A stretch of 64,000 nucleotides of DNA. Source: a bacterium (GTDB taxonomy: Bacteria; Patescibacteriota; UBA1384; VFKW01). This document shows positions 1 through 64,000 of this stretch, in pieces. The stretch is from the NCBI GenBank assembly GCA_030647355.1, contig JAUSIS010000006.1, positions 26,221 through 90,220 of the forward strand, given 5' to 3'. A program made the translations under genes and the position numbers. Under the pieces are notes generated by a model, which saw only the letters and a list, made by a program, of their open reading frames with translations, had not been told where the DNA came from and did not search any database. Numbering within the stretch: position 1 is the stretch's first letter; each line of letters starts with the position of its first letter.

Positions 1-1200
1 ATCGGTAATTATGGTCTGGAAGCATATTATAATGAAGCGCTGGAAGGCAGTATGGGGATAAGGGTATCGAGTCGCGATAGTCGCGGGAGAAAGATAGCGA
101 CTATCAAAAATGAAGTAAATAAGGAAGATGGAGCTGATATTATCCTTGAGACAGAGCATAATGTGCAGTTTAAGGCCGAAGAGGTTATAGCTAATGCAGT
201 TAAAGATCATGGGGCGGATCGGGGCAGTATGATAGTGATGGATACGCGTACAGGAGGTATTTTAGCGATGGCAAATGTCCCTTCTTATGACCCAAATAAT
301 TATTCAAAAGTAGCTAAGGATTCACTTGAAATATTTAGAAATCCTGCAATATCGGAGGCTTGGGAGCCGGGCTCGATTATGAAACCGCTGGTAATGGGGG
401 CGGCACTGGACCAGGGGCTGGTAACTCCTGATACAACAGGCGATTATGATAGTTGTGTCACGGTACAAGGATATAAGATTTGTACGGCGACTAAGAAAGC
501 ATTCGGGCATGAAACAATGACTCAAGTGCTGGAGAATTCGGATAATGTTGCAATGGTCTCGGTTGGTGACAAGTTGGGTAATGAAATGTTATTTAGGTAT
601 CTGAAGGCGCTGGGTTTTGGGGAAAAAGAGAGGGTTGATCTTCAGGGAGAAGCGATGGGGATGTTATCTGATTTTAAAAAATGGCGCGATTTGACACGAT
701 CTACTATTGTATTTGGACAAGGAATGACGGTAACACCTTTGCAAATGGTCAATGCTTATGCGGCGGTTGCAAATAAAGGTGTGCTGGTTAAGCCGCATGT
801 AGTAAAGGAGATTAAAAATTCCGATGGTTCGGTTACGAGTATCAAGCGGGAAGATATTCGACGAGTTTTTAAGGGAGAGACGGCAGCGGAACTAACGCAA
901 ATGTTGATTTCTGTAGTTGAAAAGGGGCATGGAAAGAGAGCGGGAGTGAAGGGGTATTGGGTGGCAGGTAAAACGGGCACCGCCCAAATTCCTAATCCGG
1001 ACGGTGGCTATTATGAAGATCGGCAGGTGGGATCTTTTGCAGGATTTTTCCCGGCGGATAATCCCCGATTTGCTATGATAGTAAAAATAGATAATCCTAA
1101 GAATACTCAATGGGCGGAGAGTTCGGCGGCACCTACATTTGGTCAAATGGCTCAGTGGCTTTTGAGTTACTATCGTATTGCGCCGAATCGAAATAATTAG
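1..1200 (+). CDS. ftsI: Penicillin-binding protein transpeptidase (FtsI/PBP3-like), 5'-truncated by window edge
   Basis: Frame 1 is open from nt 1 (IGNYGLEAYYNEALEG...). SxN motif (SDN) and KTG motif (GKTGTAQ) present. First gene of the dcw cluster. Confidence 0.85.
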   Translation: MGNYGLEAYYNEALEGSMGIRVSSRDSRGRKIATIKNEVNKEDGADIILETEHNVQFKAEEVIANAVKDHGADRGSMIVMDTRTGGILAMANVPSYDPNNYSKVAKDSLEIFRNPAISEAWEPGSIMKPLVMGAALDQGLVTPDTTGDYDSCVTVQGYKICTATKKAFGHETMTQVLENSDNVAMVSVGDKLGNEMLFRYLKALGFGEKERVDLQGEAMGMLSDFKKWRDLTRSTIVFGQGMTVTPLQMVNAYAAVANKGVLVKPHVVKEIKNSDGSVTSIKREDIRRVFKGETAAELTQMLISVVEKGHGKRAGVKGYWVAGKTGTAQIPNPDGGYYEDRQVGSFAGFFPADNPRFAMIVKIDNPKNTQWAESSAAPTFGQMAQWLLSYYRIAPNRNN

Positions 1201-1231
1201 TAAAATGATGGGCAGTTGATTATAGGATAAA

Positions 1232-2305
1232 ATGAAGATATATTTTAGGAAGTTTCTAGAGAGAAAACTAGGTAAATGGGCAAAGCAAGCTTGGCTGGTT
1301 ACGAGGCCCGAGGTTATAGCGATTACAGGTAGTACTGCCAAGACATCAACTAAAGAAGCAATTTGCGCTGTTATGAGGGCGCAATTTGGGGGTGAAGTGT
1401 TTTGCAGTCCGGGAAATATGAACAGTGAGTTTGGTATGCCACTAGCGATATTGGGATTCAATAGATCGGTAAAGTTTTTTGAATTCCCCATTATCTTACT
1501 GAAAGGTTGGCTAAGGATAAGATCGAAGAGGAAATTTCCTCATTGGTGGGTTTTGGAAATGGGCTCAGATAAGCCGGGTGATATCAAATATCTCACCAGT
1601 TTAGTCCAGCCGAATTCAGGTGTAATCACAACAGTTGGTCCGGTTCACTTGCAGGCATTGGGATCAATCGAGGGAGTTTATGAGGAGAAAGTGGATTTAG
1701 TGCGAGCGGTTAAAAATGATGGGGCGGTATTTTTGAATAGAATGAACAATTTAGTCACGAAGATGGCTGATCAAGCTAAGGGAAGAGTGATTTATTATAG
1801 CGGGAACCCTGATGAAATTGCCCAATCGGCGGCAGAAGCGGTTGGCCGATATTATAAAATTGATGAGCAAAAGATCGAGCAAACATTAGCAAATTTTAAG
1901 TCTCTAGATGGACGGATGAGTGTTGTTGAAGGTATAAATGGCTCTGTAATTATTGACGATTCTTATAATTCAAATCCTCTTTCAATGGAAGTAGCTTTGT
2001 ATTGTCTTGATAAACTAGCTAAGGCAAGGGGAGCCAAGCGCAAAATAGTAATTGTGGGCGATATGCTGGAGCTGGGTAATTATACCAAAGAGGCGCATAG
2101 GGTTATGAAAGAGGCAATTGAACGGGTTGCCGATTATACGGTAGGAATAGGTCCGCTTGTAAAAGATTTGCAGTTAAATGAGTGGTATGAAGATTCTGAT
2201 GCTAAAATATCGGTCTTGAATCAGATAGGTGAAGGTGATATTATTCTGGTGAAAGCCTCACGAGGTATTCACTTGGATAATATTGTAAAAAGATTAAAGA
2301 AATGA
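1232..2305 (+). CDS. murF: UDP-N-acetylmuramoyl-tripeptide--D-alanyl-D-alanine ligase MurF
   Basis: Mur ligase ATP-binding motif ITGSTAKTSTKE. Mur ligase C-terminal domain. dcw-cluster position. Confidence 0.85.
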   Translation: MKIYFRKFLERKLGKWAKQAWLVTRPEVIAITGSTAKTSTKEAICAVMRAQFGGEVFCSPGNMNSEFGMPLAILGFNRSVKFFEFPIILLKGWLRIRSKRKFPHWWVLEMGSDKPGDIKYLTSLVQPNSGVITTVGPVHLQALGSIEGVYEEKVDLVRAVKNDGAVFLNRMNNLVTKMADQAKGRVIYYSGNPDEIAQSAAEAVGRYYKIDEQKIEQTLANFKSLDGRMSVVEGINGSVIIDDSYNSNPLSMEVALYCLDKLAKARGAKRKIVIVGDMLELGNYTKEAHRVMKEAIERVADYTVGIGPLVKDLQLNEWYEDSDAKISVLNQIGEGDIILVKASRGIHLDNIVKRLKK

Positions 2306-2313
2306 GGGTCTAG

Positions 2314-3360
2314 ATGCAGTCATTTAATGTTTCAGACATAAGCATAATTAAGATACTATTTATGACAGCTGTTTCGTTTATTGTTGCTATGGTATGGACT
2401 CCTTTTTTGACTAATTTTTTATATAAGAATAGATTTGGTAAGAAGATTAGAGATACGGGATTTGATAATAACAGGGCGCCCATTTTCTATTCTTTACATA
2501 AAGGCAAGGAAAATACGCCGGTCATGGGTGGATTACTAATTTGGGTGACGGTCGCTGTGTTGGCTTTTTGGTTTAGTCGTTATCCGCAAACAAGCTATCT
2601 AAGTCGCAGTGCGACTTGGTTGCCTTTGGCGGCTTTGATCGGATCGGGGGTGATTGGGGCAATTGATGATATTTTTAATATTAAAGGGATTGGTCCCCAC
2701 AGAGGAGGGTTGAAGTTTGGTATACGTTTATTGCTCTATTTATTAATTGCCTGTTTTGCTGCTTGGTGGTTTTATAGCAAACTGGGTTGGAGTGAGATAC
2801 ATGTGCCGGCAATAGGCGATTTTAATATTGGACTATGGTATGTGCCTCTGTTTATAGGAGTTTTGATTTTTACAGCTTTTTCATCTAATCAAACTGATGG
2901 TTTAGATGGACTAGCCGGGGGGATTTTTGCTACCTCGTTTGCTTCTTACGCTTTAATTGCATTAATGATTGGGAATGTATCATTGGCAATTTTTTGCGGA
3001 ACGATTATGGGAGCGTTGTTGGCATTCTTGTGGTTTAATATCTATCCAGCCAGATTTTTTATGGGAGATACCGGAGTAATGGCGCTAGGTATGACTCTGG
3101 GAATAGTGGCTTTTTTGACTAATACGGTAGTCGTATTGCCTCTAATCGGCTTTGTTTTTTATGCCGAGGGGATCACTACTATTATCCAAATTGCATCAAA
3201 AAAGCTAAGGCATGGAAAAAAGGTATTTTTATCAGCACCGATTCATCATCACTTTGAGGCATTGGGATGGCCGGAAACCAAAGTAACGATGAGGTTTTGG
3301 ATCATTTCCTGGATTGCGGCTGTTGTGGGGGTGGCTGTCGCTCTTTTGGGCGGAGGTTAA
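2314..3360 (+). CDS. mraY: Phospho-N-acetylmuramoyl-pentapeptide transferase MraY
   Basis: Polytopic membrane protein with the NQTDGLDGLAGG motif typical of MraY/WecA. dcw-cluster position. Confidence 0.9.
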   Translation: MQSFNVSDISIIKILFMTAVSFIVAMVWTPFLTNFLYKNRFGKKIRDTGFDNNRAPIFYSLHKGKENTPVMGGLLIWVTVAVLAFWFSRYPQTSYLSRSATWLPLAALIGSGVIGAIDDIFNIKGIGPHRGGLKFGIRLLLYLLIACFAAWWFYSKLGWSEIHVPAIGDFNIGLWYVPLFIGVLIFTAFSSNQTDGLDGLAGGIFATSFASYALIALMIGNVSLAIFCGTIMGALLAFLWFNIYPARFFMGDTGVMALGMTLGIVAFLTNTVVVLPLIGFVFYAEGITTIIQIASKKLRHGKKVFLSAPIHHHFEALGWPETKVTMRFWIISWIAAVVGVAVALLGGG

Positions 3361-3432
3361 TCTCTAGTTAATTTTCTTGTTTGCGGTGGAATGGCCATCT
3401 GTTTTATGGTATTATGGAACGGAGGTAGAGAT

Positions 3433-4806
3433 ATGTACGATTGGACTAGAATGTGTGTGGGAATGCTCGGGGCAGGGATTGAGAATATATCGCTGACGCG
3501 TTATTTATTAGCGCAAGGTGCCAAAGTAATTGTTTATGATCAAAATGATCCAGCTTTGGTTGGTGAAAAGATGGGCAATTTGGAAAGTGACAATTTGATT
3601 ATTGTGGCAGGAAAGAATTATGTAGAGAAACTCTCTAAGCATGATTTATTCTTTCGTTCGCCTGGTATGCCCTTGGGATATGCTCAAGAGATAACTAAGC
3701 AAAATGGGAAACTCTCTAGTGCAATGCAGCTCTTTTTTGAACTTTGTCCGGCTAAAATTATCGGCGTAACCGGAACTAAGGGCAAAGGAACTGTGAGCAG
3801 TTTAATATTTGAAATATTAAGTCGTAGGAAGTCCAATGTATATTTAGCGGGCAATATCGGCAGGGCACCTTTTGACTTTATTGATGATTTAAAAGAGAAT
3901 GATTGGGTTGTAATGGAGATATCCAGTTTTCAGCTTGAAGATATGACTCTTAGTCCACATATAGCAGTGGTTTTAAATATTACGCCGGACCATTTAGCAG
4001 CTTCAACACAGAACAATCCAAATTACCACAAGAATTTTGATGAGTATGTTATGGCTAAGAAAAAGATATTGGAGTATCAAAAAATGGATGATTATGCTGT
4101 TATTGTGGCAAGTGAGATTGGGAAGCAGATTAAGAAGGTAACTGCCGCTGAAGTTTATGTAGTAGCGGGGGATTCTCGGAGTGGTTGTGTAATAATAGAG
4201 AATAAATTTGTTGTTCGGCTTGGTGGTAAGCTGGTTGAGATCATTGGTACTAATGAAGTTAAGTTATTGGGGCAGCACAACTTGATTAATATACAAGCTG
4301 CTATTATGGCCTCATTTTTAGCAGGAGCAAATAGAGACGATATTGGCCAAGTGGTCGCAGACTTTAAGGGTCTTCCCCATAGATTGGAGTTTGTGCGTGA
4401 AGTAGGAGGTAAAGAATTTTATGATGACTCATATGCGACCGACCCCGATGCAGCAGTTGCGGCGATCAGATCTTTTATCCAACCGGTTGTTTTAATCTGT
4501 GGGGGGGCTTCGAAAGGCGCTGACTTTGACGAATTGGCTCAGGCGATCAAGGCTTCTTCGGTAAAAGCGGCGATACTGATGGGGGATGAAGCAGATAGAA
4601 TAGAAAAAGCTTTGGAAGAAGCTAATGCAGATCTAGCTCTCGAGAAAAATCTAGTTGGCATGAAAGATATAGTTGGAAGAGCAAATGAGCTGGCTAAGAT
4701 AGGAGATGTGGTTTTGCTTTCTCCTGGCTGTGCTAGTTTTGGACTGTTTGAATCGGCTAGAGATAGGGGAGAACAATTTCAGAGGACAGTTAATGGGATC
4801 AAGTGA
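3433..4806 (+). CDS. murD: UDP-N-acetylmuramoylalanine--D-glutamate ligase MurD
   Basis: GVTGTKGKGT P-loop, Mur ligase middle and C-terminal domains. The ORF opens at 3391; the ATG at 3433 has a better RBS (GGAGGTAGAGAT). Confidence 0.85.
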   Translation: MYDWTRMCVGMLGAGIENISLTRYLLAQGAKVIVYDQNDPALVGEKMGNLESDNLIIVAGKNYVEKLSKHDLFFRSPGMPLGYAQEITKQNGKLSSAMQLFFELCPAKIIGVTGTKGKGTVSSLIFEILSRRKSNVYLAGNIGRAPFDFIDDLKENDWVVMEISSFQLEDMTLSPHIAVVLNITPDHLAASTQNNPNYHKNFDEYVMAKKKILEYQKMDDYAVIVASEIGKQIKKVTAAEVYVVAGDSRSGCVIIENKFVVRLGGKLVEIIGTNEVKLLGQHNLINIQAAIMASFLAGANRDDIGQVVADFKGLPHRLEFVREVGGKEFYDDSYATDPDAAVAAIRSFIQPVVLICGGASKGADFDELAQAIKASSVKAAILMGDEADRIEKALEEANADLALEKNLVGMKDIVGRANELAKIGDVVLLSPGCASFGLFESARDRGEQFQRTVNGIK

Positions 4807-5930
4807 TCCAGGAGGGCTGGGTGCTGGAACGTTATAGACGAATTGGTCATGGTTTTGATTATTGGCTTGCATTAGTAATTTTTGTGTTGTCGGTTTTTGG
4901 TGTTATTATGATATTTTCCGCTTCGGCGGTTGTCTCGTATGAGCGATTTAATAGTCCTTACGGCTATGCTTCGAAGCAGGCAATGGCACTCGGAATAGGG
5001 TTAGTTGCTTGGTTTGTCATGACGATGATTGATTATCGTTTTTGGCAGAAAAAAGCAACTGTGTTTCTAGTAATCACGATTGTTCTATTGCTGGCTGTGT
5101 TCTTGCCCGGAATAGGGATTGAACGCAATGGAGCCCATCGGTGGATTGACTTAGGATCGTTTTCTTTACAGCCGTCGGAACTGATTAAATTGTTTTTTCT
5201 GATGTATATTTCGGCCTGGCTATCGAAAAAAGGAGAAAAAATTAACGATTTAAATAAAGGGATAATTCCTTTTGTTATTATCCTTTTAGTTGTAATTTTT
5301 TTGATTATGAAAGAGCCTGATATGGGGACCATGTCTGTTATAGCGGTGTTCTCTATGGCTGTGTTTTTTGTTTCAGGAGTAGCATGGCATTATTTATTAA
5401 TTTTTATGGCAGGAGCAATTGCTCTATTTAGAGTATTAATTTATGCAGCTCCCTATCGTCTGCAAAGATTGATGGTTTTTTTAAATCCTAATCAAGCCCA
5501 AAGTGGAGCCGGTTATCATATTAATCAGGCGCTGCTTGCTTTGGGGTCTGGCGGGCTTCTGGGTTTGGGCTTTGGACAAAGTAAACAAAAATATTTATTT
5601 TTGCCGGAAGCGCATACGGATTCGATATTTGCTATAATTGGTGAAGAATTAGGATTTTTGCGAGCGGCATTAGTGATCCTAGCTTTTGTATTTATAGCTT
5701 GGAGAGGGCTGGAAATAGCAAAAAGAGCTCCGGATAAATTCGGTCAGCTGGTTGCTACCGGAATCACTGTCTGGTTTATTTGGCAGGCGTTCGTAAATAT
5801 CGGAGCAATGCTCGGTTTGCTTCCACTTACCGGCGTTCCTCTGCCGTTTATTAGTTATGGAGGTACGTCTTTGGTTGTGAGTTTTGCAGCAGCAGGGATT
5901 CTATTAAATATTTCCAAACAGACTACATAA
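4803..5930 (+). CDS. ftsW: SEDS-family peptidoglycan glycosyltransferase / cell-division protein FtsW
   Basis: ~10-TM SEDS protein with the conserved C-terminal region (GLLPLTGVPLPFISYGGTS). Sits between murD and murG. Confidence 0.85.
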   Translation: MIQEGWVLERYRRIGHGFDYWLALVIFVLSVFGVIMIFSASAVVSYERFNSPYGYASKQAMALGIGLVAWFVMTMIDYRFWQKKATVFLVITIVLLLAVFLPGIGIERNGAHRWIDLGSFSLQPSELIKLFFLMYISAWLSKKGEKINDLNKGIIPFVIILLVVIFLIMKEPDMGTMSVIAVFSMAVFFVSGVAWHYLLIFMAGAIALFRVLIYAAPYRLQRLMVFLNPNQAQSGAGYHINQALLALGSGGLLGLGFGQSKQKYLFLPEAHTDSIFAIIGEELGFLRAALVILAFVFIAWRGLEIAKRAPDKFGQLVATGITVWFIWQAFVNIGAMLGLLPLTGVPLPFISYGGTSLVVSFAAAGILLNISKQTT

Positions 5931-5945
5931 ATAAACGGAGATCAT

Positions 5946-7076
5946 ATGTCGGTAAATTTTTATAAATACAAATTTGTTCTAACGGGCGGCGGAACGGGTG
6001 GGCATATAATGCCGCTTATCGCTATGTTCGATTATTTGCAGGAATATCCAGTAGAAATCATTTATATTGGTGAATCGGGGGGCAGGGAAGAAAAGATTGC
6101 CGAACAAAATAATATTATTTTTAAAGGGATTGCCGCTGGAAAGTTACGGCGATTCAATGACATAGGATCACTGCTTAGTAACTTTTTAGATATTTTTCGA
6201 ACTATCATAGGAATAATCCAGTCACTTAATTTTTTAGTTCAATTTCGTCCTAATGCAATTCTCTCAAAGGGTGGCTATGTCAGTTTGCCTGTGGTGATAG
6301 CAGGGTGGGTACTCAAGATTCCCGTTCTCGTGCATGAATCTGATATGGAAATGGGGTTGACAAACAAATTTAGCTTGAAGTTCACTAAGTTTCTTGCAAC
6401 CGGCTTCCCCATTGAGAATTATTCAAAATGGGAGGATTTAAAAATGGTTTTTACCGGTACGCCGATTGACCGGGATTTTTTCAATCTCAAGGCTACAAGC
6501 AGTGATTATGAATTCTTTGGGTTCAACTCGAGAAAACCTGTGTTATTAGTTACCGGTGGTTTACAAGGAGCGCATGTTATAAATGAGAGTATAAGAAAAA
6601 TATTGCCAAAGTTGCTTGAGAATTGGCAGATTATACATCTCAGCGGCGAAGGTGATTATGATATATTTATAGATATAAAGGCGAATTTGGATAAGTATGA
6701 AGATCGTTATTCGGTATTTCCTATACTGGGTAAGGATAGAATTAAAGCCATGCGAATAGCGTCGCTTGTGGTAAGTAGAGCTAGTGCCACGACTTTGGCT
6801 GAATTATCCAGTATGGCGAAGCCGGTAATATTGATACCCTTATCTTCTGCGGCATCTGATCATCAAAATAAAAATGCTAGAGTGTTTGAGAGCCAAGGCG
6901 CGGCAACAATTATATCTGAAAAAGAGTTGACTGGAGATAAGCTTTATGAAACAATTAGGTCCCTTGGGGAGAACAGGGGTAAATTAGACGCTATGGGGAA
7001 AGCCATGGAGACATTTAGCAAACCGGAGGCGGGAAAGTTACTTATGGAACAATTAATTCAGATGATTCATGAATGA
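5946..7076 (+). CDS. murG: Undecaprenyl-PP-MurNAc-pentapeptide-UDP-GlcNAc GlcNAc transferase MurG
   Basis: N-terminal G-loop LTGGGTGGHIMP. GT28 C-terminal domain. Confidence 0.9.
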   Translation: MSVNFYKYKFVLTGGGTGGHIMPLIAMFDYLQEYPVEIIYIGESGGREEKIAEQNNIIFKGIAAGKLRRFNDIGSLLSNFLDIFRTIIGIIQSLNFLVQFRPNAILSKGGYVSLPVVIAGWVLKIPVLVHESDMEMGLTNKFSLKFTKFLATGFPIENYSKWEDLKMVFTGTPIDRDFFNLKATSSDYEFFGFNSRKPVLLVTGGLQGAHVINESIRKILPKLLENWQIIHLSGEGDYDIFIDIKANLDKYEDRYSVFPILGKDRIKAMRIASLVVSRASATTLAELSSMAKPVILIPLSSAASDHQNKNARVFESQGAATIISEKELTGDKLYETIRSLGENRGKLDAMGKAMETFSKPEAGKLLMEQLIQMIHE

Positions 7077-8490
7077 AGAGGTAAGTATGAAGCATGTGCA
7101 TTTTATCGGGATAGGCGGGGTTGGTATGTCAGCTTTGGCAATCATCGCGCAGCAAAAAGGAATGAAAGTTACCGGATCGGATGTTGAGGACATTTACTTT
7201 ATTGGCGATATGCTCAAGGACAATCATATTAATTGGAAACCTTTTAGTGTGGAAAACCTGAAGGATAAACCGGATATTGTGGTAGTGGGAGCGGCGTGGG
7301 ATGAGAAGAATGTTGAGGTTCAGGAAGCTAAAAAACAACATTTGACTATCAAGACGTATTCAGAATTTTTAGGTGAAATAATGCAGGATTATAAAGGTGT
7401 CGCAGTTGCTGGTATTCATGGTAAGACGACCACAACGGCTATGATTGCTTTTTTACTTGCGAGCGCAAAAATGAGTCCTAGTTTTTTGATTGGATGCAGA
7501 GTAGCTCCTAATTTAGGCAGTAACGCTAGGTTAGGAGAAGGTGAATATTTTATTACAGAGGCGGATGAATATAAAAAATCGTCGAGCGATTTTACCAGTA
7601 AGTTTTTAGATCTTAAGCCGGAGATAGCGGTTGTAACGAGTATCGAAATGGATCACCCGGATATTTTTGAAACTGTTGAGGATGTCTACAGAGCATTTTA
7701 TCGTTTTGCTTGTAAAGTGCCTAGGTCGGGATTGGTTATTGGGTGTGTTGATTGCGACAAAGTGAAGAAACTGTCATTGAGTCTAGCTGATAGACGTTTT
7801 GAATCGTATGGGTTTTCTTATGGAGCCGACTGGCGGATTATTGAATACCAAGTTGAACCCGGAGAGCAATCCTTTAGTATTAAAAGAGATAAACAGATAT
7901 ATGGGCCGTTTAAGTTGACGATTCCCGGGGAGCATAATATTCTTAATGCGACCGCAGCTATAATAGTTTGTTTAAAAATCGGAGTTAAGCCGGCAACTCT
8001 ACAGCGCTATTTGCCTGAATTTTCCGGAGTTGAGAGACGCTTTCAGGTTCTAGGAGAAAGGGAAGGGGTTGTGGTTGTAGATGATTATGCACATCACCCT
8101 ACATCAATTAGGGCGACGTTACAAGGAGCTAGGTCCTTTTATCCTAATAGAAAAATTTGCTGCGTGTTTCAACCGCATACATATAGCAGAACGAAAGAAC
8201 TACTTGATGAATTTGCTAAGTCCTTTGATGGCGCTGATCTTGTTTTGATCACAGATATTTATGCTTCAGCAAGAGAAAAATCAGGGAGAATTCATGCCAG
8301 GCATTTGGTGGAGGAAACCAAGAAATACAATAGTCATGTATATTATGTCAGTAAATTAGACGAAGCAGTTGATTTCTTAAAAGAGAATCTAGAGCGGGGA
8401 GATGTGTTGGTGGTGATGGGGGCGGGTGATATATACAAGGTAGGAATGGATTATTTGAATTTACCTGTTTCGGCGGATTTGAAGGATTAA
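7069..8490 (+). CDS. murC: UDP-N-acetylmuramate--L-alanine ligase MurC
   Basis: HFIGIGGVGMSALA and GIHGKTTTTAMIA motifs. An alternative start is the ATG at 7087. Confidence 0.9.
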   Translation: MNEEVSMKHVHFIGIGGVGMSALAIIAQQKGMKVTGSDVEDIYFIGDMLKDNHINWKPFSVENLKDKPDIVVVGAAWDEKNVEVQEAKKQHLTIKTYSEFLGEIMQDYKGVAVAGIHGKTTTTAMIAFLLASAKMSPSFLIGCRVAPNLGSNARLGEGEYFITEADEYKKSSSDFTSKFLDLKPEIAVVTSIEMDHPDIFETVEDVYRAFYRFACKVPRSGLVIGCVDCDKVKKLSLSLADRRFESYGFSYGADWRIIEYQVEPGEQSFSIKRDKQIYGPFKLTIPGEHNILNATAAIIVCLKIGVKPATLQRYLPEFSGVERRFQVLGEREGVVVVDDYAHHPTSIRATLQGARSFYPNRKICCVFQPHTYSRTKELLDEFAKSFDGADLVLITDIYASAREKSGRIHARHLVEETKKYNSHVYYVSKLDEAVDFLKENLERGDVLVVMGAGDIYKVGMDYLNLPVSADLKD

Positions 8491-8502
8491 TTTGGAGAAA
8501 AT

Positions 8503-9489
8503 ATGGAAATAGCCAAGCAATTAAAGGAGCAACTGGGAGAAAAGCTTGAGGAACATCTAGGCCTTAGAGATTATACTACTATGAAAGTAGGAGGGGTGGC
8601 GGATTATGTTTTTAGTGCATCAACAGTGTCCGAGCTGGTTAATGCTGTGCAGGCGGCGGTTAATTTGGATATTCCTTATTTAGTCCTTGGGGGTGGCAGT
8701 AATGTGATTATTAGTGATTATGGCTTTCCTGGAATGGTGATTTTTAATCGCTCCTCAAATGTTGCTTTTCTGCAAGATAGATCACAAGTGATGTCTGATT
8801 CAGGAGTTTATTTATCGCATTTGATAACTTCGGCGGCAGCAAAAGAATATGGTGGACTTGAATTTTTAGTAGGGGTACCCGGTACTGTCGGAGGGGCTGC
8901 TTATAACAATGTATCGTGCTGGGGAGGAGAATTTAGCGACTATGTTCGTAGTCTTACAATTCTTTTGCCCGGGGAAGAAAAGGGTGAGAGGTGTCGGACA
9001 GTTAATATTGAGGCGCAAGATATGAAATTTGGTTATCATAGTTCCTGGCTCAAAGAAAATTCAGGAAAAAATGTAGGACGGAAACCAGTTATTTTATCAG
9101 TTAAACTTCAGTTAGCAAGTTTGCGCCGAGAGGAGATAATGAGACGAATCAAACAGTATCAACAAATGAGATTGTCTAAACAGCCACTTGGGGAGCATTC
9201 TGCTGGTAGTATTTTTAAGAATCCATCAGGATTTGAAGCGACTGCTAGCGAGGATAAAAATTATTCAGCTGGTTTCTTGATTGATAAATCAGGGGGAAAA
9301 CGGTTGAGGGTGGGTGGTGCTCAAGTATCTAAAAAACATGCGAATTTTATTGTAAATACAGGTAAAGCGACGGCTATGGATGTGAGACAGCTGATTGAAC
9401 AGATTCAAGAATTAGTGAGGGAGAAGAAGGGAATTACATTGGAAGAAGAGATAGAATTTATTGGGGAATGGTCAAAGGAGCAAGGATGA
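8503..9489 (+). CDS. murB: UDP-N-acetylenolpyruvoylglucosamine reductase MurB
   Basis: FAD-binding PCMH-type domain (TMKVGGVADY..LVLGGGSN) and MurB C-terminal domain. Confidence 0.85.
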   Translation: MEIAKQLKEQLGEKLEEHLGLRDYTTMKVGGVADYVFSASTVSELVNAVQAAVNLDIPYLVLGGGSNVIISDYGFPGMVIFNRSSNVAFLQDRSQVMSDSGVYLSHLITSAAAKEYGGLEFLVGVPGTVGGAAYNNVSCWGGEFSDYVRSLTILLPGEEKGERCRTVNIEAQDMKFGYHSSWLKENSGKNVGRKPVILSVKLQLASLRREEIMRRIKQYQQMRLSKQPLGEHSAGSIFKNPSGFEATASEDKNYSAGFLIDKSGGKRLRVGGAQVSKKHANFIVNTGKATAMDVRQLIEQIQELVREKKGITLEEEIEFIGEWSKEQG

Positions 9490-10427
9490 AAAAGAAGCTG
9501 CATGTTGCCTTGCTTGCGGGGGGGCTGTCCAGTGAGCGAGAGGTTTCGCTTCGTTCCGGGGAGAAGGTGGCTGAGGCGTTGAAATCTCTCGGTCATCAGG
9601 TAAGGATTTATGATCCGGCGACCGACCTAAGGAAAATTATTAATGAGCGAGATTGGGTAGATGTGGTTTTTCCAGCTTTACATGGAAAATACGGAGAGGA
9701 TGGCACTATTCAGGGTTTTTTAGAATTACTTGATTTACCATATGTGGGCAGTGGTGTGCTGGCGAGCGCGCTTGCGATTGACAAACTTAAGTCAGTCGAT
9801 GTATATAGGGCTGCAGGATTGCCGACTGCGAGGTCATTTTTGATTGCCGGTAGTAGTGTAGATTGCGATAGGGTAGAAACGGAGATTGGTTTTCCCTGTG
9901 TAATTAAGCCGGTTACTAATGGATCAAGTATTGGCGTTGAGATAGTTGATAAAAAAGAGCATCTTTCTGACGCATACCGTCGGGTTAGAAAACTAGAAGA
10001 TAGGGTGATGATTGAGGAATATATATCGGGCAGAGAGATTACGGTTGGAGTGATTGGAAATGAAGAGTCTAAAGCATTGCCAGTTTTAGAAATTAAGCCA
10101 AAAAGTAGATTTTTTGATTATGATGCAAAATATAATGGTGAGACAGAAGAAGTGGTGCCGGACGATATTGATACGTCCATACTTAAGAAAGCACAAGATT
10201 ATGCTGTTCTGGCGCATAAGATACTTGGTTGCAGAGGCTTGTCTAGAACAGACTTTATTGTCAGGGATAAGGAGGTAATTGTGCTCGAGACTAATACTAT
10301 GCCCGGGATGACGAGCGAGAGTTTACTACCTAAGGCGGACATGGCGGCGGGCGTTACGTTTCCAGAATTAATTGAGCAATTGTTGGAATTGTCTTTGGAG
10401 GGAAAAAATGGGTTGGCGCAGAAATAA
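9486..10427 (+). CDS. ddl: D-alanine--D-alanine ligase
   Basis: ATP-grasp fold (HGKYGEDGTIQGFLEL, C-terminal E..NTMPGMT). The ORF opens at 9468; the ATG at 9486 follows the RBS GGAGCAAGG. Confidence 0.85.
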   Translation: MKKKLHVALLAGGLSSEREVSLRSGEKVAEALKSLGHQVRIYDPATDLRKIINERDWVDVVFPALHGKYGEDGTIQGFLELLDLPYVGSGVLASALAIDKLKSVDVYRAAGLPTARSFLIAGSSVDCDRVETEIGFPCVIKPVTNGSSIGVEIVDKKEHLSDAYRRVRKLEDRVMIEEYISGREITVGVIGNEESKALPVLEIKPKSRFFDYDAKYNGETEEVVPDDIDTSILKKAQDYAVLAHKILGCRGLSRTDFIVRDKEVIVLETNTMPGMTSESLLPKADMAAGVTFPELIEQLLELSLEGKNGLAQK

Positions 10428-11202
10428 AGGAGCTGGGATCGGGCGCAATCCCATAATTATTAGTACTACTCCTAGGGAGCCGATGGCGTTGTATATTCCG
10501 AAATCTGTCGTGAATATTTTTTTGTTTTTATTAATAGTTACCGGTCTGTTTTACATCTTTTTTGTAAGTGATTATTTTAAGGTAAAGAGGGTAGTCTTTG
10601 AGGGTAGTATAACAAGTGAAGGGCGAGCGGCGGCTGAAAAATCGAGAGGTAAAAATATTTTTTATGTCAATAATTATAGATTGGCAGACGAGGTACGTAA
10701 GGTCTATCCGCAGGCATACTGGGTAAAAATCTATAGGGGATTGCCTGATGTTATCAAAGTCGTTACAGCTGAAAGAACGGTTTCGTTGATCTGGCAGTCT
10801 AACGATCAATATTACTTAGTGGACGATATGGGCATAGCGTTCAGAGCAATCGGAACTCTGGCTAGTAACGAGAAGTGGCAAGCTCTGCCTTTGGTTATTG
10901 ACATAGGCAATTTTAAAGTCGAACTAGGGAAAAGGTTGATTTCTTCACGTTTTATTGATTTTATTTCATATATACATGATAATTTTTCTGAAGTTGAGGG
11001 AAGTAAGCTTGTCAGGATCGAGGTAGCGGAGACGTCTTTCCACCCAGTATTAGTTACGGATTTGGGGTGGAAGGTATTACTCGATAGTAATAGTCCAGCG
11101 AAGGATCAGTTGGACGATTTGAAGCTAATTTTAAATAAGCATAAAGGTGATATTCATGAGTATGTTGATTTGCGAATCGAAGGATGGGGTTATTACAAAT
11201 AA
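10408..11202 (+). CDS. ftsQ: FtsQ/DivIB-like cell division protein (N-terminal TM anchor, POTRA-like domain)
   Basis: Single TM helix followed by a domain with the YQAYWVKIYRGLPDVIKVVTAER pattern. Terminal dcw position after ddl. Start chosen by the RBS GGAGGGAAAAA. Confidence 0.6.
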   Translation: MGWRRNKGAGIGRNPIIISTTPREPMALYIPKSVVNIFLFLLIVTGLFYIFFVSDYFKVKRVVFEGSITSEGRAAAEKSRGKNIFYVNNYRLADEVRKVYPQAYWVKIYRGLPDVIKVVTAERTVSLIWQSNDQYYLVDDMGIAFRAIGTLASNEKWQALPLVIDIGNFKVELGKRLISSRFIDFISYIHDNFSEVEGSKLVRIEVAETSFHPVLVTDLGWKVLLDSNSPAKDQLDDLKLILNKHKGDIHEYVDLRIEGWGYYK

Positions 11203-12868
11203 AGAGTGGGTAATAGCTCCTAAATTATCTTCGAATATAATAAAACAAATACTTTTAGCTCGAGGGATTAAGGAATCTGAGCATGATGTTTTTTTGAACC
11301 CGAAATATGATGAAGGATTGATTGACCCTTTTAAACTAAAGGGAATGAAGAAGGCGGTTGATAGGATTGAAAAGGCTATTTTGAATGAAGAGAAAGTGGG
11401 TATTTTTGGTGATTATGATGCTGATGGGATACCGGCAACCGCCCTCTTGAATGATATTTTGGTATTGCATGGTTCGGAAGTTTGTACTTTTATTCCCAGA
11501 AGAAATGAAGGTTATGGTTTGAGCAGGCGAGGTATTCAAGAATTGGCTAGCAAGGGAGTAAAGCTAATAATTACAGTTGACTTAGGTATTACGGGTAAAG
11601 AGGAGATTGCTTTTGCAAAAGCGCAAGGTATAGATATAATTGTCAGCGATCATCATGAGCCCATTGAAGCGTTGTTTCCTGTTGATGCTTGTAGCGTGAT
11701 TAATCCTAAGCAAAAGGGTTGTAAGTATCCTTTTAAGGAACTATCTGGTACTGCGGTGGCATTCAAACTGGTGAGTGCGTTATGTTTGCGTAGTAGGCGA
11801 TTGAGCGATAGTCAATTAAAATGGTATTTGGATCTAGTGGCGATCAGCATCTTCTGCGATATGGTTCCGCTTTTGGGTGAGAATCGGATATTTGGTAAAT
11901 TTGGCTTGATTGTATTGCAGAAGACTAAAAGGTTAGGTTTAGATAAGTTATATAAAGTGGCTTCTATCGTCAAAGATCAGATTACTCCTTATACTGTCGG
12001 ATTTGGGATTGGTCCTAGACTAAATGCCCCAGGAAGGATGGGAGACTGTGAAGATTCGCTTAAATTACTTATGACACAGGATGATAAGGAGGCATTAGAT
12101 ATTGCTAGACGGCTAGATGATACTAATACTAAGAGACAAAACTTACTTAAAGAAGTATTGGAGGAAGCATTAGGTATTGTTGAAGAGGAAGGGTTGGATA
12201 GAAATAAGATAATTTTAGTGGCAAAAGAAGGGTGGCCCGAAGGAATCATCGGGTTAGTGGCAGGCAGGATAGCAGAAAAATATAATCGTCCGGCTTTTGT
12301 TATAGGATTTAAAGATGGTATAGGGAGGGGGAGTGCCAGATCGCCGGAAGGAATTGATTTGGTGAAAGTCCTGAATTACTGCAGGAAATATTTGATTAAA
12401 CATGGTGGTCATTCGATGGCAGCCGGTTTGACTATCAAAACTCAACACATCGCAATTTTCTATAAAAAACTGCTGGCGATTGCCGAAAGCGAGATATCGT
12501 CGAAAAGCTTGACGGGGAGGATTTATTGCGACTGCAAGGTTAATTTGGATGATATTGATTGGGGATTTTTTCGAGAATTAAGAAAGCTTGAACCTTTCGG
12601 CTCAGGGAATCCAAGGCCGGTTTTTGTCACTAACAATCTCACTTGCGGTAAGATTACGGTAATGGGTAAAACTGGTGAGCATCTGAAGATCGAATTATCT
12701 GATGGAAAGACAACGCGTTGTGCAGTTGGTTTTGGTTTGGCTGGCAAGTTTAGTAACTTGTCTGTAGGCGGGAAGATAGACATCGCATATTCGGTTGATA
12801 GAAATGACTGGCAAGGAAAAGAAAGTTTGCAATTGAAGATTTTAGATATTAAACTCAGGATGGATTAA
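11147..12868 (+). CDS. recJ: Single-stranded-DNA-specific exonuclease RecJ
   Basis: DHH family motifs (GDYDADG, VSDHHEP), DHHA1 domain (GGGHSMAAG), C-terminal OB-fold. Confidence 0.85.
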   Translation: MIFMSMLICESKDGVITNKEWVIAPKLSSNIIKQILLARGIKESEHDVFLNPKYDEGLIDPFKLKGMKKAVDRIEKAILNEEKVGIFGDYDADGIPATALLNDILVLHGSEVCTFIPRRNEGYGLSRRGIQELASKGVKLIITVDLGITGKEEIAFAKAQGIDIIVSDHHEPIEALFPVDACSVINPKQKGCKYPFKELSGTAVAFKLVSALCLRSRRLSDSQLKWYLDLVAISIFCDMVPLLGENRIFGKFGLIVLQKTKRLGLDKLYKVASIVKDQITPYTVGFGIGPRLNAPGRMGDCEDSLKLLMTQDDKEALDIARRLDDTNTKRQNLLKEVLEEALGIVEEEGLDRNKIILVAKEGWPEGIIGLVAGRIAEKYNRPAFVIGFKDGIGRGSARSPEGIDLVKVLNYCRKYLIKHGGHSMAAGLTIKTQHIAIFYKKLLAIAESEISSKSLTGRIYCDCKVNLDDIDWGFFRELRKLEPFGSGNPRPVFVTNNLTCGKITVMGKTGEHLKIELSDGKTTRCAVGFGLAGKFSNLSVGGKIDIAYSVDRNDWQGKESLQLKILDIKLRMD

Positions 12869-12899
12869 CAAGTACCTAAGTAAGCTGGAAAGAGTAGAT

Positions 12900-14186
12900 A
12901 TGAAGCAAATTAATTTAGTTTATGTTTGTGAAAACTGCGGAGAAGAGAGTTCTAAGTGGAGCGGCAGATGCAGTAATTGCGGGCAATGGAATTCTCTAGT
13001 GGAGATGAGAGGCCTTAATAAAAAAAATAAGGCAGCGCGAGGAGATCTTGCTTCTCCAATTAGTATTAATGCCATTGGTATTGGTAATTTTATTAATATT
13101 TCAACTGGTCTTGGGGAATTTGATCGAGTAATCGGAGGCGGAATTGTGCCCGGTTCGTTACTACTTTTAGCGGGTGACCCCGGGATTGGCAAGAGTACAT
13201 TACTTCTGATGGTGGCAGAACGGATGAAGGAAGTTTTATATGTCAGTGGTGAAGAATCTTGTGAACAGATTAAACTAAGAGCCGACAGGTTGAAAGTCAA
13301 AAATGGCGATATAAAAGTTTTAGCTGAGACTAATGTGAATTATATATGTGAGCTTATTAGTAAAGATAAACCGGCTTTAGTGGTTGTTGACTCTATACAG
13401 GCCATGTATGACGAGAATTTTCCCAGTACGCCGGGGAGTATCGTGCAGGTTAGAGAATGTGCATTAAAACTACAGAGGGTAGCAAAAACATTGCACATTC
13501 CGATTGTCTTAGTTGGTCATGCTACTAAAGACGGATCTGTGGCGGGGCCGCGAACGCTTGAGCATTTGGTGGATGCGGTTTTTTACTTGGAAGGAGATAG
13601 ATTTAAAGAAACGCGAATCCTCAGGGGAATTAAAAATCGGTTTGGTCCGACTGACGAGATAGGTATATTTGCGATGGAAGGCAGTGGCTTGAAAGAGATT
13701 CTCAATCCTTCGGAGTTATTTCTTGAGGAAAGGGTTGGCTCGTCTGGTTCGGTTGTGACGGCAACGATGGAAGGAAGCAGGCCTTTTTTGGTTGAGATTC
13801 AAGCGCTTACTGCCACGACAGTGTTCGGTTATCCACGGAGAACGGCAAGCGGATTTGATGCAAACCGGCTCCAGTTGTTGCTGGCTGTCTTAACAAATAA
13901 GGCGAAACTTCAGTTGCAAAATCAGGATGTATATATTAATGTGGTGGGTGGTTTCCAATTGAAAGAACCGGCTGTAGATTTAGCTGTCGCTATGGCAGTT
14001 GTATCTTCTTTTCACAATAAGGCGATTGATTCTAAGTTATGTGTGTTTGGTGAGATAGGTCTATCTGGGGAGATTCGAAATGTTCCGCAGGCTGATAAGA
14101 GGAAAAAAGAAGCAAAAAGACTTGGGTTTACGGAGATGACGCATGTCAGGAATGTTCACGATGTTATTAATCTGCTTTTTAAGTAG
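12900..14186 (+). CDS. radA: DNA repair protein RadA/Sms
   Basis: N-terminal C4 zinc finger (CENCG..CSNCGQW), Walker A GDPGIGKSTLLL, KNRFG motif, C-terminal Lon-protease-like domain. Confidence 0.9.
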   Translation: MKQINLVYVCENCGEESSKWSGRCSNCGQWNSLVEMRGLNKKNKAARGDLASPISINAIGIGNFINISTGLGEFDRVIGGGIVPGSLLLLAGDPGIGKSTLLLMVAERMKEVLYVSGEESCEQIKLRADRLKVKNGDIKVLAETNVNYICELISKDKPALVVVDSIQAMYDENFPSTPGSIVQVRECALKLQRVAKTLHIPIVLVGHATKDGSVAGPRTLEHLVDAVFYLEGDRFKETRILRGIKNRFGPTDEIGIFAMEGSGLKEILNPSELFLEERVGSSGSVVTATMEGSRPFLVEIQALTATTVFGYPRRTASGFDANRLQLLLAVLTNKAKLQLQNQDVYINVVGGFQLKEPAVDLAVAMAVVSSFHNKAIDSKLCVFGEIGLSGEIRNVPQADKRKKEAKRLGFTEMTHVRNVHDVINLLFK

Positions 14187-14200
14187 GTAGGAGAAATGCT

Positions 14201-15127
14201 ATGGAATTAGGGCTAACTTCTCAAAAGGATTTTACGTTTTTTATTATCATTCTTTTTATAGCGTTGGGTGCGTTGGTAGTAACACGCAAATTAATAAAGG
14301 TTGAGTTTCCTTACTTTTTTATGGGCGTTTTGGGGGCGGCGGTCGGGTTATTGGTGGGTAATTTATTGGGGAGATCGCTGGGTTTTCTACCGGGTCAGTA
14401 TGGCAAGTGGCTGCCATCTGTTGTGCAAATTTTTACAGCAGTAGCTGTATTTGATCTGTTTTTAGCTCAGTCTTACTCGGTTGCAAGGTATTTTGCTAAT
14501 ATTTTAAGTGACAAAGATATTCTTAATAATAAAGCAGAGATTATAGTTGATACTTCGGTTTTGGTAGATGGTAGGATAGAAGATTTAGCTTCGACGGGTT
14601 TTATTTCGGGAAAATTAATAATTCCTAAGTTTGTCTTACTAGAACTACAGAGTATCGCTGACTCTAAGGATTATTTGAAGCGAGTGAAGGGGCGTAGGGG
14701 ATTAGAGGTGCTAGCCAATCTTCAAAGAAATCGTCATGTGAGCATTGAAATTTCCGAAGATCGAATGCGGGATAAAGATAAGGTAGATAATAAGCTGGTT
14801 AAGATCGCCAAAGAGCGTGGGGGCAGGATATTAACAGTTGATTTCAATCTTAGCCAGGTAGCACAGATACAGAATGTGGAAACATTGAATCTGAATGCAC
14901 TGGCGTCAGCTGTTAAGTCGCAATTGATTCCCGGGGAAGATATTGAGGTGAAGGTTGTGCAGAAAGGCAAAGAGAAAGGGCAGGGTGTCGGTTATCTTGA
15001 AGATGGCACGATGATAGTGGTTGATGGGGGCGATAAGCATGTAGGGGAGAGCTTGGACTGCCAAGTGGTACGGATCTATCAAACGACTACCGGTAAGATG
15101 ATTTTTGTAGAACCTAAGGTTAACTAG
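14201..15127 (+). CDS. PIN and TRAM domain membrane protein (YacL-like)
   Basis: Two N-terminal TM helices, PIN domain (IIVDTSVLVDGRIEDL), C-terminal TRAM-like beta domain. Architecture matches the B. subtilis YacL family. Confidence 0.7.
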   Translation: MELGLTSQKDFTFFIIILFIALGALVVTRKLIKVEFPYFFMGVLGAAVGLLVGNLLGRSLGFLPGQYGKWLPSVVQIFTAVAVFDLFLAQSYSVARYFANILSDKDILNNKAEIIVDTSVLVDGRIEDLASTGFISGKLIIPKFVLLELQSIADSKDYLKRVKGRRGLEVLANLQRNRHVSIEISEDRMRDKDKVDNKLVKIAKERGGRILTVDFNLSQVAQIQNVETLNLNALASAVKSQLIPGEDIEVKVVQKGKEKGQGVGYLEDGTMIVVDGGDKHVGESLDCQVVRIYQTTTGKMIFVEPKVN

Positions 15128-15152
15128 ATAGAAATATGTCAATTGATTTGGT

Positions 15153-17954
15153 TTAGAAGCATTGTTGTGGGGATTTATTTTGATTTTGGTTATTGGAAGA
15201 ATCAACCCCTTGAACTGTAAAACATTTTTGTCCATTAGGAAGTCCTGCGAAAGCGCCTGGCATATAAGAACCAGGTGTAGCTGCATATTCGCCTTTGAGA
15301 GATCCTATATTTCCGTTTGAAGTTGAGAAGTATACCCGTACCTTAACCAGATCGGCATCCGATGGATTAGTCCAAAAAATGCTGGCAGAATTATTTGTCG
15401 TAGTACTATGGGTAACATCAATGATTGCATCTCCGGGAGGAGTGACATCGGCGCCGACTGTAATGGTAATAGAACTTTTTGCGCTGATTCCACTGGCATT
15501 GACTCGTGCCGAAAGTTCATGAGCTCCAGTGCTTAATTGATTAGCATTGTATGTTAGGACATAAGGACTTGTGTGGACGGTACCAATTGTATTTGTCCCA
15601 TCAATTATAAATTCAACATTATCTATGGTGCCAGCGTTATAGGAAGCGTCCGCTCTTATAGTGAAGAATCCCGAAACAGAAGCATTATCAGCTGGCTCGG
15701 TAATATTGATGATAGGTTTGACAACTTCTTCCAACTTACAGTATCTGGTGGGTGAGGGAATATACATGCCATTTGACTTGGCCCAGGCTTTAACAGGATT
15801 TTCCCAGCCGGGTTTATCAGGGAATTCTGAATGGATGTTGGAAAAGACTTTTTCTTCCACTTGACTTGCAGGCATATTTTTAGGTGCGAGAAGATTGTTG
15901 GACTTACAAACCCTTAATTTGACATTCACATCGTCTCTTTCGGTAGGAACTTGCCATTTAGCAAAGATGTCCGTAATGAATTCCTTGGAGAGTGAGCTGC
16001 GCAGTTTGTTAGAGTATTTTTCGACTGTCAGCTCTTGGATTTCTGCGGGTCTTGAGAATTTTTCGACTGGCTGACCTTTAAGGGTAGATTCCATAAATTG
16101 ATGCCAAATTGGTGCTGCTCCAATAGAACCGCCCGATGGTGACATCGGTTTACCGCTATTATTGCCTACCCATACTGCAGTGACGAGCTGGGGGGTGTAG
16201 CCCACGGTCCAGGCATCTTTATAATCATTTGAGGTACCAGTTTTAGCGGCAACCGGGCGGTCTTTCAAGCTTAGGTTATTCATAGTGAAACTGAAGACTG
16301 GTTTTTTAGCATTTAAATCCGATAGTACATCACTTATTTCGTAGGCAACTTGTGGGTCTAGCACTTTCCTGTCGTTTTCTTTTGGTTTCCACTCTTCAAG
16401 CACTCGGCCGTTGGCATCAGTTACCTTAAGTATTGGCGTTGTTTTGGCCAGGGTTCCACTATTAGCAAACACACCATAGGCGGTTGCCATATCAAGTGGG
16501 CGCACTTCCCCGGCGCCTAGAGCTAAAGACAGACCATAACGACTAGGGTCGGTTAATGTAGTAATACCCATATTGTCAGCGGTTTCCAGCATCTTATCAA
16601 TGCCAACCAATCCGAGGGCTTTGACGGCTGGAATATTTAGGGAGTTCCCAAGAGCATATCTTATAGTAACCGGGCCACGGAAACGTCCATCATAGTTTTT
16701 GGGAACATACTTACCAAAATCTGTTTGCAGGTCGAACAAGATTGAACCAGGATTATATTTACCTTGAAGGAGTGTGGCGTAGACAATTGGTTTAATAGAA
16801 GAACCTGGCTGGCGTTTGGCAGTAGTTACATTATAGTTGCCGTCGTTTTTGGTATCAAAATAGTCTAGAGAACCAACCATGGCGATAATCTGTCCGGTCT
16901 TAGGATCCAGGGCAACAAGACCCGTGTTGGATGCTCCATATTTTTTCAGATGAGCGGTAGAATCGCTGACGGCTTTCTCGGCTAGAGCTTGTTTGTCCAT
17001 ATCTAGTGTGGTAGTAACTTTCAATCCACCGCTTTCGACCATTTTCTCGCCGTATTTTTCGACGAGCACTTCTTTCACATACATAACAAAATGTGGTGCT
17101 TTAATATTTTCTCGACGAGGAATGAATTGTATAGGTAAGGCTTGAGTAGCGAGCTTTTGTTTTTTAGTGATGTAGCCTTGTTCCTGCATCTTTAATAAAG
17201 TTATATTTCGTCTATCTTTAAGGAGGTCTTGGTGATTGTAGAAGTAGGTTGGCATTTGGACAAGTGAAGCGAGAGTGGCAGCCTCGTCTAGAGTTAAATC
17301 TTGGGCATGTTTATTGTAATAGATACTGGCAGCTGCTTCGACGCCGTAGGCGTTTGAGCCATAAGGAATTTCGTTGAGGTACTTGGTAAGAATTTCCTCC
17401 TTACTGTACATGATTTCAATTTCTAGAGCTAAAATGAGTTCTTTTATTTTACGAGTCAGGCTTTTTTCATTGGTTAGGAGCGCATTTTTGACGAATTGTT
17501 GGGTGATAGTTGAGCCCCCATATCTTTTGTTGGCTAAATTACTGAAGACAGCGCGCGCTAAACCACGAAAGTCTACACCAATGTGGTGGTAGAAGTCTTT
17601 GTCTTCGAGGGCAACAGTTGCCTGTCGCATATAGAGCGGCATTTGTTCCTTAGTGATAACTGTGCGTTTAAATTCGCCGGATATTGAATATAATGGTGTC
17701 TTACTATCCCTGGCGTAGATCTGACTTGATTGAGACACATAACGATGTTTGATTTTGCCCGGAGTAGGCAGATCTTTAGAAAACCAGGCGAACAGGAGAG
17801 CTATGCCAAATAGGATAATTAGAAAAGAGTAGAGAGCAATATTGGCAATCGATCGGAGTGTAAAAATCTTTTTATGTTTAGATAGTGTTTTAGTAAGCTT
17901 TTGGAGATTTAGGGGGTTAGAAAAATTACTGCGAAATTTTTTTTGTTTTTTCAT
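15153..17954 (-). CDS. Class A penicillin-binding protein (PBP1A-type glycosyltransferase + transpeptidase) with a ~260-aa C-terminal Ig/FN3-like extension
   Basis: GT51 motifs EDKDFYHHIGVD and GGSTITQQ. Transpeptidase motifs SIKP, SLN, KTGTS. N-terminal TM anchor. C-terminal repeats look like beta-sandwich domains. Confidence 0.85.
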   Translation of the reverse strand: MKKQKKFRSNFSNPLNLQKLTKTLSKHKKIFTLRSIANIALYSFLIILFGIALLFAWFSKDLPTPGKIKHRYVSQSSQIYARDSKTPLYSISGEFKRTVITKEQMPLYMRQATVALEDKDFYHHIGVDFRGLARAVFSNLANKRYGGSTITQQFVKNALLTNEKSLTRKIKELILALEIEIMYSKEEILTKYLNEIPYGSNAYGVEAAASIYYNKHAQDLTLDEAATLASLVQMPTYFYNHQDLLKDRRNITLLKMQEQGYITKKQKLATQALPIQFIPRRENIKAPHFVMYVKEVLVEKYGEKMVESGGLKVTTTLDMDKQALAEKAVSDSTAHLKKYGASNTGLVALDPKTGQIIAMVGSLDYFDTKNDGNYNVTTAKRQPGSSIKPIVYATLLQGKYNPGSILFDLQTDFGKYVPKNYDGRFRGPVTIRYALGNSLNIPAVKALGLVGIDKMLETADNMGITTLTDPSRYGLSLALGAGEVRPLDMATAYGVFANSGTLAKTTPILKVTDANGRVLEEWKPKENDRKVLDPQVAYEISDVLSDLNAKKPVFSFTMNNLSLKDRPVAAKTGTSNDYKDAWTVGYTPQLVTAVWVGNNSGKPMSPSGGSIGAAPIWHQFMESTLKGQPVEKFSRPAEIQELTVEKYSNKLRSSLSKEFITDIFAKWQVPTERDDVNVKLRVCKSNNLLAPKNMPASQVEEKVFSNIHSEFPDKPGWENPVKAWAKSNGMYIPSPTRYCKLEEVVKPIINITEPADNASVSGFFTIRADASYNAGTIDNVEFIIDGTNTIGTVHTSPYVLTYNANQLSTGAHELSARVNASGISAKSSITITVGADVTPPGDAIIDVTHSTTTNNSASIFWTNPSDADLVKVRVYFSTSNGNIGSLKGEYAATPGSYMPGAFAGLPNGQKCFTVQGVDSSNNQNQNKSPQQCF

Positions 17955-18024
17955 CTTAACTCCACTTTACATTATACTATATTAGATTAAAATAAAAATA
18001 ATAAAGTATTAAGAGAGGTTTTTC

Positions 18025-19206
18025 ATGAGACATGATTTGTTAAAGAGGGCAGTAGCCGAAGTAATAGAGCAGAGATCGTTGGAAGAGAAACTAAAACGAG
18101 GTGATAAGCTTAGGATTAAATTAGGGGTTGATCCGACATCGCCCGATATTCATTTGGGTCATATGGTAGTTATTAATAAGCTACGAGAGTTTCAGCAAAT
18201 CGGTCACAAGATTATTTTAATCATTGGTGACTACACGGCTAGGATTGGTGATCCAAGTGGAAAAAAGAAAACCCGTCCAATATTAACAGAAAAAGAGATT
18301 GAGTCAAATTCTAAGACATATTTAAAGCAAGTTGGGAAGGTATTAAATGTTTCTGCTTCGGAAGTGGTACGGAATTCCAAATGGTTTTCTAAATTTTCAT
18401 TTGCCGATTGGCTGGATTTATTATCAAAATTTACGGTTGCTCAGATACTAGAAAGGGATGATTTTTCTAATAGATTCAAATCTGGCATTGATATCGGAAT
18501 GCATGAGTTAGTGTATCCTGCAATGCAGGCATATGATTCAATTATGGTCAAATCGGATTTGGAAATCGGTGGAACTGACCAGAAGTTTAATATGCTGGCT
18601 GGACGAGATTTGCAAAGGAAAATGGGGCAAAAGCCGCAGGATATAATAACGGTTCCGATTTTGGTTGGGACCGATGGCAGGGAGAAGATGTCTAAGAGTT
18701 TAGGAAATGCAATCGGTGTAGCAGAAAAGCCAACTGAGATCTATGGAAAAGTGATGTCAATTCCCGATAACTTAATACTGCCGTTTTTCTCTTTGGCAAC
18801 TGATATTTCAGATGGTGGGTTGAAAATGGTAGAGAAAGAGCTGGTTGAAGGGGCTAACCCGAGGGATGTAAAAGCGCGGTTGGCATATCTGATAGTTGAG
18901 ACGTATTATGACAGCGAGCAAGCGTCTTTAGCGGGTGAGTATTTTGATGAAACTTGTCGTGATAAGAAAATCCCTAATAAGATGCCTATATTGGAAATAA
19001 AGAGAAATTTTTCTGGGAGTATAACAGATTTAATAAGTATAGCCGATCACAAACTGAGTAAAAGCCAAGTACGACGGTTGATTGATCAGGGGGGGGTTAA
19101 GATAGATGGCCAAGTTGTTCGAGGGGCAAGTGAAAAAATTTCAGTTATAGGGGGAATGAAATTGCAGATTGGAAAAAGAAGGTTCTTCCGAGTTAAATTC
19201 GAGTAA
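18025..19206 (+). CDS. tyrS: Tyrosyl-tRNA synthetase with C-terminal S4 domain
   Basis: HIGH-class motif (PDIHLGH), KMSKS motif, C-terminal S4-like RNA-binding domain (SKSQVRRLIDQGGVKIDG). Confidence 0.85.
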   Translation: MRHDLLKRAVAEVIEQRSLEEKLKRGDKLRIKLGVDPTSPDIHLGHMVVINKLREFQQIGHKIILIIGDYTARIGDPSGKKKTRPILTEKEIESNSKTYLKQVGKVLNVSASEVVRNSKWFSKFSFADWLDLLSKFTVAQILERDDFSNRFKSGIDIGMHELVYPAMQAYDSIMVKSDLEIGGTDQKFNMLAGRDLQRKMGQKPQDIITVPILVGTDGREKMSKSLGNAIGVAEKPTEIYGKVMSIPDNLILPFFSLATDISDGGLKMVEKELVEGANPRDVKARLAYLIVETYYDSEQASLAGEYFDETCRDKKIPNKMPILEIKRNFSGSITDLISIADHKLSKSQVRRLIDQGGVKIDGQVVRGASEKISVIGGMKLQIGKRRFFRVKFE

Positions 19207-19212
19207 GTTGTG

Positions 19213-21306
19213 TTAATAAGTAGTGCTAAATAAATAATTGTCAGTTGCGATCCATATTTTCCTCAAAATTGGCTGAACAAAAATATCTTTGATTTGTTTG
19301 GTATTTATTTTGATTTGTTTTATGTATTCGCCTTTTTTGTCGGTAACTATGATTTTATTTTGCTCAACTAAAAAGAAGAAGTCATTTTGCGGAGTCGTGT
19401 ATAGTATTGATGGATGTTGGGGGACTAAAGTTGGGGAAGGGAATTTACTATAAGTTAATTCGGTCAAGTTTGTTTTTTGGATTCTATAAATTTTACCTGA
19501 TTTCGACAGGGTATAAATAGAACTGTCAATAGTGATATCGGTCATTTCGGATAGAATACTTGTATCTTTACTGGTTAAATATGGGACTGCTGAATTGTAC
19601 CTACCTTCTTGGTTGGAAGGTGTATATTTCCATATTTGACTGTTTTTAGGGCTTAGAAGGTATAAATTGTTACTAAAAGTTGCTATTGCGGTTGCTGATT
19701 TCCAGATTTCATTGGAATTGATTGTGTTCACTTGCGCCTTATTCGGTAGAGATTCAAACATTTTTTGCTCGGCAGTTAGTATTATATATGACTGGTTACT
19801 AGTCGGGCCAGCAACTGCCACAATGTTTCCGGAGTTAGAGGGAAGTTTGGATGTTGATTTAAACCTTGATTCGTTAGAAGCTTTTTTGAATATTGATCCT
19901 ATCTGGGTGAAGGCATAGGTATTGTTACCGAGGATTGATACTTTGAGCGTTTTGGGAGGAAGTTGAATTTTATTAGCTGGGAGATCTATCTCTGTACTTT
20001 TTGTAAGTAATTGATATTTTGATTTGGAGTTATTTAGTAGTTCTTTTTCTTGGCTGGTTAATTTACGATCGGATAATTGACTAATAATTTCTTCCAACAT
20101 GGAAATTGCTTCTTTGTCTGAGGCACTTTTGGTGAGGTTATATTTTGTTTGGAGATTTGTTAGGGTAGTATTTTTGGTTGTATTGGGATTTACTTGTGGT
20201 TTGGCAGTATGTTTAATTTCAAGAATGATACTGGTAACCAGGATAATGATTAGGCAGCCAATAATAATGGGGTATATTGGTAGTTTGGACAGATTAATTT
20301 TTGGAAATCGGTTGTAGTGGTGAACTTTGACGGGATGTGGAGCGGTGTTGTTTTCGTCCTTGAGATTTGGGATTTTGTTTACTAAGGGTAGGTGCTTCAG
20401 TTTTTTTATTGCCAATTGAGATAGAGATAATATCGCAGGGGATTTTGCAGATATTTCTTTTTTACTCCAAGCGAAGAATGACCTAATCGTTTTGGTGGTA
20501 GCGGTTAGAATAATTAATGATGTCGGAATAACTTTTTTTTTCAATAGGTTGCCGGCTTTTCTCGGTAAAGACTGGTTTGTTTCGTCAAGGTATATTGTAT
20601 CCGGTACGTTTGACAAGGGTTCGTTGGCAATATCTTCTTTTGTAGTTGTTTCTATGAGGATGAGGTTAGTGTCAACCGGATTTGGTTGGGATAATATACG
20701 GGCTAGATTAATTGAAGCATCTTCAAGGGAATTTATTTCAAGTAGTTGTTTTAGTTCTTGTTTGGTGGTGTGGGAGAAGATTTTCTGGTTAGCCAAAGCT
20801 ATCAAATCGTTTTTTTCTAAGGCGCCGCTGGTAATATTTGAAAATGTACAGAGTGGATGAATACCTTCTTCGCCGTTGGCGGTATCGGGGGTGATATTCG
20901 AGGTTTTACCTTCGCGGATAAGGAGGCTGATAGTTTTCCCCACACTTGCTATATGCATTTCGTCTTTATAAATGAGAGCAATTACGCCATTAAGATTGCC
21001 TATCCAATCTGTCTGCCCGTCTTGGGTGTAGTTGGCGAGTACTTCGTTGGTTTTTCGGAGGGCTTGTTCAAAATTTGCCGAAGCATTATCATCAGTCAAG
21101 CGGAAATATTCGCGAGCGGTGGTATTAATGATACTCTGGCCAATTTGGGCATTAGAGTATTGGTCGCTAGATATTTCAATCAAGGAGAATAAGCAACCAG
21201 CGTATCCCTCTTTTTCTTCGGACGAGGGATGGATTTGGCAGGTGAGAAATTGATCTTTGGGTGGTTTTCTGGTTGTTAGTCTCTGGGTTTTCAGCGCATA
21301 GACCAT
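19213..21306 (-). CDS. Hypothetical bitopic membrane protein. Cytoplasmic N-terminal domain weakly PP2C/SpoIIE-like; large extracytoplasmic C-terminal domain.
   Basis: N-terminal ~200 aa resemble a degenerate PP2C fold (GNLNGVIALIYKDEMHIASVGKTISLLIREG) but lack a clear DGxGG metal motif. Single TM (IYPIIIGCLIIILVTSIILEI). ~330-aa Ser/Thr/Asn-rich C-terminal domain. Confidence 0.4.
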   Translation of the reverse strand: MVYALKTQRLTTRKPPKDQFLTCQIHPSSEEKEGYAGCLFSLIEISSDQYSNAQIGQSIINTTAREYFRLTDDNASANFEQALRKTNEVLANYTQDGQTDWIGNLNGVIALIYKDEMHIASVGKTISLLIREGKTSNITPDTANGEEGIHPLCTFSNITSGALEKNDLIALANQKIFSHTTKQELKQLLEINSLEDASINLARILSQPNPVDTNLILIETTTKEDIANEPLSNVPDTIYLDETNQSLPRKAGNLLKKKVIPTSLIILTATTKTIRSFFAWSKKEISAKSPAILSLSQLAIKKLKHLPLVNKIPNLKDENNTAPHPVKVHHYNRFPKINLSKLPIYPIIIGCLIIILVTSIILEIKHTAKPQVNPNTTKNTTLTNLQTKYNLTKSASDKEAISMLEEIISQLSDRKLTSQEKELLNNSKSKYQLLTKSTEIDLPANKIQLPPKTLKVSILGNNTYAFTQIGSIFKKASNESRFKSTSKLPSNSGNIVAVAGPTSNQSYIILTAEQKMFESLPNKAQVNTINSNEIWKSATAIATFSNNLYLLSPKNSQIWKYTPSNQEGRYNSAVPYLTSKDTSILSEMTDITIDSSIYTLSKSGKIYRIQKTNLTELTYSKFPSPTLVPQHPSILYTTPQNDFFFLVEQNKIIVTDKKGEYIKQIKINTKQIKDIFVQPILRKIWIATDNYLFSTTY

Positions 21307-21396
21307 GAAATATCCCTCCAGTTATGTGAATATTATATCACATTGGGCGATATATGTGCGGTTTGGCGACGGATTAAAATTGCTACTTTCTTTTTG

Positions 21397-21470
21397 TCGG
21401 GGCAGGCAGACTTGAACTGCCGACCTCTGGACCCCCAGCCCAGCGCACTAGCCAACTGTGCTATGCCCCG
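21397..21470 (-). tRNA. tRNA-Pro (anticodon GGG)
   Basis: Manual cloverleaf on the minus strand: acceptor CGGGGCA/TGCCCCG, D stem GCAC/GTGC, anticodon stem CTGGG/TCCAG, loop CUGGGGG, T stem GGCAG/CTGCC, T loop TTCAAGT. 74 nt, no encoded CCA. Confidence 0.8.
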
Positions 21471-21482
21471 TTGAGTAAAAGT

Positions 21483-21540
21483 TGAGCGTACTAGCCTCCG
21501 CCTCCGCAGCTGGCGGATGTGCTATGCCCTGCAAGGTTTT
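21483..21540. repeat. Degenerate copy of repeat family F2 (CCGCC-N4-GGCGG hairpin module)
   Basis: CTCCGCCTCCGCAGCTGGCGGATGTGCTATGCCC resembles the inner hairpin and 3' part of F2 copy 61125-61240 and the 41-nt palindromic insert in topA/recR. Confidence 0.45.
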
Positions 21541-21731
21541 TATGGCTCTAATCGGGCTACAAATTGGCCCAGGTATGTGCTATTTGCTTTGAGCAAATAT
21601 GGTGGATGTTCTGTCTTCGACACCACAGTGCCGAAGAACAGCGAACTTCCATATGAATTGGTGTTGACCCAAAATGTAGCCGATTAATTAGAGCCGAATT
21701 GATTATATAATTTCTCGAGTGCTACGGCAAG

Positions 21732-22334
21732 CTAAACAATTAACTGAACAATAGTTGTTACAATTGAAAATATAACTCCGGGGGCAAACGAAACTAGGAT
21801 GATGAGCCCAATCAGAAAAAACATTGAGTTAGCCTCAATGATTTCATAGGTGCGAGGGGGGGCCACTGCTCGTAGGATTTGCGATCCATCGAGTGGTGGC
21901 AGTGGAATAAGATTGAAGATGGCTAGGTATATATTAATAGTGATCGCTAAAATGAGAATTTGATAAAATATGTTTGTTTCCGGAATGAAGATGCGAACGA
22001 TGATGCCAAAAAAAATAGCAAGTAGGATATTACTAATGGGGCCAGAGAGAGAGGAAAGTAGTAGATCTCGATTTGGATTTCTAAAATTACGATCGTTTAT
22101 CGGAACTGGTTTGCCCCAACCAAAAGCAGGAAGCTTGAGTAGGATTAAGATGACTAACATGGTGGTGCCTATAGGATCCCAGTGCGCTAAAGGATTTAAA
22201 CTAATACGCCCTTCTAATCGGGCGGTAGGATCTCCTAGCCGGTTAGCCATCCAGGCATGCGACAATTCGTGGACAGAAAAACTCAAAAGTATTATGGCAA
22301 TTAAGACAATTGTGAAGCTAATAGTATAAGGCAT
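21732..22334 (-). CDS. Site-2 protease family zinc metalloprotease (peptidase M50)
   Basis: HELSHA (HExxH) in a TM helix and the LPLPPLDG motif. Polytopic membrane protein. Confidence 0.8.
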   Translation of the reverse strand: MPYTISFTIVLIAIILLSFSVHELSHAWMANRLGDPTARLEGRISLNPLAHWDPIGTTMLVILILLKLPAFGWGKPVPINDRNFRNPNRDLLLSSLSGPISNILLAIFFGIIVRIFIPETNIFYQILILAITINIYLAIFNLIPLPPLDGSQILRAVAPPRTYEIIEANSMFFLIGLIILVSFAPGVIFSIVTTIVQLIV

Positions 22335-22423
22335 TGATATTTTCCCTTAGTTTTGGTATAATAATTTTGTTATCTTGATTAAATATAACAAATAGTAGTT
22401 GTAGTAACAATGGAGGATTTGAG

Positions 22424-22612
22424 ATGTTAGTTTGTCAAATTTGCAGTAAAATGCCGGTTAAGGCGGGGATTGGCAGGCACTTGCACTCCGGTAAATGGAG
22501 ACATAGAGGGCCGGAAACTAAAAGAACTGTGAAGCCGAATTTACAAAAATGGAATGGCTTAGTTTTGTGTACGCGGTGTATGCGTTCGATGAATAAAGAA
22601 AAAGTTAAGTAA
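22424..22612 (+). CDS. rpmB: 50S ribosomal protein L28
   Basis: 62 aa, basic. CQIC..K....G...H pattern and PNLQKW.. match bL28. Confidence 0.75.
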   Translation: MLVCQICSKMPVKAGIGRHLHSGKWRHRGPETKRTVKPNLQKWNGLVLCTRCMRSMNKEKVK

Positions 22613-22625
22613 GATAATTCTTAAA

Positions 22626-22656
22626 CAAAAAAACTCCTGAATAGGAGTTTTTTTGT
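22626..22656. terminator. Bidirectional intrinsic terminator between rpmB (+) and the zinc-ribbon gene (-)
   Basis: AAAAAACTCCTGAATAGGAGTTTTTTTG: hairpin flanked by an A-run and a T-run. Confidence 0.75.
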
Positions 22657-22668
22657 TTGCTACTTTAA

Positions 22669-22959
22669 TTATTCAGCAGCTTTGCGTTTTCCTCGTTCAG
22701 CTTCGAAACACTCGGCACAGAGAACGTTTTGAGGATCTCTAGGCTGGAAAGGAACCTGACCAGCTTTACCACAGTTTTTGCAAGTGATATCGTACATTCT
22801 ATCACTAGAACGTTTTTCTTCCTTGCGTTGTTTGCGGCATTCTGGGCAGCGGGTTGGGGAATTGGAAAAACCTTTTTCTTCGTAGAATTTCTGCTCGCCG
22901 GCAGTCCAGACAAAGTCTTTTCCACAGTCCTTACAAGTGAGGGTTTTATCTTCGAACAT
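22669..22959 (-). CDS. Tandem CxxC zinc-ribbon protein, function unknown
   Basis: Two repeats of C-x2-C-x17-C-x2-C (CKDCGKDF...RCPECRKQRK and CKNCGK...LCAECFEAER). Basic, 96 aa. Confidence 0.6.
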   Translation of the reverse strand: MFEDKTLTCKDCGKDFVWTAGEQKFYEEKGFSNSPTRCPECRKQRKEEKRSSDRMYDITCKNCGKAGQVPFQPRDPQNVLCAECFEAERGKRKAAE

Positions 22960-23318
22960 GCTTACCTCTTTACAACTTTCCTAGGGCGTCGACCCGTCCC
23001 CGGGAGGCATTACTTATCTCTGCCTCAGAGGGTTTGATGTTTAGTCTCATTTGTAAGAATTTTGGTGATTTTCCAATTTCCAGATTTTGGAGAGCTAAAC
23101 TTACTAACCGCTTAAAGTATAGCACAATATTAAATAATAGTCAATGAAGCCTCTCGGGCTGAAGCCCGGAGTTTTCTTGTTCTGTGACATAGAAAGTCTT
23201 TGTTATTACCCCTAAGCCCAGGATCTTGTTTGTCGAGGTTTAGGTTGGCAGATAGGCTTGGAAATAATTAAACCCTCGGCTTTTATGAAAATGGTTTTCA
23301 TAGTATTATGGCATTGCT

Positions 23319-23996
23319 ATGGATTACAAAACTTTTTTAGCTAAGCAGTTTGATACCAAGCGAATTTCCCATGCCTACATGATCGTTGGGAAGTATTTTG
23401 ATGTTGAAGCGCTTGGTGACTATGTCTCTGGTTTATTAGGATGTTCCAGGGAAGATACGTTAAGAATTGAAGGATCTAATGGTATTGCGATACACGAAAT
23501 TAAGGTATTGAAACGGGAGCTTGGCTTTGTACCATTTAATAGTGATAGAAAAGTTGCTATAATTACTCCAGCTGATAATTTGACAGTTGAGGCACAGAAT
23601 GCACTGCTGAAAATACTTGAGGAACCTGCGGAAAAATCAGTGGTTTTACTAGTAGTTGAGCATGAAGATAGGATATTGCCGACTGTTGCCTCCAGATGTC
23701 AGCGTATCAGGATTATACCTGATCCTCTACTAATAAATGAGAAGATTCCATCGAGCCTAATTGAGGGGACAATGGGAATTAGAGATAGGTTTGATGTTGC
23801 ACAGACTTTGGCGGTGGACGACAAGGTAGCCAGAGTCCTTGACGGTTGGCTTATTGAGTTGGGTAATTTATTGGTTAATGAACCAAATAATAAGCATTTA
23901 TTAGGCCTGATACCAGAGGTTAATAAGGTTCAAAATATACTGAGGACTAATGCCAATACACGATTAGTTCTGGAGAACTTACTGTTGAGGTTTTAG
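23319..23996 (+). CDS. holB: DNA polymerase III delta' subunit-like clamp-loader protein (short form)
   Basis: AAA+ box without an intact Walker A. Sensor motifs AQNALLKILEEP and SRCQ. Confidence 0.65.
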   Translation: MDYKTFLAKQFDTKRISHAYMIVGKYFDVEALGDYVSGLLGCSREDTLRIEGSNGIAIHEIKVLKRELGFVPFNSDRKVAIITPADNLTVEAQNALLKILEEPAEKSVVLLVVEHEDRILPTVASRCQRIRIIPDPLLINEKIPSSLIEGTMGIRDRFDVAQTLAVDDKVARVLDGWLIELGNLLVNEPNNKHLLGLIPEVNKVQNILRTNANTRLVLENLLLRF

Positions 23997-24004
23997 GAGA
24001 TAAG

Positions 24005-24676
24005 ATGGGGATCTTAGGGATATCAATAATACTTTCAATTGCGGTGATTATTTTTATCGTTGCCCGGCGCTTACCTGATACGCGTTATGTAGAACAGCAT
24101 CCAAGATATAACAAGCCGTTTAGTTCACCATTTATCAGTAAAATAAGTGATTTTTTTCGGGGTGTTCTAGGTAAGTTGCCTATAATTAGAAGTAGAAACT
24201 GGAGAGGGGCAGATACAAAACCAGAAAGCGGTGAGCTGGAGAAAGAACTGAAGAAGCCTGAGGATAGAGATTTTTGGATTGAAAGCGGTGGTGATCCGAG
24301 CAGTCGTCTGAAGCCCGGTCTGGTTGTAAAAGCATATTTCGAGGAGGCAGAGGCGGCTTTTCAAGCGAAAGATTATCGCAAAGCAGAAGCATTATTTATA
24401 GAGATTGCAAAAGATCACCCCGGAGATGTAAAGGTATTTAACAGACTAGGTGTGATATATTTAGAGCAGAAGAATTACGAGGATGCCATAGAAGCATTCT
24501 CTACAGCCTTGAGATTTGATAAAACAGTTGCCAGCAGGTTTTATAATTTGGCTTTAGCGCATATTGGGCAGGGCAACTGCGCCGATGCAAAAAAAAATCT
24601 GAAAGAGGCACTTTTATTAACACCCGGGAATGAAAAGTATAAGAAGGTACTTGAACAAATCGAAAAAAAATGCTAA
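24005..24676 (+). CDS. TPR-repeat protein with N-terminal TM anchor
   Basis: N-terminal hydrophobic helix. C-terminal TPR-like repeats (AEAAFQAKDYRKAEALFIEIAKDHPGDVKVFNRLGVIYLEQKNYEDAIEAF). Confidence 0.6.
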   Translation: MGILGISIILSIAVIIFIVARRLPDTRYVEQHPRYNKPFSSPFISKISDFFRGVLGKLPIIRSRNWRGADTKPESGELEKELKKPEDRDFWIESGGDPSSRLKPGLVVKAYFEEAEAAFQAKDYRKAEALFIEIAKDHPGDVKVFNRLGVIYLEQKNYEDAIEAFSTALRFDKTVASRFYNLALAHIGQGNCADAKKNLKEALLLTPGNEKYKKVLEQIEKKC

Positions 24677-24798
24677 AATATTTTGAGGGCATTTTTTTAT
24701 ATAATGGGAGTTGTAACTTATAAAGTAACTGCTGAAGCGGGGGAATGTTTGCCTTGTATCAACGCAGTTTAGAGGTTAGGGTTTCTCATTGAGACTAT

Positions 24799-24821
24799 GC
24801 CGCCTTAGCTCAGTGGTAGAG
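24799..24821 (+). pseudogene. 5' fragment (acceptor + D arm) of a second tRNA-Thr copy
   Basis: GCCGCCTTAGCTCAGTGGTAGAG is identical to nt 1-23 of the intact tRNA-Thr at 24875, followed by CCCTCACC. Confidence 0.7.
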
Positions 24822-24874
24822 TCCCTCACCTTTTAATCTTACAAGTCATAAGGTTAGAGTTCTTCACAGGATAA

Positions 24875-24946
24875 GCCGCCTTAGCTCAGTGGTAGAGCAA
24901 CACTTTTGTAAAGTGAAGGTCCCGAGTCCGAATCTCGGAGGCGGCT
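24875..24946 (+). tRNA. tRNA-Thr (anticodon UGU). T-loop is unusual (TCCGAAT, C at position 55).
   Basis: Manual cloverleaf: acceptor GCCGCCT/AGGCGGC, D stem GCTC/GAGC, anticodon loop UUUGUAA, T stem CCGAG/CTCGG. Confidence 0.7.
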
Positions 24947-24962
24947 CTGAAAGGTGAGGGAT

Positions 24963-25001
24963 AAAGTGAAGGTCCCGAGTTCGAACCCCGGAGGCGGCTC
25001 T
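24963..25001 (+). pseudogene. 3' fragment (anticodon 3' strand, variable and T arms, acceptor 3' strand) of a second tRNA-Thr copy, with canonical TTCGAAC T-loop
   Basis: AAAGTGAAGGTCCCGAGTTCGAACCCCGGAGGCGGCTCT, preceded by GGTGAGGG, the inverted partner of the CCCTCACC that follows the 5' fragment. Confidence 0.7.
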
Positions 25002-25169
25002 GGTGAGGGGTAAATAGTAGATCGTAGGTTCAAATATTTCCATTGTCTTTGCTGATGAGATTATAGGGTTCAAGTCGCTTCTTTCGGCTTAAAATCGTAA
25101 ATTGAAGCCAACAGCGAACCAATTAACTGAGTATTGTTGTATGTTCGCTATTGGCAGTAGCTTAAGATA

Positions 25170-25253
25170 GCCGGGGTGGCGGAGCGGTCAATCGCACCTG
25201 ACTGTAAATCAGGCGGCCTAGTGTCTACGGGAGTTCGAATCTCTCCCCCGGCA
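25170..25253 (+). tRNA. tRNA-Tyr (anticodon GUA), long variable arm
   Basis: Acceptor GCCGGGG/CCCCGGC, D stem GGCG/TCGC, anticodon stem CCTGA/TCAGG, loop CUGUAAA, long variable arm, T loop TTCGAAT, discriminator A. Confidence 0.8.
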
Positions 25254-25295
25254 CCGGAAGTGAGTTGCAGCTTATACTCTAACTCATTGATTTTT

Positions 25296-25368
25296 GCCGA
25301 TGTAGCTCAGTTGGTAGAGCAACTCCATGGTAAGGAGTAGGTCACCGGTTCAAATCCGGTCATCGGCT
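25296..25368 (+). tRNA. tRNA-Thr (anticodon GGU)
   Basis: Acceptor GCCGATG/CATCGGC, D stem GCTC/GAGC, anticodon stem ACTCC/GGAGT, loop AUGGUAA, T stem ACCGG/CCGGT, T loop TTCAAAT. Confidence 0.8.
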
Positions 25369-25436
25369 CAAAGTTATTGACATAACTTTACTAAAACACC
25401 AGAGTTAATGATGATTGAGGAGAATAATGGCTAAAA

Positions 25437-25591
25437 AAGAAAAAAGACAATTAATTACCTTGGCCTGTAGTAAGTGTCACGCAAGAAATTATCACACAGA
25501 AAAGAGCGTCTTGAATACCGTAGAGAGATTAGAAGTGAGTAAGTATTGCAGTAAGTGCCGTAGTCATGCGATGCATAAAGAGGCTAAGTAG
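25437..25591 (+). CDS. rpmG: 50S ribosomal protein L33
   Basis: 51-aa ORF missing from the supplied track (MAKKEKRQLITLACSKCHARNYHTEKS...HAMHKEAK). C4 zinc-ribbon form of bL33. RBS GAGGAGAATA. Classical position immediately upstream of tRNA-Trp. Confidence 0.75.
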
Positions 25592-25598
25592 GAGCAAT

Positions 25599-25673
25599 GG
25601 GGGCATAGTACAACGGTTAGTATGGCGGTCTCCAAAACCGCAGATTGAGGTTCGATTCCTCATGCCCCTGCCA
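25599..25673 (+). tRNA. tRNA-Trp (anticodon CCA), 3' CCA encoded
   Basis: Acceptor GGGGGCA/TGCCCCT (G1-U72), anticodon stem GCGGT/ACCGC, loop CUCCAAA, T stem TGAGG/CCTCA, T loop TTCGATT, then G + CCA. Confidence 0.75.
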
Positions 25674-25880
25674 AGAAAAGGTGAGGGACGATTCCTACAG
25701 CTCCTGCCAACAATGTGAGGGATGACTTCTTCCGCTCTTGTGAAATTAAGGGAAATTTTTCTATTATTTCTCTGGTCAGGAATTATATATAATAATCCCG
25801 ACAGCGCTAGTTAAGTTGTTATTTGACAAAGAAATTGTGCTTGATATAATTTATTTGTATTTGAACTATTAGGAGGGGTT

Positions 25881-26522
25881 ATGTTAAATGGCGAAACAGT
25901 TGCGCCTGTATCTGCTGGTAGTGCGAGTGCAGAGAACGGTGTAAAAGAAGTGTCCTCAAATCAAGAAGAAGCGAAGCAAGAAGATAAATCACCCGAAATT
26001 CAGTCAGTTAAAGTTACATCTGTTGGTTCTTTAGGCGCACTTGTATTGATTGCTACAGTGATCGCTCTTTTAGGAACGGGCGCATTATTTTTATATAAAA
26101 CTTCCAGAGCCAGTAAGTTGGTTCAAGAAGAGAAAAATTATAAGACGATTTCTGACCAGCTTAACTCGGCGGACTTAAAAAAACTTGCCGCTAATCTTCA
26201 AGAAGTTCAGCAAGGTCAAGAAAGTTTGACGACCGCTTTAAATCAGAAAGTATATTGGTCAAAGTTTTGGACTGTTTTGAGTAGCGTTACTCCAACAGCT
26301 GTTTATTATAATTCTCTTTCTATGGATTCAAATGGAGTAGTATCTTTAACGGGTTCGGCAAGTGATCTGTCAAGTATAGCTAAATTTATGGTTAGCCTGA
26401 AGAAATCTCCGGTTTTCAAAGATATTAAATTGGGGAATACATCAGTGAGAGAGAGTGGTGGGACGGTCAGCACGTTATTTTCGGCAACTTTTACTGTTAA
26501 TGCGGAAGAATTAAAAAAATAA
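25881..26522 (+). CDS. pilN: Type IV pilus assembly protein PilN-like (bitopic)
   Basis: Cytoplasmic N-terminus, single TM (LGALVLIATVIALLGTGALFLY), coiled coil, periplasmic domain. RBS AGGAGGGG. First gene of the pil locus. Confidence 0.55.
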   Translation: MLNGETVAPVSAGSASAENGVKEVSSNQEEAKQEDKSPEIQSVKVTSVGSLGALVLIATVIALLGTGALFLYKTSRASKLVQEEKNYKTISDQLNSADLKKLAANLQEVQQGQESLTTALNQKVYWSKFWTVLSSVTPTAVYYNSLSMDSNGVVSLTGSASDLSSIAKFMVSLKKSPVFKDIKLGNTSVRESGGTVSTLFSATFTVNAEELKK

Positions 26523-26547
26523 CTAATAGATTATTGGAGGAGGGGTT

Positions 26548-27081
26548 ATGGGTAATAAATTTGTGCCTTTAGGTATAATAATTATCGCTATTTTGGCTTT
26601 GGTTACTATAAAACCTTATGCTTTTGAGGTTAGGGCGACTAATGCAAAAATACAGGCTTTTCGCGAGCAGACTAAACGCACTCAGGATAAGATTAATAAG
26701 TTAAATGATCTGAAACCGACACTTGAAGAGTATAAGACTAAGATTGACGATCTGCGTCTAGCTATGCCGGCATCCCAGCAGATACCGGAAGTGCTTGTGA
26801 TGGTGGAAGCTATCGCAAGGGATACGGGATTAACTATCTCCGGTTTAGATATCCAGCCTGGCTCAGATGAGGGGGAAGTAGGTGTCAATATGTCGGCGGT
26901 CGGGTCATATGATAATTTGTCTTACTTCACTGCTAAATTGGAAAAGAATCTTCGTCCAATCCGGATTAAAAGTATGAGTTTGAGTTCATCGGCGGGGGAT
27001 TCACAGCTATCGGTTGCGGTTAGTTATGGAATACAATATCAGGGAATTAATGATCAGCAAGTAGCTGAACAGATTGATTAA
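26548..27081 (+). CDS. pilO: Type IV pilus assembly protein PilO-like
   Basis: N-terminal TM, coiled coil, PilO-like periplasmic domain (PEVLVMVEAIARDTGLTISGLDIQ). Confidence 0.55.
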   Translation: MGNKFVPLGIIIIAILALVTIKPYAFEVRATNAKIQAFREQTKRTQDKINKLNDLKPTLEEYKTKIDDLRLAMPASQQIPEVLVMVEAIARDTGLTISGLDIQPGSDEGEVGVNMSAVGSYDNLSYFTAKLEKNLRPIRIKSMSLSSSAGDSQLSVAVSYGIQYQGINDQQVAEQID

Positions 27082-27090
27082 AGGAGGATT

Positions 27091-27357
27091 ATGAATAAAA
27101 GTATTGAAATAACGTTTGGTTTCTTAGTTATAATTTTGGTGGTTGTTGGTTTTATAGTGGCGGGTGTTGCAACTTTTCCCAATAAAGATGAGATAGCTAA
27201 TGCCCGAACTGTGACCGATGAGCAAATCACAATGCCTCAGGATATTTCCACAATGAAAGTTCTTGATAAGATAAAAGACTTAGAGCGCAATGGAACTCTT
27301 CCTGTGGATGTGACTGCTGGCGAATTAGGCAGGGCCAATCCCTTTGCGCCGGTTTAA
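27091..27357 (+). CDS. Small bitopic membrane protein within the pil locus (possible PilP-like)
   Basis: 88 aa with an N-terminal TM helix and RBS AAGGAGG. No recognisable catalytic motif. Confidence 0.35.
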   Translation: MNKSIEITFGFLVIILVVVGFIVAGVATFPNKDEIANARTVTDEQITMPQDISTMKVLDKIKDLERNGTLPVDVTAGELGRANPFAPV

Positions 27358-27383
27358 TCGGTAGTGTGATGGAAAAGTAATGT

Positions 27384-29909
27384 TTGTGGGATAGTTTAAT
27401 GGTAGATAGCAACATGTCCAATAATTCAGTGCATACTGCTGGTGTGCAGAATCATTTTATTGACACATTGGTCAACCTTGGTTTTGTCGACAGAAAAAAA
27501 TTGGATGGATTTGAATCGAAGAGTGAAGCTGAGATTGTCAAATTCATTGCTAATGGAATTTGTACCACAGAGCAGATTGCTCAAGCTTTCAGTACATATT
27601 ATGGTTTACCTTTTGTGCGGATTAAAGGACGCTCAGTTGATCCTAATGTACTGAAGCTAATTTCTAAAGAAGATGCTAAGACCTATCAGATTATTGCTTA
27701 TGGTCTAACAGATAAGAATCTTGAAATAGGTATAGGAAACCCGACTATTTTACAGGGCCAGCCCCCGGCTGCCCTGACTAAACTTGCTTCTGAGGGGTAT
27801 AGCACAACTCTATCAATCATTCCTGAAGACGAAATAGAATGGGCACTTAATTTATATTCTTCAGATAGTACTTTGCTACTAAATAGTGCAAGCAATATCT
27901 CCCAACCGAGTCAATCGGGTATGAGTGTTAGCCAGAGCGGTACGCAAGGAAGCGCGCCTTTTGTTGATTTAACCAAACTTACTATTCCAAAAGAAGTTTT
28001 GATGAAGTTTCCTAAAGAAGTGGCGGAAAAATATAACATGGTTGTATTTGACACAGAACCTCCAATTAATGTAACTAAAGCGTCTAAGAAGATTAAAGTA
28101 GCTCTATTGGGTCCTGAAGATTCTCAGGCAAGAGAGATTCTAGAGTTTATTAAGAGAAGAAATAATTTAGAGGTAGAGAAATATAAGTGTAATCAAGAGG
28201 GGTTGACTAAGTCATTGAGCGGTTATGAGCCAGTAATTCCTTCCCATCCGCTTGAGCAACAAGCTAAGCCTGAGCTGAAAAAGGATGCGGGTGATAAGGA
28301 AGAAGAAAAAAAAGACGAAATTGGTAAAAAAGATGAAGATAATAAACCCAAAATAAACCAAGATGAGCCTAAAGTAATTTCTGAAGTACAAGTGCATGAA
28401 GAGAATCTTTCAAGTGATAAAAAAATTGGCCAGATGCAAGAGATTGCATCTTCTGTACTTAAGCCAGAGGCGGCGCGGCTGAAAGAAGGATTGGCGACTC
28501 CTTATAGCCCGCCACCTAGCAGTTCTTCCGCTTTGTCAGATAACGAGAGTGATACTAAGGCAGAAGTAGTGCCCGAGGTTAAGTCTGAAGATATTGATAC
28601 TAAAGCTGGATTGCAATCTGGGGCGGACGTGGATAGCGGCAATATGGAAGAGAATAATTTGGATAAATTCTTGTCGCGTCCGGTGGATAAACTAGAAGAT
28701 TTAGAGTCGGTTATTAAGGCGGGTATGATACCGGAAATTGTAGCGGCGATGGTGAGTTTAGGTATTGTAATGGAGATTAGTGATATACATATTGAAGCAA
28801 CAACGGAAAATCTACGTTTGCGTTATAGAATTGACGGTATTTTGAAGGATATTATCAAGATGCCTTTGTCGCTTCATGCGCCGCTTGTGTCCAGAATAAA
28901 AATATTATCAAAACTAAAAATTGACGAGCAGCGCGTGCCTCAAGATGGACGGTTTAATGTGATTGCTAGGAAGCATGAGATCGATCTTCGTGTTTCTACT
29001 TTACCAACTGTACATGGAGAAAAAGTCGTCATGCGTATTTTGGATAAAAGCGTAGGTATTCTGACGCTAGAAGATATGGGTATTACCGGAGTGGGTTTTG
29101 ATGTTGTTGCTAAAAATATAAAGAAACCTTATGGAGTTATTTTGGCAACTGGTCCAACCGGGTCTGGAAAATCTACTACTCTCTATGCAATTTTACAGAG
29201 GATCTCAACTACCGCTGTCAATGTTATTACCCTCGAGGATCCCGTGGAGTATGAGATTTCCGGTATTAATCAAACCCAAGTTAAGCCTCAGATTGGTTTT
29301 ACTTTTGCCGAAGGACTGAGGGCGGTTCTAAGGCAGGATCCAAATATTATAATGGTGGGGGAGATTCGTGATTTAGAAACTGCAGCGATGGCGACGCACG
29401 CTGCTCTAACTGGTCATTTGGTGTTGTCTACATTACACACTAATGATTCGGCTGGCGCTTTGCCGCGTCTTATTAATATGGGGGTTGAGCCATTTTTAAT
29501 TACTTCTTCGGTCAATTGTATTATTGCCCAACGTTTAGTGCGAAAAGTGTGTCCTAAGTGTAAAGCAAAAGTAGAGTTGCCGGAGGCATTAATCGAGGAT
29601 ATATTGAAGGAAATTTCCAAAATTTCCGATACGAAAATCGCTGCTATGAAAAAAAATGATTTGATTTTTTATCATGGCTCGGGTTGCTCTGAATGTACCA
29701 ATGGCTATCATGGGAGAATAGGTATATACGAGGTCTTGGAGATGAACGAGAAGATTGAGGAACTGGCAGTGTCTAAGCAGCCGGCTAGCGCGATATTGGA
29801 GCAGGCGTGTAAAGATGGCATGGTTACTATGAAGCAGGATGGGATTTTGAAGGCATTGAAGGGTATTACGACTATGGATGAAGTATTGCGTGTTACATCT
29901 AGCGATTAG
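27384..29909 (+). CDS. pilB: Type IV pilus assembly ATPase PilB/GspE with a long charged low-complexity linker
   Basis: N-terminal GSPII_E_N-like domain. ~170-aa K/E/D/S-rich linker. Walker A GPTGSGKSTT, Asp box, Walker B, tetracysteine motif (CPKCK..CSEC). Confidence 0.85.
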   Translation: MWDSLMVDSNMSNNSVHTAGVQNHFIDTLVNLGFVDRKKLDGFESKSEAEIVKFIANGICTTEQIAQAFSTYYGLPFVRIKGRSVDPNVLKLISKEDAKTYQIIAYGLTDKNLEIGIGNPTILQGQPPAALTKLASEGYSTTLSIIPEDEIEWALNLYSSDSTLLLNSASNISQPSQSGMSVSQSGTQGSAPFVDLTKLTIPKEVLMKFPKEVAEKYNMVVFDTEPPINVTKASKKIKVALLGPEDSQAREILEFIKRRNNLEVEKYKCNQEGLTKSLSGYEPVIPSHPLEQQAKPELKKDAGDKEEEKKDEIGKKDEDNKPKINQDEPKVISEVQVHEENLSSDKKIGQMQEIASSVLKPEAARLKEGLATPYSPPPSSSSALSDNESDTKAEVVPEVKSEDIDTKAGLQSGADVDSGNMEENNLDKFLSRPVDKLEDLESVIKAGMIPEIVAAMVSLGIVMEISDIHIEATTENLRLRYRIDGILKDIIKMPLSLHAPLVSRIKILSKLKIDEQRVPQDGRFNVIARKHEIDLRVSTLPTVHGEKVVMRILDKSVGILTLEDMGITGVGFDVVAKNIKKPYGVILATGPTGSGKSTTLYAILQRISTTAVNVITLEDPVEYEISGINQTQVKPQIGFTFAEGLRAVLRQDPNIIMVGEIRDLETAAMATHAALTGHLVLSTLHTNDSAGALPRLINMGVEPFLITSSVNCIIAQRLVRKVCPKCKAKVELPEALIEDILKEISKISDTKIAAMKKNDLIFYHGSGCSECTNGYHGRIGIYEVLEMNEKIEELAVSKQPASAILEQACKDGMVTMKQDGILKALKGITTMDEVLRVTSSD

Positions 29910-30040
29910 TGCCCGATTTGATTATTGGTAAAAAAGATTTACAATATATATAGTGATTTAATTAATATAATATTCCGATTCGCTTGCCGTTTGCAAACTA
30001 ATGCAGATAGAGGGGAATCGGGTAAAGGTCGTCCGGCTAT

Positions 30041-31135
30041 TTGGCAGGACTGACCACAGGAGGGATTATGGCAGATACTTTAGCAGCGGAGATGAAGTCA
30101 CTTTTGGACCAAGCAATTGATAAGCGGGCGAGTGATTTGCATTTAACAGTAGGACTTCCACCTACTTTGCGTATTGACGGGCGCTTGATTGCGGTGGCCG
30201 ATAAAGGGGTTTTGAACGCCGAGGATTGCGAAAAACTGATTTTGAGCATTATGCTGCCGGAGCAGATTGAGAAATTAAGACAGAGAAAAGAGATAGATTT
30301 TTCTTTTGGCTACCAGCAGATGCGTTTTCGTACCAATGTCTTTTACCAAAAAGGGTATCTATCTGCCGCGCTTCGTTCGATCAGTCTAAAAATCAAAACT
30401 ATCGAAGAACTTGGCTTGCCTCCGATTTTGGAGAAATTTACTCTGCCAAGTCAGGGATTTGTGATTATTACCGGTCCGACTGGTCATGGAAAGTCCACAA
30501 CTCTGGCGGCATTAATTGAACATATCAATCAAACTCGCTCTGAACATATAATCACAATCGAAGACCCAATCGAGTATGTTTTTGAGCACAAGAAAAGTAT
30601 TGTCACTCAGAGGGAAATTAGCAGTGATAGTAATTCCTTTGCCCGAGCTTTGCGCAGCGCGCTGCGCCAAGATCCGGATGTTATTCTAGTGGGTGAAATG
30701 CGTGATCTGGAAACGATTGATGCGGCTTTAACGCTGGCTGAAACGGGGCATTTGGTCTTTACGACACTGCATACTAATTCAGCTTCACAGACTGCCGATC
30801 GTATTATTGATGTTTTCCCGCCACATCAGCAGCAACAGATCAGAATGCAGCTGGCTAATGTACTTTTAGGAGTGATATCGCAGAGATTATTGCCGAGGAT
30901 TTCCGGAGGCAGGGTGCTGGCGTGTGAGATTATGATGGCTAATTCGGCGGTGAGAAATACGATTAGAGAAGGAAAGACACATCAGTTGCCGAATGTTATT
31001 CAGACTAGTGCTTCCGAGGGTATGATCAGTTTGGATAAAGTTTTAGCTGAATTGGTTAGTAAAGGTGAGATTACTATAGATGATGCTTTGGCTTGGTCGC
31101 TTGATCCTAAGGCATTTAAAATGATGGTGTATTAA
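30041..31135 (+). CDS. pilT: Twitching-motility (pilus retraction) ATPase PilT
   Basis: Walker A GPTGHGKSTT, PilT-type AIRNLIRE-like region (AVRNTIREGKTHQL). ~350 aa, no tetracysteine motif. Confidence 0.85.
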   Translation: MAGLTTGGIMADTLAAEMKSLLDQAIDKRASDLHLTVGLPPTLRIDGRLIAVADKGVLNAEDCEKLILSIMLPEQIEKLRQRKEIDFSFGYQQMRFRTNVFYQKGYLSAALRSISLKIKTIEELGLPPILEKFTLPSQGFVIITGPTGHGKSTTLAALIEHINQTRSEHIITIEDPIEYVFEHKKSIVTQREISSDSNSFARALRSALRQDPDVILVGEMRDLETIDAALTLAETGHLVFTTLHTNSASQTADRIIDVFPPHQQQQIRMQLANVLLGVISQRLLPRISGGRVLACEIMMANSAVRNTIREGKTHQLPNVIQTSASEGMISLDKVLAELVSKGEITIDDALAWSLDPKAFKMMVY

Positions 31136-31304
31136 AAATCCGAAGGATTTTTAATAAGCTTGTAAGCAGTAAGAAGTAAGTAATAAGCAGTAAGAAAATA
31201 TTGTTCGAGCGAAGTCGAGAACTACAAGGGATATGGATCCTGAAACAAGTTCGGGATGACGAATAACTTCTCGACAAGCTCGAAGAATAGCTCGGAGGGA
31301 AAAA

Positions 31305-32378
31305 GTGGCGCGGAGTTTAGTACAACAATATCTTCCATTTTTGACCAATGTCTCGATACGAGATAAGGCGTTTGTTGCCAGGCAGTTGGCGACAATGCTG
31401 GAGTCGGGAATTCCGCTGGCGCAATCCGTTTCTATTATTGGTGTGCAGGCGAGCAATGATATTATGCAAGAGACAATGGCGGCTATTGTTCATGATCTTG
31501 AGCATGGTTTAAACTTTTCGACTGCTATAGGTAAACACCCCAGACTTTTTAGTCGAGTTTTTGTCTCTGCAGTTAGGGCGGGTGAGGCGTCGGGGCGATT
31601 AGACAGTGTGCTGGGGGAATTAGCTTCTCAGCTTGAGAAGGATACTGATGCGACATCGAAGATAAAAGGCGCTCTGATGTATCCGGCATTTATCTTCGGT
31701 GCAATGATTGTCACGGTTGTGATTATGATGGTTAAGATCGTACCGCAGCTGGAGTCGGTATTTATGGAAAATAACGCTCAATTACCATTTACCACGACAG
31801 TAATTATGTCACTTAGCCGATCAATGGTGGCGTATTGGTGGATATATCTTATCGCCGTTAGCTTTACTGTATGGGGACTGGGTTTTTATCTGAAAACAGA
31901 TTCAGGGCGGGAACATTGGAATACCTTAAAAATCAGGATGCCTATAATCGGGACGATTAATAAAGGAAATTATATGGCGCGGTTTGCCAGAACTCTGTCT
32001 ATGCTTATTGCGTCAGGTGTGCCGATTATTGAGTCGCTGAAAATAGTGGCAGATTCGATTGATAACGATATTTATAGAGAGGGTTTACTCCGGGTAGCTT
32101 ATGACGTTTCGCGGGGTGTTCCGATATCAGTGCCACTACAGAGGGATAAAAATTTTCCAATGATAGTTTCTCAGATGGCAATTGTGGGCGAGCAGACTGG
32201 TAAAATGGATGAAGTGTTTTCCAAATTGGCACATTATTACGAAGGTCAGACAGAGGATAAGATTAAAGGTATGGCTTCTCTTCTGGAGCCGGCTGTTTTG
32301 GTAGTCATAGGTCTAGGTGCAGCATTTGTTGTTTTTGCCATCATTATGCCGCTTTACAATCTGACCAGTGTTATGTAA
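31305..32378 (+). CDS. pilC: Type IV pilus inner-membrane platform protein PilC/GspF
   Basis: Two GspF-type repeats, each with cytoplasmic helices and TM segments. Confidence 0.8.
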   Translation: MARSLVQQYLPFLTNVSIRDKAFVARQLATMLESGIPLAQSVSIIGVQASNDIMQETMAAIVHDLEHGLNFSTAIGKHPRLFSRVFVSAVRAGEASGRLDSVLGELASQLEKDTDATSKIKGALMYPAFIFGAMIVTVVIMMVKIVPQLESVFMENNAQLPFTTTVIMSLSRSMVAYWWIYLIAVSFTVWGLGFYLKTDSGREHWNTLKIRMPIIGTINKGNYMARFARTLSMLIASGVPIIESLKIVADSIDNDIYREGLLRVAYDVSRGVPISVPLQRDKNFPMIVSQMAIVGEQTGKMDEVFSKLAHYYEGQTEDKIKGMASLLEPAVLVVIGLGAAFVVFAIIMPLYNLTSVM

Positions 32379-32445
32379 CAATTAAGCTGGTAAGAAATAA
32401 GCAGTAAGCTGGTAAGAATTAAGAAATAATGAATGAGGAAAAGAG

Positions 32446-32856
32446 ATGACGACGGAAGATAAAAAAGAGATAGTAGAAATAGTAGGGAATGTGGTAGAGG
32501 AGAAAGTTTTCCCTCGTTTTGACGAACAAGAAAAAAGAATGGTGAAGCTGTTTGTGCAGGCGGAAAAAAATACTGATAGGAAGATTGATGAATTGGCGAT
32601 AATGATGAATGGTCAATTTCAGAAGATAGATGAAAGGTTTGGCAACTTAGAAAACAGAATGGAAGGTATGGAAGGTAGGATGGAAGGTATGGAAGGTAGG
32701 ATGAGTGGTATAGAAGGTAGGATGAGTGGCTTGGAAGAAAGAATGGATCGGATTGAGAGAAAATTGGATGCGGAGATTGAAAGACATGATAGATTGTCGG
32801 TGAAGTCGGAAGATCACGGGAAGAGGATAGGAGTTTTGGAGGTAGCTGGGAGTTAA
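32446..32856 (+). CDS. Coiled-coil protein encoded partly by tandem 15-nt repeats (MEGMEGR..)
   Basis: Residues 60-100 are (M/I)EG(R/M)M repeats, encoded by tandem DNA repeats at 32653-32745. Helical, with no catalytic motifs. Confidence 0.4.
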   Translation: MTTEDKKEIVEIVGNVVEEKVFPRFDEQEKRMVKLFVQAEKNTDRKIDELAIMMNGQFQKIDERFGNLENRMEGMEGRMEGMEGRMSGIEGRMSGLEERMDRIERKLDAEIERHDRLSVKSEDHGKRIGVLEVAGS

Positions 32857-33172
32857 GTGGCAAGAGATATAGGGCAAAGGCCTTGTTCTCTGGTTGCTTA
32901 AAACCCCTCACCCTTTAAGCAAAGGATGAGGGATAATAAGGAGGTTCCCAGCTCTTTCTGAGCTTGTCAATATCTGTGTGTTGTTGGGACATTATGGCGA
33001 TATTAGCAGATAAGGATGATGAGTTGAGAAAGGGCTGGGTAGGTCGGTAACCGACAACGGTATTTTCATTCGTTTATTTGCAGCCAGAAATGGGAAAATG
33101 TCAAATGACAAATTTCCAATGTCAAATAATTAACCCGCCGTCGCTGAAGCTATGGCGGGCGAAGGAGAAAAA

Positions 33173-33673
33173 ATGAGAAAAAAAGGTTTTACACTTATCG
33201 AACTTTTGGTGGTTATTGCCATCATTGGTATCTTAGCGGCAACAGTCTTGATCGGTATGCGATCGGCTCGTTCCAAAGCCAGAGATACGCAGAGGAAAAA
33301 CAATGTCAGATCGGTAATAAATATGCTAGAGTTGTATTATGATGACAATGTATCTGCGGGTTATCCAGCTACGACCTTAGCTGCCACTTGCTATAACGTG
33401 AATGGTTTGTCTGATGGTGATGCCAGCGGAGGCATTTCAGTCTTAGTGTCTGCGTTAAACGCTACAGCTGCATATGATATATCTGATATTACACAGAGCG
33501 ATGATCAGGCTGCAAGATATGGTTTTACTACCACTCTTACCGGTGCAACACCAGATCGCGTGAACAACGGTGCTTGTGCTGCAATGCTTCCAGCACAAGC
33601 ACAAGGGCCAGTCTATGTTGGTCAAAACATGGAGGCCCAGGGTAATGCATTTGAGGCACAGACGGCTCAATAG
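33173..33673 (+). CDS. pilA: Type IV major pilin (PilA-like) with class III signal peptide
   Basis: MRKKG|FTLIELLVVIAIIGILAA: prepilin peptidase cleavage motif with Glu+5. Cys pair near the C-terminus. Confidence 0.85.
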   Translation: MRKKGFTLIELLVVIAIIGILAATVLIGMRSARSKARDTQRKNNVRSVINMLELYYDDNVSAGYPATTLAATCYNVNGLSDGDASGGISVLVSALNATAAYDISDITQSDDQAARYGFTTTLTGATPDRVNNGACAAMLPAQAQGPVYVGQNMEAQGNAFEAQTAQ

Positions 33674-33720
33674 TCGGTATTTAGAGGGGAGGAGGTCCTC
33701 CTCCTTTCGAGTGTGTTAAA

Positions 33721-33752
33721 AAGAGTCCCGATAGTACATCGGGACTCTTTGG
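33721..33752 (+). terminator. Intrinsic terminator downstream of the major pilin gene
   Basis: AGAGTCCCGATAGTACATCGGGACTCTTTGGG: 10-bp GC-rich stem plus a T tract. Confidence 0.7.
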
Positions 33753-33769
33753 GTGTAGGGGAGGGGATT

Positions 33770-34110
33770 GCTTTGTCGCTTCGCTCCTCGCAATGACAGA
33801 GAACTGCTGTTCGCAGTGACACGGAAAGTGGAGAAGATTGCCGCGCTTCGCTCGCAATGACAGGAAAGTAAGATTGCCGCGCTACGCTCGCAATGACAGA
33901 AGGGAGATTGCTTCGGACGACACTCGCAATGACAAAGGAAGCTTCTCGCAATGACAAAGGAGAGATTGCTTCGGACGACGCTCGCAATGACACGGAAAGT
34001 GGAGAAGATTGCCGCGCTGCGCTCGTAATGACATAAGCACACTCGCGATGTTCGTCAGAAAGATTGCTTCGTCGCTACGCTCCTCGCAATGACACGGAAA
34101 AAACGCTGGT
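33770..34110. repeat. Cluster of ~7 hairpin repeat units (GATTGC-N12-17-GCAATGACA), the last one a long perfect palindrome
   Basis: Repeated GATTGCCGCGCT(T/A)CGCTCGCAATGACA and GATTGCTTCGGACGAC(A/G)CTCGCAATGACA units separated by 6-12 nt. 34067-34130 forms a ~28-bp inverted repeat. Confidence 0.85.
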
Positions 34111-34148
34111 CATTGCGAGCGAACAGCGAAGCAATCTATAATGGAAAT

Positions 34149-34445
34149 ATGAAAGATAAAAATTATTACGTATATTTTATGATGAATTTCAGTAATACGG
34201 TTATTTATGTGGGAGTAACTAATGATTTAGCGAGAAGAGTTTACGAGCACAAAAATAAGCTTATTGATGGGTTTACTAAAAAATATAATGTAAATAAACT
34301 TGTGTATTATGAAGAGTATGATGATCCGCTGATCGCAATCGCCAGAGAAAAACAGATAAAAGCTGGATCGAGGGATAAAAAGATGAGGTTGATTGCGAAA
34401 GATAATCCAAGGTTTGAAGATTTGTACGATGGTTTGTTTGGTTGA
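34149..34445 (+). CDS. GIY-YIG domain nuclease family protein (~98 aa)
   Basis: YYVYFMMNFSNTVIYVGVTNDLARRVYEHK is a canonical GIY-YIG core. The ORF opens at 34089 inside the repeat; the Met at 34149 is the likely start. Flanked on both sides by the hairpin repeats. Confidence 0.8.
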   Translation: MKDKNYYVYFMMNFSNTVIYVGVTNDLARRVYEHKNKLIDGFTKKYNVNKLVYYEEYDDPLIAIAREKQIKAGSRDKKMRLIAKDNPRFEDLYDGLFG

Positions 34446-34446
34446 G

Positions 34447-34605
34447 AAAGAAGATTGCCGCGCTTCGCTCGCAATGACAGAGGGGAGATTGCTTCGGACG
34501 ACACTCGCAATGACAAAGGAAGCTTCTCGCAATGACAAAGGAGAGATTGCTTCGGACGACACTCGCAATGACAGAAATAGTGCTTGCGATGACGAAGGAA
34601 AGGTA
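34447..34605. repeat. Second cluster of GATTGC..GCAATGACA hairpin repeats (4-5 units)
   Basis: Same units as 33770-34110, starting immediately after the GIY-YIG stop codon. Confidence 0.85.
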
Positions 34606-34664
34606 TTATTTGGAAATTTTGTTAATTCTAGGATATAATAGATTTAAGTAGTAAGGAGCGGATT

Positions 34665-35465
34665 ATGACAATTTTGATAGTGTTTATCTTTGGGTTAATG
34701 GTAGGATCTTTTTTAAATGTGGTGATACTGCGCATGGATGAGCTGGAGACTATTGTAAATACCCGATCTCACTGCCCGAAGTGTAAAAAAGATTTGTCTT
34801 GGTATGATCTGGTGCCTCTCTTGAGTTTTTTGTTGCTTCGGACGCGGTGCCGATATTGTAAGGAAAAAATTTCTTTGCAATATCCCTTGGTTGAACTGGG
34901 GACGGCTCTGGGCTTTGCGGCAGTATATCAATTTGTAGTGAACCAAGGGATTGGATTCGAGTGGCAGGTAATCAGTTTGATATTTTATCTTCTGATAGTA
35001 TCTTTTTTGGTGGTATTGTTTGTTTATGATCTTAGGAAATATTTGGTACCGGATGAGATCGTTTGGCCGGCAATTATCTTAACGGTTATTTTTCAAGTAT
35101 TGGCAATTCAATTCATACCGGATTACAGATTGAACTGGATGGATTTGCTATTGGGAGGATTAATCGGCGCTGGAGTGCCGGCATTACTTTCTATTCCGTC
35201 TAAAGGGAAATGGATGGGGTATGGCGACATCGCGATCGGAGCGCTTTTAGGGCTGGTGCTCGGTTATCCGCTAGCGATAGTAGGGCTTTTTATGGCGTTT
35301 TGTGCTGGCGGCTTGGTCGGAGTTGTGTTGATATTGGCAGGGTATAAGAAATTGACTTCGGCGGTGCCTTTCGGTCCTTTTTTAACCGCAGGAACTTTTG
35401 CTGCCTTGCTTTATGGGGAAAGAATACTTAATTGGTATCTGGGTTTTTTCGGACTTCGTTATTAG
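34665..35465 (+). CDS. pilD: Prepilin peptidase (A24 family) PilD
   Basis: N-terminal CxxC..CxxC zinc-binding region (CPKCKK..CRYCKE). Polytopic membrane protein with catalytic-Asp context (YDLRKYLVPDE, GYGDIAIGALLG). Confidence 0.85.
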   Translation: MTILIVFIFGLMVGSFLNVVILRMDELETIVNTRSHCPKCKKDLSWYDLVPLLSFLLLRTRCRYCKEKISLQYPLVELGTALGFAAVYQFVVNQGIGFEWQVISLIFYLLIVSFLVVLFVYDLRKYLVPDEIVWPAIILTVIFQVLAIQFIPDYRLNWMDLLLGGLIGAGVPALLSIPSKGKWMGYGDIAIGALLGLVLGYPLAIVGLFMAFCAGGLVGVVLILAGYKKLTSAVPFGPFLTAGTFAALLYGERILNWYLGFFGLRY

Positions 35466-35590
35466 AGGTTACTTCTCGACTTTGCTCAAAGAATAATGCC
35501 AGGCAGTAAGAAATAAACTGGGACAGGGAAAGATTGCCACGCTACGCTCGCAATGACACAGAAATAGTACTCGCAATGACAAGGAGGGGA
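35466..35590. repeat. Composite intergenic repeat: ACTTCTCGAC.. motif + GCAGTAAGAAATAAACTG motif + two GATTGC..GCAATGACA hairpin units
   Basis: Each module recurs elsewhere in the window (31140-31300, 49424-49460, 33770-34110). Confidence 0.7.
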
Positions 35591-35643
35591 TATACAAGCT
35601 TTGGTGGGTTATGTTATGATAGAGAAAAGTGAGCGGAGGGGAA

Positions 35644-36204
35644 GTGAGAGCTCGAAAAAGTAAATTTGGTTTTACCTTGATTGAATTGATGATTACGATC
35701 TCGATTATGGGTATTTTGACAGTCGTGATGATTCCAGCGATTAGGAGTTTTGATAGGCGAAATAAGGTTACATCGGCGGCGGAGCAACTAAAGTCAGCGA
35801 TTCTGGAGGCGAGAAATTATTCAATGTCGCCAAGATTTAGCGATACAAATATTGACCGTTATAGTGTTATGATGGATTTGAGTCAAACTCCGGTTGAGTA
35901 TGAAGTCGGCTATTTTGAAAAGACGACTAATACTTGGCACAGTATTGCACCAAGAAAATTACCTAAAGGTGTTACTGTTGATCAGCGCTATCCTGACGAT
36001 GCTAATCCAAATGATATGGAGATTGGGTTTATGGTTCCTGCTGCTTCGGTCAAGTTTGAGAATTTATTTGATTACACGAACCAAACAACTTGGCCGGCGG
36101 CTAGTGGTATTGGTACGGTGAAGTTATGTGGCGAAAGTGCATCTTGCGGGGATAGTAAAACAGTTAAGATTAACAGTTATACTGGCTTAGTATTGATTGA
36201 ATGA
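35644..36204 (+). CDS. Type IV minor pilin / pseudopilin (FimT/GspH-like)
   Basis: Class III signal peptide VRARKSK|FGFTLIELMITISIMGIL. GTG start at 35644 behind the RBS GGAGGGG (the ORF opens at 35629). Confidence 0.75.
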   Translation: MRARKSKFGFTLIELMITISIMGILTVVMIPAIRSFDRRNKVTSAAEQLKSAILEARNYSMSPRFSDTNIDRYSVMMDLSQTPVEYEVGYFEKTTNTWHSIAPRKLPKGVTVDQRYPDDANPNDMEIGFMVPAASVKFENLFDYTNQTTWPAASGIGTVKLCGESASCGDSKTVKINSYTGLVLIE

Positions 36205-36224
36205 TTGTAATTTAGGGAGAAGGT

Positions 36225-36755
36225 ATGTTAATTGCAAAACATAAGATAGGAAATCACAGAAAAGGGTTTGGCATATTAGAGGTAATGATTGCCAGTATGA
36301 TTTTAGTTACAGTAGTCGGAGCGGTGGTGGCGATGGGGAGTGCCAGTGTGAGGGGTGGGTTGACGGCTTCCGATAAGACAACTGCCTACAATTTGGCGCA
36401 AGAGTGTTTGGAGAAGGCGCGGTCCGTGAGAGATGGCAATTGGGTGGATCAGAACATCCCTACGGCTACAGAGTGGAATACCAATCTAACCACAGCAAAT
36501 TTATCAATGTTAAGCGAATGTAAAACTACCTCGGTGGGTACACCGCAAGTTGAGTATACGAGAGGGGTAGTCGTAACAAATGTGCCGTGGTTTGATCCCA
36601 CTTCGGGAGATCCGCCTCAATATGGTGTTCCACTTCAGGATATCCCCGAAGATATGGTACAACAAATTACTGTAACAGTGAGTTGGTTGGGTGAGAATAG
36701 CAATCAGAGTTTGACGGGCAGCACTTATTTAACCGACTGGAAGATGATCAATTAG
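36225..36755 (+). CDS. Type IV minor pilin PilV-like
   Basis: HRKG|FGILEVMIASMIL is the classical PilV-type N-terminus. ~150-aa globular C-terminal domain. Confidence 0.7.
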   Translation: MLIAKHKIGNHRKGFGILEVMIASMILVTVVGAVVAMGSASVRGGLTASDKTTAYNLAQECLEKARSVRDGNWVDQNIPTATEWNTNLTTANLSMLSECKTTSVGTPQVEYTRGVVVTNVPWFDPTSGDPPQYGVPLQDIPEDMVQQITVTVSWLGENSNQSLTGSTYLTDWKMIN

Positions 36756-36791
36756 GTGACAGGTAACAGGGAACAGGAGACAGGAGAGTAA

Positions 36792-37922
36792 ATGGGTGGG
36801 AATTATAAAGAATTGAGTGTTTGGCAAAAGAGCGTGGAGCTGGTGAATGATGTTTATTTACTGACACGTAAATTTCCTAGTGAAGATAAATTTGGTATTG
36901 CACAGCAGATGGAGAGGGCGTCAGTGTCTATCCCTTCGAATATTGCCGAAGGACATCGTAGACAGCATAAAAATGAGTATGTACAGTTTTTACATATAGC
37001 TTTAGCTTCTGCTTCGGAGTTGGAAACTCAGCTAGAAATATGTAGGAGGTTTGACCATTTGAAGAGTTATAAATTTGAAGCGATTGGTGACCGACTTGAG
37101 GAGATAATAAAAATGTTGCATGGCTTAATAAAAGCAGTTAAATCTACTCATACCTGTGATCTGAAACCTCATGCCTCCAGGGGGTATACCTTGGTGGAGA
37201 TACTGGTTGCGTCCACGATATTTGTCAGCGTGGTTGGAATGGGAATTGCTACGTATTCTTCTGCCAGCGGTTTTCAGTCCAAATCGGCGGTTATTCGAGA
37301 GACCAACCAGGCGGCTCGCTATGCGATGGATACGATTGTCAGAGATATAAGGTTAGCTGATAGTTCGGTTGCTTACACAAAGACCATAGGCCCGGATGAT
37401 TATGTATATACTTTTAAGGGGTTTGCTTTTGAGCAAGCTGGCGGAGGTTTAGATACTACCAATAATTCACTTACACAATATACAGGGATAAAGGTTTATC
37501 GGAAAGGAAGTGGTGATTGCAAGGATTTTGTTCAGGAAGTTTATTATTGGATACAATCAAATACGATATCTCAGCAAATCTCCTATTATAATCATACAAA
37601 CGCGAGTGATAAGGATAGTCCAGCTGATTATAATAGTCCTGTTTCCCTTTTATCTGGTTGCACGGTCTCTTCGGCAGCCATACTGTCCGATAGAGTACAG
37701 CTTAGGGTTGATCCAGTGACCAGTGTTACTCAGGCTTTTTTTCAGGGTCAGTCGGCGTTTGATGTGGAAAAGAATAGCGCTCCGTTTTCGATTGCAAATT
37801 TAGCGCCATACCTCAAAGCATCAATGGATGTAGTGCCGATTCATAGTGCCCTTAGTCCTGGAGAAGAAAGTAGGACCATTCATCTTGAGACGACGGTGAC
37901 ACCGCGATTAGTATCATTTTAA
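36792..37922 (+). CDS. Chimeric ORF: N-terminal four-helix-bundle (TIGR02436 / '23S rRNA intervening-sequence protein') domain fused in frame to a PilW-like minor pilin
   Basis: aa 1-115 (LSVWQKSVELVNDVYLLTRKFPSEDKFGIAQQMERASVSIPSNIAEG..ELETQL) match the four-helix-bundle family. From aa ~125, RG|YTLVEILVASTIFVSVVG is a prepilin N-terminus. An internal Met (MLHGLIKAV.., nt ~37110) could be an alternative pilin start. Confidence 0.6.
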   Translation: MGGNYKELSVWQKSVELVNDVYLLTRKFPSEDKFGIAQQMERASVSIPSNIAEGHRRQHKNEYVQFLHIALASASELETQLEICRRFDHLKSYKFEAIGDRLEEIIKMLHGLIKAVKSTHTCDLKPHASRGYTLVEILVASTIFVSVVGMGIATYSSASGFQSKSAVIRETNQAARYAMDTIVRDIRLADSSVAYTKTIGPDDYVYTFKGFAFEQAGGGLDTTNNSLTQYTGIKVYRKGSGDCKDFVQEVYYWIQSNTISQQISYYNHTNASDKDSPADYNSPVSLLSGCTVSSAAILSDRVQLRVDPVTSVTQAFFQGQSAFDVEKNSAPFSIANLAPYLKASMDVVPIHSALSPGEESRTIHLETTVTPRLVSF

Positions 37923-37924
37923 GT

Positions 37925-38827
37925 TTGGAGCAGACAATGATGTTATTTTTGAAAAGAAAAACCGGTAGTGCGATACTTATTGTGATGCTTTTGATTACAG
38001 TTTTGTCGTCAGTGGCTTTGACTGTTGGTTATTTGGCGATGGCAGAAGTGATGATGGAAACCAATTCCCAAGACGGGATGGTTGCCTACTATGCGGCGGA
38101 AGCGGGGATTGAAGACGGGTTACTCCGGTTTAGATATGATAATAATGTCCAGGTAGGGAGTTTTATCACAGGAGCGGAAAGAGTAGAACGAGTAGATATA
38201 GACGAGACAGATGGGAGTGTGGCTCGGCAACCTATTGTTAATCCGGCTAATTCTCCCGGAGATTCTCTTAGGCAGACATATGACCTGAGGATTAAGTATA
38301 AATCAATTAATGAGGAAGCAATATCTCCGGATATGGACCATTTTGTAAATACTGAGTTAAATAATGATGAGACAGAAAAATTGCTCAAAAAAGACGAATC
38401 ATTGAATGTGTTGGGTTTTGATGTGAATTCCCGACTATATATTAAATTCGTTCGCGATGCCGATGATACTGACCCTATTTGTTCAATAGACCCAACTAAA
38501 TGTTTTATTCAGATTAGAGGGACGAATATAGGGACGGAATTTATTCCTTATTCACAAAGCGACCAATCGGCAACTTCTTATGTTATCAACGCGGGAAGCT
38601 CTGTACTGATTAAATCTTGGGGTATGGATGTCAGGTATGGAATTGCAGCCGAGAGAATCAGCGATTCAAGCGTCATTTCTTTGGATGAAGGTATAACGAC
38701 CATAGAGGCGACTGGGTATTATGGAAGCGCTAAGAGGCGGCTTCAGGCGACTATTGATAGAAAAACAGGGAAATTGCTGGAGATATTTGACTTTACGCTG
38801 AATAGCCAGACAGGGAATATTCAATAG
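37925..38827 (+). CDS. Type IV pilus minor pilin PilX-like
   Basis: N-terminal hydrophobic segment (GSAILIVMLLITVLSSVALTVGYLAMAE) followed by AEAG, as in PilX N-terminal domains. Position after the PilW-like gene. Confidence 0.55.
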   Translation: MEQTMMLFLKRKTGSAILIVMLLITVLSSVALTVGYLAMAEVMMETNSQDGMVAYYAAEAGIEDGLLRFRYDNNVQVGSFITGAERVERVDIDETDGSVARQPIVNPANSPGDSLRQTYDLRIKYKSINEEAISPDMDHFVNTELNNDETEKLLKKDESLNVLGFDVNSRLYIKFVRDADDTDPICSIDPTKCFIQIRGTNIGTEFIPYSQSDQSATSYVINAGSSVLIKSWGMDVRYGIAAERISDSSVISLDEGITTIEATGYYGSAKRRLQATIDRKTGKLLEIFDFTLNSQTGNIQ

Positions 38828-38919
38828 TATCAGGAATATCAAGTATTGGGTGCGTTTCTTCCAGTCATCGCGAGGAATGTAATGACGCGGCGATCTGATG
38901 AGAGGATGATGTATGTAGT

Positions 38920-39110
38920 AGATTGCTTCGTCGCTACGCTCCTCGCAATGACACAGGAAAGTAAGATTGCCGCGCTACGCTCGCAATGACGAAGGAAGCT
39001 CCTCGCAATGACACAGGAAAGTAAGATTGCCGCGCTACGCTCGCAATGACAGGAAAGTAAGATTGCCACGCTTCGCTCGCAATGACACAGGAATGAGCTC
39101 GCAACGACAA
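38920..39110. repeat. Tandem array of ~36-nt GATTGC..GCAATGACA(GGAAAGTAA) hairpin repeats (4-5 units)
   Basis: GATTGCCGCGCTACGCTCGCAATGACAGGAAAGTAA repeated head-to-tail with minor variants. Same family as 33770-34605 and 35530-35590. Confidence 0.85.
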
Positions 39111-39138
39111 GGAAGGGGTTATATTAGGGAGATAGAAT

Positions 39139-39549
39139 ATGAAATTGATTGTAAATACTGACGGGGGGGCGAGGGGAAACCCGGGGCCGGCGGGTATTGG
39201 TGTTGTGGTGGAAAGATGTGGTAATATAGTCTATGAAGCGTCTAAGTATATCGGTGAGACGACTAATAACCAGGCAGAATACCGGGCGCTTATTGAAGCT
39301 TTGGAGTGGGTTTCGGAAAATAGAGAGAATGAGGAAGAAGTAGAATGCCGGTTGGATAGTGAACTGGTTGTGAAACAGTTGAATGGCGAGTATAGGTTGA
39401 AAAATGAAGGGCTTAGACCGCTTTATCAGCGGGTGGTAGATTTAAGACAGAAAATCGGCGGAAGAATGATGTTTTGTCATGTGGGACGGGGGGAGAACAA
39501 ACGCGCTGATCGGTTGGTAAATAAAGCGATTGACTTGGCGCTAAAGTGA
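39139..39549 (+). CDS. rnhA: Ribonuclease HI (RNase H type 1), small form
   Basis: DGGARGNPGPAGIG (Asp in beta-1), TNNQAEYRALIEAL (catalytic Glu), C-terminal ..ENKRADRLVN (Asp). 136 aa. Confidence 0.8.
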   Translation: MKLIVNTDGGARGNPGPAGIGVVVERCGNIVYEASKYIGETTNNQAEYRALIEALEWVSENRENEEEVECRLDSELVVKQLNGEYRLKNEGLRPLYQRVVDLRQKIGGRMMFCHVGRGENKRADRLVNKAIDLALK

Positions 39550-39572
39550 TTGGTGGCTAAGGAGGAAGGTAT

Positions 39573-40460
39573 ATGAATAAAGTGATTGTTAAAATAAGAG
39601 GGAGAAGCCTGTTTGCCGGTTTTACTTTGATTGAATTACTAGTGGTGATCTCAATAATAGGAATACTGGCATCTGTAGTGTTGGTGGGGCTTAGGAGCGC
39701 TCGAGGGAAAGCATTTGACGTGAGGAGGAAGGCAGGCGTGTTGAGTATTAGTAATGCAGTACAGGCATATTCGTTGGATAATAATGAAACCGTGCCGGCT
39801 TATTGTAATTGGACTAGTCTCAAATATTATGAATTAATGGGTTCAACGGGTCTTTTGTGCGCTAGTACAACCTTGATTAATGCCGGATATTTTACGGATG
39901 CTTCGGGTTCTTCACCTATTCCTAAAGATCCGGTGTTTACCGGAATTGCTAAACCTTATTGGTATGTCAGTGATCTGGAAAATTATCTTCTGAATGCTAA
40001 ATTATCTACAGGTAAGTATTTTAGTGTAAAGGATGGTTCTGCAACTACAGTGGTGGCTACTTCATCGATTGCGGGCGATACTTCACCACCGACGATTTCA
40101 TGTGGCGGTGGTGATTGTGTGCCTTATGTACAGTTTAGCGCAACACAGGTTGGATTCTTGCCGGGACCAGAAATTTGGCGGATTACCTTGAAGACGGCAG
40201 CAACTGACAATGTTTGGCTGGCTGGCCATAAATTAAAATTTTATGCGGAAATGCCTTCTTATATTGATAATACACCGTTGAATCCACCAGGAGTAAATGG
40301 TGTATTTACATCGGCAAATAGTTATGATTACACTATCCCGGCGCTTCCGGTCCGCCCTCAGAAGATTGATGTATTTATTTACCCAGTTGATGCTAACGGA
40401 AATGGTAATAGTGACTATAATGTGGGAGCGCAGTTTACAGTACCATCTCCTCGTCTATAA
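39573..40460 (+). CDS. Large type IV pilin paralogue 1 (~295 aa)
   Basis: Class III signal SLFAG|FTLIELLVVISIIGILASVVLVG. Variable Ser/Thr/Gly-rich body. C-terminal motif shared with paralogues (..GNGNSDYNVGAQFTVPSP). Confidence 0.8.
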   Translation: MNKVIVKIRGRSLFAGFTLIELLVVISIIGILASVVLVGLRSARGKAFDVRRKAGVLSISNAVQAYSLDNNETVPAYCNWTSLKYYELMGSTGLLCASTTLINAGYFTDASGSSPIPKDPVFTGIAKPYWYVSDLENYLLNAKLSTGKYFSVKDGSATTVVATSSIAGDTSPPTISCGGGDCVPYVQFSATQVGFLPGPEIWRITLKTAATDNVWLAGHKLKFYAEMPSYIDNTPLNPPGVNGVFTSANSYDYTIPALPVRPQKIDVFIYPVDANGNGNSDYNVGAQFTVPSPRL

Positions 40461-40479
40461 TATAAATTGGGAGATCGCT

Positions 40480-41328
40480 TTGAGATTGAGTTTTCTGGTT
40501 ACTAGGGCAAAAGATAAGAAAAAGCTGATTGGTTTTACGCTGATTGAGATATTGGTAGTTATCTCGCTGATTGGGTTACTCGCGGCGATGATTTTGGTGG
40601 GGGTGAGGGGTTTTAGAGATAGAGCTCACGATGTACAAATAAGAGCGGATGTTAAGGGTATTGCAACATCGTTTGAATCGTATGGGATGGATAACGGTGA
40701 CAAATACCCAGAGAGTGTTAATAGCTGGGGTATTAAGTGTTTGGCTGAGCGGTTAGGTAGTGATACTTCGGTTGGCGGCGATTCGATATTGGTTCCTAGA
40801 TTCCTTAGTTCTATACCCACTTATGTACGTAATGGGAGCCTGCGCTATTATATGTATGCTAGTTGCGGGGATGAATATATGGTAGGGGCTACTATTTCGG
40901 GACCTGGTCGCCGCTTTGTGGCACGATCGGAAGGATTGGGGGGAACGACGGATCGCGATACAGACTTATTTTCACCGACTTTTCCCGGTGTTCTTCAGGC
41001 AAGGGCAGAGCGGGGTACTTCTACTCCTACGACCAATTGGACGTTATCGTTTAATCCTGCGACAGACGTTGGTGATGGGATTGCTTATTATGCGATTGAG
41101 CTTACCGATTATATTGGTAATGACCATGGAACTACAAAAATCTACAGATTAGTGGGGAAACCTTCTGATCCAATAACTAACCCAGTTCAGGTGCCTTTTG
41201 TTCTGACAGATCCATCCCCGTCCATGGATGACTTAGGAGGTCTTAAAGAATTCGGGGTGAAAATGTATGCTGTAGACAAAGCGCTAAATGCTTCCGTTGT
41301 TTGGGAAAGCGATATATTTGAGATATAG
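40480..41328 (+). CDS. Large type IV pilin paralogue 2
   Basis: KKKLIG|FTLIEILVVISLIGLLAAMILVG. The ORF opens at 40297 by read-through overlap with the previous gene; the true start is probably TTG/ATG near 40480-40500 behind GGGAG. C-terminal VQVPFVLTDPSP motif. Confidence 0.7.
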   Translation: MRLSFLVTRAKDKKKLIGFTLIEILVVISLIGLLAAMILVGVRGFRDRAHDVQIRADVKGIATSFESYGMDNGDKYPESVNSWGIKCLAERLGSDTSVGGDSILVPRFLSSIPTYVRNGSLRYYMYASCGDEYMVGATISGPGRRFVARSEGLGGTTDRDTDLFSPTFPGVLQARAERGTSTPTTNWTLSFNPATDVGDGIAYYAIELTDYIGNDHGTTKIYRLVGKPSDPITNPVQVPFVLTDPSPSMDDLGGLKEFGVKMYAVDKALNASVVWESDIFEI

Positions 41329-41378
41329 GTTTATATAAATAGGAAAAATATATGGTGTGTTTATTTAGGGACAATAAG

Positions 41379-42245
41379 ATGGATAGTAAAATTAGTTGTA
41401 TTAAAAGAAGGAAGAAATTAATTGGTTTTACATTAATAGAGCTGTTAGTGGTGATTTCGATTATAGGGCTCTTGGCGGCGATTGTTTTAATTGGAGTAAA
41501 AGCGGTTCGATCTAAGGCACAGGATGTTCAGACGAAGGCAGATGTAGCCTCAATATCACGCAGCCTGGAGGCCTATGCAGCAGAAAATGACGAGAACTAC
41601 CCAATTAGCAGAGGTTTGGCAACCGGATACTGCGGGACAGAAAAGTTGGGCGGAGATACTCCGTCCGGCGATGCGGAGGCGATGTTAAAAAGTAGCATTA
41701 CTACCATGCCAAGACCAGCTACTTCTTACGCGGTGGGAAACTATTATCTTTATCAGGGTTGCGGACAGACTTATACGCTAAGAGGAATGTTGCGTGATAG
41801 CTCCCAATATGTTTCAAAGGGTGATGGTACTACTTCTACAACAAGTGCTTCTGCCACGATTGACACCACTGCTCCAAACATCTCTATGCTGAGCAGTATT
41901 TATCCAGCTCGCAGGATGAATCCCAGGGGCGAAACAAGCAGTTGGGTAGTGGATATGTCGCCGCAAGTTTCCAATCCTACCGACATAGCTCAATACATAA
42001 TTACCGTATCCGGAGGCACCGGCAAAACAGCTATTGTGACAGGGACACCTTACTCGACTGTTAATTGGCCCTCTGAATGTCAGGATTGCGGCGGGGTAGT
42101 GCAGATACCTTTTACGACTTGGCGGGATTTTACAGAATCGATACCGGTAGACGGGTTATACTGCTTCAGCTACATTAAGGTGCAGGCGTTTGACGAATGG
42201 GGCAATTATAGTTTTAAATCCGCTAGCCCCTATTGCGAGATTTGA
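41379..42245 (+). CDS. Large type IV pilin paralogue 3
   Basis: RRKKLIG|FTLIELLVVISIIGLLAAIVLIG. C-terminal CQDCGGVVQIPFTTW motif. Confidence 0.8.
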   Translation: MDSKISCIKRRKKLIGFTLIELLVVISIIGLLAAIVLIGVKAVRSKAQDVQTKADVASISRSLEAYAAENDENYPISRGLATGYCGTEKLGGDTPSGDAEAMLKSSITTMPRPATSYAVGNYYLYQGCGQTYTLRGMLRDSSQYVSKGDGTTSTTSASATIDTTAPNISMLSSIYPARRMNPRGETSSWVVDMSPQVSNPTDIAQYIITVSGGTGKTAIVTGTPYSTVNWPSECQDCGGVVQIPFTTWRDFTESIPVDGLYCFSYIKVQAFDEWGNYSFKSASPYCEI

Positions 42246-42303
42246 GTCTGGATATGGTTATTTTTTAATTTTCTTTACCTTAGTTAGTATATTGGAGTTT
42301 CTA

Positions 42304-43185
42304 ATGTTATATTCAGAGACTCGAACGAGAGCACGAATTGCCGGTTTTACACTGATTGAGTTGTTGGTGGTGATTTCGATTATTGGGTTACTGGCGTCGG
42401 TGGTTTTGATAGGGATGAGATCGGTGCGCACTAAGTCATTTGATGTGCAGAAAAGAATGGATATTGCCTCTTTTTCCAAGATACTGGAAGGGTATGCAAT
42501 GGCGAATAGCGAAAAGTATCCTATCAGTCACAATGATGAGGGCGACGGGGGAGATTGTGCTATAGAAAAGCTTGGTCAGTTTCCGTTGCTAGGTGCCACC
42601 CCAATCATTGGTGCCGACATGACCTCGTTTCCAACCGTGAAGTACGAACCCGATCCAGAGTGGAAATATTATAAGTATGTCAGCTGCGGTGAAGGTTATA
42701 CCTTATGGTCAAAACTACTGGCAACTGGCAAACAATACGGTGTTAGGGTGACTAGCGCCGGTTCTCCTCCTACTTTCTTTACTAGGACAATTACTTCGGC
42801 ACCGGATATATCGGGCATTACGGTTCGTTTTGCGCGAAGGGAGTCATCGAATATAGCCACGAGTCATTGGTTGTTGGACATGAGTAATGCAAACATCGCT
42901 GGTATTGATCACTATACAATACACATAAGCGACGAGCCCGTAGTTTCGAGATGGGGCAGTGGTTATGGACCGATGACGACAGTCACGCCGTGTAACGGCG
43001 GTTGTGTTGGGAATGTCCAAATTCCGTTTGAGACATGGGATGTTTGGAATGGGGGTCCTATTCCACCGATACAATCGATTCCCGCTTCGCCTCCTTCATT
43101 ATATATTCAGTTTGTTAAGATATGGGGATTTGATGCATACGGCAATATGGCAGAGAAAACTTTCCCTGCCGGTGCGGGTGAGTGA
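42304..43185 (+). CDS. Large type IV pilin paralogue 4
   Basis: RARIAG|FTLIELLVVISIIGLLASVVLIG. C-terminal CNGGCVGNVQIPFETW motif. The ORF opens at 42190; the Met at 42304 is preferred. Confidence 0.8.
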   Translation: MLYSETRTRARIAGFTLIELLVVISIIGLLASVVLIGMRSVRTKSFDVQKRMDIASFSKILEGYAMANSEKYPISHNDEGDGGDCAIEKLGQFPLLGATPIIGADMTSFPTVKYEPDPEWKYYKYVSCGEGYTLWSKLLATGKQYGVRVTSAGSPPTFFTRTITSAPDISGITVRFARRESSNIATSHWLLDMSNANIAGIDHYTIHISDEPVVSRWGSGYGPMTTVTPCNGGCVGNVQIPFETWDVWNGGPIPPIQSIPASPPSLYIQFVKIWGFDAYGNMAEKTFPAGAGE

Positions 43186-43252
43186 TAGATATTCTTGAAT
43201 AAGATAATGAGCTAAGATATAATCGAAATATAAAGTGAAGGGTTAATTTGAT

Positions 43253-46207
43253 ATGGAAAAAACAAACGACAAGACTTTACCGCAAATAGAAGAAGAGATT
43301 TTAGATTTTTGGCAAAAAGAAAAGATTTTCGAGAAGAGCTTAGGGTTGCGAAAAGAGAGTCCCCGATTTAGTTTTTATGATGGACCGCCGTTTGCGACCG
43401 GCTCTCCTCATTATGGACATATTGTAGCGAGTGTGATAAAAGATGTGGTGCCCCGTTATTGGACAATGAAAGGCAAGTATGTGGAAAGAGTGTGGGGCTG
43501 GGATTGTCATGGATTGCCGATTGAAAACATTGCCGAAAAAGAACTGGGGATTACTCAAAAGAAACAGATTGAAGAAATTGGAGTTGATAAATTTGAGCAA
43601 GAGTGCCGCTCAAGGGTTTTGAGTTATGTCAGCGAGTGGGAGAAGGTAATACCTCGGCTTGGACGTTGGGTGGATATGAAAAATGCCTACAAAACGATGG
43701 ATTTGCCGTTTATGGAATCGGTTTGGTGGGTTTTCAAGGAACTTTGGGACAAGGGTTTAATATATGAGGGTTATCGTTCGATGTATATTTGTCCAAGATG
43801 CGAGACGACACTGTCGCAATCTGAGGTGGCGGAGGGATACCGAGACGTAAAAGATTTGTCGGTAATTGCCAAGTTTGAGTTGGAAGATGAACTTGGGACT
43901 TATTTATTGGCCTGGACAACAACACCATGGACACTGATTGGGAATGTTGCGCTGGCAATAAATCCAGGTATGGTTTATTGCAAGATAAAAGATAAAAAAG
44001 AGAAACTTCTCAACCCTTCGAGAACACTCAGGACAGGCAAGCTCGAAGAATATTATATATTGGCGAAAGACAGATTGGGATCAATATCTGGGGAGTATGA
44101 GATTTTGTCTGAGTTTTCTGGTGAAGAATTGGTTGGAAAGAGATATAAGCCGTTGTTTGATTATTATAATAAGCCCGAGACAAAGAATTCAGAAAATGGG
44201 TGGAAAGTTTATCCAGCTGATTTTGTAACCGAGCAGGACGGGACTGGTATTGTGCATATTGCACCGGCGTTTGGCGAAGATGACATGGAATTGGGCAAAG
44301 AGTTTGATTTACCATTTATTCAACATGTGGGGATGGATGGAGTGATAAAACCAGAAGTGAAGGATTTTGCCGGAATGCATGTCAAACCTACTTCCGATGT
44401 GCAGAAAACGGATGTAGAGATTATTAAATATTTGGCCAATAAAGGATTATTGTTTTATAAGGAACAGTTTGAGCATTCTTATCCGCATTGTTGGCGCTGT
44501 GATACACCTTTGATTAATTATGCTACTTCCTCTTGGTTTGTATCGGTAGCGAAAGTTAAAGAAGAGGCATTGAAATTGGCAAAGGAGATAAATTGGTCAC
44601 CGAAGTATATTAAAGAAGGAAGGTTTGGCAACTGGCTGGAGGGAGCGCGAGATTGGTCAATTTCCAGGCAGAGATATTGGGCGTCGGTGATACCAATTTG
44701 GCGATGTTCCGCTGAAAATGGCGGATGTGGGGAGATTCAGGTATTCGGATCGGTGGGGGAGTTGGAGAAAGCGTCCGGAAAGAAGATAGACGATCTGCAT
44801 AAATTTGCCATGGATAAGATAGAGGTGCCGTGCAAATGCGGTGGGGTAGCCAAAAGGATTCCCGATGTTTTGGATACTTGGTTTGATTCGGGCTCGATGC
44901 CTTATGCTCAGATACATTATCCTTTCGAAAATAAGGAAAAGTTTGAAAAATCTTTTCCGGCTGATTTTATCGGTGAGGGCGTAGATCAAACGCGCTGCTG
45001 GTTTTATTATCTGCATGTGATCGCCACAGCTATTAAAGATAAAATCCCTTATAAGAATGTTGTAGTGAATGGAATAGTACTGGCAGAAGACGGCAAGAAG
45101 ATGTCGAAAAAGTTGCAGAATTATCCTGATCCGACGGCGATACTAGATAAGTATGGAGCGGATGTTTTACGATTGTATTTACTATCTTCGCCGGTTATGG
45201 CAGGGGAAAATCTTAATTTTTCTGAAAAGGAAATGGCAGAATTTCAAAGAGGAATATTTAGAATGCTCTGGAATAGCTTTGAATTCTTCAATCTGTATCG
45301 GGAGGATTGGCAATCAAGCGATCAATATAAGCCGGTTGGTTTGCTTGACCGGTGGATTATTTCGGAATTAAATCAATTGATTGTGGATGTCAACCGCAGT
45401 ATGGAAAATTATGATCTAAATCGAGCGGCTAGGTCGTTTCAGCCGTTTGTTGATAATTTATCCAACTGGTATATTAGACGCTCTAGAAAACGTTTTGGCA
45501 GAAGCGAGGACCATGCGGATAGGAATTCGGCTTTTGGGACGCTAAGTTATGTATTGGTGGAATTGGCAAAACTAATGGCTCCGTTTGCTCCATTTATTAG
45601 CGAACATATTTTTAAAGACTTAACTGGTAGTGAATCTGTTCACCTAATTGATTATCCCGAAGCTAATAAAGAGCAAATCGATAAAGAGCTAAGTGAAAAG
45701 ATGAGAGAGGCGAGAGTGATTGTTGAGATGGGGTTATCTTGCAGGGCGATGCTAAATAAAATCTTCGGAACTAATGAATATAAAGTCAGGCAACCATTGA
45801 AGTCATTAAAATATGGTAATAAGGATAAGAAGTTGCCAAAATTGAGCGATGAGTTTGAAGAGATAATAAAAGATGAGGTTAATGTTAAGGAGCTTGTTTA
45901 CGATGAGCAGATGTTGGGGGTGGAGCTTGATAAGGAAATAACGGACGAATTAAGGGATGAGGGGATTTATCGGGAGATTGTCAGGCAGATACAGGATCTG
46001 AGGAAGGTGGCTGGTTATAAGGCGGGAGATAAAGCAGTTTTTGGCTTCCAAACTGAAGATATTAAAATCTCGAATTTGATTAAGCAAAAGAGTGAGGATA
46101 TACTGCAGGATACAGCGACTAGGCTAAGTGAAATAATGGAAAATGTTGATTGCGAAAAAGAGATTCAAATCGAAGGGAAGCCTTTAAGGTTAATGATTAC
46201 TAAATAG
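43253..46207 (+). CDS. ileS: Isoleucyl-tRNA synthetase (984 aa)
   Basis: HIGH motif (PHYGH), WSISRQRYW and GEGVDQTRCWFY (IleRS-type rather than ValRS), KMSKK motif (KMSKKLQNY), CP1 editing domain. Confidence 0.8.
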   Translation: MEKTNDKTLPQIEEEILDFWQKEKIFEKSLGLRKESPRFSFYDGPPFATGSPHYGHIVASVIKDVVPRYWTMKGKYVERVWGWDCHGLPIENIAEKELGITQKKQIEEIGVDKFEQECRSRVLSYVSEWEKVIPRLGRWVDMKNAYKTMDLPFMESVWWVFKELWDKGLIYEGYRSMYICPRCETTLSQSEVAEGYRDVKDLSVIAKFELEDELGTYLLAWTTTPWTLIGNVALAINPGMVYCKIKDKKEKLLNPSRTLRTGKLEEYYILAKDRLGSISGEYEILSEFSGEELVGKRYKPLFDYYNKPETKNSENGWKVYPADFVTEQDGTGIVHIAPAFGEDDMELGKEFDLPFIQHVGMDGVIKPEVKDFAGMHVKPTSDVQKTDVEIIKYLANKGLLFYKEQFEHSYPHCWRCDTPLINYATSSWFVSVAKVKEEALKLAKEINWSPKYIKEGRFGNWLEGARDWSISRQRYWASVIPIWRCSAENGGCGEIQVFGSVGELEKASGKKIDDLHKFAMDKIEVPCKCGGVAKRIPDVLDTWFDSGSMPYAQIHYPFENKEKFEKSFPADFIGEGVDQTRCWFYYLHVIATAIKDKIPYKNVVVNGIVLAEDGKKMSKKLQNYPDPTAILDKYGADVLRLYLLSSPVMAGENLNFSEKEMAEFQRGIFRMLWNSFEFFNLYREDWQSSDQYKPVGLLDRWIISELNQLIVDVNRSMENYDLNRAARSFQPFVDNLSNWYIRRSRKRFGRSEDHADRNSAFGTLSYVLVELAKLMAPFAPFISEHIFKDLTGSESVHLIDYPEANKEQIDKELSEKMREARVIVEMGLSCRAMLNKIFGTNEYKVRQPLKSLKYGNKDKKLPKLSDEFEEIIKDEVNVKELVYDEQMLGVELDKEITDELRDEGIYREIVRQIQDLRKVAGYKAGDKAVFGFQTEDIKISNLIKQKSEDILQDTATRLSEIMENVDCEKEIQIEGKPLRLMITK

Positions 46208-46221
46208 TAAGGTGGAGGAAG

Positions 46222-47331
46222 ATGAAACTACCCCGTTTTCAGACGGTTGATTGGATTATATACATAATACCAGTCTTGCTGGTTGTTACGGGTATAGCTA
46301 CGATTTATACCGTTAGTTTTGTCAATAAAGGAAATTCACTGGCATATTCCCAAGTAACTTCGATGGTAATCGGATTAGTATTAATGTTGGTTCTGACCTT
46401 TTTGGATTATAGGTTACTTAGAAGTCTAGCGATACCTGCTTATTTAGTTGGAGCGGCACTGTTGGGATTATTAATTGTTCCAAGTTTTCGATCGCTGCCG
46501 TTTGTTATTAGTAGTTTAGGATCTACCAGATGGATTGATTTAGGATTCTTTCAGCTGCAACCATCCGAATTATTTAAGTTTTTTCTAATATTGACTTTAG
46601 CGGCCTATTTTTCAAGGTTCGGAAAGAATATACGATGGTATCATGTGATTGGCGCGGCCTTAATCACATTAGTACCGGTTCTTATGACATTGAAACAGCC
46701 CGATTTGGGAACGGCGATGGTCTTAGTAATAATATTAGTTGCTAATTTAGTAGCCGTGTCGCTGTCAAAGATATATTACAAGGTGATGGGTTTGTTAGTT
46801 TTAATTGTTACGCCTTTGATGTGGTTTGTTTTGAAAGACTATCAAAAGGAAAGATTGCTCGTTTTCCTTAATCCCCAGCACGATCCGTCTGGATCGGGCT
46901 ACAATGTTTTGCAGTCAATTATCGCTGTGGGGAGTGGCGGTCTGACGGGGCGAGGTTTTGGTCAAGGATCACAAAGCCAGTTAAATTTTCTGCCGGTTGC
47001 TCATACCGATTTTGTTTTCGCCGGTTTGGCGGAAGCAACTGGTTTTGTGGGGGTGGTTGTGTTGATAGTGGCGTTTGTCGTTTTATTTGTCAGAATGATA
47101 AACGTTGCAAGGGTGTCAAAGGATGATTTTGGAATGTATCTGGCTATTGGGGCTGTTTCTATGCTATTGTTTCAATTTATTGTGAATATTGGAATGAACA
47201 TATCGCTTATGCCGGTTACGGGCATACCTTTGCCGTTTGTTTCATATGGCGGCACTTCTCTGATTATTAACTTTGTGTTGATTGGGATTTTGCAGAGCAT
47301 CTATTTGAGACATAAGAAAATCACTTTTTAG
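46222..47331 (+). CDS. rodA: SEDS-family protein, second paralogue (RodA-like)
   Basis: Polytopic with the conserved SEDS C-terminal region (TGIPLPFVSYGGTS). Paralogue of ftsW at 4803. Confidence 0.75.
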   Translation: MKLPRFQTVDWIIYIIPVLLVVTGIATIYTVSFVNKGNSLAYSQVTSMVIGLVLMLVLTFLDYRLLRSLAIPAYLVGAALLGLLIVPSFRSLPFVISSLGSTRWIDLGFFQLQPSELFKFFLILTLAAYFSRFGKNIRWYHVIGAALITLVPVLMTLKQPDLGTAMVLVIILVANLVAVSLSKIYYKVMGLLVLIVTPLMWFVLKDYQKERLLVFLNPQHDPSGSGYNVLQSIIAVGSGGLTGRGFGQGSQSQLNFLPVAHTDFVFAGLAEATGFVGVVVLIVAFVVLFVRMINVARVSKDDFGMYLAIGAVSMLLFQFIVNIGMNISLMPVTGIPLPFVSYGGTSLIINFVLIGILQSIYLRHKKITF

Positions 47332-47487
47332 CTAAGGTTGGTTCGGTTGGGATTGACGAAGCGAGTGGGTTATGGTATTCTTGAATTAGATTATTAATAG
47401 TGTTCTTGGCAAGCAATTGTCAAGATTTTATATGTTTAGTTAATTACTATACAAATGAAAACAGGCAATGGGTAGGGAAGGAGATAT

Positions 47488-47826
47488 ATGGCAGTTGTAA
47501 AGATAGCGGGCAAGCAGTTTGTTGTTAAAGACGGACAGCGTTTGAATGTTCCTTATCTTGATTTGGAGATTGGGAAATCATTGACAACGCAGGATTTATT
47601 GACGGGTAAAGATGTAGTTTTTGAAATTATCGAGCAAAAGCGCAGCGCAAAGGTTTTGGTGGTAAAGTTTCGCAACAAATCGAGATATCTGCGCGTGAAA
47701 GGTCAGAGAAATAAGGTTACTGTTGTGAAAAATATAAATAGTGAGAAAAAAGAAGTTGAGGAACCTAAAGTCAAAGTGAAAACAGCTGTAATTAAGAAAA
47801 GCACAAAAAGGACGGCTAGTAAATGA
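47488..47826 (+). CDS. rplU: 50S ribosomal protein L21
   Basis: MAVVKIAGKQFVVKDGQRL..KVLVVKFRNKSRYLRVKGQRNKVTVVKNIN aligns with bL21 (E. coli ..[31 protein letters not shown]). Lys-rich C-terminal tail. RBS GGAAGGAG. Confidence 0.65.
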   Translation: MAVVKIAGKQFVVKDGQRLNVPYLDLEIGKSLTTQDLLTGKDVVFEIIEQKRSAKVLVVKFRNKSRYLRVKGQRNKVTVVKNINSEKKEVEEPKVKVKTAVIKKSTKRTASK

Positions 47827-48020
47827 AGCGATTTATCTCATTTTTTAGGGAAGCATATGAAGAATTGCGGAAGGTTATGTGGCCTACTAGAGAGAAGGTG
47901 GTTCGCCATACTATAATTGTGCTGGCATCGGTAGTTGTCGTTATGTTAATTTTGGTAGTTATTGATTCAGGTTTAAGTAAGGGGATTAAGGCTTTGATAG
48001 CATTATCCCAGAGTAGATGA
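47823..48020 (+). CDS. secE: Preprotein translocase subunit SecE
   Basis: 65 aa, single C-terminal TM. REAYEELRKVMWPTREKVVRHTIIVL matches the SecE core. Immediately upstream of nusG. Confidence 0.8.
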   Translation: MKRFISFFREAYEELRKVMWPTREKVVRHTIIVLASVVVVMLILVVIDSGLSKGIKALIALSQSR

Positions 48021-48032
48021 CGGAGGATTTCA

Positions 48033-48857
48033 ATGAAAAAGAAGGATGAGAAAAAAGTTAAGACAGAGAAGGCGGAGGAAGTGGTTTCATCTCAAGTAGA
48101 AGCCGTTGAAGGAGAAGCTTTAGAAGAGATTAAAAGTGCTCCAGACGAGAATGTTGTGGCAAATGAGGATGCGGTTGAAGGGACTCCGGGTGGTGATGCT
48201 GTAGTAGGCGAGAATGAAACTGAAGGGGTTTCGAATGAGACTGTTGTTGTAAACGAGGATGAGGTTGGAGATATGGTTTCTTCGATGGGAAAATTGGATG
48301 AGAATTTGAAGTCCAAAACGATAAAACAGACTGGTGAGAAGGGGTGGTATGTGATTCACTCATATGCCGGTTATGAGGATCAGGTGGCTGAGAATTTGAA
48401 ACAGAGAATAGAAACTTTGCATATGAAAGATAAGATATTCAATGTTTTAGTTCCAAAAGAAAAGCAGATTGAAATAAAAAATGGCAAGAGGCGAACGGTT
48501 GAGAGAAGGATTTTCCCTGGCTATGTAATGGTGGAAATGATTGTAACAGATGATTCTTGGTATGTGGTCCGCAATACTCCCAATGTGACTGGTTTTATAG
48601 GGATGGGTGTTAGGCCGACGCCAATGCTTCCGGATGAAGTGGATAGAATAATGAAGAGAATGGGAGTTCAGGAATCCAAATACAAGATTGAGGTTGACGT
48701 TGATGATCTGGTTAAAATTGTTGATGGACCGCTTAAGGGATTTGAAGGCAAGGTGACGGAAGTGGATGAAGATAAGGGTAAGGTTAAGGTTTCGGTGAAT
48801 ATGTTTGGTAGGGAAACGCCAGTTAATTTGGATTCATTACAAGTTAAAAAGATATAA
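48033..48857 (+). CDS. nusG: Transcription termination/antitermination factor NusG with ~95-aa acidic N-terminal extension
   Basis: NGN domain (WYVIHSYAGYEDQV) and C-terminal KOW (VKIVDGPLKGFEGKV). N-terminal E/V/N-rich low-complexity region. Confidence 0.85.
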   Translation: MKKKDEKKVKTEKAEEVVSSQVEAVEGEALEEIKSAPDENVVANEDAVEGTPGGDAVVGENETEGVSNETVVVNEDEVGDMVSSMGKLDENLKSKTIKQTGEKGWYVIHSYAGYEDQVAENLKQRIETLHMKDKIFNVLVPKEKQIEIKNGKRRTVERRIFPGYVMVEMIVTDDSWYVVRNTPNVTGFIGMGVRPTPMLPDEVDRIMKRMGVQESKYKIEVDVDDLVKIVDGPLKGFEGKVTEVDEDKGKVKVSVNMFGRETPVNLDSLQVKKI

Positions 48858-48870
48858 GTAATTACGCGGT

Positions 48871-48965
48871 CTTATCCTCTTCGGGGAGCGTTACGCTTCC
48901 TCGGCTTGAGGCCGATGAGCGCTGCACTACGCTTAACTCCCCTTAGAAGACAAGACCGCGTTATA
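48871..48965. repeat. Repeat family F2, copy 1 (structured ~75-nt element)
   Basis: CGCGGTCTT..CTTCGGGGAGCGTTACGCTTCC-[hairpin CTCGGCTTGAGGCCGATGAG]-CGCTGCACTACGCTTAACTCCCC..AAGACCGCG. Paralogues at 54047 and 61125. Confidence 0.8.
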
Positions 48966-48997
48966 TAAACAATATTCGAGAGAAGGAAGAAGGATAA

Positions 48998-49423
48998 ATG
49001 GCGAAGAAGATAAAAACAATAGTAAAAGTGCAGGCACCGGCAGGTAAAGCAACTCCAGCGCCTCCGATTGGGCCGGCTTTGGGTCAACATGGTTTGAATA
49101 TCATGGAGTTTGTTAATGCGTTTAATGAAAAGACGCGCGAGATGGGAGATACGGTTGTTCCGGTTGAGATAACTGTTTATGAAGATCGAACATTTGATTT
49201 TATCTGTAAGACTCCGCCGGCTGCTATATTACTTGCCAAGGAGGCAGGGATAACCAAAGGTTCTTCCAACCCCAAGAAAGATAAAGTCGGTAAGGTATCG
49301 AAAGAACAGGTAAGGAAAATTGCTGAATTGAAATTGAAAGATCTGAATGCATATGATGTTGATGAGGCAGAGAAGATAATTCGTGGTACGGCTCGTTCGA
49401 TGGGGATTGAAGTAAAAGATTAA
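48998..49423 (+). CDS. rplK: 50S ribosomal protein L11
   Basis: [38 protein letters not shown] is near-canonical uL11. Confidence 0.9.
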
Positions 49424-49469
49424 GCCGATAAGCAGTAAGAAATAAACTGTTAAGTAATTTTGAATTATC

Positions 49470-49498
49470 AAAAAAAGCGACTAGATGTCGCTTTTTTT
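49470..49498 (+). terminator. Intrinsic terminator after rplK
   Basis: AAAAAAAGCGACTAGATGTCGCTTTTTTTG. Confidence 0.75.
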
Positions 49499-49811
49499 GT
49501 TCCCTCCATTACCTCCTTAACCTCCTTTAGGATTTTACGAGGCCCTAAAATATTTAAATTGTAGTCTCGTGTTAAGGTGTAATAGAGAGAATTATCGTGA
49601 TAAGGACGAAAACTCAGGAGGGGTAGAGTTTTCATACTCTTACCACGATAATTCCCACTACTACAGATAAATTATTAATTTTCAGCTCGATGTACTATTG
49701 TAGCATAAAAACAGGCGTTTGTCAAGGGGGTAAGAGAAAAAATTATGGTATACCACGATTAAATAAGGGAGGGGAATTGATAAATAGCGTTTGGCTTGTT
49801 AAGATTTATTT

Positions 49812-50900
49812 ATGCACAAAGCAGAACTTGAACTAATGTACTTGGCGGCAATAAGCGCGTGCTCGAGATTAGACTCTATAACTATTCAAGAGTTACTGAA
49901 TTTATTTATTAGCCCCATTGATCTCTGGAAAGCGAATGAATCCGAACTACGAAGCAAGGGAGTACCCGATAAAATTGTCCAGAATCTAGTTTGGTGGAAA
50001 AAAGAGTGTGTACCGGAGTGTTTGTGGAGTAGAATTAATGAATTAGGCTTGAAGGTTATTGGCTTCAAAGATACAGATTATCCTCAATTACTTTGCGAAA
50101 TACCGGATTTGCCTATTGTGTTATATGTGAAGGGGGAGCTTGATCCGCAAGATTTATATGTGGCAGTTGTGGGTAATAGGATGATTTCTCAATATGGCAT
50201 AAGAATGACGGAGCGAATTACCCAGACTTTGGTAAATGCAAGAGTGGTGATCGTCTCTGGTTTGGCATTAGGAGTTGATGGGATTGCGCATCGAGTGGCA
50301 GTGCAAAGTAAAGCAAAGACAGTTGCCGTATTGGCAAATGGTTTGGATCAGGTTTATCCGCCATCGCATAGCAATTTGGCTAAGCAGATCCTTGAAAACG
50401 GGGGCGCTTTAGTTAGTGAATATTCTCCCGGGACATTGCCACTGAAGCATCATTTTCTAGAGAGAAACCGGATAATTGCGGGTTTTTCTATGGGTACATT
50501 GATTGTTGAGGCGGGAAAGATATCGGGGGCTTTAAGAACTGCCGGATGTGCTTTGGAATATGGGCGATCGGTTTATGCTGTACCGGGCGATGCGGAGAGA
50601 CCACAGGCGGCGGGGGTGAATAATTTAATTAAGCAGGGTGCGATTCCAGTTACAACGGGAGAAGATATATTGGGCGATCTTAATATTCAAACCGAAGTTA
50701 AAGAGAGGAAGGATTCTGTAAAATTAACTGATCATGAGAAACTGGTTTTAGATGCGCTTAGTAGTGAGCCAGTGCATATCGATCTGTTAGCTCGCGAGAT
50801 TAAATTAGAAATTTCGGTCTTGAGCGTTATATTAATCGGGCTTGAAATGAGGGATCTGGCTAAGAATGTAGGTGGTATGAATTATATAAAAATTGAATGA
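49812..50900 (+). CDS. dprA: DNA processing protein DprA (Smf)
   Basis: Rossmann-like DprA domain (VAVVGNRMISQYG, SGLALGVDGIAHR) and C-terminal winged-helix-like region. Confidence 0.8.
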   Translation: MHKAELELMYLAAISACSRLDSITIQELLNLFISPIDLWKANESELRSKGVPDKIVQNLVWWKKECVPECLWSRINELGLKVIGFKDTDYPQLLCEIPDLPIVLYVKGELDPQDLYVAVVGNRMISQYGIRMTERITQTLVNARVVIVSGLALGVDGIAHRVAVQSKAKTVAVLANGLDQVYPPSHSNLAKQILENGGALVSEYSPGTLPLKHHFLERNRIIAGFSMGTLIVEAGKISGALRTAGCALEYGRSVYAVPGDAERPQAAGVNNLIKQGAIPVTTGEDILGDLNIQTEVKERKDSVKLTDHEKLVLDALSSEPVHIDLLAREIKLEISVLSVILIGLEMRDLAKNVGGMNYIKIE

Positions 50901-50962
50901 ATTTCTAGGGCATTGATTTGTAAGTTTGGATGTTATAACATATAGTAATGTTTAGGAGGAAA

Positions 50963-53248
50963 ATGTCTAAATCCTTGGTTATAGTCGAAAGTCCGGCTAA
51001 AGCAAAGACAATTGAGAAATACTTAGGGAGCGGCTATAAAGTGCTGGCTTCTTTTGGTCATGTCAGGGATCTGCCTAAGAGTAAGTTGGGTGTTGATGTT
51101 AAGAAGAATTTTGAGCCAACATATATTGTGCCAACTAAAGCCAAGAAGGTATTGGCGAGTTTGAAAAGCGAGGCGGAAAAATCGGAAAAAATTTATCTGG
51201 CAACAGACTTTGACCGGGAAGGCGAAGCGATTGCTTGGCATATAATGCAAGCCACCGGCTCGCAAACTCAAAGCTCAATCCGCCAGCTGGCGGACAAAAC
51301 TCAAAAATATGGGAGGGTAACTTTCCATGAGATTACAAAGGAGGCAATTGTGCAAGCGTTTGAGCACCCACGCGAGATTGATATGGATTTAGTGGACGCT
51401 CAACAAGCCCGCAGAGTGCTTGATCGGCTCGTTGGCTATAAATTGAGCCCATTTCTTTGGAGAAAGGTGTATACGGGGCTCTCTGCGGGCAGAGTGCAGT
51501 CTGTAGCAGTGCGTTTGGTGGTAGATAGGGAGAGGGAAATAGAAGCTTTTAAGGTGCGGGAGTATTGGACTATTGAAGCGATTTTTTCCAAGAAACCGGA
51601 CAAGATTAAATTTGGCGCAACTTTAACTAAAATAGACGACAAACCTTTCAAGGAGGTGGATCAGAAGAAATTGGCGGAAGATCTGGTTAAGGATATTGAA
51701 GGGGGCAAATATAGCATTCTAGATATACAGAAAGCTGCTAAGACGAGAAGCCCAGCGCCGCCGTTTTCTACTTCAACATTACAACAGGAAGCAAATAGAA
51801 AGTTGCGTTTTTCAGCTAAGCAAACCATGACTTTAGCCCAGCATCTGTATGAGGGTGTAGACCTTGGAAGCGAGGGGTCTGCCGGATTGATTACGTATAT
51901 GAGAACGGATTCATATAATCTAGCCGAGAGCGCAATTCGTGAAGCTCGTCAGGTAATAGGTAAGGAGTTTGGTAAGGAATATGTGCCGCAGTCATCCAGA
52001 TTATATAAAACAAAAGCAAAGGGTGCTCAAGAAGCACATGAGGCGATTAGGCCTACTTTATTTAGCAGGACTCCGGACAGTGTGAGGAAATTTTTAGATA
52101 GTAGTCATTACAAACTTTATAAATTAATTTGGGAACGGGCGATTGCGTCCCAGATGGCAGATGCCCAAGTTGAAGAGACGGTAGCACAGATTGAGTCAAA
52201 AGGGGCTAGTAAGGTGTATGTCTTTACAGCCAAAGGAGCTATTGTCACTTTTGCCGGATTTTTAAAGGTGCATGAGGAAGGCAGGGATGAGATAGAAGAG
52301 GATGGCCTGTCTTTACTGCCTGATTTGGAGGTAGGAGAATCAGTGCATTTGGAAAATGTCGATGGAAGACAGCATTTTACTCAGCCACCGGGGCGATATA
52401 CGGAAGCTACTTTGGTGAAAGAGTTGGAGAAGAGGGGAATCGGCAGACCGTCAACTTATGCGCCTATTATGAGTACTATTGTTGATCGAGGTTATGTCCA
52501 AAAGTTAGAGGGCAGGTTTCATCCGCAGGATGTGGGACTTGTGGTTACAGATTTACTGACCGAGCATTTCCCGGCTATTGTTGACTATCAGTTTACCGCT
52601 AAAATGGAGGAAGAACTTGATGATATTGCAGAGGGTAAGCTGAAATGGCAGCCGGTGGTCAAAGAATTTTATGAACCATTGGCAAAAACTCTTGATGAAA
52701 AAATGGAGACAGTTGAGAAAAAGGATATAACCGAGGAAAAGACTGATGAAAAATGTCCTGAATGTAAGAAGGATTTGGTTATAAAACTTGGGCGTTTTGG
52801 GAAGTTTTATGCCTGTTCAGGTTACCCAGAATGTGAATATACACGGCCATATCTGGAGAACGAAGAGGGCGAAGCAATGTCGGCAAAAGAGGTTAAGGAG
52901 CTGACTGATGAAAAATGTCCAAAATGCGGGGCTCAGTTAGCGGTAAAACAGGGGAGATTTGGCAAGTTTTTAGGATGCAGTGAATATCCCAAGTGTCACT
53001 TTACTAAACAGATTGGAGCAGGGGAGCCAGTTAAATGTACAGAATGCGCCGGAGAGATAGTTATGAAGCGCACCAGGAGAGGGAAGCCATTTTGGGGGTG
53101 CTCAAACTATCCAAAATGCACACTAGCCTTCTGGAACGAACCTGTTGATAAAAGATGTCCAAAATGCAAGGCGATTATGGTAAAATCCGGGAAGGATAAG
53201 GTTAAATGCAGTAAGTGCGAGTATGAAGAGACTGCAAATAGCAGTTAG
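50963..53248 (+). CDS. topA: DNA topoisomerase I with four C-terminal zinc ribbons
   Basis: TOPRIM (LVIVESPAKAKTI, DFDREGEAIAW), Tyr-containing domain III, four CxxC..CxxC ribbons at the C-terminus. Start at the ATG at 50963 behind AGGAGGA. Carries the 41-nt palindromic insert at 51262-51305 in frame. Confidence 0.9.
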   Translation: MSKSLVIVESPAKAKTIEKYLGSGYKVLASFGHVRDLPKSKLGVDVKKNFEPTYIVPTKAKKVLASLKSEAEKSEKIYLATDFDREGEAIAWHIMQATGSQTQSSIRQLADKTQKYGRVTFHEITKEAIVQAFEHPREIDMDLVDAQQARRVLDRLVGYKLSPFLWRKVYTGLSAGRVQSVAVRLVVDREREIEAFKVREYWTIEAIFSKKPDKIKFGATLTKIDDKPFKEVDQKKLAEDLVKDIEGGKYSILDIQKAAKTRSPAPPFSTSTLQQEANRKLRFSAKQTMTLAQHLYEGVDLGSEGSAGLITYMRTDSYNLAESAIREARQVIGKEFGKEYVPQSSRLYKTKAKGAQEAHEAIRPTLFSRTPDSVRKFLDSSHYKLYKLIWERAIASQMADAQVEETVAQIESKGASKVYVFTAKGAIVTFAGFLKVHEEGRDEIEEDGLSLLPDLEVGESVHLENVDGRQHFTQPPGRYTEATLVKELEKRGIGRPSTYAPIMSTIVDRGYVQKLEGRFHPQDVGLVVTDLLTEHFPAIVDYQFTAKMEEELDDIAEGKLKWQPVVKEFYEPLAKTLDEKMETVEKKDITEEKTDEKCPECKKDLVIKLGRFGKFYACSGYPECEYTRPYLENEEGEAMSAKEVKELTDEKCPKCGAQLAVKQGRFGKFLGCSEYPKCHFTKQIGAGEPVKCTECAGEIVMKRTRRGKPFWGCSNYPKCTLAFWNEPVDKRCPKCKAIMVKSGKDKVKCSKCEYEETANSS

Positions 53249-53255
53249 ATACCCT

Positions 53256-53366
53256 TCTTTTAAGGCACGTGTTCGTCCGCTCCAGCGGCGGACGCCACTC
53301 TCTCTCGACTAGTGACCCGCATCTGCGGGACCAAGCTCACTGCGTCTGCGAGAGGTCTTAAAGAAG
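53256..53366. repeat. Repeat family F1, copy a (structured ~100-nt element)
   Basis: CACGTGTTC-[GTCCGCTCCAGCGGCGGAC]-GCCACTCTCTCTCGAC-[..CCCGCATCTGCGGG..]CCAAGCTCACTGCGTCTGCGAGAGGTC, flanked by the inverted repeats TTCTTTTAAG/CTTAAAGAAG. Confidence 0.8.
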
Positions 53367-53410
53367 AATATCTAACTGCTAATAAGGTGAAAAAAGAAGG
53401 AAGAGAAAAG

Positions 53411-54046
53411 ATGGCGGGGAGTATTCCTAAATCAGTACGAGATTTAATTGAAGAATTTGGTAAGCTGCCTGGGATAGGTCCAAAAACAGCTAGCCGGCTA
53501 ACTTTCTATTTATTAACAAAACCTGAGGAGGACGTGGAACGGTTGGCGAAATCGGTTGACGGTCTTAAGAAGAATCTGATTATTTGCTCTGAATGTTATA
53601 ATATCGCCGAAAGTGATCCATGCTCTATTTGTGGCGATCAAGCAAGAGAGAAAGAAAAGGTATGCGTAGTAGAGGAACCCTTGGATGTAGTGGCGATAGA
53701 GAAAACGGGGTTTGATGGCAGATATCATGTTTTGGGCGGGGTGATCTCTCCGATAAACGGAATTGGTCCGGAGAACCTTCGAATGGCAGAATTATTCAAT
53801 CGTATAAAAGGCAAGGGTGTGAAAGAGGTTATTTTGGCGACCGATCCTTCCTTAGAAGGTGAGGCCACCGCTATGTATATAAGCAACTATGTTGCTAAAT
53901 TCAAATCTCAATCCGCCAGCTGGCGGACAAATCTCAAAAATTTAAAAGTTACTAGAATTGCCCGCGGTTTACCTGTGGGAGGGGATTTGGAATATGCAGA
54001 TGAAATGACTTTGACGAGGGCATTGGAGGGAAGGAAAGAGTACTGA
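53411..54046 (+). CDS. recR: Recombination protein RecR
   Basis: HhH (LPGIGPKTASRL), C4 zinc finger (CSECYN..CSIC), Toprim domain, C-terminal GLPVGGDLEYAD. The annotated ORF start at 53312 only translates the F1 repeat; the Met at 53411 is the real start. Carries the second copy of the 41-nt insert (53903-53946). Confidence 0.85.
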   Translation: MAGSIPKSVRDLIEEFGKLPGIGPKTASRLTFYLLTKPEEDVERLAKSVDGLKKNLIICSECYNIAESDPCSICGDQAREKEKVCVVEEPLDVVAIEKTGFDGRYHVLGGVISPINGIGPENLRMAELFNRIKGKGVKEVILATDPSLEGEATAMYISNYVAKFKSQSASWRTNLKNLKVTRIARGLPVGGDLEYADEMTLTRALEGRKEY

Positions 54047-54150
54047 TTATGGGGGGAACATTTATTCGGAGAGCGTTTCGCTTCCCGATACAGTTGTGTC
54101 GGGAGCACTGCACTTCGCTTAACTCTCCTCATAAAAATTCCCCTCGTTAT
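54047..54150. repeat. Repeat family F2, copy 2
   Basis: GGGGGGAA..TTCGGAGAGCGTTTCGCTTCC-[CGATACAGTTGTGTCGGG]-AGCACTGCACTTCGCTTAACTCTCC..TTCCCCTC. Confidence 0.8.
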
Positions 54151-54298
54151 ACTGGAGGTGAAAGTCGGTCTGCGAAAGATAACTTACTTTTAATCAGAGA
54201 TAAGAGTTGTGAACCAGGGTAATTAAGTAGAAGAGGATTGACATATTTTGAGATAATAAGAGATAATCTGTATAATAGAAAAAATATGGAGGAGAATA

Positions 54299-54508
54299 AT
54301 GAATGAGATTCCAGTATTTTATTGTCTAGAGTGTGGATATGTTGGAAATGCTCCGGGAATATGTCCTCAATGCAGTGCGACATTAGTAGCTGATGATATG
54401 AATTTGCCCAATGAAAAAGAAGAGGATGGCAAGTATGATGAGGCTGTATTAGAAGATGAGGAAGAGGATGATGAGTTGCCGGAAGATAAGTTTGAGGATG
54501 AAGAGTAG
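54299..54508 (+). CDS. Small zinc-ribbon protein with a poly-acidic C-terminal tail
   Basis: CLECGY..CPQC ribbon followed by EEDGKYDEAVLEDEEEDDELPEDKFEDEE. RBS GGAGGAGAATA. Confidence 0.5.
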   Translation: MNEIPVFYCLECGYVGNAPGICPQCSATLVADDMNLPNEKEEDGKYDEAVLEDEEEDDELPEDKFEDEE

Positions 54509-54516
54509 GTTAGGTA

Positions 54517-54637
54517 GGCTGTTTGTCATCATGACACGCGTTCATCCGTTCCAGCGACGGGATGCCGCTCTATCTCGGCAGTTGACCCTTCGGAACCAAG
54601 CTCAACTGCCTCCGATAGGTCACTATGACAAACAGCC
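54517..54637. repeat. Repeat family F1, copy b, flanked by the 13-bp inverted repeat GGCTGTTTGTCAT/ATGACAAACAGCC
   Basis: CACGCGTTC-[ATCCGTTCCAGCGACGGGAT]-GCCGCTCTATCTCGGC-[..]CCAAGCTCAACTGCCTCCGATAGGTC. Confidence 0.8.
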
Positions 54638-54717
54638 TTCCCAAAGATGGAGAAGTAGCATTTTGGTCTGCGAGAGACTTTTTAGTCTGACAAGTCATTT
54701 CTTAGAGAGAAGAGGCA

Positions 54718-56079
54718 ATGAAACAAATATATTTGTATAATACACTGACCCGCAAGAAGGAAGGGTTTAAGGCTATTTGCGATATGAAAGTTAAGCTCTA
54801 TGCCTGTGGTTTGACGGTGTACAGCGAGGCACATATTGGTAATTTGAGAGCCTATATTTTTGACGATCTCCTGCGTAGAGTACTTGAGTCGGACGGCTAT
54901 GAGGTTAAGCATGCAATGAATGTGACCGATGTAGGGCATTTAGTCGGCGATGGTGACGAGGGTGAGGATAAGCTGGAGCTTGGGGCAAGGCGAGAGAAAA
55001 CCGATCCCTTGGCGTTGGCTCGAAAATACGAAGAGAAGTTTTTTGAGGATCTAAGGAATCTGAATGTTGAGTTGCCCCATAAAGTTGTTCGTGCTACAGA
55101 AGCAATTAAGGAACAGATTGAACTCATAAAGTTACTAGAGGAGAAAGGTTATACATATAAAGATGAGTTTGCGATTTATTTTGATACTTCCAAGCTGTTG
55201 GATTATGGCAAATTAACTGGCCAGAAGTTAGAGGAAAAAAAGGTAGGGGCGAGGGAAGAGGTGGTGGTAGATTCGGGTAAAAAGAATCCTCAAGACTTTG
55301 CTCTTTGGTTCTTTTTGGCTGGAAAATATGAAGATCACATTTTACATTGGCCATCCCCTTGGGGAGAGGGTTTCCCAGGTTGGCATATCGAATGTTCAGC
55401 GATTTCGCGGGCGACATTGGGTCAGCCATTTGATATTCATTTAGGTGGCGTTGATCATATTGGTACTCATCATACAAATGAAATTGCGCAGAGCGAAGCG
55501 GCTTACGGTTTGCCACTGGCGCATTTCTGGTTGCACAATGAGTATCTAATGGTGGATGGGCAGAAGATGTCTAAAAGCTTAGGTAATGTTTACACTCTAG
55601 CTGATTTGAAAAAGAAGGGATTTGATCCTGTGGATTTCCGGTACTTTATTTTGGGTGGTCATTATCGTTCGAAATTGAATTTTACATGGCAGGCGCTGGA
55701 AGGAGCGAGGGCGACACTAAGGAAGATACGGGCATTGGAAGATATTCCTTCAGCACTTGAAAATTCGGGAAAAGAGGATATTAAAGCTAAGGTGCGGGCG
55801 GCTTTATTTGATGATTTAGATACTCCACGAGCTTTAGCGATACTTCATGAAGCGAATGATTTTTCGTTATGGAAGGACTTTGAGAATGTCTTGGCTTTAG
55901 ATATTGAAGCAGTTGAGACAAGAGAGATTCCGTCTGAGGTGCGAGATCTAGCCAAGAGGCGAGAAGAAGCGAGGGGAAAAAAAGACTGGCAATCGGCTGA
56001 TCAGATAAGAGGTGAGATAGAAAAGCTTGGTTATGGTGTGGAAGATACTGGGGAGGGAATTAAGCTTAGGCGTAAATAA
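54718..56079 (+). CDS. cysS: Cysteinyl-tRNA synthetase
   Basis: HIGH motif (EAHIGNLR), zinc-binding Cys/His (CGL, HIEC), KMSKS (KMSKSLGN). 453 aa. Confidence 0.9.
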   Translation: MKQIYLYNTLTRKKEGFKAICDMKVKLYACGLTVYSEAHIGNLRAYIFDDLLRRVLESDGYEVKHAMNVTDVGHLVGDGDEGEDKLELGARREKTDPLALARKYEEKFFEDLRNLNVELPHKVVRATEAIKEQIELIKLLEEKGYTYKDEFAIYFDTSKLLDYGKLTGQKLEEKKVGAREEVVVDSGKKNPQDFALWFFLAGKYEDHILHWPSPWGEGFPGWHIECSAISRATLGQPFDIHLGGVDHIGTHHTNEIAQSEAAYGLPLAHFWLHNEYLMVDGQKMSKSLGNVYTLADLKKKGFDPVDFRYFILGGHYRSKLNFTWQALEGARATLRKIRALEDIPSALENSGKEDIKAKVRAALFDDLDTPRALAILHEANDFSLWKDFENVLALDIEAVETREIPSEVRDLAKRREEARGKKDWQSADQIRGEIEKLGYGVEDTGEGIKLRRK

Positions 56080-56094
56080 TTGGGGCAATCTATC

Positions 56095-56123
56095 TTGACA
56101 TTTGGACAGTAGTGTGCTATACT
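56095..56123 (+). promoter_or_regulatory. Near-consensus sigma70-type promoter (TTGACA-17-TATACT)
   Basis: -35 TTGACA at 56095-56100, 17-nt spacer, -10 TATACT at 56118-56123. Directly downstream of the cysS stop. Confidence 0.6.
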
Positions 56124-56464
56124 AGCGCATAACAAAGGAAAAAAAGGAGGGCTCGTAAAGAGTCTTTCTTTGTTAGTACTTTGAGAAGGTTCAACTTAGA
56201 TGGAGTTTGTAAATACTAAGTTGGGATGTGTGTTAAAAATTTGGTGGTTGAAGTCTTGGCTGGGAATTGTGGGGCCTGATTCGTTAAATATTATGAATCA
56301 ATTTTACCTTCCTTTGCCTTTCGGGGTACTGCTCTGATGTAAATCGGGGTAGGTCCTGGTCAAGACCTTGCTCACCAAATAGTTATGTCCCGGTGGCAAG
56401 TTACATATGTATAATCACCGTAAGGTGTTTAGATATACGATCTTTGAGAAGAAAATAAAACAAC

Positions 56465-57595
56465 GTGGCCAGAGGTGGCCAAAGGAGGATGGAATCCATG
56501 AGAATGCTGAATGCTGTTTTGATTGTGCTGGTAGTGATGCCGATGCTGGCTAGTGTCAGTGTGGCACATACGACTTTGTTTCCACACACGCATAAGATCG
56601 CGGTGCTGGACGGTACGCTGGAGATTGGTATGTATCGCAACCGCGATACTGGCAATCCTAGGAACTTCATAGGCTATGTTCCGTTTGCAATAGTGAACGG
56701 ACAGCCTGTATCTGAAGGTGATGTGCCGGCCAAAGTCTGGCTTGAGATCACGTGGCGGGCATTGACCCCTCCTAGCAAGAAGGATTGCGATAAGGGGAGG
56801 AAGATGCAGATTCGCATTTCGAGTGATTCGGACTGCGATGAGCCTCGCCGACATGGACAGCCCGACGGAGTAGAGCTTTTCCGATCGTCGGATAACGCCC
56901 TGGAGCTCAGAGGCTTTCATTATATAGCAAAGTCTGAGTCTACGGGCGTGTGGTTCGACTTACTCGGAAAGAAAGACGAGATAGGCAATTCAAAGCTCGT
57001 CACTCTGAGAGTAACTCCTGTTTCCGTGAATGAGTGGATTGAAAACCCGGGTGGCGACTGCATGTCGCAGCTCGGCGGAACTCCACAAAGACAGGAATCT
57101 CAACCACAATCTGTCCCCGATTGGCGCGGTAAGACAGATCGTCAGCAGTATGACGATCGCGACTATGACAAGCGTAATGACAGTGACCAGGAAGATCGCG
57201 ATTGGGACACTCGACGAGATCAAGATCGGGATGATCGTGACTGGGACACTCGCGATAAGCGCGACCAGGATGATTATCGTGACAGTGAATCGCAAAACTG
57301 GAAGCCTCTCGAGGTTAACCATAAAGTCAAGGGTAAAGCCCTTGAAGTTAGGTTGGTTGACCGTAAGGGTGGAAAGTTCTGCGGTACCGGAACGATCATG
57401 ATTTCGGCCGGAGACGTTACGGTGGAGAGATCTGTCCGTGATGGGCGTTACCTGAGTGATGGTCGCTGGTGTGACTTTGATGGATCGTTTACGATCCCAA
57501 ATCGCACTGGGAGATACCGACAATTCAGAGTTGTAGCCGTTGGTTTCGAGAGATTCGAGATTGATGGCGACTGCGTGAAAGTCTGTGGAAAGTAG
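56465..57595 (+). CDS. Secreted hypothetical protein with an Asp/Arg-rich (DRDWDTR..) low-complexity segment; GC-rich
   Basis: Signal peptide MRMLNAVLIVLVVMPMLASVSVAHT. Central DRDYDKRNDSDQEDRDWDTRRDQDRDDRDWDTRDKRDQDDYRD. Local GC ~50% versus ~40% elsewhere. Confidence 0.5.
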   Translation: MARGGQRRMESMRMLNAVLIVLVVMPMLASVSVAHTTLFPHTHKIAVLDGTLEIGMYRNRDTGNPRNFIGYVPFAIVNGQPVSEGDVPAKVWLEITWRALTPPSKKDCDKGRKMQIRISSDSDCDEPRRHGQPDGVELFRSSDNALELRGFHYIAKSESTGVWFDLLGKKDEIGNSKLVTLRVTPVSVNEWIENPGGDCMSQLGGTPQRQESQPQSVPDWRGKTDRQQYDDRDYDKRNDSDQEDRDWDTRRDQDRDDRDWDTRDKRDQDDYRDSESQNWKPLEVNHKVKGKALEVRLVDRKGGKFCGTGTIMISAGDVTVERSVRDGRYLSDGRWCDFDGSFTIPNRTGRYRQFRVVAVGFERFEIDGDCVKVCGK

Positions 57596-57598
57596 GAG

Positions 57599-58513
57599 GT
57601 GTCCGAAATGAAGCAAGTAATGGTAGTAACACTGTTGGTACTTCTCGCCCTATCCGGGCTTGCCTGGGCAGGAGCGGAGATTGGCGATTTCGATACCGGA
57701 TCCTCTTACCAGGATAACGGGGATCGTGATCGTGATCGTAATGATGATAGCTACAAGCTGGAAGACCGGACGGACTCTGGCTCGAAAGAGACTGACCGTA
57801 AGACAGAGTTCCAGAGGTTCAACTTCAAGTCCGTCTATTACGTAGATCCTGCGGCAATCGTTGCTCAAGGCAAGCTTGAAGAGCTGCGAGGTAAGAATAT
57901 CATGTGTCTTTCTCTTCGAAGGAGTACGATGGCTGGTGGCCATGCGAATGACCTTCAGGTCGACTTCTTCTGGGGGGATTTCCCGGACAGGGTCTATGAG
58001 AAGAACGGCAGAATCTTCTACGACTGGTGCGACAACCAGTTGGTTGCAGTCGCATTGGAGCAGGACATAAATATATCGGTGAAGTCTGAATTCATCACTT
58101 ATGTCCAGAAGATATGCGAGAAGTACATTGAGAGTCGCGGTTACAGCTTGCCAAGCTATCCTAAGGAGGAATACGCTCTGAAAGTTAAGAAGCCGCATTA
58201 CTTCCGAAGGCCCGGCGGCGGACAACCGGCTAGCCTGGACTACTATGCTGAACGGCATCAAGGGATCGTGCAAATCCTTCTTGGCGCCGTCTGGAACATC
58301 GGCGGTGGGACGCGTATAAACAATGATGTGAAGGGCGGACAAGGCGGCCAAGGTGGCGAAGGCGGTGAAGGCGGGAATGGCTATGGGGCTGCAGCGGCAG
58401 CCGCCTCGTCATCTGCCGCTGTCGGAGGAGCTGCTGTGACGCCGACGAGTGCTACCAGTTTCCATGGGGAAACGTCGGGTGCCACAGGCTCGGCTGCCGA
58501 CGGCGGCCAATAA
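57599..58513 (+). CDS. Secreted hypothetical protein with DRDRDRND segment and Gly/Ala-rich C-terminus; GC-rich
   Basis: Signal peptide MKQVMVVTLLVLLALSGLAWAGAE. GDRDRDRNDD near the N-terminus. C-terminal GGQGGQGGEGGEGGNGYGAAAAAASSSAAVGGAAV. Confidence 0.5.
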   Translation: MSEMKQVMVVTLLVLLALSGLAWAGAEIGDFDTGSSYQDNGDRDRDRNDDSYKLEDRTDSGSKETDRKTEFQRFNFKSVYYVDPAAIVAQGKLEELRGKNIMCLSLRRSTMAGGHANDLQVDFFWGDFPDRVYEKNGRIFYDWCDNQLVAVALEQDINISVKSEFITYVQKICEKYIESRGYSLPSYPKEEYALKVKKPHYFRRPGGGQPASLDYYAERHQGIVQILLGAVWNIGGGTRINNDVKGGQGGQGGEGGEGGNGYGAAAAAASSSAAVGGAAVTPTSATSFHGETSGATGSAADGGQ

Positions 58514-58811
58514 CAACAACTAGCCCAGCTTCGGCTGAGGCGGTGAAGGGGAGGAGGTCTTAATTCCTCCCCTTCACACTGACTTTCTTGAAGATGAATT
58601 TGGTTAATTCTATATAGGATTAACGAAATGCATCTTTTAGAATCATCTAGGAGATGAGAGTGGGTCTATCGTCAAATACCATTTTGGCTGCAAATTGACA
58701 TTACGGTCTGCAAATTCACAAAAGCTCCTTAGCTTATCTACTATTGATAAACTTCGTCCCTTTTGCAAATTTTCGACTGCGTACTGAACAATTTTCGCTT
58801 CAAAAGCGTAT

Positions 58812-59483
58812 TTGACGATAGACCCAAGTAATATAACTGGAGGTTATATGACCAAACTACATTATGGGGGGATTGCCCTAGGTCTGGTGCTAGCTTTGTC
58901 CGTGGCAAACGTGGCATTAGCGAGCACGTCTTCGACCAGCTCTACTTCTGCATCAGGTGGGTCGAGCGCAGTAGTGGTCTCCGGCAATAGTGCCGGTGCG
59001 ACCTCGGAGCATAGTGAAACTTCTGGTACAAGCGGTACCAGCGGAAGCGGTACTTCAACTACCACTTCCAACACTCCTCCCAGCCAGCCTAGTTCGGGTG
59101 GAACAAGTTCAACTTCTTCTACCAGTGCATCTGGCGGATCGAGTGCTGCGGTAGTATCTGGTAATGGTGCTGCTGCTACGTCAGAACATTCCGAGACTTC
59201 TGGATCAAGCGGATCCAGTTCAGGTAGTTCTTCGAGTTCTACTCCTAGCTCTACCTCGAGTACTTCGTCTTCGGGTGGTTCTAGCGCAGCTGTCGCTACT
59301 TCTACTCCTAAAACTACGCCCACAAAAACCGTAGTTACAACTACCGAAACGGCTTCTGGAACATTGCCTCAAGCCGGTGCTTCAGTAGCATTCCCTGCAT
59401 TACTCGCTGTTCTAAGCGGTGCGGCAGGTATCTATTGGAAGCAAAAAGGAGCTGGTGGATTTATCCTAAATCCTAAGTTCTAA
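58812..59483 (+). CDS. Ser/Thr/Gly-rich cell-surface protein with a C-terminal sortase-type sorting signal (LPQAG + TM + KQKG)
   Basis: Signal peptide. Two internal ~55-aa repeats (SSTSSTSASGGSSA(V/A)VVSGN..ATSEHSETSG). C-terminus GTLPQAGASVAFPALLAVLSGAAGIYWKQKG. Confidence 0.55.
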   Translation: MTIDPSNITGGYMTKLHYGGIALGLVLALSVANVALASTSSTSSTSASGGSSAVVVSGNSAGATSEHSETSGTSGTSGSGTSTTTSNTPPSQPSSGGTSSTSSTSASGGSSAAVVSGNGAAATSEHSETSGSSGSSSGSSSSSTPSSTSSTSSSGGSSAAVATSTPKTTPTKTVVTTTETASGTLPQAGASVAFPALLAVLSGAAGIYWKQKGAGGFILNPKF

Positions 59484-59496
59484 GAGGAATAGTAAA

Positions 59497-59526
59497 GAAA
59501 AAACACCCAATTGGGTGTTTTTTCTT
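59497..59526 (+). terminator. Intrinsic terminator after the surface-protein gene
   Basis: AAAAAACACCCAATTGGGTGTTTTTTC. Confidence 0.75.
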
Positions 59527-59643
59527 ATGTCTAAGATCGGTTTTGCCCGCTCGGTCTGCGGGATGCCCTTTCAGGGAAGATACCTTACATAACTTGCCCA
59601 AGAGGTTGAGAAGTGGTAACATTAACCTGTAGTAGGAGATTTT

Positions 59644-60621
59644 GTGGATATACAAAAAAGGAAAGAAGATCTTAGAGAGCTTTTGAAGATTGGTCCAAAA
59701 GAAGCAAGAATTAATGAGATTCAGGAGAAAATGAGCGATCCTTCTTTTTGGTCTGATCGGGAAAAATCTCTGGTATTAACTCAAGAGCTGACGACTCTGC
59801 AGGGTATTATTAAAAAATTTGATGGTGCCAATGACGAGAAATCTATTGAGGGATTAGAAACACAAGCTTTACTTTCCGGAGAATATGATTTGAATAACGC
59901 GATTATTTCTTTAAGCGCAGGGGCGGGCGGGACAGAAGCGCAGGACTGGACTGAGATGCTATTTCGTATGTATGGCCGCTGGGCGGAAAGAAAAGAGTTT
60001 AAGTTTGAGGTACTTAGTATGTCAGAAGGCGAAGAAGCAGGATTGAAGAGCGCTACAGCAAGAGTAATGGGGCCATTTGCGTATGGTTATTTATCTTGTG
60101 AAGCAGGGGTTCATCGTCTTGTCCGGTTATCGCCGTTTGATGCCGATCATGCTCGGCATACTTCTTTTGCACTTTTGGAAGTGACTCCGGAAATTGATAA
60201 AGCAGAGGTAGAAATTGATCCAAAAGATTTAAAGATTGATGTATTTCGATCAGGTGGGCATGGCGGTCAAAGTGTTAACACAACTGATTCAGCGGTGCGA
60301 ATAACGCATTTGCCGACTGGTATTGTGGTTACTTGCCAGAATGAGCGCTCGCAATTGCAAAACAGAGAGATGGCGCTAAAGATATTAAAGTCTCGGCTTA
60401 TGATTAAGGAAAAGGCGCAAAAGAAGGCGCAGGAAAGGAAGATTAAGGGGGAGCTGGAATCGGCCGAGTGGGGGAGTCAGATAAGATCGTATGTTTTGCA
60501 CCCTTATCAAATGGTTAAAGATCACCGCACAGAATATGAAACAGCTAATACGCAGGCAGTTCTTGGTGGAGATATTGATGGGTTTATTGAAGCATGTTTA
60601 AAGAAGAGAGCTCTAGAGTAA
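59644..60621 (+). CDS. prfB: Peptide chain release factor 2 (short N-terminus, GTG start, no +1 frameshift found)
   Basis: SPF motif (LVRLSPFDA), GGQ motif (SGGHGGQSVN). Alignment to E. coli RF2 begins after the position of its frameshift site. RBS TAGGAG 6 nt before the GTG. Confidence 0.8.
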   Translation: MDIQKRKEDLRELLKIGPKEARINEIQEKMSDPSFWSDREKSLVLTQELTTLQGIIKKFDGANDEKSIEGLETQALLSGEYDLNNAIISLSAGAGGTEAQDWTEMLFRMYGRWAERKEFKFEVLSMSEGEEAGLKSATARVMGPFAYGYLSCEAGVHRLVRLSPFDADHARHTSFALLEVTPEIDKAEVEIDPKDLKIDVFRSGGHGGQSVNTTDSAVRITHLPTGIVVTCQNERSQLQNREMALKILKSRLMIKEKAQKKAQERKIKGELESAEWGSQIRSYVLHPYQMVKDHRTEYETANTQAVLGGDIDGFIEACLKKRALE

Positions 60622-60633
60622 TCGCAATATCTT

Positions 60634-60769
60634 CGCCTTTCGAAGCACGCGTTCAATTTTTCCAGCGAAAATTGCCGCTCTATCTCGGCTCGCAACCCAG
60701 CCCTTTTTACAAAAGAGCTGGGACCAAGCTTGCTTCACCTCCGATAGGCATCTCAATGGAAGATATTGC
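60634..60769. repeat. Repeat family F1, copy c, flanked by the 11-bp inverted repeat GCAATATCTTC/GAAGATATTGC
   Basis: CACGCGTTC-[AATTTTTCCAGCGAAAATT]-GCCGCTCTATCTCGGC-[..CCCAGCCC.TTT.AGAGCTGGG..]ACCAAGCTTGCTTCACCTCCGATAGGC. Confidence 0.8.
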
Positions 60770-60818
60770 TCTTTAGAAGTTGCAAGACTATAATAACAAG
60801 GTAAGAAAGGAAGAAAAT

Positions 60819-61124
60819 ATGTTTGATAAAGCAAAGCAGATGTACGATCTGCAGAAGAAAGCAAAAGCAATGCAAAAGGAATTGAAGGCGACAGAGATTG
60901 AGGCGAAAAGTACGGACGGGCGGGTTACAATTATTTTTAACGGCGAACAGAGACTGCAGGACATTCAAATTGATGAATCTTTGATGGGAAAGGATAATAA
61001 AATAGAGTTGGAGAAATTACTTGAAAGAACCATAAATGAAGCGATCTCGAGAGCCCAAGTAGTAGCGGCGGAGAAGACAAAAGCGATTATGAAGGATATG
61101 AATTTAAATATACCGGGAATGTAA
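60819..61124 (+). CDS. ybaB: Nucleoid-associated protein YbaB/EbfC family
   Basis: MFDKAKQMYDLQKKAKAMQKEL...VTIIFNGEQRLQDIQIDESLM matches the YbaB pattern. The ORF opens at 60780; the Met at 60819 is preferred. Confidence 0.75.
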   Translation: MFDKAKQMYDLQKKAKAMQKELKATEIEAKSTDGRVTIIFNGEQRLQDIQIDESLMGKDNKIELEKLLERTINEAISRAQVVAAEKTKAIMKDMNLNIPGM

Positions 61125-61240
61125 CTCGGCGATGAGGGTATAAGCTATTCGGGAAGCGTTTCTCCGCCATCCGCCAATCGGCGGAGGCGGATGCACTACG
61201 CTTAACTTCCCTCATAGCACATACCCTCATCTTAATTGCT
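61125..61240. repeat. Repeat family F2, copy 3, closed by the perfect 11-bp helix GATGAGGGTAT/ATACCCTCATC
   Basis: ..TTCGGGAAGCGTTTCTCCGCCATCCGCCAATCGGCGGAGGCGGATGCACTACGCTTAACTTCCCTCATAGCAC.. Confidence 0.8.
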
Positions 61241-61269
61241 TTGATATTCTGCAGAGGAAGGAGAAGGGG

Positions 61270-61833
61270 ATGAAAATGATTGTGGGGTTGGGAAACCCAG
61301 GTGAAAAATATAAAAATACAAGACATAATGTTGGTTTTTTAGTTCTCGACGAGTTAGCGAGGCATTTTGGGGCGACTTTCAAATTGGAAAAGAAATTTGA
61401 AGCTGAGATATTGAAGACCACGTTGACTGGTGAAGAGGTTTTATTGGTTAAGCCAATGGCGTTTATGAATCTGTCAGGATCTGTGGTTAGAGATTTAGTT
61501 AATTTTTATAAGATCGATTTGTCGGATGTTTGGGTTATTTATGATGATATTGATCTTCCGTTGGGTGAAATCAGGGTACGGAAAGAGGGACGATCGGGTG
61601 GTCATAAAGGTTTGGAATCTATTATTGAGGAATTAAAGACAGATCAAATTTCGAGGATAAAAATCGGGATTGGCCGACCGGATGATGAACGTGAAGCTGA
61701 AGATTACGTACTGGAGTCATTTGAAAACGACGAGCTGCCAATTATTAAAACAGTAATAAGTAAGGTAGGGGAGTTAGTTTTAGTGGCGCTTGAGCAGGAT
61801 AACCTTGACAGTAAGAGCATTTCTATCATATAA
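61270..61833 (+). CDS. pth: Peptidyl-tRNA hydrolase
   Basis: MIVGLGNPGEKYKNTRHNVGF with catalytic His, GHKG region. 187 aa. Confidence 0.9.
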   Translation: MKMIVGLGNPGEKYKNTRHNVGFLVLDELARHFGATFKLEKKFEAEILKTTLTGEEVLLVKPMAFMNLSGSVVRDLVNFYKIDLSDVWVIYDDIDLPLGEIRVRKEGRSGGHKGLESIIEELKTDQISRIKIGIGRPDDEREAEDYVLESFENDELPIIKTVISKVGELVLVALEQDNLDSKSISII

Positions 61834-61987
61834 TAAGGTGTAATTTTAATATGTGGGACCCCGCTCTTTCTAAGCTTGAAAATCTATCCGGCTGTTTATG
61901 GCTAAGTGGTAAATAAGCTGGCGTGGATTATTTGAGTTTTGAAAGGGCGGGGGTTAGTACCACTGCCCGAATGGGCAAGGAGTAATA

Positions 61988-62866
61988 ATGCCAAAGAAGA
62001 AACAGGTTAAAGAGGAGCAGGACAATCCTGTCGTAGAAGTTGAAGAAGAAGCATTAGTTGATTCGGAAGAGGACAGAGAAGAAGAGAAAAACTTGGGAAT
62101 AGATGACACTGACGAAAATTTACAGGAGGAGACTCAAATAAAAAAAGTAGTAGGGGATGTAGCGGGACTACCTTCTGAGGTGGCTGCTATTAATACTGAT
62201 AATGAGACTGCCCGAGAGGCAACTAAAAAAGTTCAAGGGACAACGAATAAAAATAAATCGAGAAGCAAAAGATACATTACCGCTGTTAGTAAGGTTGATA
62301 AAAATAAGAAATACACGATTGACGAAGCTATAGAATTAGCAAAAGAAACTTCGAGTACGAAGTTTGAAGGATCGGTTGAGTTGCATGTAAAACTATCCGA
62401 GAAAAAAAGCAAGAAAAAAGGAACTGATGAATTGGCTCGAGGGATTTTGCATCTACCGCATGGAATGGGGAAAGAGCTGAAAGTTATTGTCTTAGACGAA
62501 AACAAGATCGAAGAAATTGCTAAAACAAAGAAAGTTGATTTTGATGTGGCGATAGCTACTCCCGCTTTGATGCCTAAAATGGGTAAGATCGCCAAGATTT
62601 TAGGTCCAAAAGGAAAAATGCCAAATCCAAAGACCGGGACTGTGAGTGATGATCCCGAGAAAGTAAAAGAAGAAATTAAGAATGGTAAGGTAGAATATAA
62701 GGTAGATGCTAATAATGTTGTTCACCAGATGATCGGAAAGACCAGTTGGGATAGTATAAAACTCAAAGAGAATTTTCAAGTAGTGATGCAGGCGTTGCCT
62801 AAAAATAGAGTGCAATCTGTCGCTCTTTCGACGACGATGGGACCGGGGATTAAAGTAGAGTACTAA
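61988..62866 (+). CDS. rplA: 50S ribosomal protein L1 with ~90-aa acidic/lysine-rich N-terminal extension
   Basis: From residue ~95: KRYITAVSKVDKNKKYTIDEAIELAKE..FEGSVELHVKL..PHG...KVIV is the uL1 core. The N-terminus is EEE/KK low complexity. Confidence 0.8.
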   Translation: MPKKKQVKEEQDNPVVEVEEEALVDSEEDREEEKNLGIDDTDENLQEETQIKKVVGDVAGLPSEVAAINTDNETAREATKKVQGTTNKNKSRSKRYITAVSKVDKNKKYTIDEAIELAKETSSTKFEGSVELHVKLSEKKSKKKGTDELARGILHLPHGMGKELKVIVLDENKIEEIAKTKKVDFDVAIATPALMPKMGKIAKILGPKGKMPNPKTGTVSDDPEKVKEEIKNGKVEYKVDANNVVHQMIGKTSWDSIKLKENFQVVMQALPKNRVQSVALSTTMGPGIKVEY

Positions 62867-62867
62867 T

Positions 62868-63000
62868 TCAAGAGTATATCTTTCAAAGACACGCGTTCGT
62901 CCGCTCCTGCGGCGGATGCCGCTCGCCCTCGGATTCCTTTCGCCTTCGGCGAACCAAGCAAGAAATCCTGCGAGAGGTCTTCTCAAAACATACTCTTGAA
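62868..63000. repeat. Repeat family F1, copy d, flanked by the inverted repeat TTCAAGAGTAT/ATACTCTTGAA
   Basis: ACACGCGTTC-[GTCCGCTCCTGCGGCGGAT]-GCCGCTCGCCCTCGGA-[TTCCTTTCGCCTTCGGCGAA]-CCAAGCAAGAAATCCTGCGAGAGGTC. Confidence 0.8.
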
Positions 63001-63084
63001 TTCAAAGAGAGAGTGGAAAAGGGTAACAAAAAAATAGTTTGTAGGTACTTTAAGTAGTAGTTGGTTTTTCCATTAGAGTTTTTG

Positions 63085-63459
63085 TTACAATTGAGCAATA
63101 GGGGTGAATATACCTTCCTTGACTATTACGGTAGGTGGGCAACCTGGCGACATACCCTTGGTGATTTGAACAGTACCTTCTGTGTTTTTATATGTAACGA
63201 GTATTGTTTTTCTGTCCATGTTGACAATTGCGCAGGTAGAACCGATTCCACGAACCATTTTACTGGATTGGTCGGAGTAAGTTTGCAAGGAATCGTCAAT
63301 AGGGTAAAAAGTGACGTTTGCCAAAGGAGTGGCTTGGGTGATTTTTGGTGTTGGAACAGGCGTTGCAGTATTATATTGCATCATATAAATAATTGCTCCT
63401 GCTGTTAGTAAGGTAATGGTAACAAGGATGATTAATAAAACCAAGGTTCGCTTTTCCAT
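63085..63459 (-). CDS. Hypothetical N-terminally anchored small protein, the only minus-strand gene in this ribosomal region
   Basis: TM anchor LVLLIILVTITLLTAGAIIYMM, then a Pro/Thr linker and a ~80-aa domain with two Cys. No known motif. Confidence 0.4.
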   Translation of the reverse strand: MEKRTLVLLIILVTITLLTAGAIIYMMQYNTATPVPTPKITQATPLANVTFYPIDDSLQTYSDQSSKMVRGIGSTCAIVNMDRKTILVTYKNTEGTVQITKGMSPGCPPTVIVKEGIFTPIAQL

Positions 63460-63472
63460 TATGTCCTCCTTG

Positions 63473-63501
63473 TTGACATTGTAGAGTATTTTTCGTATAA
63501 T
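63473..63501 (+). promoter_or_regulatory. Consensus sigma70-type promoter TTGACA-17-TATAAT driving rplJ
   Basis: -35 TTGACA at 63473-63478, 17-nt spacer, -10 TATAAT at 63496-63501. Confidence 0.65.
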
Positions 63502-63507
63502 TAAAAC

Positions 63508-63674
63508 ACAATTCCGATGACACTATGTTCCTATTTGGATAATGTTCGGTATCCAGCCCTTTGCGCTTTGGCGCCAAAGAGCTGGACTGACGCATAGAGA
63601 GGAGAATAACTCATTTTTGAGAGGTCGATTCTTCGGTAGTCATTGGCACCGGATTTTTTAAATTAAGGAGAATG
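63508..63674 (+). promoter_or_regulatory. Candidate L10 (rplJ) autoregulatory leader
   Basis: ~165-nt 5' UTR between the promoter and the rplJ ATG. Contains a GC-rich extended hairpin (CCAGCCCTTTGCGCTTTGGCGCCAAAGAGCTGGACTG). This position is where the L10(L12)4-binding leader occurs in bacteria. Confidence 0.4.
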
Positions 63675-64000
63675 ATGGCTCTAACGAGAGACGAAAAAAC
63701 CCAACAAATCGAGAAAATTGGCGAAAATATTAATCAATCTAAAGCGGTTGTTTTTGCTGAATATCGCGGAATTAACATGAAAGATAATCAAAATCTCCGC
63801 AGTATACTTCGCCAATCTGGAATTGATTTTAAGGTCATCAAGGCAACGCTTCTGAAACTGGCATTAAAAAAGCAAAAAATTGAAGTGCCGGCTGAGATAA
63901 TGGATAAACCGTTAGCGGTGGCCTTTGGTTATGATGACGAGGTTATGCCAGCCAAGTTGATTGCAGAGTCGGCAAAAAAAATTGAATCGCTCAAGATAAT
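63675..64000 (+). CDS. rplJ: 50S ribosomal protein L10, 3'-truncated by window edge
   Basis: MALTRDEKTQQIEKIGENINQSKAVVFAEYRGINMKDNQNLRSILRQSGIDFKVIKATLLKLAL matches the uL10 N-terminal domain. Confidence 0.8.
   Translation, partial: MALTRDEKTQQIEKIGENINQSKAVVFAEYRGINMKDNQNLRSILRQSGIDFKVIKATLLKLALKKQKIEVPAEIMDKPLAVAFGYDDEVMPAKLIAESAKKIESLKI

Follow-up and report, generated by a model that had tools for sequence, protein, structure and literature searches.

Patescibacteria (CPR) genomes are tiny and are usually called poor in repeats and mobile DNA. In one such genome, we analyzed a 64-kb stretch, referred to as the window, in which a long hairpin lies between nusG and rplK and related hairpins follow recR and ybaB. 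The locus raises the question whether these hairpins, here called F2, represent an operon leader, another type of functional RNA, or a mobile palindrome. The initial annotation had described them as a structured repeat with compensatory base changes, located 3' of genes and not specific for rplK.

All three copies were found at the places given in that annotation. A covariance model recovered them with scores of 70-83 bits (E 1e-20 to 1e-24), and with filters off it detected no fourth full copy in the 64 kb. The 15-mer GCACTNCGCTTAACT has three exact occurrences in the window, always on the plus strand, and the copies share the arrangement AGCGTTWC, variable hairpin, TGCACTWCGCTTAACT. In each copy, the outermost helix is copy-specific and 8-11 bp long. 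A second, short helix and a 2x2 internal loop (UC/UY) lead inward to the 6-bp helix P1, which encloses the conserved 5' strand CGTTWC, the variable P2, and the conserved 3' strand TGCACTWCGCTTAA. The P1 strands form the compensatory trio GGGGAG/CTCCCC, GGAGAG/CTCTCC and GGGAAG/CTTCCC, as had been described, and the copy-specific outer helices were seen in all three copies both by folding and in an inverted-repeat scan. Comparison with shuffled sequences gave fold z-scores of -6.2 to -7.9.

Pfam identified the genes upstream of copies 1, 2 and 3 as NusG, RecR and YbaB, and those downstream of copies 1 and 3 as L11 and Pth, respectively. The distances from the stop codon to the hairpin are 6, 4 and 6 nt in the same order. 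Identity among the three copies is 83-95% in the core, 42-62% in P2 and 47-70% in the arms. Given the divergence of P2 and arms, these are old copies and not products of a recent burst. A strong promoter-like site for the gene after copy 2 is present at 54238-54276.

Table 1. Coordinates of F2 copies, their parts and related features. Positions refer to the window unless a contig is named.
Feature	Position	Strand	Details
F2 copy 1, full hairpin	48864-48961	+	covariance model 82.5 bits; folds; Pfam neighbours
Copy 1, setting	nusG stop ends 48857; rplK start 48998		
Copy 1, outer helix	~48864-48874 / 48951-48961	+	
Copy 1, P1	48883-48888 / 48937-48942	+	GGGGAG with CTCCCC
Copy 1, 5' core	48889-48894		CGTTAC
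Copy 1, P2	~48895-48922		variable
Copy 1, 3' core	48923-48936		TGCACTACGCTTAA
F2 copy 2, full hairpin	54051-54145	+	covariance model 79.5 bits
Copy 2, setting	recR stop 54046; core match 54072-54124		
Copy 2, outer helix	54051-54058 / 54138-54145	+	GGGGGGAA / TTCCCCTC
Copy 2, P1	54068-54073 / 54123-54128	+	GGAGAG with CTCTCC
F2 copy 3, full hairpin	61131-61231	+	covariance model 69.6 bits
Copy 3, setting	ybaB stop ends 61124; pth start 61270; core match 61155-61207		
Copy 3, outer helix		+	GATGAGGGTAT / ATACCCTCATC
Copy 3, P1	61151-61156 / 61206-61211	+	GGGAAG with CTTCCC
Copy 3, P2	61163-61191	+	doubled CCGCC/GGCGG palindrome
Truncated F2 copy	21479-21519	-	local alignment to 61168-61208 of copy 3
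tRNA-Pro	21396-21470	-	truncated F2 copy directly upstream
F2 copy inside tsaD	L006, 3956-4042	minus; tsaD plus	87 nt, 29 codons, open frame
Second palindrome family, three hairpins	54510-54644, 62865-63002, 53239-53381		after genes on + strand

An alignment of 14 copies, including copies from independent assemblies, was used to examine pairing in P1, in the helix adjacent to it on the outside, and at two core pairs. In this set 91% of the cells pair, and double changes are present in 10 of the 14 pairs, values that were reached in none of 500 shuffles. Slid registers of the same alignment gave only 40-60% pairing, and RNAalifold independently recovered the same two helices. The F2 hairpin is real and maintained, and the additional copies keep the covariation pattern of the window copies.

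The changes themselves do not distinguish between the strands. One-sided changes affect 2 cells compared to 45 double changes, and nearly all helix changes lead from one Watson-Crick pair to another. Counted over whole hairpins, there are 25 G·U pairs in the sense and 31 in the antisense orientation, and 7 of 12 copies gain 4 kcal/mol or more in stability when folded as the antisense strand. The F2 helices carry no strand-specific RNA signature. Because one-sided changes are few, G·U pairs are evenly distributed and the antisense fold is stable, the covariation is not proof of a functional sense RNA. The pattern fits what is expected of a mobile DNA palindrome that keeps its arms complementary, and the sense orientation may in addition have an effect at the RNA level. 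The first interpretation of the locus was correct with regard to the structured hairpin, the compensation, the location 3' of genes and the lack of rplK specificity; a reading of the compensation as evidence of functional RNA is not supported. The conserved nucleotides are the unpaired, asymmetric ones, flanked by covarying helices, an arrangement also seen in RNAs that bind proteins or ligands; the core is invariant, to a degree inflated by the search pattern (see below), and hence there is no covariation inside it. For annotators and for those who search for RNA motifs, F2 is a caution that covariation in such hairpins need not mean functional RNA.

Searches of Rfam 15 at gathering score over the whole window returned only five tRNAs and left F2 unmatched. 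With E-values of up to 10, the surroundings of copy 1 and the region 53200-54700, which includes copy 2, gave only chance matches of the snoRNA/miRNA type. A composite pattern was then scanned over GTDB species genomes and JGI metagenomes, neither of which contains the source genome. It identified L001 (a Saccharibacteria MAG, with the same sequence as L005), L004, L006, L007, L009, L011 and L013 as members. We set aside the matches in L002 and in L003/L008/L010/L012/L014, which lack P1 and reflect chance or coding sequence. More diverged members emerged with a covariance model trained on ten copies, namely L017/L018 (after rplK), a further L006 copy, one L022 copy and two L023 copies. In all, pattern and model searches yielded about 11 further copies in other Patescibacteria assemblies, and about 15 copies were seen in total, a census that is biased, and a core invariance that is inflated, by the demand of the pattern for an exact core. 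The 3' core is altered in L017 (GCAGA instead of CGCTTAA) and in L006b/L023 (TTTT instead of TTAA).

The genes upstream of the outside copies are mutM, tkt (N-terminal transketolase subunit), valS, rplK, and genes for VTT-domain, NTP-transferase and R3H-domain proteins; functionally, F2 host genes share nothing in common. A phage origin was rejected after a looser core pattern gave no match in viral contigs. A phmmer query of 1.84 billion representatives with the sense peptide of copy 2 found only P0247, an unrelated protein with a 9-fold tandem repeat, and a search of the literature for mention of the core or of palindromic repeats from Patescibacteria/Saccharibacteria produced nothing specific. 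F2 is a previously undescribed family, set apart by the lack of an Rfam match and of any literature mention found. Misassembly is excluded, since P2 and arms vary from copy to copy and F2 recurs in unrelated assemblies. NusG homologues assign the organism of the window to Patescibacteria, and the closest named ones are annotated as Candidatus Berkelbacteria.

The location of the copies is strongly biased. Of the 13 copies located between genes, 12 run in the direction of the upstream gene and 9-10 begin at a distance of 0-10 nt from its stop codon, which corresponds to the 3'-UTR location of REPs. Copy 2 and the copies in L001 and L013 are stop-proximal even though a long downstream spacer is free. 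The L009 copy runs opposite to the two genes that flank it, hpf and secA. Random insertion at the DNA level would not give a bias in orientation and stop distance, which needs either selection on the transcript or strand-coupled insertion; these two are inseparable here because gene and replication directions are probably correlated. REPs of E. coli that lie no more than 15 nt from a stop codon cause ribosome stalling and reduce translation (PMC12306157), and F2 hairpins occupy a position of this kind.

Read-through extension of the upstream proteins was considered and rejected, as the frames from nusG, recR and ybaB enter the element in three registers and no conserved peptide results. The tails of copies 1-3 (TTATATAAA, GTTATACTG and TTAATTGCT) lack a T-run, and none of the three copies is listed by a terminator scan. 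A canonical terminator with A-run, GCGAC stem and T-run is located nearby, after rplK (49471-49500). The window copies were therefore rejected as intrinsic terminators. Some outside copies (L006a, L017, L023a/b) do end in a T-run.

We compared the window with six relatives (L015, L016, L017/L018, L019, L020) that share the gene order L21-secE-nusG-rplK(-dprA-topA-recR). F2 is absent from the nusG-rplK spacer in all six. This spacer measures 44 nt in L015, 84 nt in L016, 185 nt in L017/L018, 21 nt in L019 and 48 nt in L020; it contains only a 5-bp hairpin in L016 and a different long hairpin in L017/L018. Subtraction of the whole hairpin from the spacer of the window leaves about 42 nt, near the 44 nt of L015, the closest relative. 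The spacer 3' of recR is 14 nt long in L017 and 215 nt long, without F2, in L016. These comparisons indicate that F2 has been gained or lost between close relatives.

One copy, in L006, is located inside a gene, antisense to tsaD. The TsaD protein of L006 keeps a full Pfam match despite the insert. Aligned with solved TsaD structures, its residues 293-325 correspond to only 10 residues in the Salmonella enzyme, and the extra segment coincides with the gap. In P0123 (340 aa, 92% identical), LREAAEPSTFFPEP is found where L006 has LRKEAIQSFGGSKSVVQPEKNKRSEFFPACNAPDKILNCFFPEP, so that the L006 protein is longer by 30 aa; P0121 has the same insert as L006. L022, the contig that encodes P0123, is syntenic with L006 and has retained an identical element 3' of valS, so only the tsaD copy differs between the two. 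In P0122/L023, the left half of the tsaD copy is kept and is followed by a different insert (GHPQLLRGRSEEP...), which occupies the same tsaD site in other orthologues. A second hot spot is present near residue 124, with inserts of 40-70 aa. Judging from these alignments, TsaD proteins are lengthened by several kinds of inserted DNA. That F2 can add 30 residues to the essential TsaD would account for some puzzling insertions and length variation in CPR proteins.

The valS region was informative about the boundaries of the element. In L023, two F2 copies lie about 400 nt apart downstream of valS. The valS clusters of L006 and L023 have relic right arms in common and differ in their order, which resembles a cluster undergoing recombination. 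Over a core of 65 nt that includes P2, identity among L006b, L023a and L023b reaches 95-98%, compared to 35-74% in the arms directly outside GAG...CTC. Such a sharp boundary between core and arms looks like the edge of an inserted unit, unlike the gradual decay that would be expected under fold selection. The arms are either local or fast-evolving, and the core is likely a recognition element. By the evidence of these sites, F2 is dispersed, occurs in either orientation, and can sit in-frame in coding sequence.

F2 is not the only palindrome in the window. The inverted-repeat scan revealed other long hairpins, three of which form a second family with a conserved branched core of about 90 nt in copy-specific arms of 22-28 nt, the same design as in F2; this family has no Rfam match either. 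A 14-nt palindrome, CCGCCAGCTGGCGG, is present in exact form within coding sequence at 51280 (topA) and 53913 (recR), and CCGCCAATCGGCGG is found at 61171, inside P2 of copy 3. The CCGCC-N4-GGCGG module that had been noted in copy 3 and in topA/recR was thus located at exact positions, and in TopA and RecR it falls exactly at the residues that are extra compared to orthologues. A large RecR insert was rejected, as most of the extra length (33 aa) reflects a mis-called GTG start and the true insertion comprises 4 aa. The genome from which the window stems is colonised by nested palindromes of several sizes.

Among known systems, we compared F2 with mobile and extragenic palindromes. The Rickettsia palindromic elements (RPE; Ogata et al. 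2000, as discussed in PMC3184786) are non-coding palindromes of about 100-150 bp in a small reduced genome, located between genes and in-frame within genes, patchy between related genomes, and with no transposase or mechanism known. F2 is like RPE in being located both between genes and in-frame in tsaD, with the frame open and the protein intact, and in its presence or absence at orthologous sites (nusG-rplK and tsaD). What defines an RPE family is similarity over the length of the element, whereas near-identical F2 cores carry unrelated arms, and F2 differs further in being placed overwhelmingly just after stops in gene orientation. With Alphaproteobacteria on one side and Patescibacteria on the other, homology is unlikely; the likeness is one of kind, not of family.

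REPs (REP/BIME/REPIN, with RAYT transposases) are extragenic 3'-UTR hairpins, often within 15 nt of a stop, that influence translation as well as the fate of the mRNA. They are found singly or clustered, keep the palindrome while the sequence drifts, and measure 20-40 bp with a GTAG or CGTC tetranucleotide at one end (PMC2817692, PMC3733652, PMC12306157). F2 has in common with them the stop-proximal 3'-UTR hairpins, the occurrence as singletons and in clusters, and the palindrome that is kept despite drift. However, F2 hairpins are 70-130 nt long and their copy number is low here. The antisense core reads GCGTAGTG, with GTAG, only where W=A, and GCGAAGTG or GCGGAGTG, with GAAG, elsewhere. We therefore rejected membership in the REP class on account of size and of the GTAG/CGTC head, which only some copies have as GTAG.

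MITEs such as Correia/CREE, ERIC and Nezha are non-autonomous elements of about 100-200 bp that form long RNA hairpins, are intergenic, and sometimes extend or interrupt ORFs; their terminal inverted repeats are conserved, and target-site duplications flank them (PMC3184786, PMC10969869). F2 is likewise non-autonomous, folds into a long hairpin and is intergenic or sometimes within an ORF, but its termini are the least conserved part and its centre is conserved. Direct repeats of 3-4 nt were seen by eye at some copies, such as copy 2 (TTAT), L011 (TTAC) and L009 (CGCT), and were absent from others, and a 12-nt direct repeat brackets only the truncated copy at tRNA-Pro. Copy-specific termini (47-70% identity in the window, 35-74% at near-identical cores) set F2 apart from the MITE class, and the flanking repeats are short and inconsistent. 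Known mobile repeats with a fold like a 3'-end hairpin are, as F2, found downstream of genes, but the window copies of F2 lack a T-run and there is no sequence relationship. Integron attC sites are imperfect palindromes 3' of genes in which structure counts more than sequence; they contain unpaired bases, and the hairpin at their centre varies. The F2 motif GCTTAAC fits RYYYAAC of attC, but the order of the GTT/AAC boxes is reversed, the boxes are internal and do not pair with each other, and F2 is associated with core housekeeping genes and not with cassettes or an integrase. The misfit in box order and positions, read from the sequence, led us to reject an attC site. By analogy, the behaviour of F2 appears closest to that of RPE (dispersed, in-frame, patchy) and REPs (extragenic, stop-proximal).

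Altogether, F2 probably represents a new family of palindromic interspersed repeats in Patescibacteria (CPR) that are non-autonomous, about 70-130 bp long, selfish or at least mobile, and RPE/REP-like. Its unit is an asymmetric core, GAG-CGTTWC ... TGCACTWCGCTT(A/T)(A/T)AC-TC, with closing P1, variable P2 and long copy-specific arms. The mode of mobility we infer wholly from sequence. F2 would spread via a hairpin (single-strand DNA) intermediate, with the conserved core as the recognition site for a putative mobilising enzyme. Complementarity of the arms might be kept by arm-to-arm template switching, or by landing of the core in existing hairpin tips. Copies would survive mainly just 3' of stops and in gene orientation, where they are tolerated, and a stop-proximal transcript hairpin may stall terminating ribosomes or protect or process the 3' end in a REP-like manner.

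A more far-reaching version, which we regard as doubtful, holds that the core of 65-70 nt is the true mobile unit and either integrates specifically into hairpin tips or generates inverted flanks. This would explain why near-identical cores are present in unrelated, perfectly complementary arms, why the second family has a like design, and also the nested small palindromes (P2 of copy 3, topA, recR) and the stop-proximal home. The strand bias could then come from replication or transcription, and a built-in termination effect is possible. If true, CPR bacteria would harbour a new class of mobile DNA that targets hairpin loops, and the mechanism would be new.

The remaining explanations see F2 primarily as RNA. 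One of them, a leader of the L11 operon, with the other copies as chance look-alikes or assembly artefacts, is refuted. Copy 1 is directly upstream of rplK, and this position is the only point in favour of a leader; the six syntenic relatives do without F2, rplA does not come next after rplK in the window, and F2 also follows recR, ybaB and many unrelated genes, which confirms the initial annotation in that F2 is not rplK-specific. Chance and misassembly are further contradicted by E-values of about 1e-20, by differences in P2 and arms, and by the presence of F2 in independent assemblies. It is more conceivable, if on the unlikely side, that F2 is primarily a cis-acting 3'-UTR RNA module, an explanation that partly overlaps with the mobile repeat. 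The hairpin would stall or slow terminating ribosomes, act as a barrier to 3' exonucleases or become a target of RNase III cleavage, its internal loop would bind a common protein, and expression of the upstream or downstream gene would be tuned. Such a module would suit the co-orientation and stop proximity of most intergenic copies (12 and 9-10 of 13, respectively), the unpaired conserved core between covarying helices, and the very stable folds (z -6 to -8), and has a parallel in E. coli REPs, which stall ribosomes when closer than 16 nt to a stop (PMC12306157). Yet the same sites are empty in close relatives, copies in tsaD and L009 are antisense, G·U pairs are not in excess on the sense strand, the antisense fold is often the more stable one, and the host genes have no function in common. 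The missing T-run in the window copies, and the canonical terminator at 49471-49500, also argue that F2 does not act as a normal intrinsic terminator.

We consider it very unlikely that F2 is a small RNA with catalytic or ligand-binding activity, such as a self-cleaving ribozyme, an aptamer or a processed sRNA, with the outer helix as a processing stem. Hammerhead and twister ribozymes occur in many copies, and F2 is likewise multi-copy and found in odd gene contexts. Its asymmetric internal loop, with about 22 conserved nucleotides and paired, freely varying helices on either side, recalls the anatomy of small ribozymes and aptamers, and without an Rfam match it would be a new RNA. However, the tsaD copy is transcribed in antisense, diverged copies alter the 3' core (L017; L006b/L023), and the invariant core offers no covariation to support a tertiary fold. 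A riboswitch was rejected because the host genes lack a common theme, their contexts being without metabolic connection.

As a probable mobile repeat, F2, along with one or more sister families, has settled in the nucleotides right behind the stops of core genes (nusG, recR, ybaB, valS, rplK), and it offers a marker for strain-level variation. If placement at stops is functional, ribosome stalling or 3'-UTR control of the REP type would extend to a distant, uncultivated radiation.

We also note a remnant of F2 beside tRNA-Pro, which the initial annotation had listed as a degenerate copy and which the covariance model left undetected at 21479-21519. It is a genuine fragment, though unlike that description: its local alignment to copy 3 scores 45, the best of all 90-nt pieces of the window and a value that 0 of 500 shuffles reach. 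It is inverted (minus strand) and comprises only the 3' half, that is, the 3' arm of a copy-3-type P2 and the 3' core, without the 5' half and without P1. The 12-nt direct repeat that flanks it, TGTGCTATGCCC, occurs at 21458-21469, in the 5' end of the tRNA, and again at 21517-21528.

Besides F2, the palindromic repeat family with copies after nusG, recR and ybaB, the window contains a second palindromic repeat family. Its conserved, branched core, GACACGCGTTCGTCCGCTCCAGCGGCGGATGCCGCTC...CTCG-[hairpin]-ACCAAGC...CGAGAGGTC, is enclosed by inverted arms of 22-28 nt that are specific to each copy; the two families have a design in common. All copies lie 3' of genes, namely in the topA/recR spacer, in the spacer between a DUF7129 gene and cysS, and downstream of the gene ending at 62866. 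No Rfam match was found for the window copies. In the relative L017, the site corresponding to the copy at 54510-54644 is a spacer of 1 nt.

One second-family hairpin (53239-53381) bears on the annotation of recR. The mechanically called reading frame begins with a GTG start 33 codons upstream of the methionine that aligns with the start of the orthologues, and this extra stretch (53312-53410) overlaps the hairpin. The true recR start is probably near 53411.

Features of the window discussed in the text
Feature	Position	Details
Second-family repeat copy	54510-54644	+ strand
Second-family repeat copy	62865-63002	+ strand
Second-family repeat copy	53239-53381	+ strand
Intrinsic terminator, canonical, bidirectional-looking	49471-49500	AAAAAAAGCGAC-TAGAT-GTCGCTTTTTTT; 3' of rplK
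Long stable inverted repeats	58661-58826, 33963-34137	arms 26-29 nt, 114-117 nt between
Long stable inverted repeat	49578-49665	arms 27 nt, 34 nt between; rplK-dprA spacer
Stable 58-nt palindrome	58585-58642	arms overlapping
Exact 14-nt palindrome CCGCCAGCTGGCGG	51280-51293	within topA coding sequence
Exact 14-nt palindrome CCGCCAGCTGGCGG	53913-53926	within recR coding sequence
CCGCCAATCGGCGG, related to CCGCCAGCTGGCGG	61171-61184	tip of variable inner hairpin P2, F2 copy 3
12-nt direct repeat TGTGCTATGCCC	21458-21469, 21517-21528	flanks truncated F2 fragment

Hairpins other than F2 occupy the nusG-rplK spacers of two syntenic relatives. In L017 (10640-10824), another long GC-rich hairpin with outer arms GCCTCTTGGC / GCCAAGAGTC begins 6 nt 3' of the nusG stop codon, and in L016 the sole hairpin is one of 5 bp (GCGAC GAA GTCGC), 1 nt past the stop codon. 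Hairpins of varied content seem to be drawn to the post-stop position. The canonical terminator after rplK shows that ordinary terminators coexist with F2 hairpins in this genome. In the window (49423-49812) and in both relatives, rplK is not followed by rplA (L1), but by a spacer of 390-670 nt and then dprA-topA-recR. NusG itself (48033-48857) has 274 residues, and its Pfam NusG match begins at residue 104; the N-terminal extension of about 70-100 residues ahead of the NusG domain is poorly conserved among relatives, in which the protein ranges from 205 to 274 residues.

Palindromic sequence was also found within topA and recR. Compared with two orthologues each, CCGCCAGCTGGCGG coincides with extra residues in TopA (the IRQLAD segment) and in RecR (SASW). 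Among close TsaD orthologues (P0122, P0124-P0127 and P0132 in alignment A4; L023 10001-11293), length varies from 339 to 431 residues because two hot spots, near residues 124 and 293, carry differing in-frame inserts. Among these is a recurrent insert, 'GHPQLLRGRSEEPR.D.RDERPE', that has no relation to F2.

On contig L013, from another assembly, the F2 copy sits after an R3H-domain (Jag-like) gene; a ThaI-type restriction endonuclease gene (268-900, minus strand) lies downstream of it.

At the truncated F2 fragment in the window, one of the two flanking TGTGCTATGCCC copies forms the 5' end of tRNA-Pro. Copy 3 of F2 also has CATAGCACA in its 3' arm, and this shared sequence suggests that a microhomology-mediated rearrangement took place at the fragment.

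Follow-up and report, generated by a model that had tools for sequence, protein, structure and literature searches.

MITEs usually measure 50–500 bp, and translational bypass elements are known from gene 60 of T4 and as mitochondrial 'byps'. DNA uptake sequences are short motifs that occur about once per kb and are strongly over-represented as single sites. RPEs are about 100–150 bp long, occur only in Rickettsia and encode a conserved peptide in one frame per family (Ogata et al. 2000 as summarised in PMC10969869). The palindromic GC clusters of yeast mitochondria (e.g. GC42) are organellar, mostly intergenic, present in hundreds of copies and associated with an AG target duplication (PMC4478555). 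REPs, according to PMC3733652, are tagged at one end by the tetranucleotide GTAG or CGTC and are connected with RAYT transposases. In a TIGR array, box C/D motifs delimit the two different spacers of tandemly arranged units, and a Tas (Nop-domain) gene lies alongside (bioRxiv 10.64898/2026.09.09.750476). Here we describe a much shorter palindromic sequence found twice in a 64-kb stretch of DNA from an ultra-small (CPR) bacterium; the whole stretch is called the window. Since the same sequence is present in at least 13 further housekeeping genes of several CPR lineages, it resembles in its behaviour a mobile repeat that is very small and has not been described so far.

In the window, the sequence resides in topA (50948–53248, + strand), which encodes a type IA DNA topoisomerase with Toprim, Topoisom_bac and Zn ribbon domains, and in recR (53411–54046, + strand, 211 aa, same as P0121). 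The common segment comprises 45 nt, of which 42 (93%) are the same in topA (51264–51308, + strand, read as ..QTQSSIRQLADKTQK..) and recR (53897–53941, + strand, read as ..KFKSQSASWRTNLKNLK..). It surrounds a perfect 16-nt palindrome, TCCGCCAGCTGGCGGA, that is exact at 51279–51294 in topA and at 53912–53927 in recR. This core consists of two 8-nt inverted arms, TCCGCCAG and CTGGCGGA, which form a 6-bp GC-rich stem with an AGCT loop; its GC content is 75% by direct count and its RNA MFE is −10.8 kcal/mol (z = −3.6). The flanking CTCAA motifs are part of 10-nt direct repeats on the + strand: CAAAGCTCAA (51269–51278) and CAAAACTCAA (51295–51304) in topA match at 9 of 10 positions, and in recR CAAATCTCAA stands on both the left (53902–53911) and the right (53928–53937) with a 10/10 match. 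Both copies are located within long ORFs and are in frame but in different phases, with the readings ..QTQSSIRQLADKTQKY.. in topA and ..KSQSASWRTNLKNLK.. in recR. The exact core is found twice in 64 kb, compared with an expectation of 0.1. When up to three mismatches are allowed, the window contains four matches versus 0.10 expected from shuffles, and 0 of 100 shuffles reached that many. An earlier sequence-only reading had reported 41-nt strings in the two genes with 39 of 41 positions identical. Both sites exist and the identity is as claimed, within a shared segment that in fact extends to 45 nt, but the coordinates were off by 2–6 nt, the true starts being 51268 and 53901. The palindromic core, the CTCAA repeats and the different reading frames described there were all confirmed.

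Beyond the window, the exact 25-mer was detected in 19 further genome stretches of several CPR groups, with copies inside and outside coding sequences. The source labels, given as deposited, include Gottesman-, Roizman-, Wildermuth- and Saccharibacteria, 'Patescibacteria group' and others, and some bins are labelled Gammaproteobacteria, Bacteroidales or Bdellovibrionales. For the bare core, there are at least 120 metagenome matches, and its surroundings have a median GC content of 40% among the matches listed. About half of the copies fall within long ORFs. The hosts represent at least 13 different Pfam-identified families with all copies in frame, and besides TopA and RecR include NAD(P)HX dehydratase, M24 peptidase, a class I aminoacyl-tRNA synthetase, MnmA, UvrA, SecA, a LeuRS-type anticodon domain, a NifS-like protein, GatA, UppS and Tgt. 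All 20 flanked copies in long ORFs are in sense orientation, keep the frame and are free of stops; they are distributed over the three phases as 8/3/9, the corresponding peptides being LNPPAGGQ, QSASWRT and SIRQLADK. The C/A-rich strand is stop-free in all three phases, whereas in the 36-nt unit two of the three frames on the opposite strand contain TGA. Outside long ORFs, the flanked copies (n = 13) run in both directions relative to the neighbouring genes, about 4 co-oriented and 8 opposed. Because intergenic copies are thus found in both directions, we rejected an intrinsic orientation bias tied to transcription or replication. Each genome seems to contain few copies, with two to three in the 64-kb window and mostly one 25-mer match per representative genome. 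Among the copies examined, no paired copies flank a transposase; a pair in L014 brackets an ORF that has neither an assigned function nor a Pfam match. A phage or plasmid as vector was likewise rejected: BLAST of plasmid and phage collections gave no matches, the flanked form has no viral matches, and the eight viral matches of the bare core are in contigs of 50–63% GC with unrelated flanks. The element matches no Rfam family, and in the literature we found neither a report of the sequence nor a description of such elements in CPR.

In both host proteins of the window the insert occupies a position where homologues are shorter, in agreement with the sequence-only reading. The TopA insert corresponds to an 11-residue alignment gap versus E. 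coli TopA (9gda) and the RecR insert to one of 12 residues (36 nt) versus T. tengcongensis RecR (3vdp); against solved structures of TopA, RecR, GatA and MnmA, the gaps amount to 10–12 residues. The two hosts had been called unrelated, which does not apply structurally to the insertion point: both inserts are located in the same loop of the Toprim fold that the two proteins share, after its D-x-D...EGEA helix. The TopA insert, which adds 33 nt compared with L021 and 27 nt compared with L020, is missing from each of the 39 closest TopA relatives. An MnmA orthologue with 87% identity is exactly 30 nt shorter at the insert, and the RecR partners, with about 84% identity, are 12 and 15 nt shorter. 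Net insert sizes (12, 15, 30, 33 and 36 nt) are without exception multiples of three, a check that the sequence-only reading had proposed; they represent differences from orthologues, the closest of which is 87% identical at the protein level and not a near-identical empty site. The RecR loop is a hot spot in which five different GC hairpins occur across different lineages. In the AlphaFold model of RecR the fold is kept (pLDDT 91), with reduced confidence over the insert, which is modelled as a lower-confidence helix extension and loop (residues 165–176). In its hosts, the insert would behave like a tolerated extra protein loop.

The variable sizes already contradict the fixed unit of about 41 nt that had been proposed at first. 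The element is modular, consisting of the 16-nt core, often between two 10-nt direct repeats. Among the matches listed, the core is the same in 154 copies while the flanks vary, although this invariance is partly imposed by the search patterns. The same stem is found with three loops: AGCT, AAAG (L023) and AATC (61170). The 10-nt flanks (CAAANCTCAA) are in register with period-7 A-rich repeats that are common in these genomes, and in the CAA subfamily left and right 10-mers match better within a copy than between copies (p = 1e-4). Direct repeats with at least 8 of 10 matching positions are present in just 3 of the 126 bare-core copies among the matches listed that were not selected for flanks. 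A 3-nt flank repeat was observed 20 times versus 10.4 expected (p = 0.0008), and the core was nested in other palindromes in 13 cases compared with 4.3 expected. A general tie of the bare core to period-7 arrays was rejected (6 versus 3.8 expected, not significant). A simple target-site duplication of 7 or 10 nt, which we do not favour, is perfect at a few sites but fails at L007, L010, L013 and L016. The net insertion would moreover not be a multiple of three: the core plus one 10-nt duplication would amount to 26 nt and break the frame. An extension of the antisense-strand hairpin through G.U pairing of the direct repeats has a lower MFE, yet shuffled sequences do equally well in pairing and covariation (104/500 and 91/500), so that the extended hairpin is an effect of composition. 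Covariation gave no support for structure beyond the core.

Two other hairpins in the window had been brought into connection with the element. The intergenic sequence TCCGC-AGCTGGCGGA at 21503–21517, which adjoins a tRNA gene, equals the core with a 1-nt deletion and is therefore a plausible decayed copy; judged by its sequence, it is probably the third copy in the window. The link is looser for TCCGCCA TCCGCC AATC GGCGGA GGCGGA at 61163–61191, where the 6-bp stem is doubled. Its part at 61170–61185 has the same 6-bp stem but another loop and serves as the variable hairpin in a different scaffold repeat, present in three copies; a common origin with the element is no more than possible. The window also contains REP-like clusters at 33.8–39.1 kb.

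We consider it fairly probable that the topA and recR segments represent a family of very small, GC-rich palindromic repeats that has not been described before and has copies dispersed through AT-rich CPR/Patescibacteria-type genomes. The invariant module of this family would be the 16-nt palindrome with its 6-bp stem and AGCT loop, placed here between 10-nt A/C-rich direct repeats. New copies would derive from existing ones by some copy-and-insert process and would enter, in either orientation, DNA that is A-rich or prone to become single-stranded. As to the route, our preferred guess is a hairpin-dependent insertion into single-stranded DNA or a short-homology recombination with DNA that has been taken up. 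In essential genes, selection would retain only those copies that have a net length divisible by three, are free of stops and are situated in a permissive surface loop. The surviving copies would be transcribed and translated as an extra hydrophilic loop of 4–12 residues, the sequence of which would be set by the phase. The low copy number per genome counts against a mobile-repeat family, as it is unlike the bursts of classic REPs or RPEs. A further-reaching proposal is that the palindrome forms the core of the smallest mobile DNA known, a hairpin with neither coding capacity nor conventional ends that spreads horizontally among deeply divergent CPR lineages, possibly by DNA uptake, integrates into single-stranded or A-rich DNA by an undescribed mechanism and serves as a general and still active source from which the essential proteins of these reduced genomes acquire new surface loops. 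We regard this proposal as tentative and rather doubtful.

The perfect conservation of the core across lineages could alternatively result from selection for a function. The palindrome would then be a cis-signal and not selfish, for example a site bound by a conserved dimeric DNA-binding protein, an antisense or read-through terminator hairpin or an mRNA pause or stability signal, and genes would be one tolerated place for it. The constancy of the core next to variable flanks would fit such a signal, as would the loop variants AAAG and AATC that preserve the stem. Furthermore, some intergenic copies with T-rich tails lie just past stop codons (L008, 44 nt after purH, as well as L029, L059 and L134), and for about 8 of 12 intergenic flanked copies the U/G-rich strand is in the transcript of the upstream gene. 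However, the core invariance is in part due to the search patterns, covariation does not extend beyond the core, and the position relative to genes is inconsistent: copies use three phases and occupy loops in more than 13 unrelated proteins, and they also lie within other palindromes and beside tRNAs. The decayed copy at 21503–21517 also speaks against a conserved signal. The 8-mer half-site shows hardly any enrichment, with 4 singletons in the 64 kb versus 1.24 expected, for which reason we rejected a DNA uptake signal, and the sites are much too sparse to act as an uptake or architectural signal. Altogether we judge a cis-signal to be unlikely. L008 had also been considered as a gene split by an antisense copy, which was dismissed since the adjoining ORFs are complete PurH and MreB. 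A structural RNA such as a tRNA arm or rRNA as shared template was rejected as well, as ARAGORN and Rfam placed no core inside a known RNA; two tRNA-like core contexts are fragments beside tRNA clusters.

A repeat family would not be needed for the recR/topA pair itself if the two Toprim genes, 2.6 kb apart, had exchanged the segment locally by ectopic gene conversion or template switching, in which case the pair would be uninformative on mobility. The adjacency of the genes and the equivalent Toprim loop that received both inserts point in this direction, and among the matches listed two cores lie only a few kb apart in 12 of the 140 sources that carry the core, which suggests local spread. 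Still, the coding DNA around the two sites is dissimilar outside the element, most hosts are devoid of a Toprim domain, the whole 36-nt recR unit is the same as the MnmA copy of another lineage (L006) at 36 of 36 positions, and the topA-type flank CAAAGCTCAA was seen again in L001–L004 and L009. A local event, which at best accounts for the second copy and not for the family, thus seems quite improbable to us. Removal of the insert from the mRNA or its skipping by the ribosome, in the manner of T4 gene 60 or the yeast mitochondrial 'byp', with the direct repeats as take-off and landing sites, would be suggested by a superficial likeness, namely a GC hairpin between identical short direct repeats in a topoisomerase gene. 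A bypassed or spliced element would escape constraints on frame and stops; the in-frame, stop-free state of all 20 flanked in-gene copies, their restriction to the stop-free orientation and the net sizes in multiples of three therefore argue against it. The 'take-off' position moreover has no stop codon, and we hold an untranslated insert to be very improbable. Perfect palindromes can also arise from chimeric library molecules, and the recurrence of one sequence in so many unrelated assemblies could point to a reagent, for instance an adapter-like palindrome that entered during library construction. But the element was recovered in assemblies from numerous separate projects and with different assemblers (RIFCSP, GW2011, binchicken co-assemblies, JGI, ENA and Logan), always keeps frame and orientation inside genes, has site-specific flanks, exists in decayed and loop-variant forms and is absent from plasmid and phage collections, which leaves an artefact of sequencing, assembly or contamination with a negligible probability. 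A TIGR-Tas or guide-RNA unit, considered in view of the 36-nt size and the CPR association, was rejected since copies are solitary and inside genes, carry the same sequence on both flanks and form neither an array nor a box C/D layout.

If the palindromes indeed constitute a repeat family, CPR/Patescibacteria would possess their own counterpart of the RPEs of Rickettsia and the GC clusters of mitochondria. This hairpin repeat would be smaller than RPEs by an order of magnitude, identical across anciently diverged lineages and repeatedly fixed inside essential genes (TopA, RecR, SecA, UvrA, aminoacyl-tRNA synthetases and others). It would serve as a simple and searchable marker by which recent exchange of DNA between uncultured ultra-small bacteria can be traced, and as a natural map of insertion-tolerant loops in core proteins. 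It would also offer a tractable case for how tiny palindromic repeats move without a transposase. For annotation, the inserts and nearby period-7 repeats create lineage-specific indels that can confuse marker-gene alignments and phylogenies.

The element shares features with each of several known systems. Like translational bypass elements, it combines a GC hairpin with matching flanking repeats in a coding region, including that of a topoisomerase gene, but frame and freedom from stops are always kept here, which would indicate read-through translation. With MITEs it has in common two inverted terminal arms (8 + 8 nt), a non-coding nature, dispersal and, at some copies, direct repeats at the ends; it differs in its size of 16–45 nt and in having neither internal sequence nor, among the copies examined, a parent IS with matching ends. 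REPs are likewise hairpin repeats of 20–40 nt that probably act as single-stranded hairpins, and the core is sometimes nested in REP-like palindromes. However, its flanks are CTCAA/CAAA or variable without a GTAG or CGTC tag, and it is not extragenic, not high-copy and not arranged in inverted doublets. The yeast mitochondrial GC clusters are similar in being GC-rich palindromes of about 40 nt in an AT-rich genome with a conserved stem, a more variable loop and short flanking direct repeats. In both cases there is merging or nesting (here seen in the core within other palindromes and the doubled arms at 61163–61191) and evidence of transfer between lineages. In contrast to the GC clusters, the element belongs to bacterial genomes, many of its copies are genic, its copy number is low, and its flanks are 10-nt A-rich repeats or missing. 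The likeness to RPEs that the sequence-only reading had drawn stands in so far as dispersed in-frame copies are present inside unrelated genes: both are palindromic, are inserted in frame in many unrelated housekeeping genes of a reduced-genome bacterium, form loops that are compatible with fold and function and have no known transposase. The element is nevertheless not a member of the RPE family, from which size, taxon and the one-frame peptide of the RPE description set it apart: it adds 12–36 nt (shared segment 45 nt) instead of about 100–150 bp, is read in all three phases, has a core that is identical across several CPR lineages and occurs in few copies per genome.

A 45-nt segment (repeat family D14) is common to positions 51264-51308 and 53897-53941 of the window with 93% identity, and both copies contain the perfect 16-nt palindrome TCCGCCAGCTGGCGGA (51279-51294 and 53912-53927). 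At up to three mismatches the palindrome has four matches in the window against 0.10 expected, a count reached by none of 100 shuffles. Both copies lie inside long forward-strand ORFs, which according to Pfam encode a type IA topoisomerase (Toprim, Topoisom_bac and three Zn ribbons) and RecR; the named relatives are Berkelbacteria and other Patescibacteria. The gene directly upstream of topA is dprA. An earlier, sequence-only reading had given the sequence at both sites correctly, with coordinates that were off by a few bases, and had rightly stated that the two genes read the element in different phases (..QTQSSIRQLADKTQK.. vs ..KSQSASWRTNLKNLK..).

Its claim that homologues are shorter at the inserts is borne out by solved structures: the element-encoded residues coincide with an 11-residue alignment gap in TopA (E. 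coli structures 9gda and others) and a 12-residue gap, corresponding to 36 nt, in RecR (T. tengcongensis, 3vdp). The TopA segment is present in none of the 39 closest homologues (54-78% identity), and at the DNA level topA is 33 nt longer here than its orthologue at locus L021 and 27 nt longer than that at L020. In an AlphaFold2 model based on 54 homologues, RecR retains its fold (mean pLDDT 91); residues 165-176 lengthen the Toprim helix and form a short loop, in the region where confidence falls to about 82. On the Toprim fold, the two inserts sit at equivalent sites, in the loop that the D-x-D...EGEA helix leads into. The two hosts, which the sequence-only reading took to be unrelated, are therefore not unrelated at the insertion site. 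Since other hosts have no Toprim domain, we would read the shared loop as permissive rather than as a target. Against solved homologues, the copies in GatA and MnmA fill gaps of 11 and 10 residues, respectively; for UppS and SecA the result is ambiguous, since these regions vary in any case.

The proposed unit of about 41 nt did not hold, as net insert sizes vary with host and comparator (12, 15, 27, 30, 33 and 36 nt); every in-gene size is a multiple of three, which had been suggested as a check. The best empty-site comparison, in MnmA, yields 30 nt against an orthologue of 87% identity. In RecR, bare or loop-variant cores add 12 and 15 nt relative to 84% identical partners, and the window gene is 36 nt longer than the structure and 12 nt longer than L020. 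A survey of about 50 orthologues shows that the RecR loop is an insertion hot spot. It contains the flanked palindrome in the window, the bare palindrome read as NPPAGG in L022, the loop variant TCCGCCAAAGGGCGGA in L023, two GC-rich hairpins unrelated to the element (for example TTCGAGTCTGAGCCTGAGGGCTCATCCCTCAGAGTCGAA) in L024 (1126-1200, +45 nt) and L025 (1330-1390, +42 nt), and heptamers alone in L026; heptamer arrays encode the loop in L020, L021, L024 and L026. The unrelated hairpins indicate that in-frame hairpin insertion is not confined to one sequence family. The MnmA loop is a general indel hot spot. In L149 (1400-1450), a MnmA with 78% identity has about 10 additional residues, encoded by a different, non-palindromic segment, at the loop where L006 has the element.

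The 154 core copies among the sequences listed, with surroundings of 40% median GC, sort into a flanked CAA-core-CAA class (33 copies among those listed) and a bare class. In the former, the core stands between two 10-nt direct repeats (CAAATCTCAA, CAAAACTCAA, CAAAGCTCAA, CAAATTCCAA or CAAAAATCAA), with higher left/right identity within than between copies (permutation p = 1e-4). Six copies show a 10/10 repeat, including recR, whose 36-nt unit is identical to the MnmA copy of L006 at 36/36 positions. The flanks of this class keep the register of period-7 A-rich repeats. Bare cores have, for example, GAA or AAA on both sides, or lie in terminator-like contexts or beside tRNA genes. Their association with heptamer arrays is not significant (6 vs 3.8 expected) and 10-nt repeats are rare (3/126 with at least 8 of 10 matching positions vs 0.4 expected); a 3-nt flank repeat is enriched (20 vs 10.4, p = 0.0008). 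The core is also found nested in larger palindromes, of which some are REP-like (13 vs 4.3 expected). An ORF in L052 ends in a tandem ..EANPPAGGEEPKTEEANPPAGGEE.. tail encoded by two cores that lie 42 nt from each other (2184-2241), a tandem duplication of the element and its flank inside a coding region.

Period-7 A/T-rich tandem repeats (units such as AAATCTC, AAAATTC and GTAAGAA) form 205 arrays at a TRF score of at least 30 in metagenome loci L027-L146 (0.73 Mb), about ten times the 21 in locally shuffled sequence and above any other period, and mostly without any palindrome. They occur in the window at 31162-31196, 32390-32434, 33096-33127 and 36754-36787. A 7-nt unit is odd in coding DNA, because gaining or losing one changes the reading frame. 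Clusters of 28-36-nt palindromic units (AAGATTGCCGCGCTTCGCTCGCAATGACA; reverse strand TGTCATTGCGAG...) at 33765-34101, 34428-34582, 35507-35585 and 38920-39136 lie between small ORFs, some at 36-nt spacing, and look like REP-type extragenic palindromes; in L112 and L125, a unit of this kind has the core TCCGCCAGCTGGCGGA in its loop.

The search of other genomes, also suggested earlier, recovered the exact 25-mer CTCAATCCGCCAGCTGGCGGACAAA in 19 further stretches among species-representative genomes, inside and outside ORFs, and a metagenome scan with the 18-mer AATCCGCCAGCTGGCGGA returned at least 120 stretches. Labels of the 25-mer bins include Gottesmanbacteria, Roizmanbacteria (two contigs), Wildermuthbacteria, three Saccharibacteria bins and 'Patescibacteria group', as well as Gammaproteobacteria (among these bins, one with six contigs), Bacteroidales (L008, 5652-5667) and Bdellovibrionales (L015, 2878-2893). 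The L008 copy lies between complete purH and mreB, an unusual gene content for Patescibacteria-type bacteria (CPR). The element may thus also occur outside CPR, or the L008 and L015 bins may be mislabelled or chimeric. Long ORFs contain 14 copies from these stretches besides the two window copies, in all three phases and always with the C/A-rich strand coding. Pfam identifies hosts as NAD(P)HX dehydratase, M24 peptidase, class I aminoacyl-tRNA synthetase, MnmA, UvrA, a LeuRS-type anticodon-binding domain, SecA, class V aminotransferase, GatA, UppS and Tgt.

All flanked copies in genes are in sense orientation (20/20); among 13 outside long ORFs, about four are co-oriented with and eight opposed to neighbouring genes. 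The C/A-rich strand is stop-free in every phase. Read on the opposite strand, the 36-nt unit meets a TGA in two of its three phases, and further heptamers close the third. As 20/20 has a probability of about 0.003 under a 3:1 prior, selection against stops, probably joined by a disadvantage of the Cys- and hydrophobic-rich antisense peptide, is enough for the sense pattern. Orientation and frame, as read from the sequences, would thus point to selection and not to mechanism. Bare cores in ORFs read as NPPAGG in 35/46 cases, consistent with a filter for Pro/Gly-rich, loop-friendly peptides. We argue that the insert is probably translated, as a spliced or bypassed segment would need none of the sense, stop and frame constraints.

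Other identities fared no better. An uptake-type signal is ruled out by the near-absent enrichment of the 8-mer half-site (4 singletons vs 1.24 expected), and a TIGR guide array has a different architecture. Rfam finds only tRNAs in the window and no match at any core, and ARAGORN calls no tRNA in tRNA-like contexts. The flanked form has no match in viral contigs, a plasmid collection or a phage collection; the bare core has eight in viral contigs of 50-63% GC with unrelated flanks. Folding is more stable for the antisense strand (-15 to -18 vs -10.8 kcal/mol), and pair counts over 33 copies reveal no covariation beyond composition; of the folds, only the hairpin of the core (z about -4) carries meaning. 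A functional role of this hairpin is conceivable.

Several further repeats occur in the window. The intergenic 21503-21517 segment, beside a tRNA gene, is the core minus one C and plausibly a decayed copy, as the proposed kinship of this hairpin would have it. The other proposed relative (61163-61191) does have the 6-bp stem, doubled, with an AATC loop, but belongs to a separate scaffold repeat as its variable hairpin, the other copies having unrelated ones; kinship is possible. This scaffold (48880-48950, 54060-54140 and 61130-61222), GGRAGCGTT.CGCTTCC-(variable GC hairpin)-GCACT.CGCTTAACT.CCC, combines conserved outer parts with wholly different inner hairpins, as structured RNAs or modular repeats do; it has no match in Rfam. 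One copy immediately precedes rplK, and another immediately follows recR. An intergenic family (AAGGCACGTGTTCGTCCGCTCCAGCGGCGGACGCCACTCTCTCTCG) with a GTCCGC...GCGGAC hairpin occurs at 53262-53307, 14 nt past the topA stop codon, 60642-60687 and 62886-62931. GC skew is extreme and positive throughout 1-64000 (+0.15 to +0.33 in every 4-kb bin), with a large excess of G over C on the forward strand; unusual strand composition disparity in a Microgenomates genome is reportedly the subject of one paper (PMC7143001). At 35663-42419, five paralogous ORF starts about 900 nt apart have an 82-nt segment in common that encodes a type IV pilin-like N-terminus (..GFTLIELLVVISIIGILA..); the genes form a pilin-like tandem family.

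The segments are most simply explained as members of a family of mini palindromic 'GC-cluster' repeats, which would be copied from site to site and lineage to lineage, with in-gene copies visible only where selection permits retention. Nesting in the loops of other palindromes, the preference for A-rich repeats and the local pairing of cores (12/140 sources among those listed have two of them no more than a few kb apart) make hairpin- or ssDNA-based movement or short-homology recombination our preferred guess. Our literature search found no paper with the element's sequence and none on such elements in CPR. The comparison with Rickettsia palindromic elements (RPEs) drawn in the sequence-only reading applies to behavior and not to family membership: RPEs likewise occur in frame in unrelated housekeeping genes (PMC10969869). 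The element belongs neither to these nor to the GC clusters of yeast mitochondria. With their length of about 40 nt, conserved stem, variable loop, short flank repeats, merging and nesting, and no known mechanism, however, the latter are anatomically an even better match than RPEs (PMC4478555).

Follow-up and report, generated by a model that had tools for sequence, protein, structure and literature searches.

F1, a three-way-junction repeat with copy-specific outer stems at gene ends of a Patescibacteriota genome, and its reading as an inserted palindromic repeat

Four copies of a repeat that we call F1 stand on the + strand at gene ends in the window—the whole 64-kb stretch of DNA analysed here—at 53239–53381 (c1), 54516–54638 (c2), 60624–60769 (c3) and 62865–63002 (c4). 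With a probability of roughly 55%, we take F1 to be a palindromic repeat restricted to one lineage, which was inserted and now forms part of operon mRNAs; by analogy, and with the same degree of confidence, it would be akin in kind to RPE, Correia/NEMIS, ERIC and BOX rather than an ancient conserved regulatory RNA. We read it so because two of its sites are empty in the syntenic relative L133, because a sister family, F2, has the same build, because one F2 copy is an insert within tgt, and because the private stems of these elements appear to lie within the inserted block.

The F1 copies and their common fold

Copy c1 follows topA; its core (53262–53359) scores 109.8 bits with the covariance model described below and the element folds with a z-score of −7.8. 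Its outer perfect arms, TAGCAGTTAGATA (53239–53251) and TATCTAACTGCTA (53369–53381), combine with a second helix segment, TTCTTTTAAG (53254–53266) and CTTAAAGAA (53355–53366), into a helix of about 25 bp spanning the topA stop codon: the TAG at 53246–53248 lies inside the 5′ arm, which encodes the last two codons of topA and the stop. Copy c2 starts 7 nt past the stop codon of a 69-aa Zn-ribbon gene (core 54531–54623, 90.9 bits, z = −7.1); its outer perfect arms are AGGCTGTTTGTCAT (54516–54529) and ATGACAAACAGCCT (54625–54638), imperfect pairing extends outward to 54510–54644, and its sequence was confirmed as identical in an independent Logan assembly. Copy c3 starts 2 nt past the prfB stop codon (core 60642–60752, 95.7 bits, z = −4.8) and is bounded by the perfect arms GCAATATCTTC (60624–60634) and GAAGATATTGC (60759–60769); position 60634, which the first-pass annotation had given as the start of this copy, is the end of its 5′ arm. 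It is peculiar by a P3 helix altered to AATTTT/AAAATT and by a long P6. Copy c4 follows rplA, opposite a convergent 124-aa gene (core 62886–62981, 94.3 bits, z = −5.6); the first of its outer perfect arms, AATTCAAGAGTAT (62865–62877) and ATACTCTTGAATT (62990–63002), covers the final two bases of the rplA stop, and its sequence is identical in the Logan contig L119.

Measured from the last base of the preceding stop codon, the 5′ arms begin between 7 nt upstream (c1) and 7 nt downstream (c2). The copies are 123–146 bp long, with no open frame consistent across the four. It had been noted from the start that four + strand copies adjoin gene ends between flanking inverted repeats of 10–13 bp: all four are present, and the repeats are exact and even slightly longer (11–14 bp). 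Besides, a fragment GGTCTGCGAGAGAC at 54668–54682, 30 nt downstream of c2, has 10 nt in common with the conserved F1 3′ end of c1, and could be an F1 remnant or a chance match.

According to RNAalifold and pair counts, the F1 core is a G+C-rich three-way junction of 93–111 nt (G+C 0.51–0.63 vs 0.42 for the window). The description as a three-hairpin element, with which the analysis began, was right about a structured element, but the three-way junction describes it better. Its arms are the closing helix P1, the P2–P3 hairpin and the P4–P5–P6 arm. P2 is GCG/CGC (GTG/CAC in c1), followed by a UU bulge and by a P3 of 6–7 bp with the loop UCCAGCG; P4 is CUCUC/GAGAG or CUAUC/GAUAG, followed by a small internal loop, P5 and a variable P6, and P6 is separated from the 3′ strand of P5 by a conserved bulge of 7 nt, ACCAAGC.

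Core pairing is found in 95.4% of the cells over the four copies and drops to 32–50% when the partners are slid by 1–3 columns; 16 of the 27 core pairs are changed on both sides, and none of 500 shuffles matches the observed values. Therefore the structure of the F1 core is real and maintained, and the idea that the fold is kept through compensatory change stands on firm ground as far as the core is concerned. The four full elements fold with z-scores of −4.8 to −7.8 (0/200 shuffles equally stable), and in the window as a whole 38 inverted repeats are perfect over 10 bp or more within 200 nt, vs 5–11 in its shuffles. The minus strand of F1 folds equally well or better than the plus strand, so that folding energy does not settle the strand of the element; the main argument for the + strand is the shared orientation with the genes.

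A covariance model was built on the four F1 cores and the window was scanned with filters off. The model gives the four copies 91–110 bits and finds no further F1 match in the 64-kb window and the next 8.9 kb of the same genome (73 kb in total); this last part comes from contig L119, which is identical to the window over a 3,354-nt overlap.

The copies resemble each other by layers. Pairwise identity is 74–86% at the unpaired positions of the core and 50–70% at the paired ones; the mid segments beside the core are 58–73% identical among c1, c3 and c4; the outermost arms, of 11–14 nt, are similar only at the level of shuffled sequences (at most 7 matches, P = 0.95). These outer arms are nevertheless perfect, Watson-Crick in 51 of 51 pairs with no G-U. 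In c1 and c2, arm, mid segment and inner helix make a near-continuous helix of about 20–27 bp, c2 having no mid layer, so that its private stem adjoins a short inner helix; in c3 and c4 the long helix is broken by an internal loop, 7x6 and 8x8 respectively. The mid layer of c1 is particular: its 5′ part is homologous to the 5′ mid of c3 and c4, while its 3′ part differs from theirs and is the exact complement of the c1 5′ mid. Such a pattern is what a single re-templating event would produce. No source for any arm was found elsewhere in the 73 kb.

The sister family F2 and the empty sites of a relative

F2 comprises five copies, three in the window and two just beyond it, on L119. Its core, ..GGRRAGCGTTTC-hairpin-TGCACTACGCTTAACTYYCC.., is unlike that of F1, but the build is the same: the inner helix covaries, the mid layer pairs imperfectly and the outer helix is private to each copy, being perfect over 10–13 bp in four of the five. 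On the + strand of the window, the first copy (48861–48964) lies between nusG and rplK, with perfect arms at 48864–48873 and 48952–48961; the second (54051–54145), between recR and the Zn-ribbon gene, has an imperfect outer helix with G-U pairs; the third (61131–61231), between ybaB and pth, has perfect arms at 61131–61141 and 61221–61231. Four of the five start 3–6 nt past a stop codon, and for F1 and F2 together a stop codon lies at the start or within 7 nt of it in 8 of 9 elements. The two families alternate in one 17-kb stretch, and neither occurs in the remaining 56 kb of sequence.

Beyond the window, F2-4 (L119 3977–4055) sits between the rplL stop codon and a canonical terminator, and is therefore a passenger of the 3′ UTR, not the terminator itself; without arms and core, its flanks amount to 25 nt, vs 26 nt in L133. 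F2-5 (L119 5063–5162) lies in frame within tgt. It corresponds to an in-frame insert of 36 aa (L119 5057–5164, window-equivalent 65703–65810), about 1.7 kb past the window end, at a loop of Tgt and with no counterpart in the Tgt of L133, and its 12-bp perfect arms fall within the inserted block. Judging from these alignments, the private stem would thus arrive with the element, and would be neither a host terminator nor a native target. We consider F2-5 as the strongest single evidence that the architecture common to F1 and F2 is that of an insertion; it also suggests that an F2-type element can be tolerated as translated sequence. After rplL as well as in tgt, the inserted block appears to include the private stems.

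In L133 the gene order prfB-ybaB-pth-rplA-...-rplJ-rplL-tgt is kept, with Tgt 71% and Pth about 51% identical to those of this genome (a search with Pth found a nearest relative ~52% identical). Spacers of 65, 82 and 90 nt in L133 stand against 197, 145 and 218 nt in the window, and the prfB-ybaB and rplA sites of L133 are short, empty spacers. The 12.6 kb of L133 contain no F1 match, and long-range perfect repeats of 11 bp or more are lacking there as well; no F1 was found in the related loci L121, L122, L123 and L134. From the likeness with F2 and from the empty sites of this distant relative we infer that F1 probably arrived through insertion.

Outside this genome, the searches returned nothing that belongs to F1. 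Rfam has no match to any F1 copy, nor to F2, at the gathering score or with E up to 10. The exact pattern of the F1 5′ half has no match in the JGI metagenomes; that of the 3′ half has nine, all in one conserved G+C-rich coding gene and worth 11–12 bits with the model, i.e. chance. IMG/VR gave no match for both F1 halves and for F2, and phage and plasmid collections (blastn) no F1 match. A 19-base pattern used on species-representative genomes was too loose, yielding single chance matches only, in high-G+C genomes (the noise of L001–L080). A 602-aa concatenation of the open frames across the four F1 cores matched nothing when used as a query, and the 124-aa protein beside c4 (locus tag Q7S37_01690) matches only itself. 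The breaks of Logan contigs at c3 and F2-2, considered as a sign of twin copies, are not interpretable. An ancient, widely conserved RNA family is not supported by the data.

The first-pass annotation saw in the variable closing helix a classic covariation of a functional RNA. For the outer arms this is not supported: they are unlike each other at shuffle level beside mid segments 58–73% identical, they are purely Watson-Crick, F1 is missing from the relative at two orthologous sites and from the collections searched, and the unrelated F2 has the same private stems, including on its in-frame copy in tgt. The alternative offered at the same time, a stem derived from the target as in MITEs, fares no better, since no significant target duplication was found and since, at the two F2 sites for which the relative allows a comparison, the arms seem to belong to the inserted block. 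More generally, F1 is small, non-coding and multi-copy like a MITE, but it cannot be filed as one, because its terminal repeats differ between copies and no target duplication accompanies them. The arms are unrelated (P = 0.95) and only the inner imperfect helix is common to the copies; the flanks of seven elements, compared by local alignment with 500 shuffles each, give p = 0.2–1.0, and matching 2-nt flanks occur in only 2–3 of 9 elements. A Pfam scan of 20 ORFs of the window yielded neither a transposase nor a RAYT.

The window holds further repeats, some of which share a module with these elements. A hairpin TCCGC..GCGGA is common to P3 of F1 (c1 and c4), to F2-3 and to a palindrome of topA and recR (7 matches vs 0.12 expected). 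This palindrome, TCCGCCAGCTGGCGGA, is perfect and belongs to a 45-nt repeat found at 51264–51308 (topA) and 53897–53941 (recR), 93% identical and in frame in both ORFs. The inverted repeats at 51407, 51910 and 34882 (topA and a prepilin peptidase gene), considered as inserts, read as ordinary coding sequence. In the rplA leader (61859–61953), a hairpin GGGACCCCG/CGGGGGTT carries about 80 extra nt where L133 (2603–2625) has a 6-nt loop; read on the + strand, this addition folds into a long stem that includes several G-U pairs. Two spacers hold single-copy inverted repeats whose content is unlike F1 and F2, one of 19 bp perfect around 128 nt (58661–58826), the other of 11 bp perfect around 44 nt (49578–49665). 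Arrays of a 36-nt hairpin repeat, AAGATTGCCGCGCTTCGCTCGCAATGACA, lie at 33760–34520, 35500–35590 and 38920–39125, between type IV pilin-like genes, and in the ORF 36792–37922 a domain of the type ‘23S rRNA intervening sequence protein’ (PF05635, E = 1e-37) occurs together with a methylation motif of the pilin N-terminal kind.

Repeats also surround some tRNA genes. The tRNA-Thr(tgt) at 24875–24947 is enclosed in a perfect 12-bp helix (24822–24833 / 24950–24961), itself flanked, in the region 24801–25003, by copies of the 5′ part (23 nt) and the 3′ part (41 nt) of this tRNA; it looks as if a tRNA-bearing hairpin had replaced the anticodon arm of an older copy. The 12-mer AAAGGTGAGGGA of this helix (24950–24961) recurs at 25677–25688, so that it lies just downstream of both tRNA-Thr and tRNA-Trp, and related GTGAGGG motifs are found at 25003 and 25716. 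At 21440–21530, the 5′ end of a tRNA-Pro (minus strand) is doubled (TGTGCTATGCCC) around a 48-nt insert with the palindrome TCCGCAGCTGGCGGA.

Origin and possible role of the elements

Each copy can be seen as a block of three layers: outermost a perfect stem of its own, then (except in c2) a mid part that is partly conserved and pairs imperfectly, and innermost the conserved three-way-junction core. If F1 is an inserted repeat, this block would have been inserted at or just past the gene end and then carried on the operon transcript. The private stems would be made, or kept, perfect by a templating at the DNA level, a fold-back or template-switch synthesis copying one arm into the other. Such a re-templating is our best guess for the origin of these stems, rather than a slow covariation at the RNA level, as it would explain both the all-Watson-Crick arms and the mid helix of c1. 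The tgt and rplL cases, and the lack of any arm source in the 73 kb, speak against a copying of the native flank. Once in an mRNA, F1 would form a long clamped stem-loop, possibly a 3′ stability or processing structure like REP, ERIC or Correia; by analogy with these, a role at the RNA level is possible, most likely as a by-product.

Some observations temper the insertion reading. Conserved unpaired bases, compensatory pairs and positions near stop codons would also fit a selection for RNA function; the argument bears on four F1 copies, none of them inside a gene, in the 73 kb examined of a contig of at least 326 kb, and the relative used for comparison is distant (Tgt 71%, Pth ~51%). The lack of a transposase among the scanned ORFs, of a target duplication and of an arm source in the 73 kb also weighs against this reading. 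Should the copies have the age that their cores suggest, active maintenance would be needed to keep the arms perfect.

The main competitor, unlikely in our opinion, takes F1 for a cis-acting RNA module under selection in operon mRNAs, whose core would bind a factor or resist exonucleases. The clamp (~20–27 bp in c1 and c2) would isolate the folding of the core, or would be an RNase III-type site separating the cistrons and leaving a protective 3′ hairpin, and the stems would differ because any pairing sequence suffices. The conserved structure with its compensatory changes, and the conserved nucleotides of junction and bulge, are what such a module would show; however F1 is missing from the syntenic relative as from all the collections searched, and folding is equal or better on the minus strand. 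Every copy runs in the direction of the genes and starts at a stop codon or no more than 7 nt from one, with no promoter in front and no T-run behind, and F2-4 lies upstream of a canonical terminator, inside a 3′ UTR; but private stems are also present on the F2 copy translated in tgt, where a cleavage would destroy the mRNA. That the stems are perfect although the cores diverged implies maintenance; at the opposite, the absence of G-U among 51 arm pairs, the abrupt drop of identity at the arm boundary, and the internal loops of c3 (7x6) and c4 (8x8), which interrupt the long helix, are hardly in line with a selected clamp. Precedents for RNase processing do exist: Correia RNA is cut by RNase III, and ERIC at 3′ ends alters the decay of the upstream mRNA (PMC10969869). 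Inserted repeats can gain such roles (Correia, ERIC; PMC10969869), and the two views are compatible.

A bolder form of the insertion reading, which we put forward tentatively and think rather improbable, is that F1 and F2 are undescribed mobile hairpin elements, the insertion itself giving each copy its private perfect terminal stem of 10–14 bp. A variable 5′ tail could, e.g., serve for fold-back priming; neither conserved terminal repeats nor a target duplication would be involved, and the insertion would place the copy at or just past the end of an ORF or in frame within it.

It is more doubtful that the F1 core was inserted in the loop of a pre-existing hairpin, a terminator or an mRNA-end stem, so that the private stems would be old host structures. 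When the conserved part is removed, stems of 11–14 bp with loops of 4–6 nt are indeed left in 4/4 copies, and this genome has many perfect short-loop hairpins after its genes; those that are unoccupied, though, are mostly terminator types with A-run and T-run (22623, 49469, 59495 and others), and runs of this kind are lacking in the occupied stems. The hairpin of the rplA leader, with its 6-nt loop in L133 and ~80 extra nt in the window, is a further point in its favour; but F2-5 has its stem within coding sequence, at a place where a 24-bp palindrome would not fit in the relative, and the rplL spacer agrees in length with that of the relative only when the arms are included in the insert. The dissimilarity between unoccupied hairpins and occupied stems, together with the tgt and rplL cases, thus disfavours this origin.

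We give still less credit to the idea that the F1 copies are paralogous genes of small stable RNAs, freed from operon transcripts by cleavage of a processing stem as are rRNAs and some tRNAs. Neither an own promoter, nor an Rfam relative, nor a copy in the syntenic relative or elsewhere searched was found, and the sister family F2 is able to sit in an ORF; in its favour are a tRNA-like conservation—invariant junction nucleotides with variable stems—, a G+C content high for this genome, and the tRNA-Thr of the window, likewise enclosed by a 12-bp perfect helix. Finally, F1 is very improbable as an intrinsic terminator or attenuator: although it follows genes, and c4 lies between convergent ones, the scan calls no terminator at any copy, no T-run follows any of them (ATAAGG, TCCCAA, TCTTTA and CAAAGA come after the 3′ arms), and the genome has canonical terminators at other places, among them one that directly follows an F2 copy.

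If the reading of F1 as an inserted repeat is true, small structured repeats have spread here to 3′ UTRs and even to the gene of a conserved enzyme, each copy with a private perfect stem that the rules of transposons, shared terminal repeats and target duplication, do not explain. This would call for caution in the discovery of RNA motifs, as apparent covariation and a variable closing helix can come from hairpin processes at the DNA level in selfish repeats. If on the other hand the elements are processed in the mRNA, they would constitute a compact natural ‘insulated’ intercistronic module.

Comparison with known systems

Among bacterial interspersed repeats, where different families cluster, nest and share modules (PMC10969869), a close parallel is offered by the Rickettsia palindromic elements (RPE): palindromic elements of about 100–150 bp forming stable hairpins, distributed in several families in a small genome, with no known transposase, and located between genes or in frame inside ORFs (PMC10969869). 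F1 and F2 are like them in size, folding and number of families, and F2-5 in tgt behaves as an in-frame RPE; unlike them, F1 has no sequence relation to RPE, and none of its four copies was seen inside an ORF. We know of no report of RPE copies with copy-specific perfect outer stems.

Like Correia/NEMIS of Neisseria and ERIC of enterobacteria, F1 is intergenic, hairpin-forming and carried on the operon transcript. The terminal inverted repeats of these elements are conserved between copies, and Correia also has a TA duplication, whereas the terminal stems of F1 are unrelated between copies and no duplication was found. With the RAYT-mobilised REP/REPIN, F1 shares the nature of structure-dependent extragenic palindromes placed after genes and clustered or nested (BIME-like), and the small TCCGC..GCGGA hairpin of F1, F2 and the coding palindromes is REP-like. 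A REP sequence measures 20–40 nt, its 5′ tetranucleotide is conserved and it goes with a cognate RAYT gene; F1 is by contrast a three-way junction of 93–111 nt, with no RAYT among the 20 window ORFs scanned.

Integron attC sites (RYYYAAC ... GTTRRRY) have conserved outer sites and a variable centre; F1 is the reverse, a conserved centre with variable ends, and attC-like heptamers occur only in c1, in the wrong order. The intervening sequences (IVS) of bacterial 23S rRNA are extra stem-loops of about 100 nt or more at a helix tip, removed by RNase III. The rplA-leader hairpin and the nested tRNA-Thr of the window share this geometry of an insert at a helix tip, but IVS are in rRNA while F1, known here from sequence, lies in mRNA spacers.

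As for the stems themselves, template switching is a documented source of perfect stems during replication, made or repaired in one event (PMC8794818). It differs from F1 in being a mutational process and not an element, and it requires a nearby template, when no arm source was found in the 73 kb; it nevertheless fits, as in quasipalindromes, both the re-templated mid helix of c1 and the arms that are all Watson-Crick.
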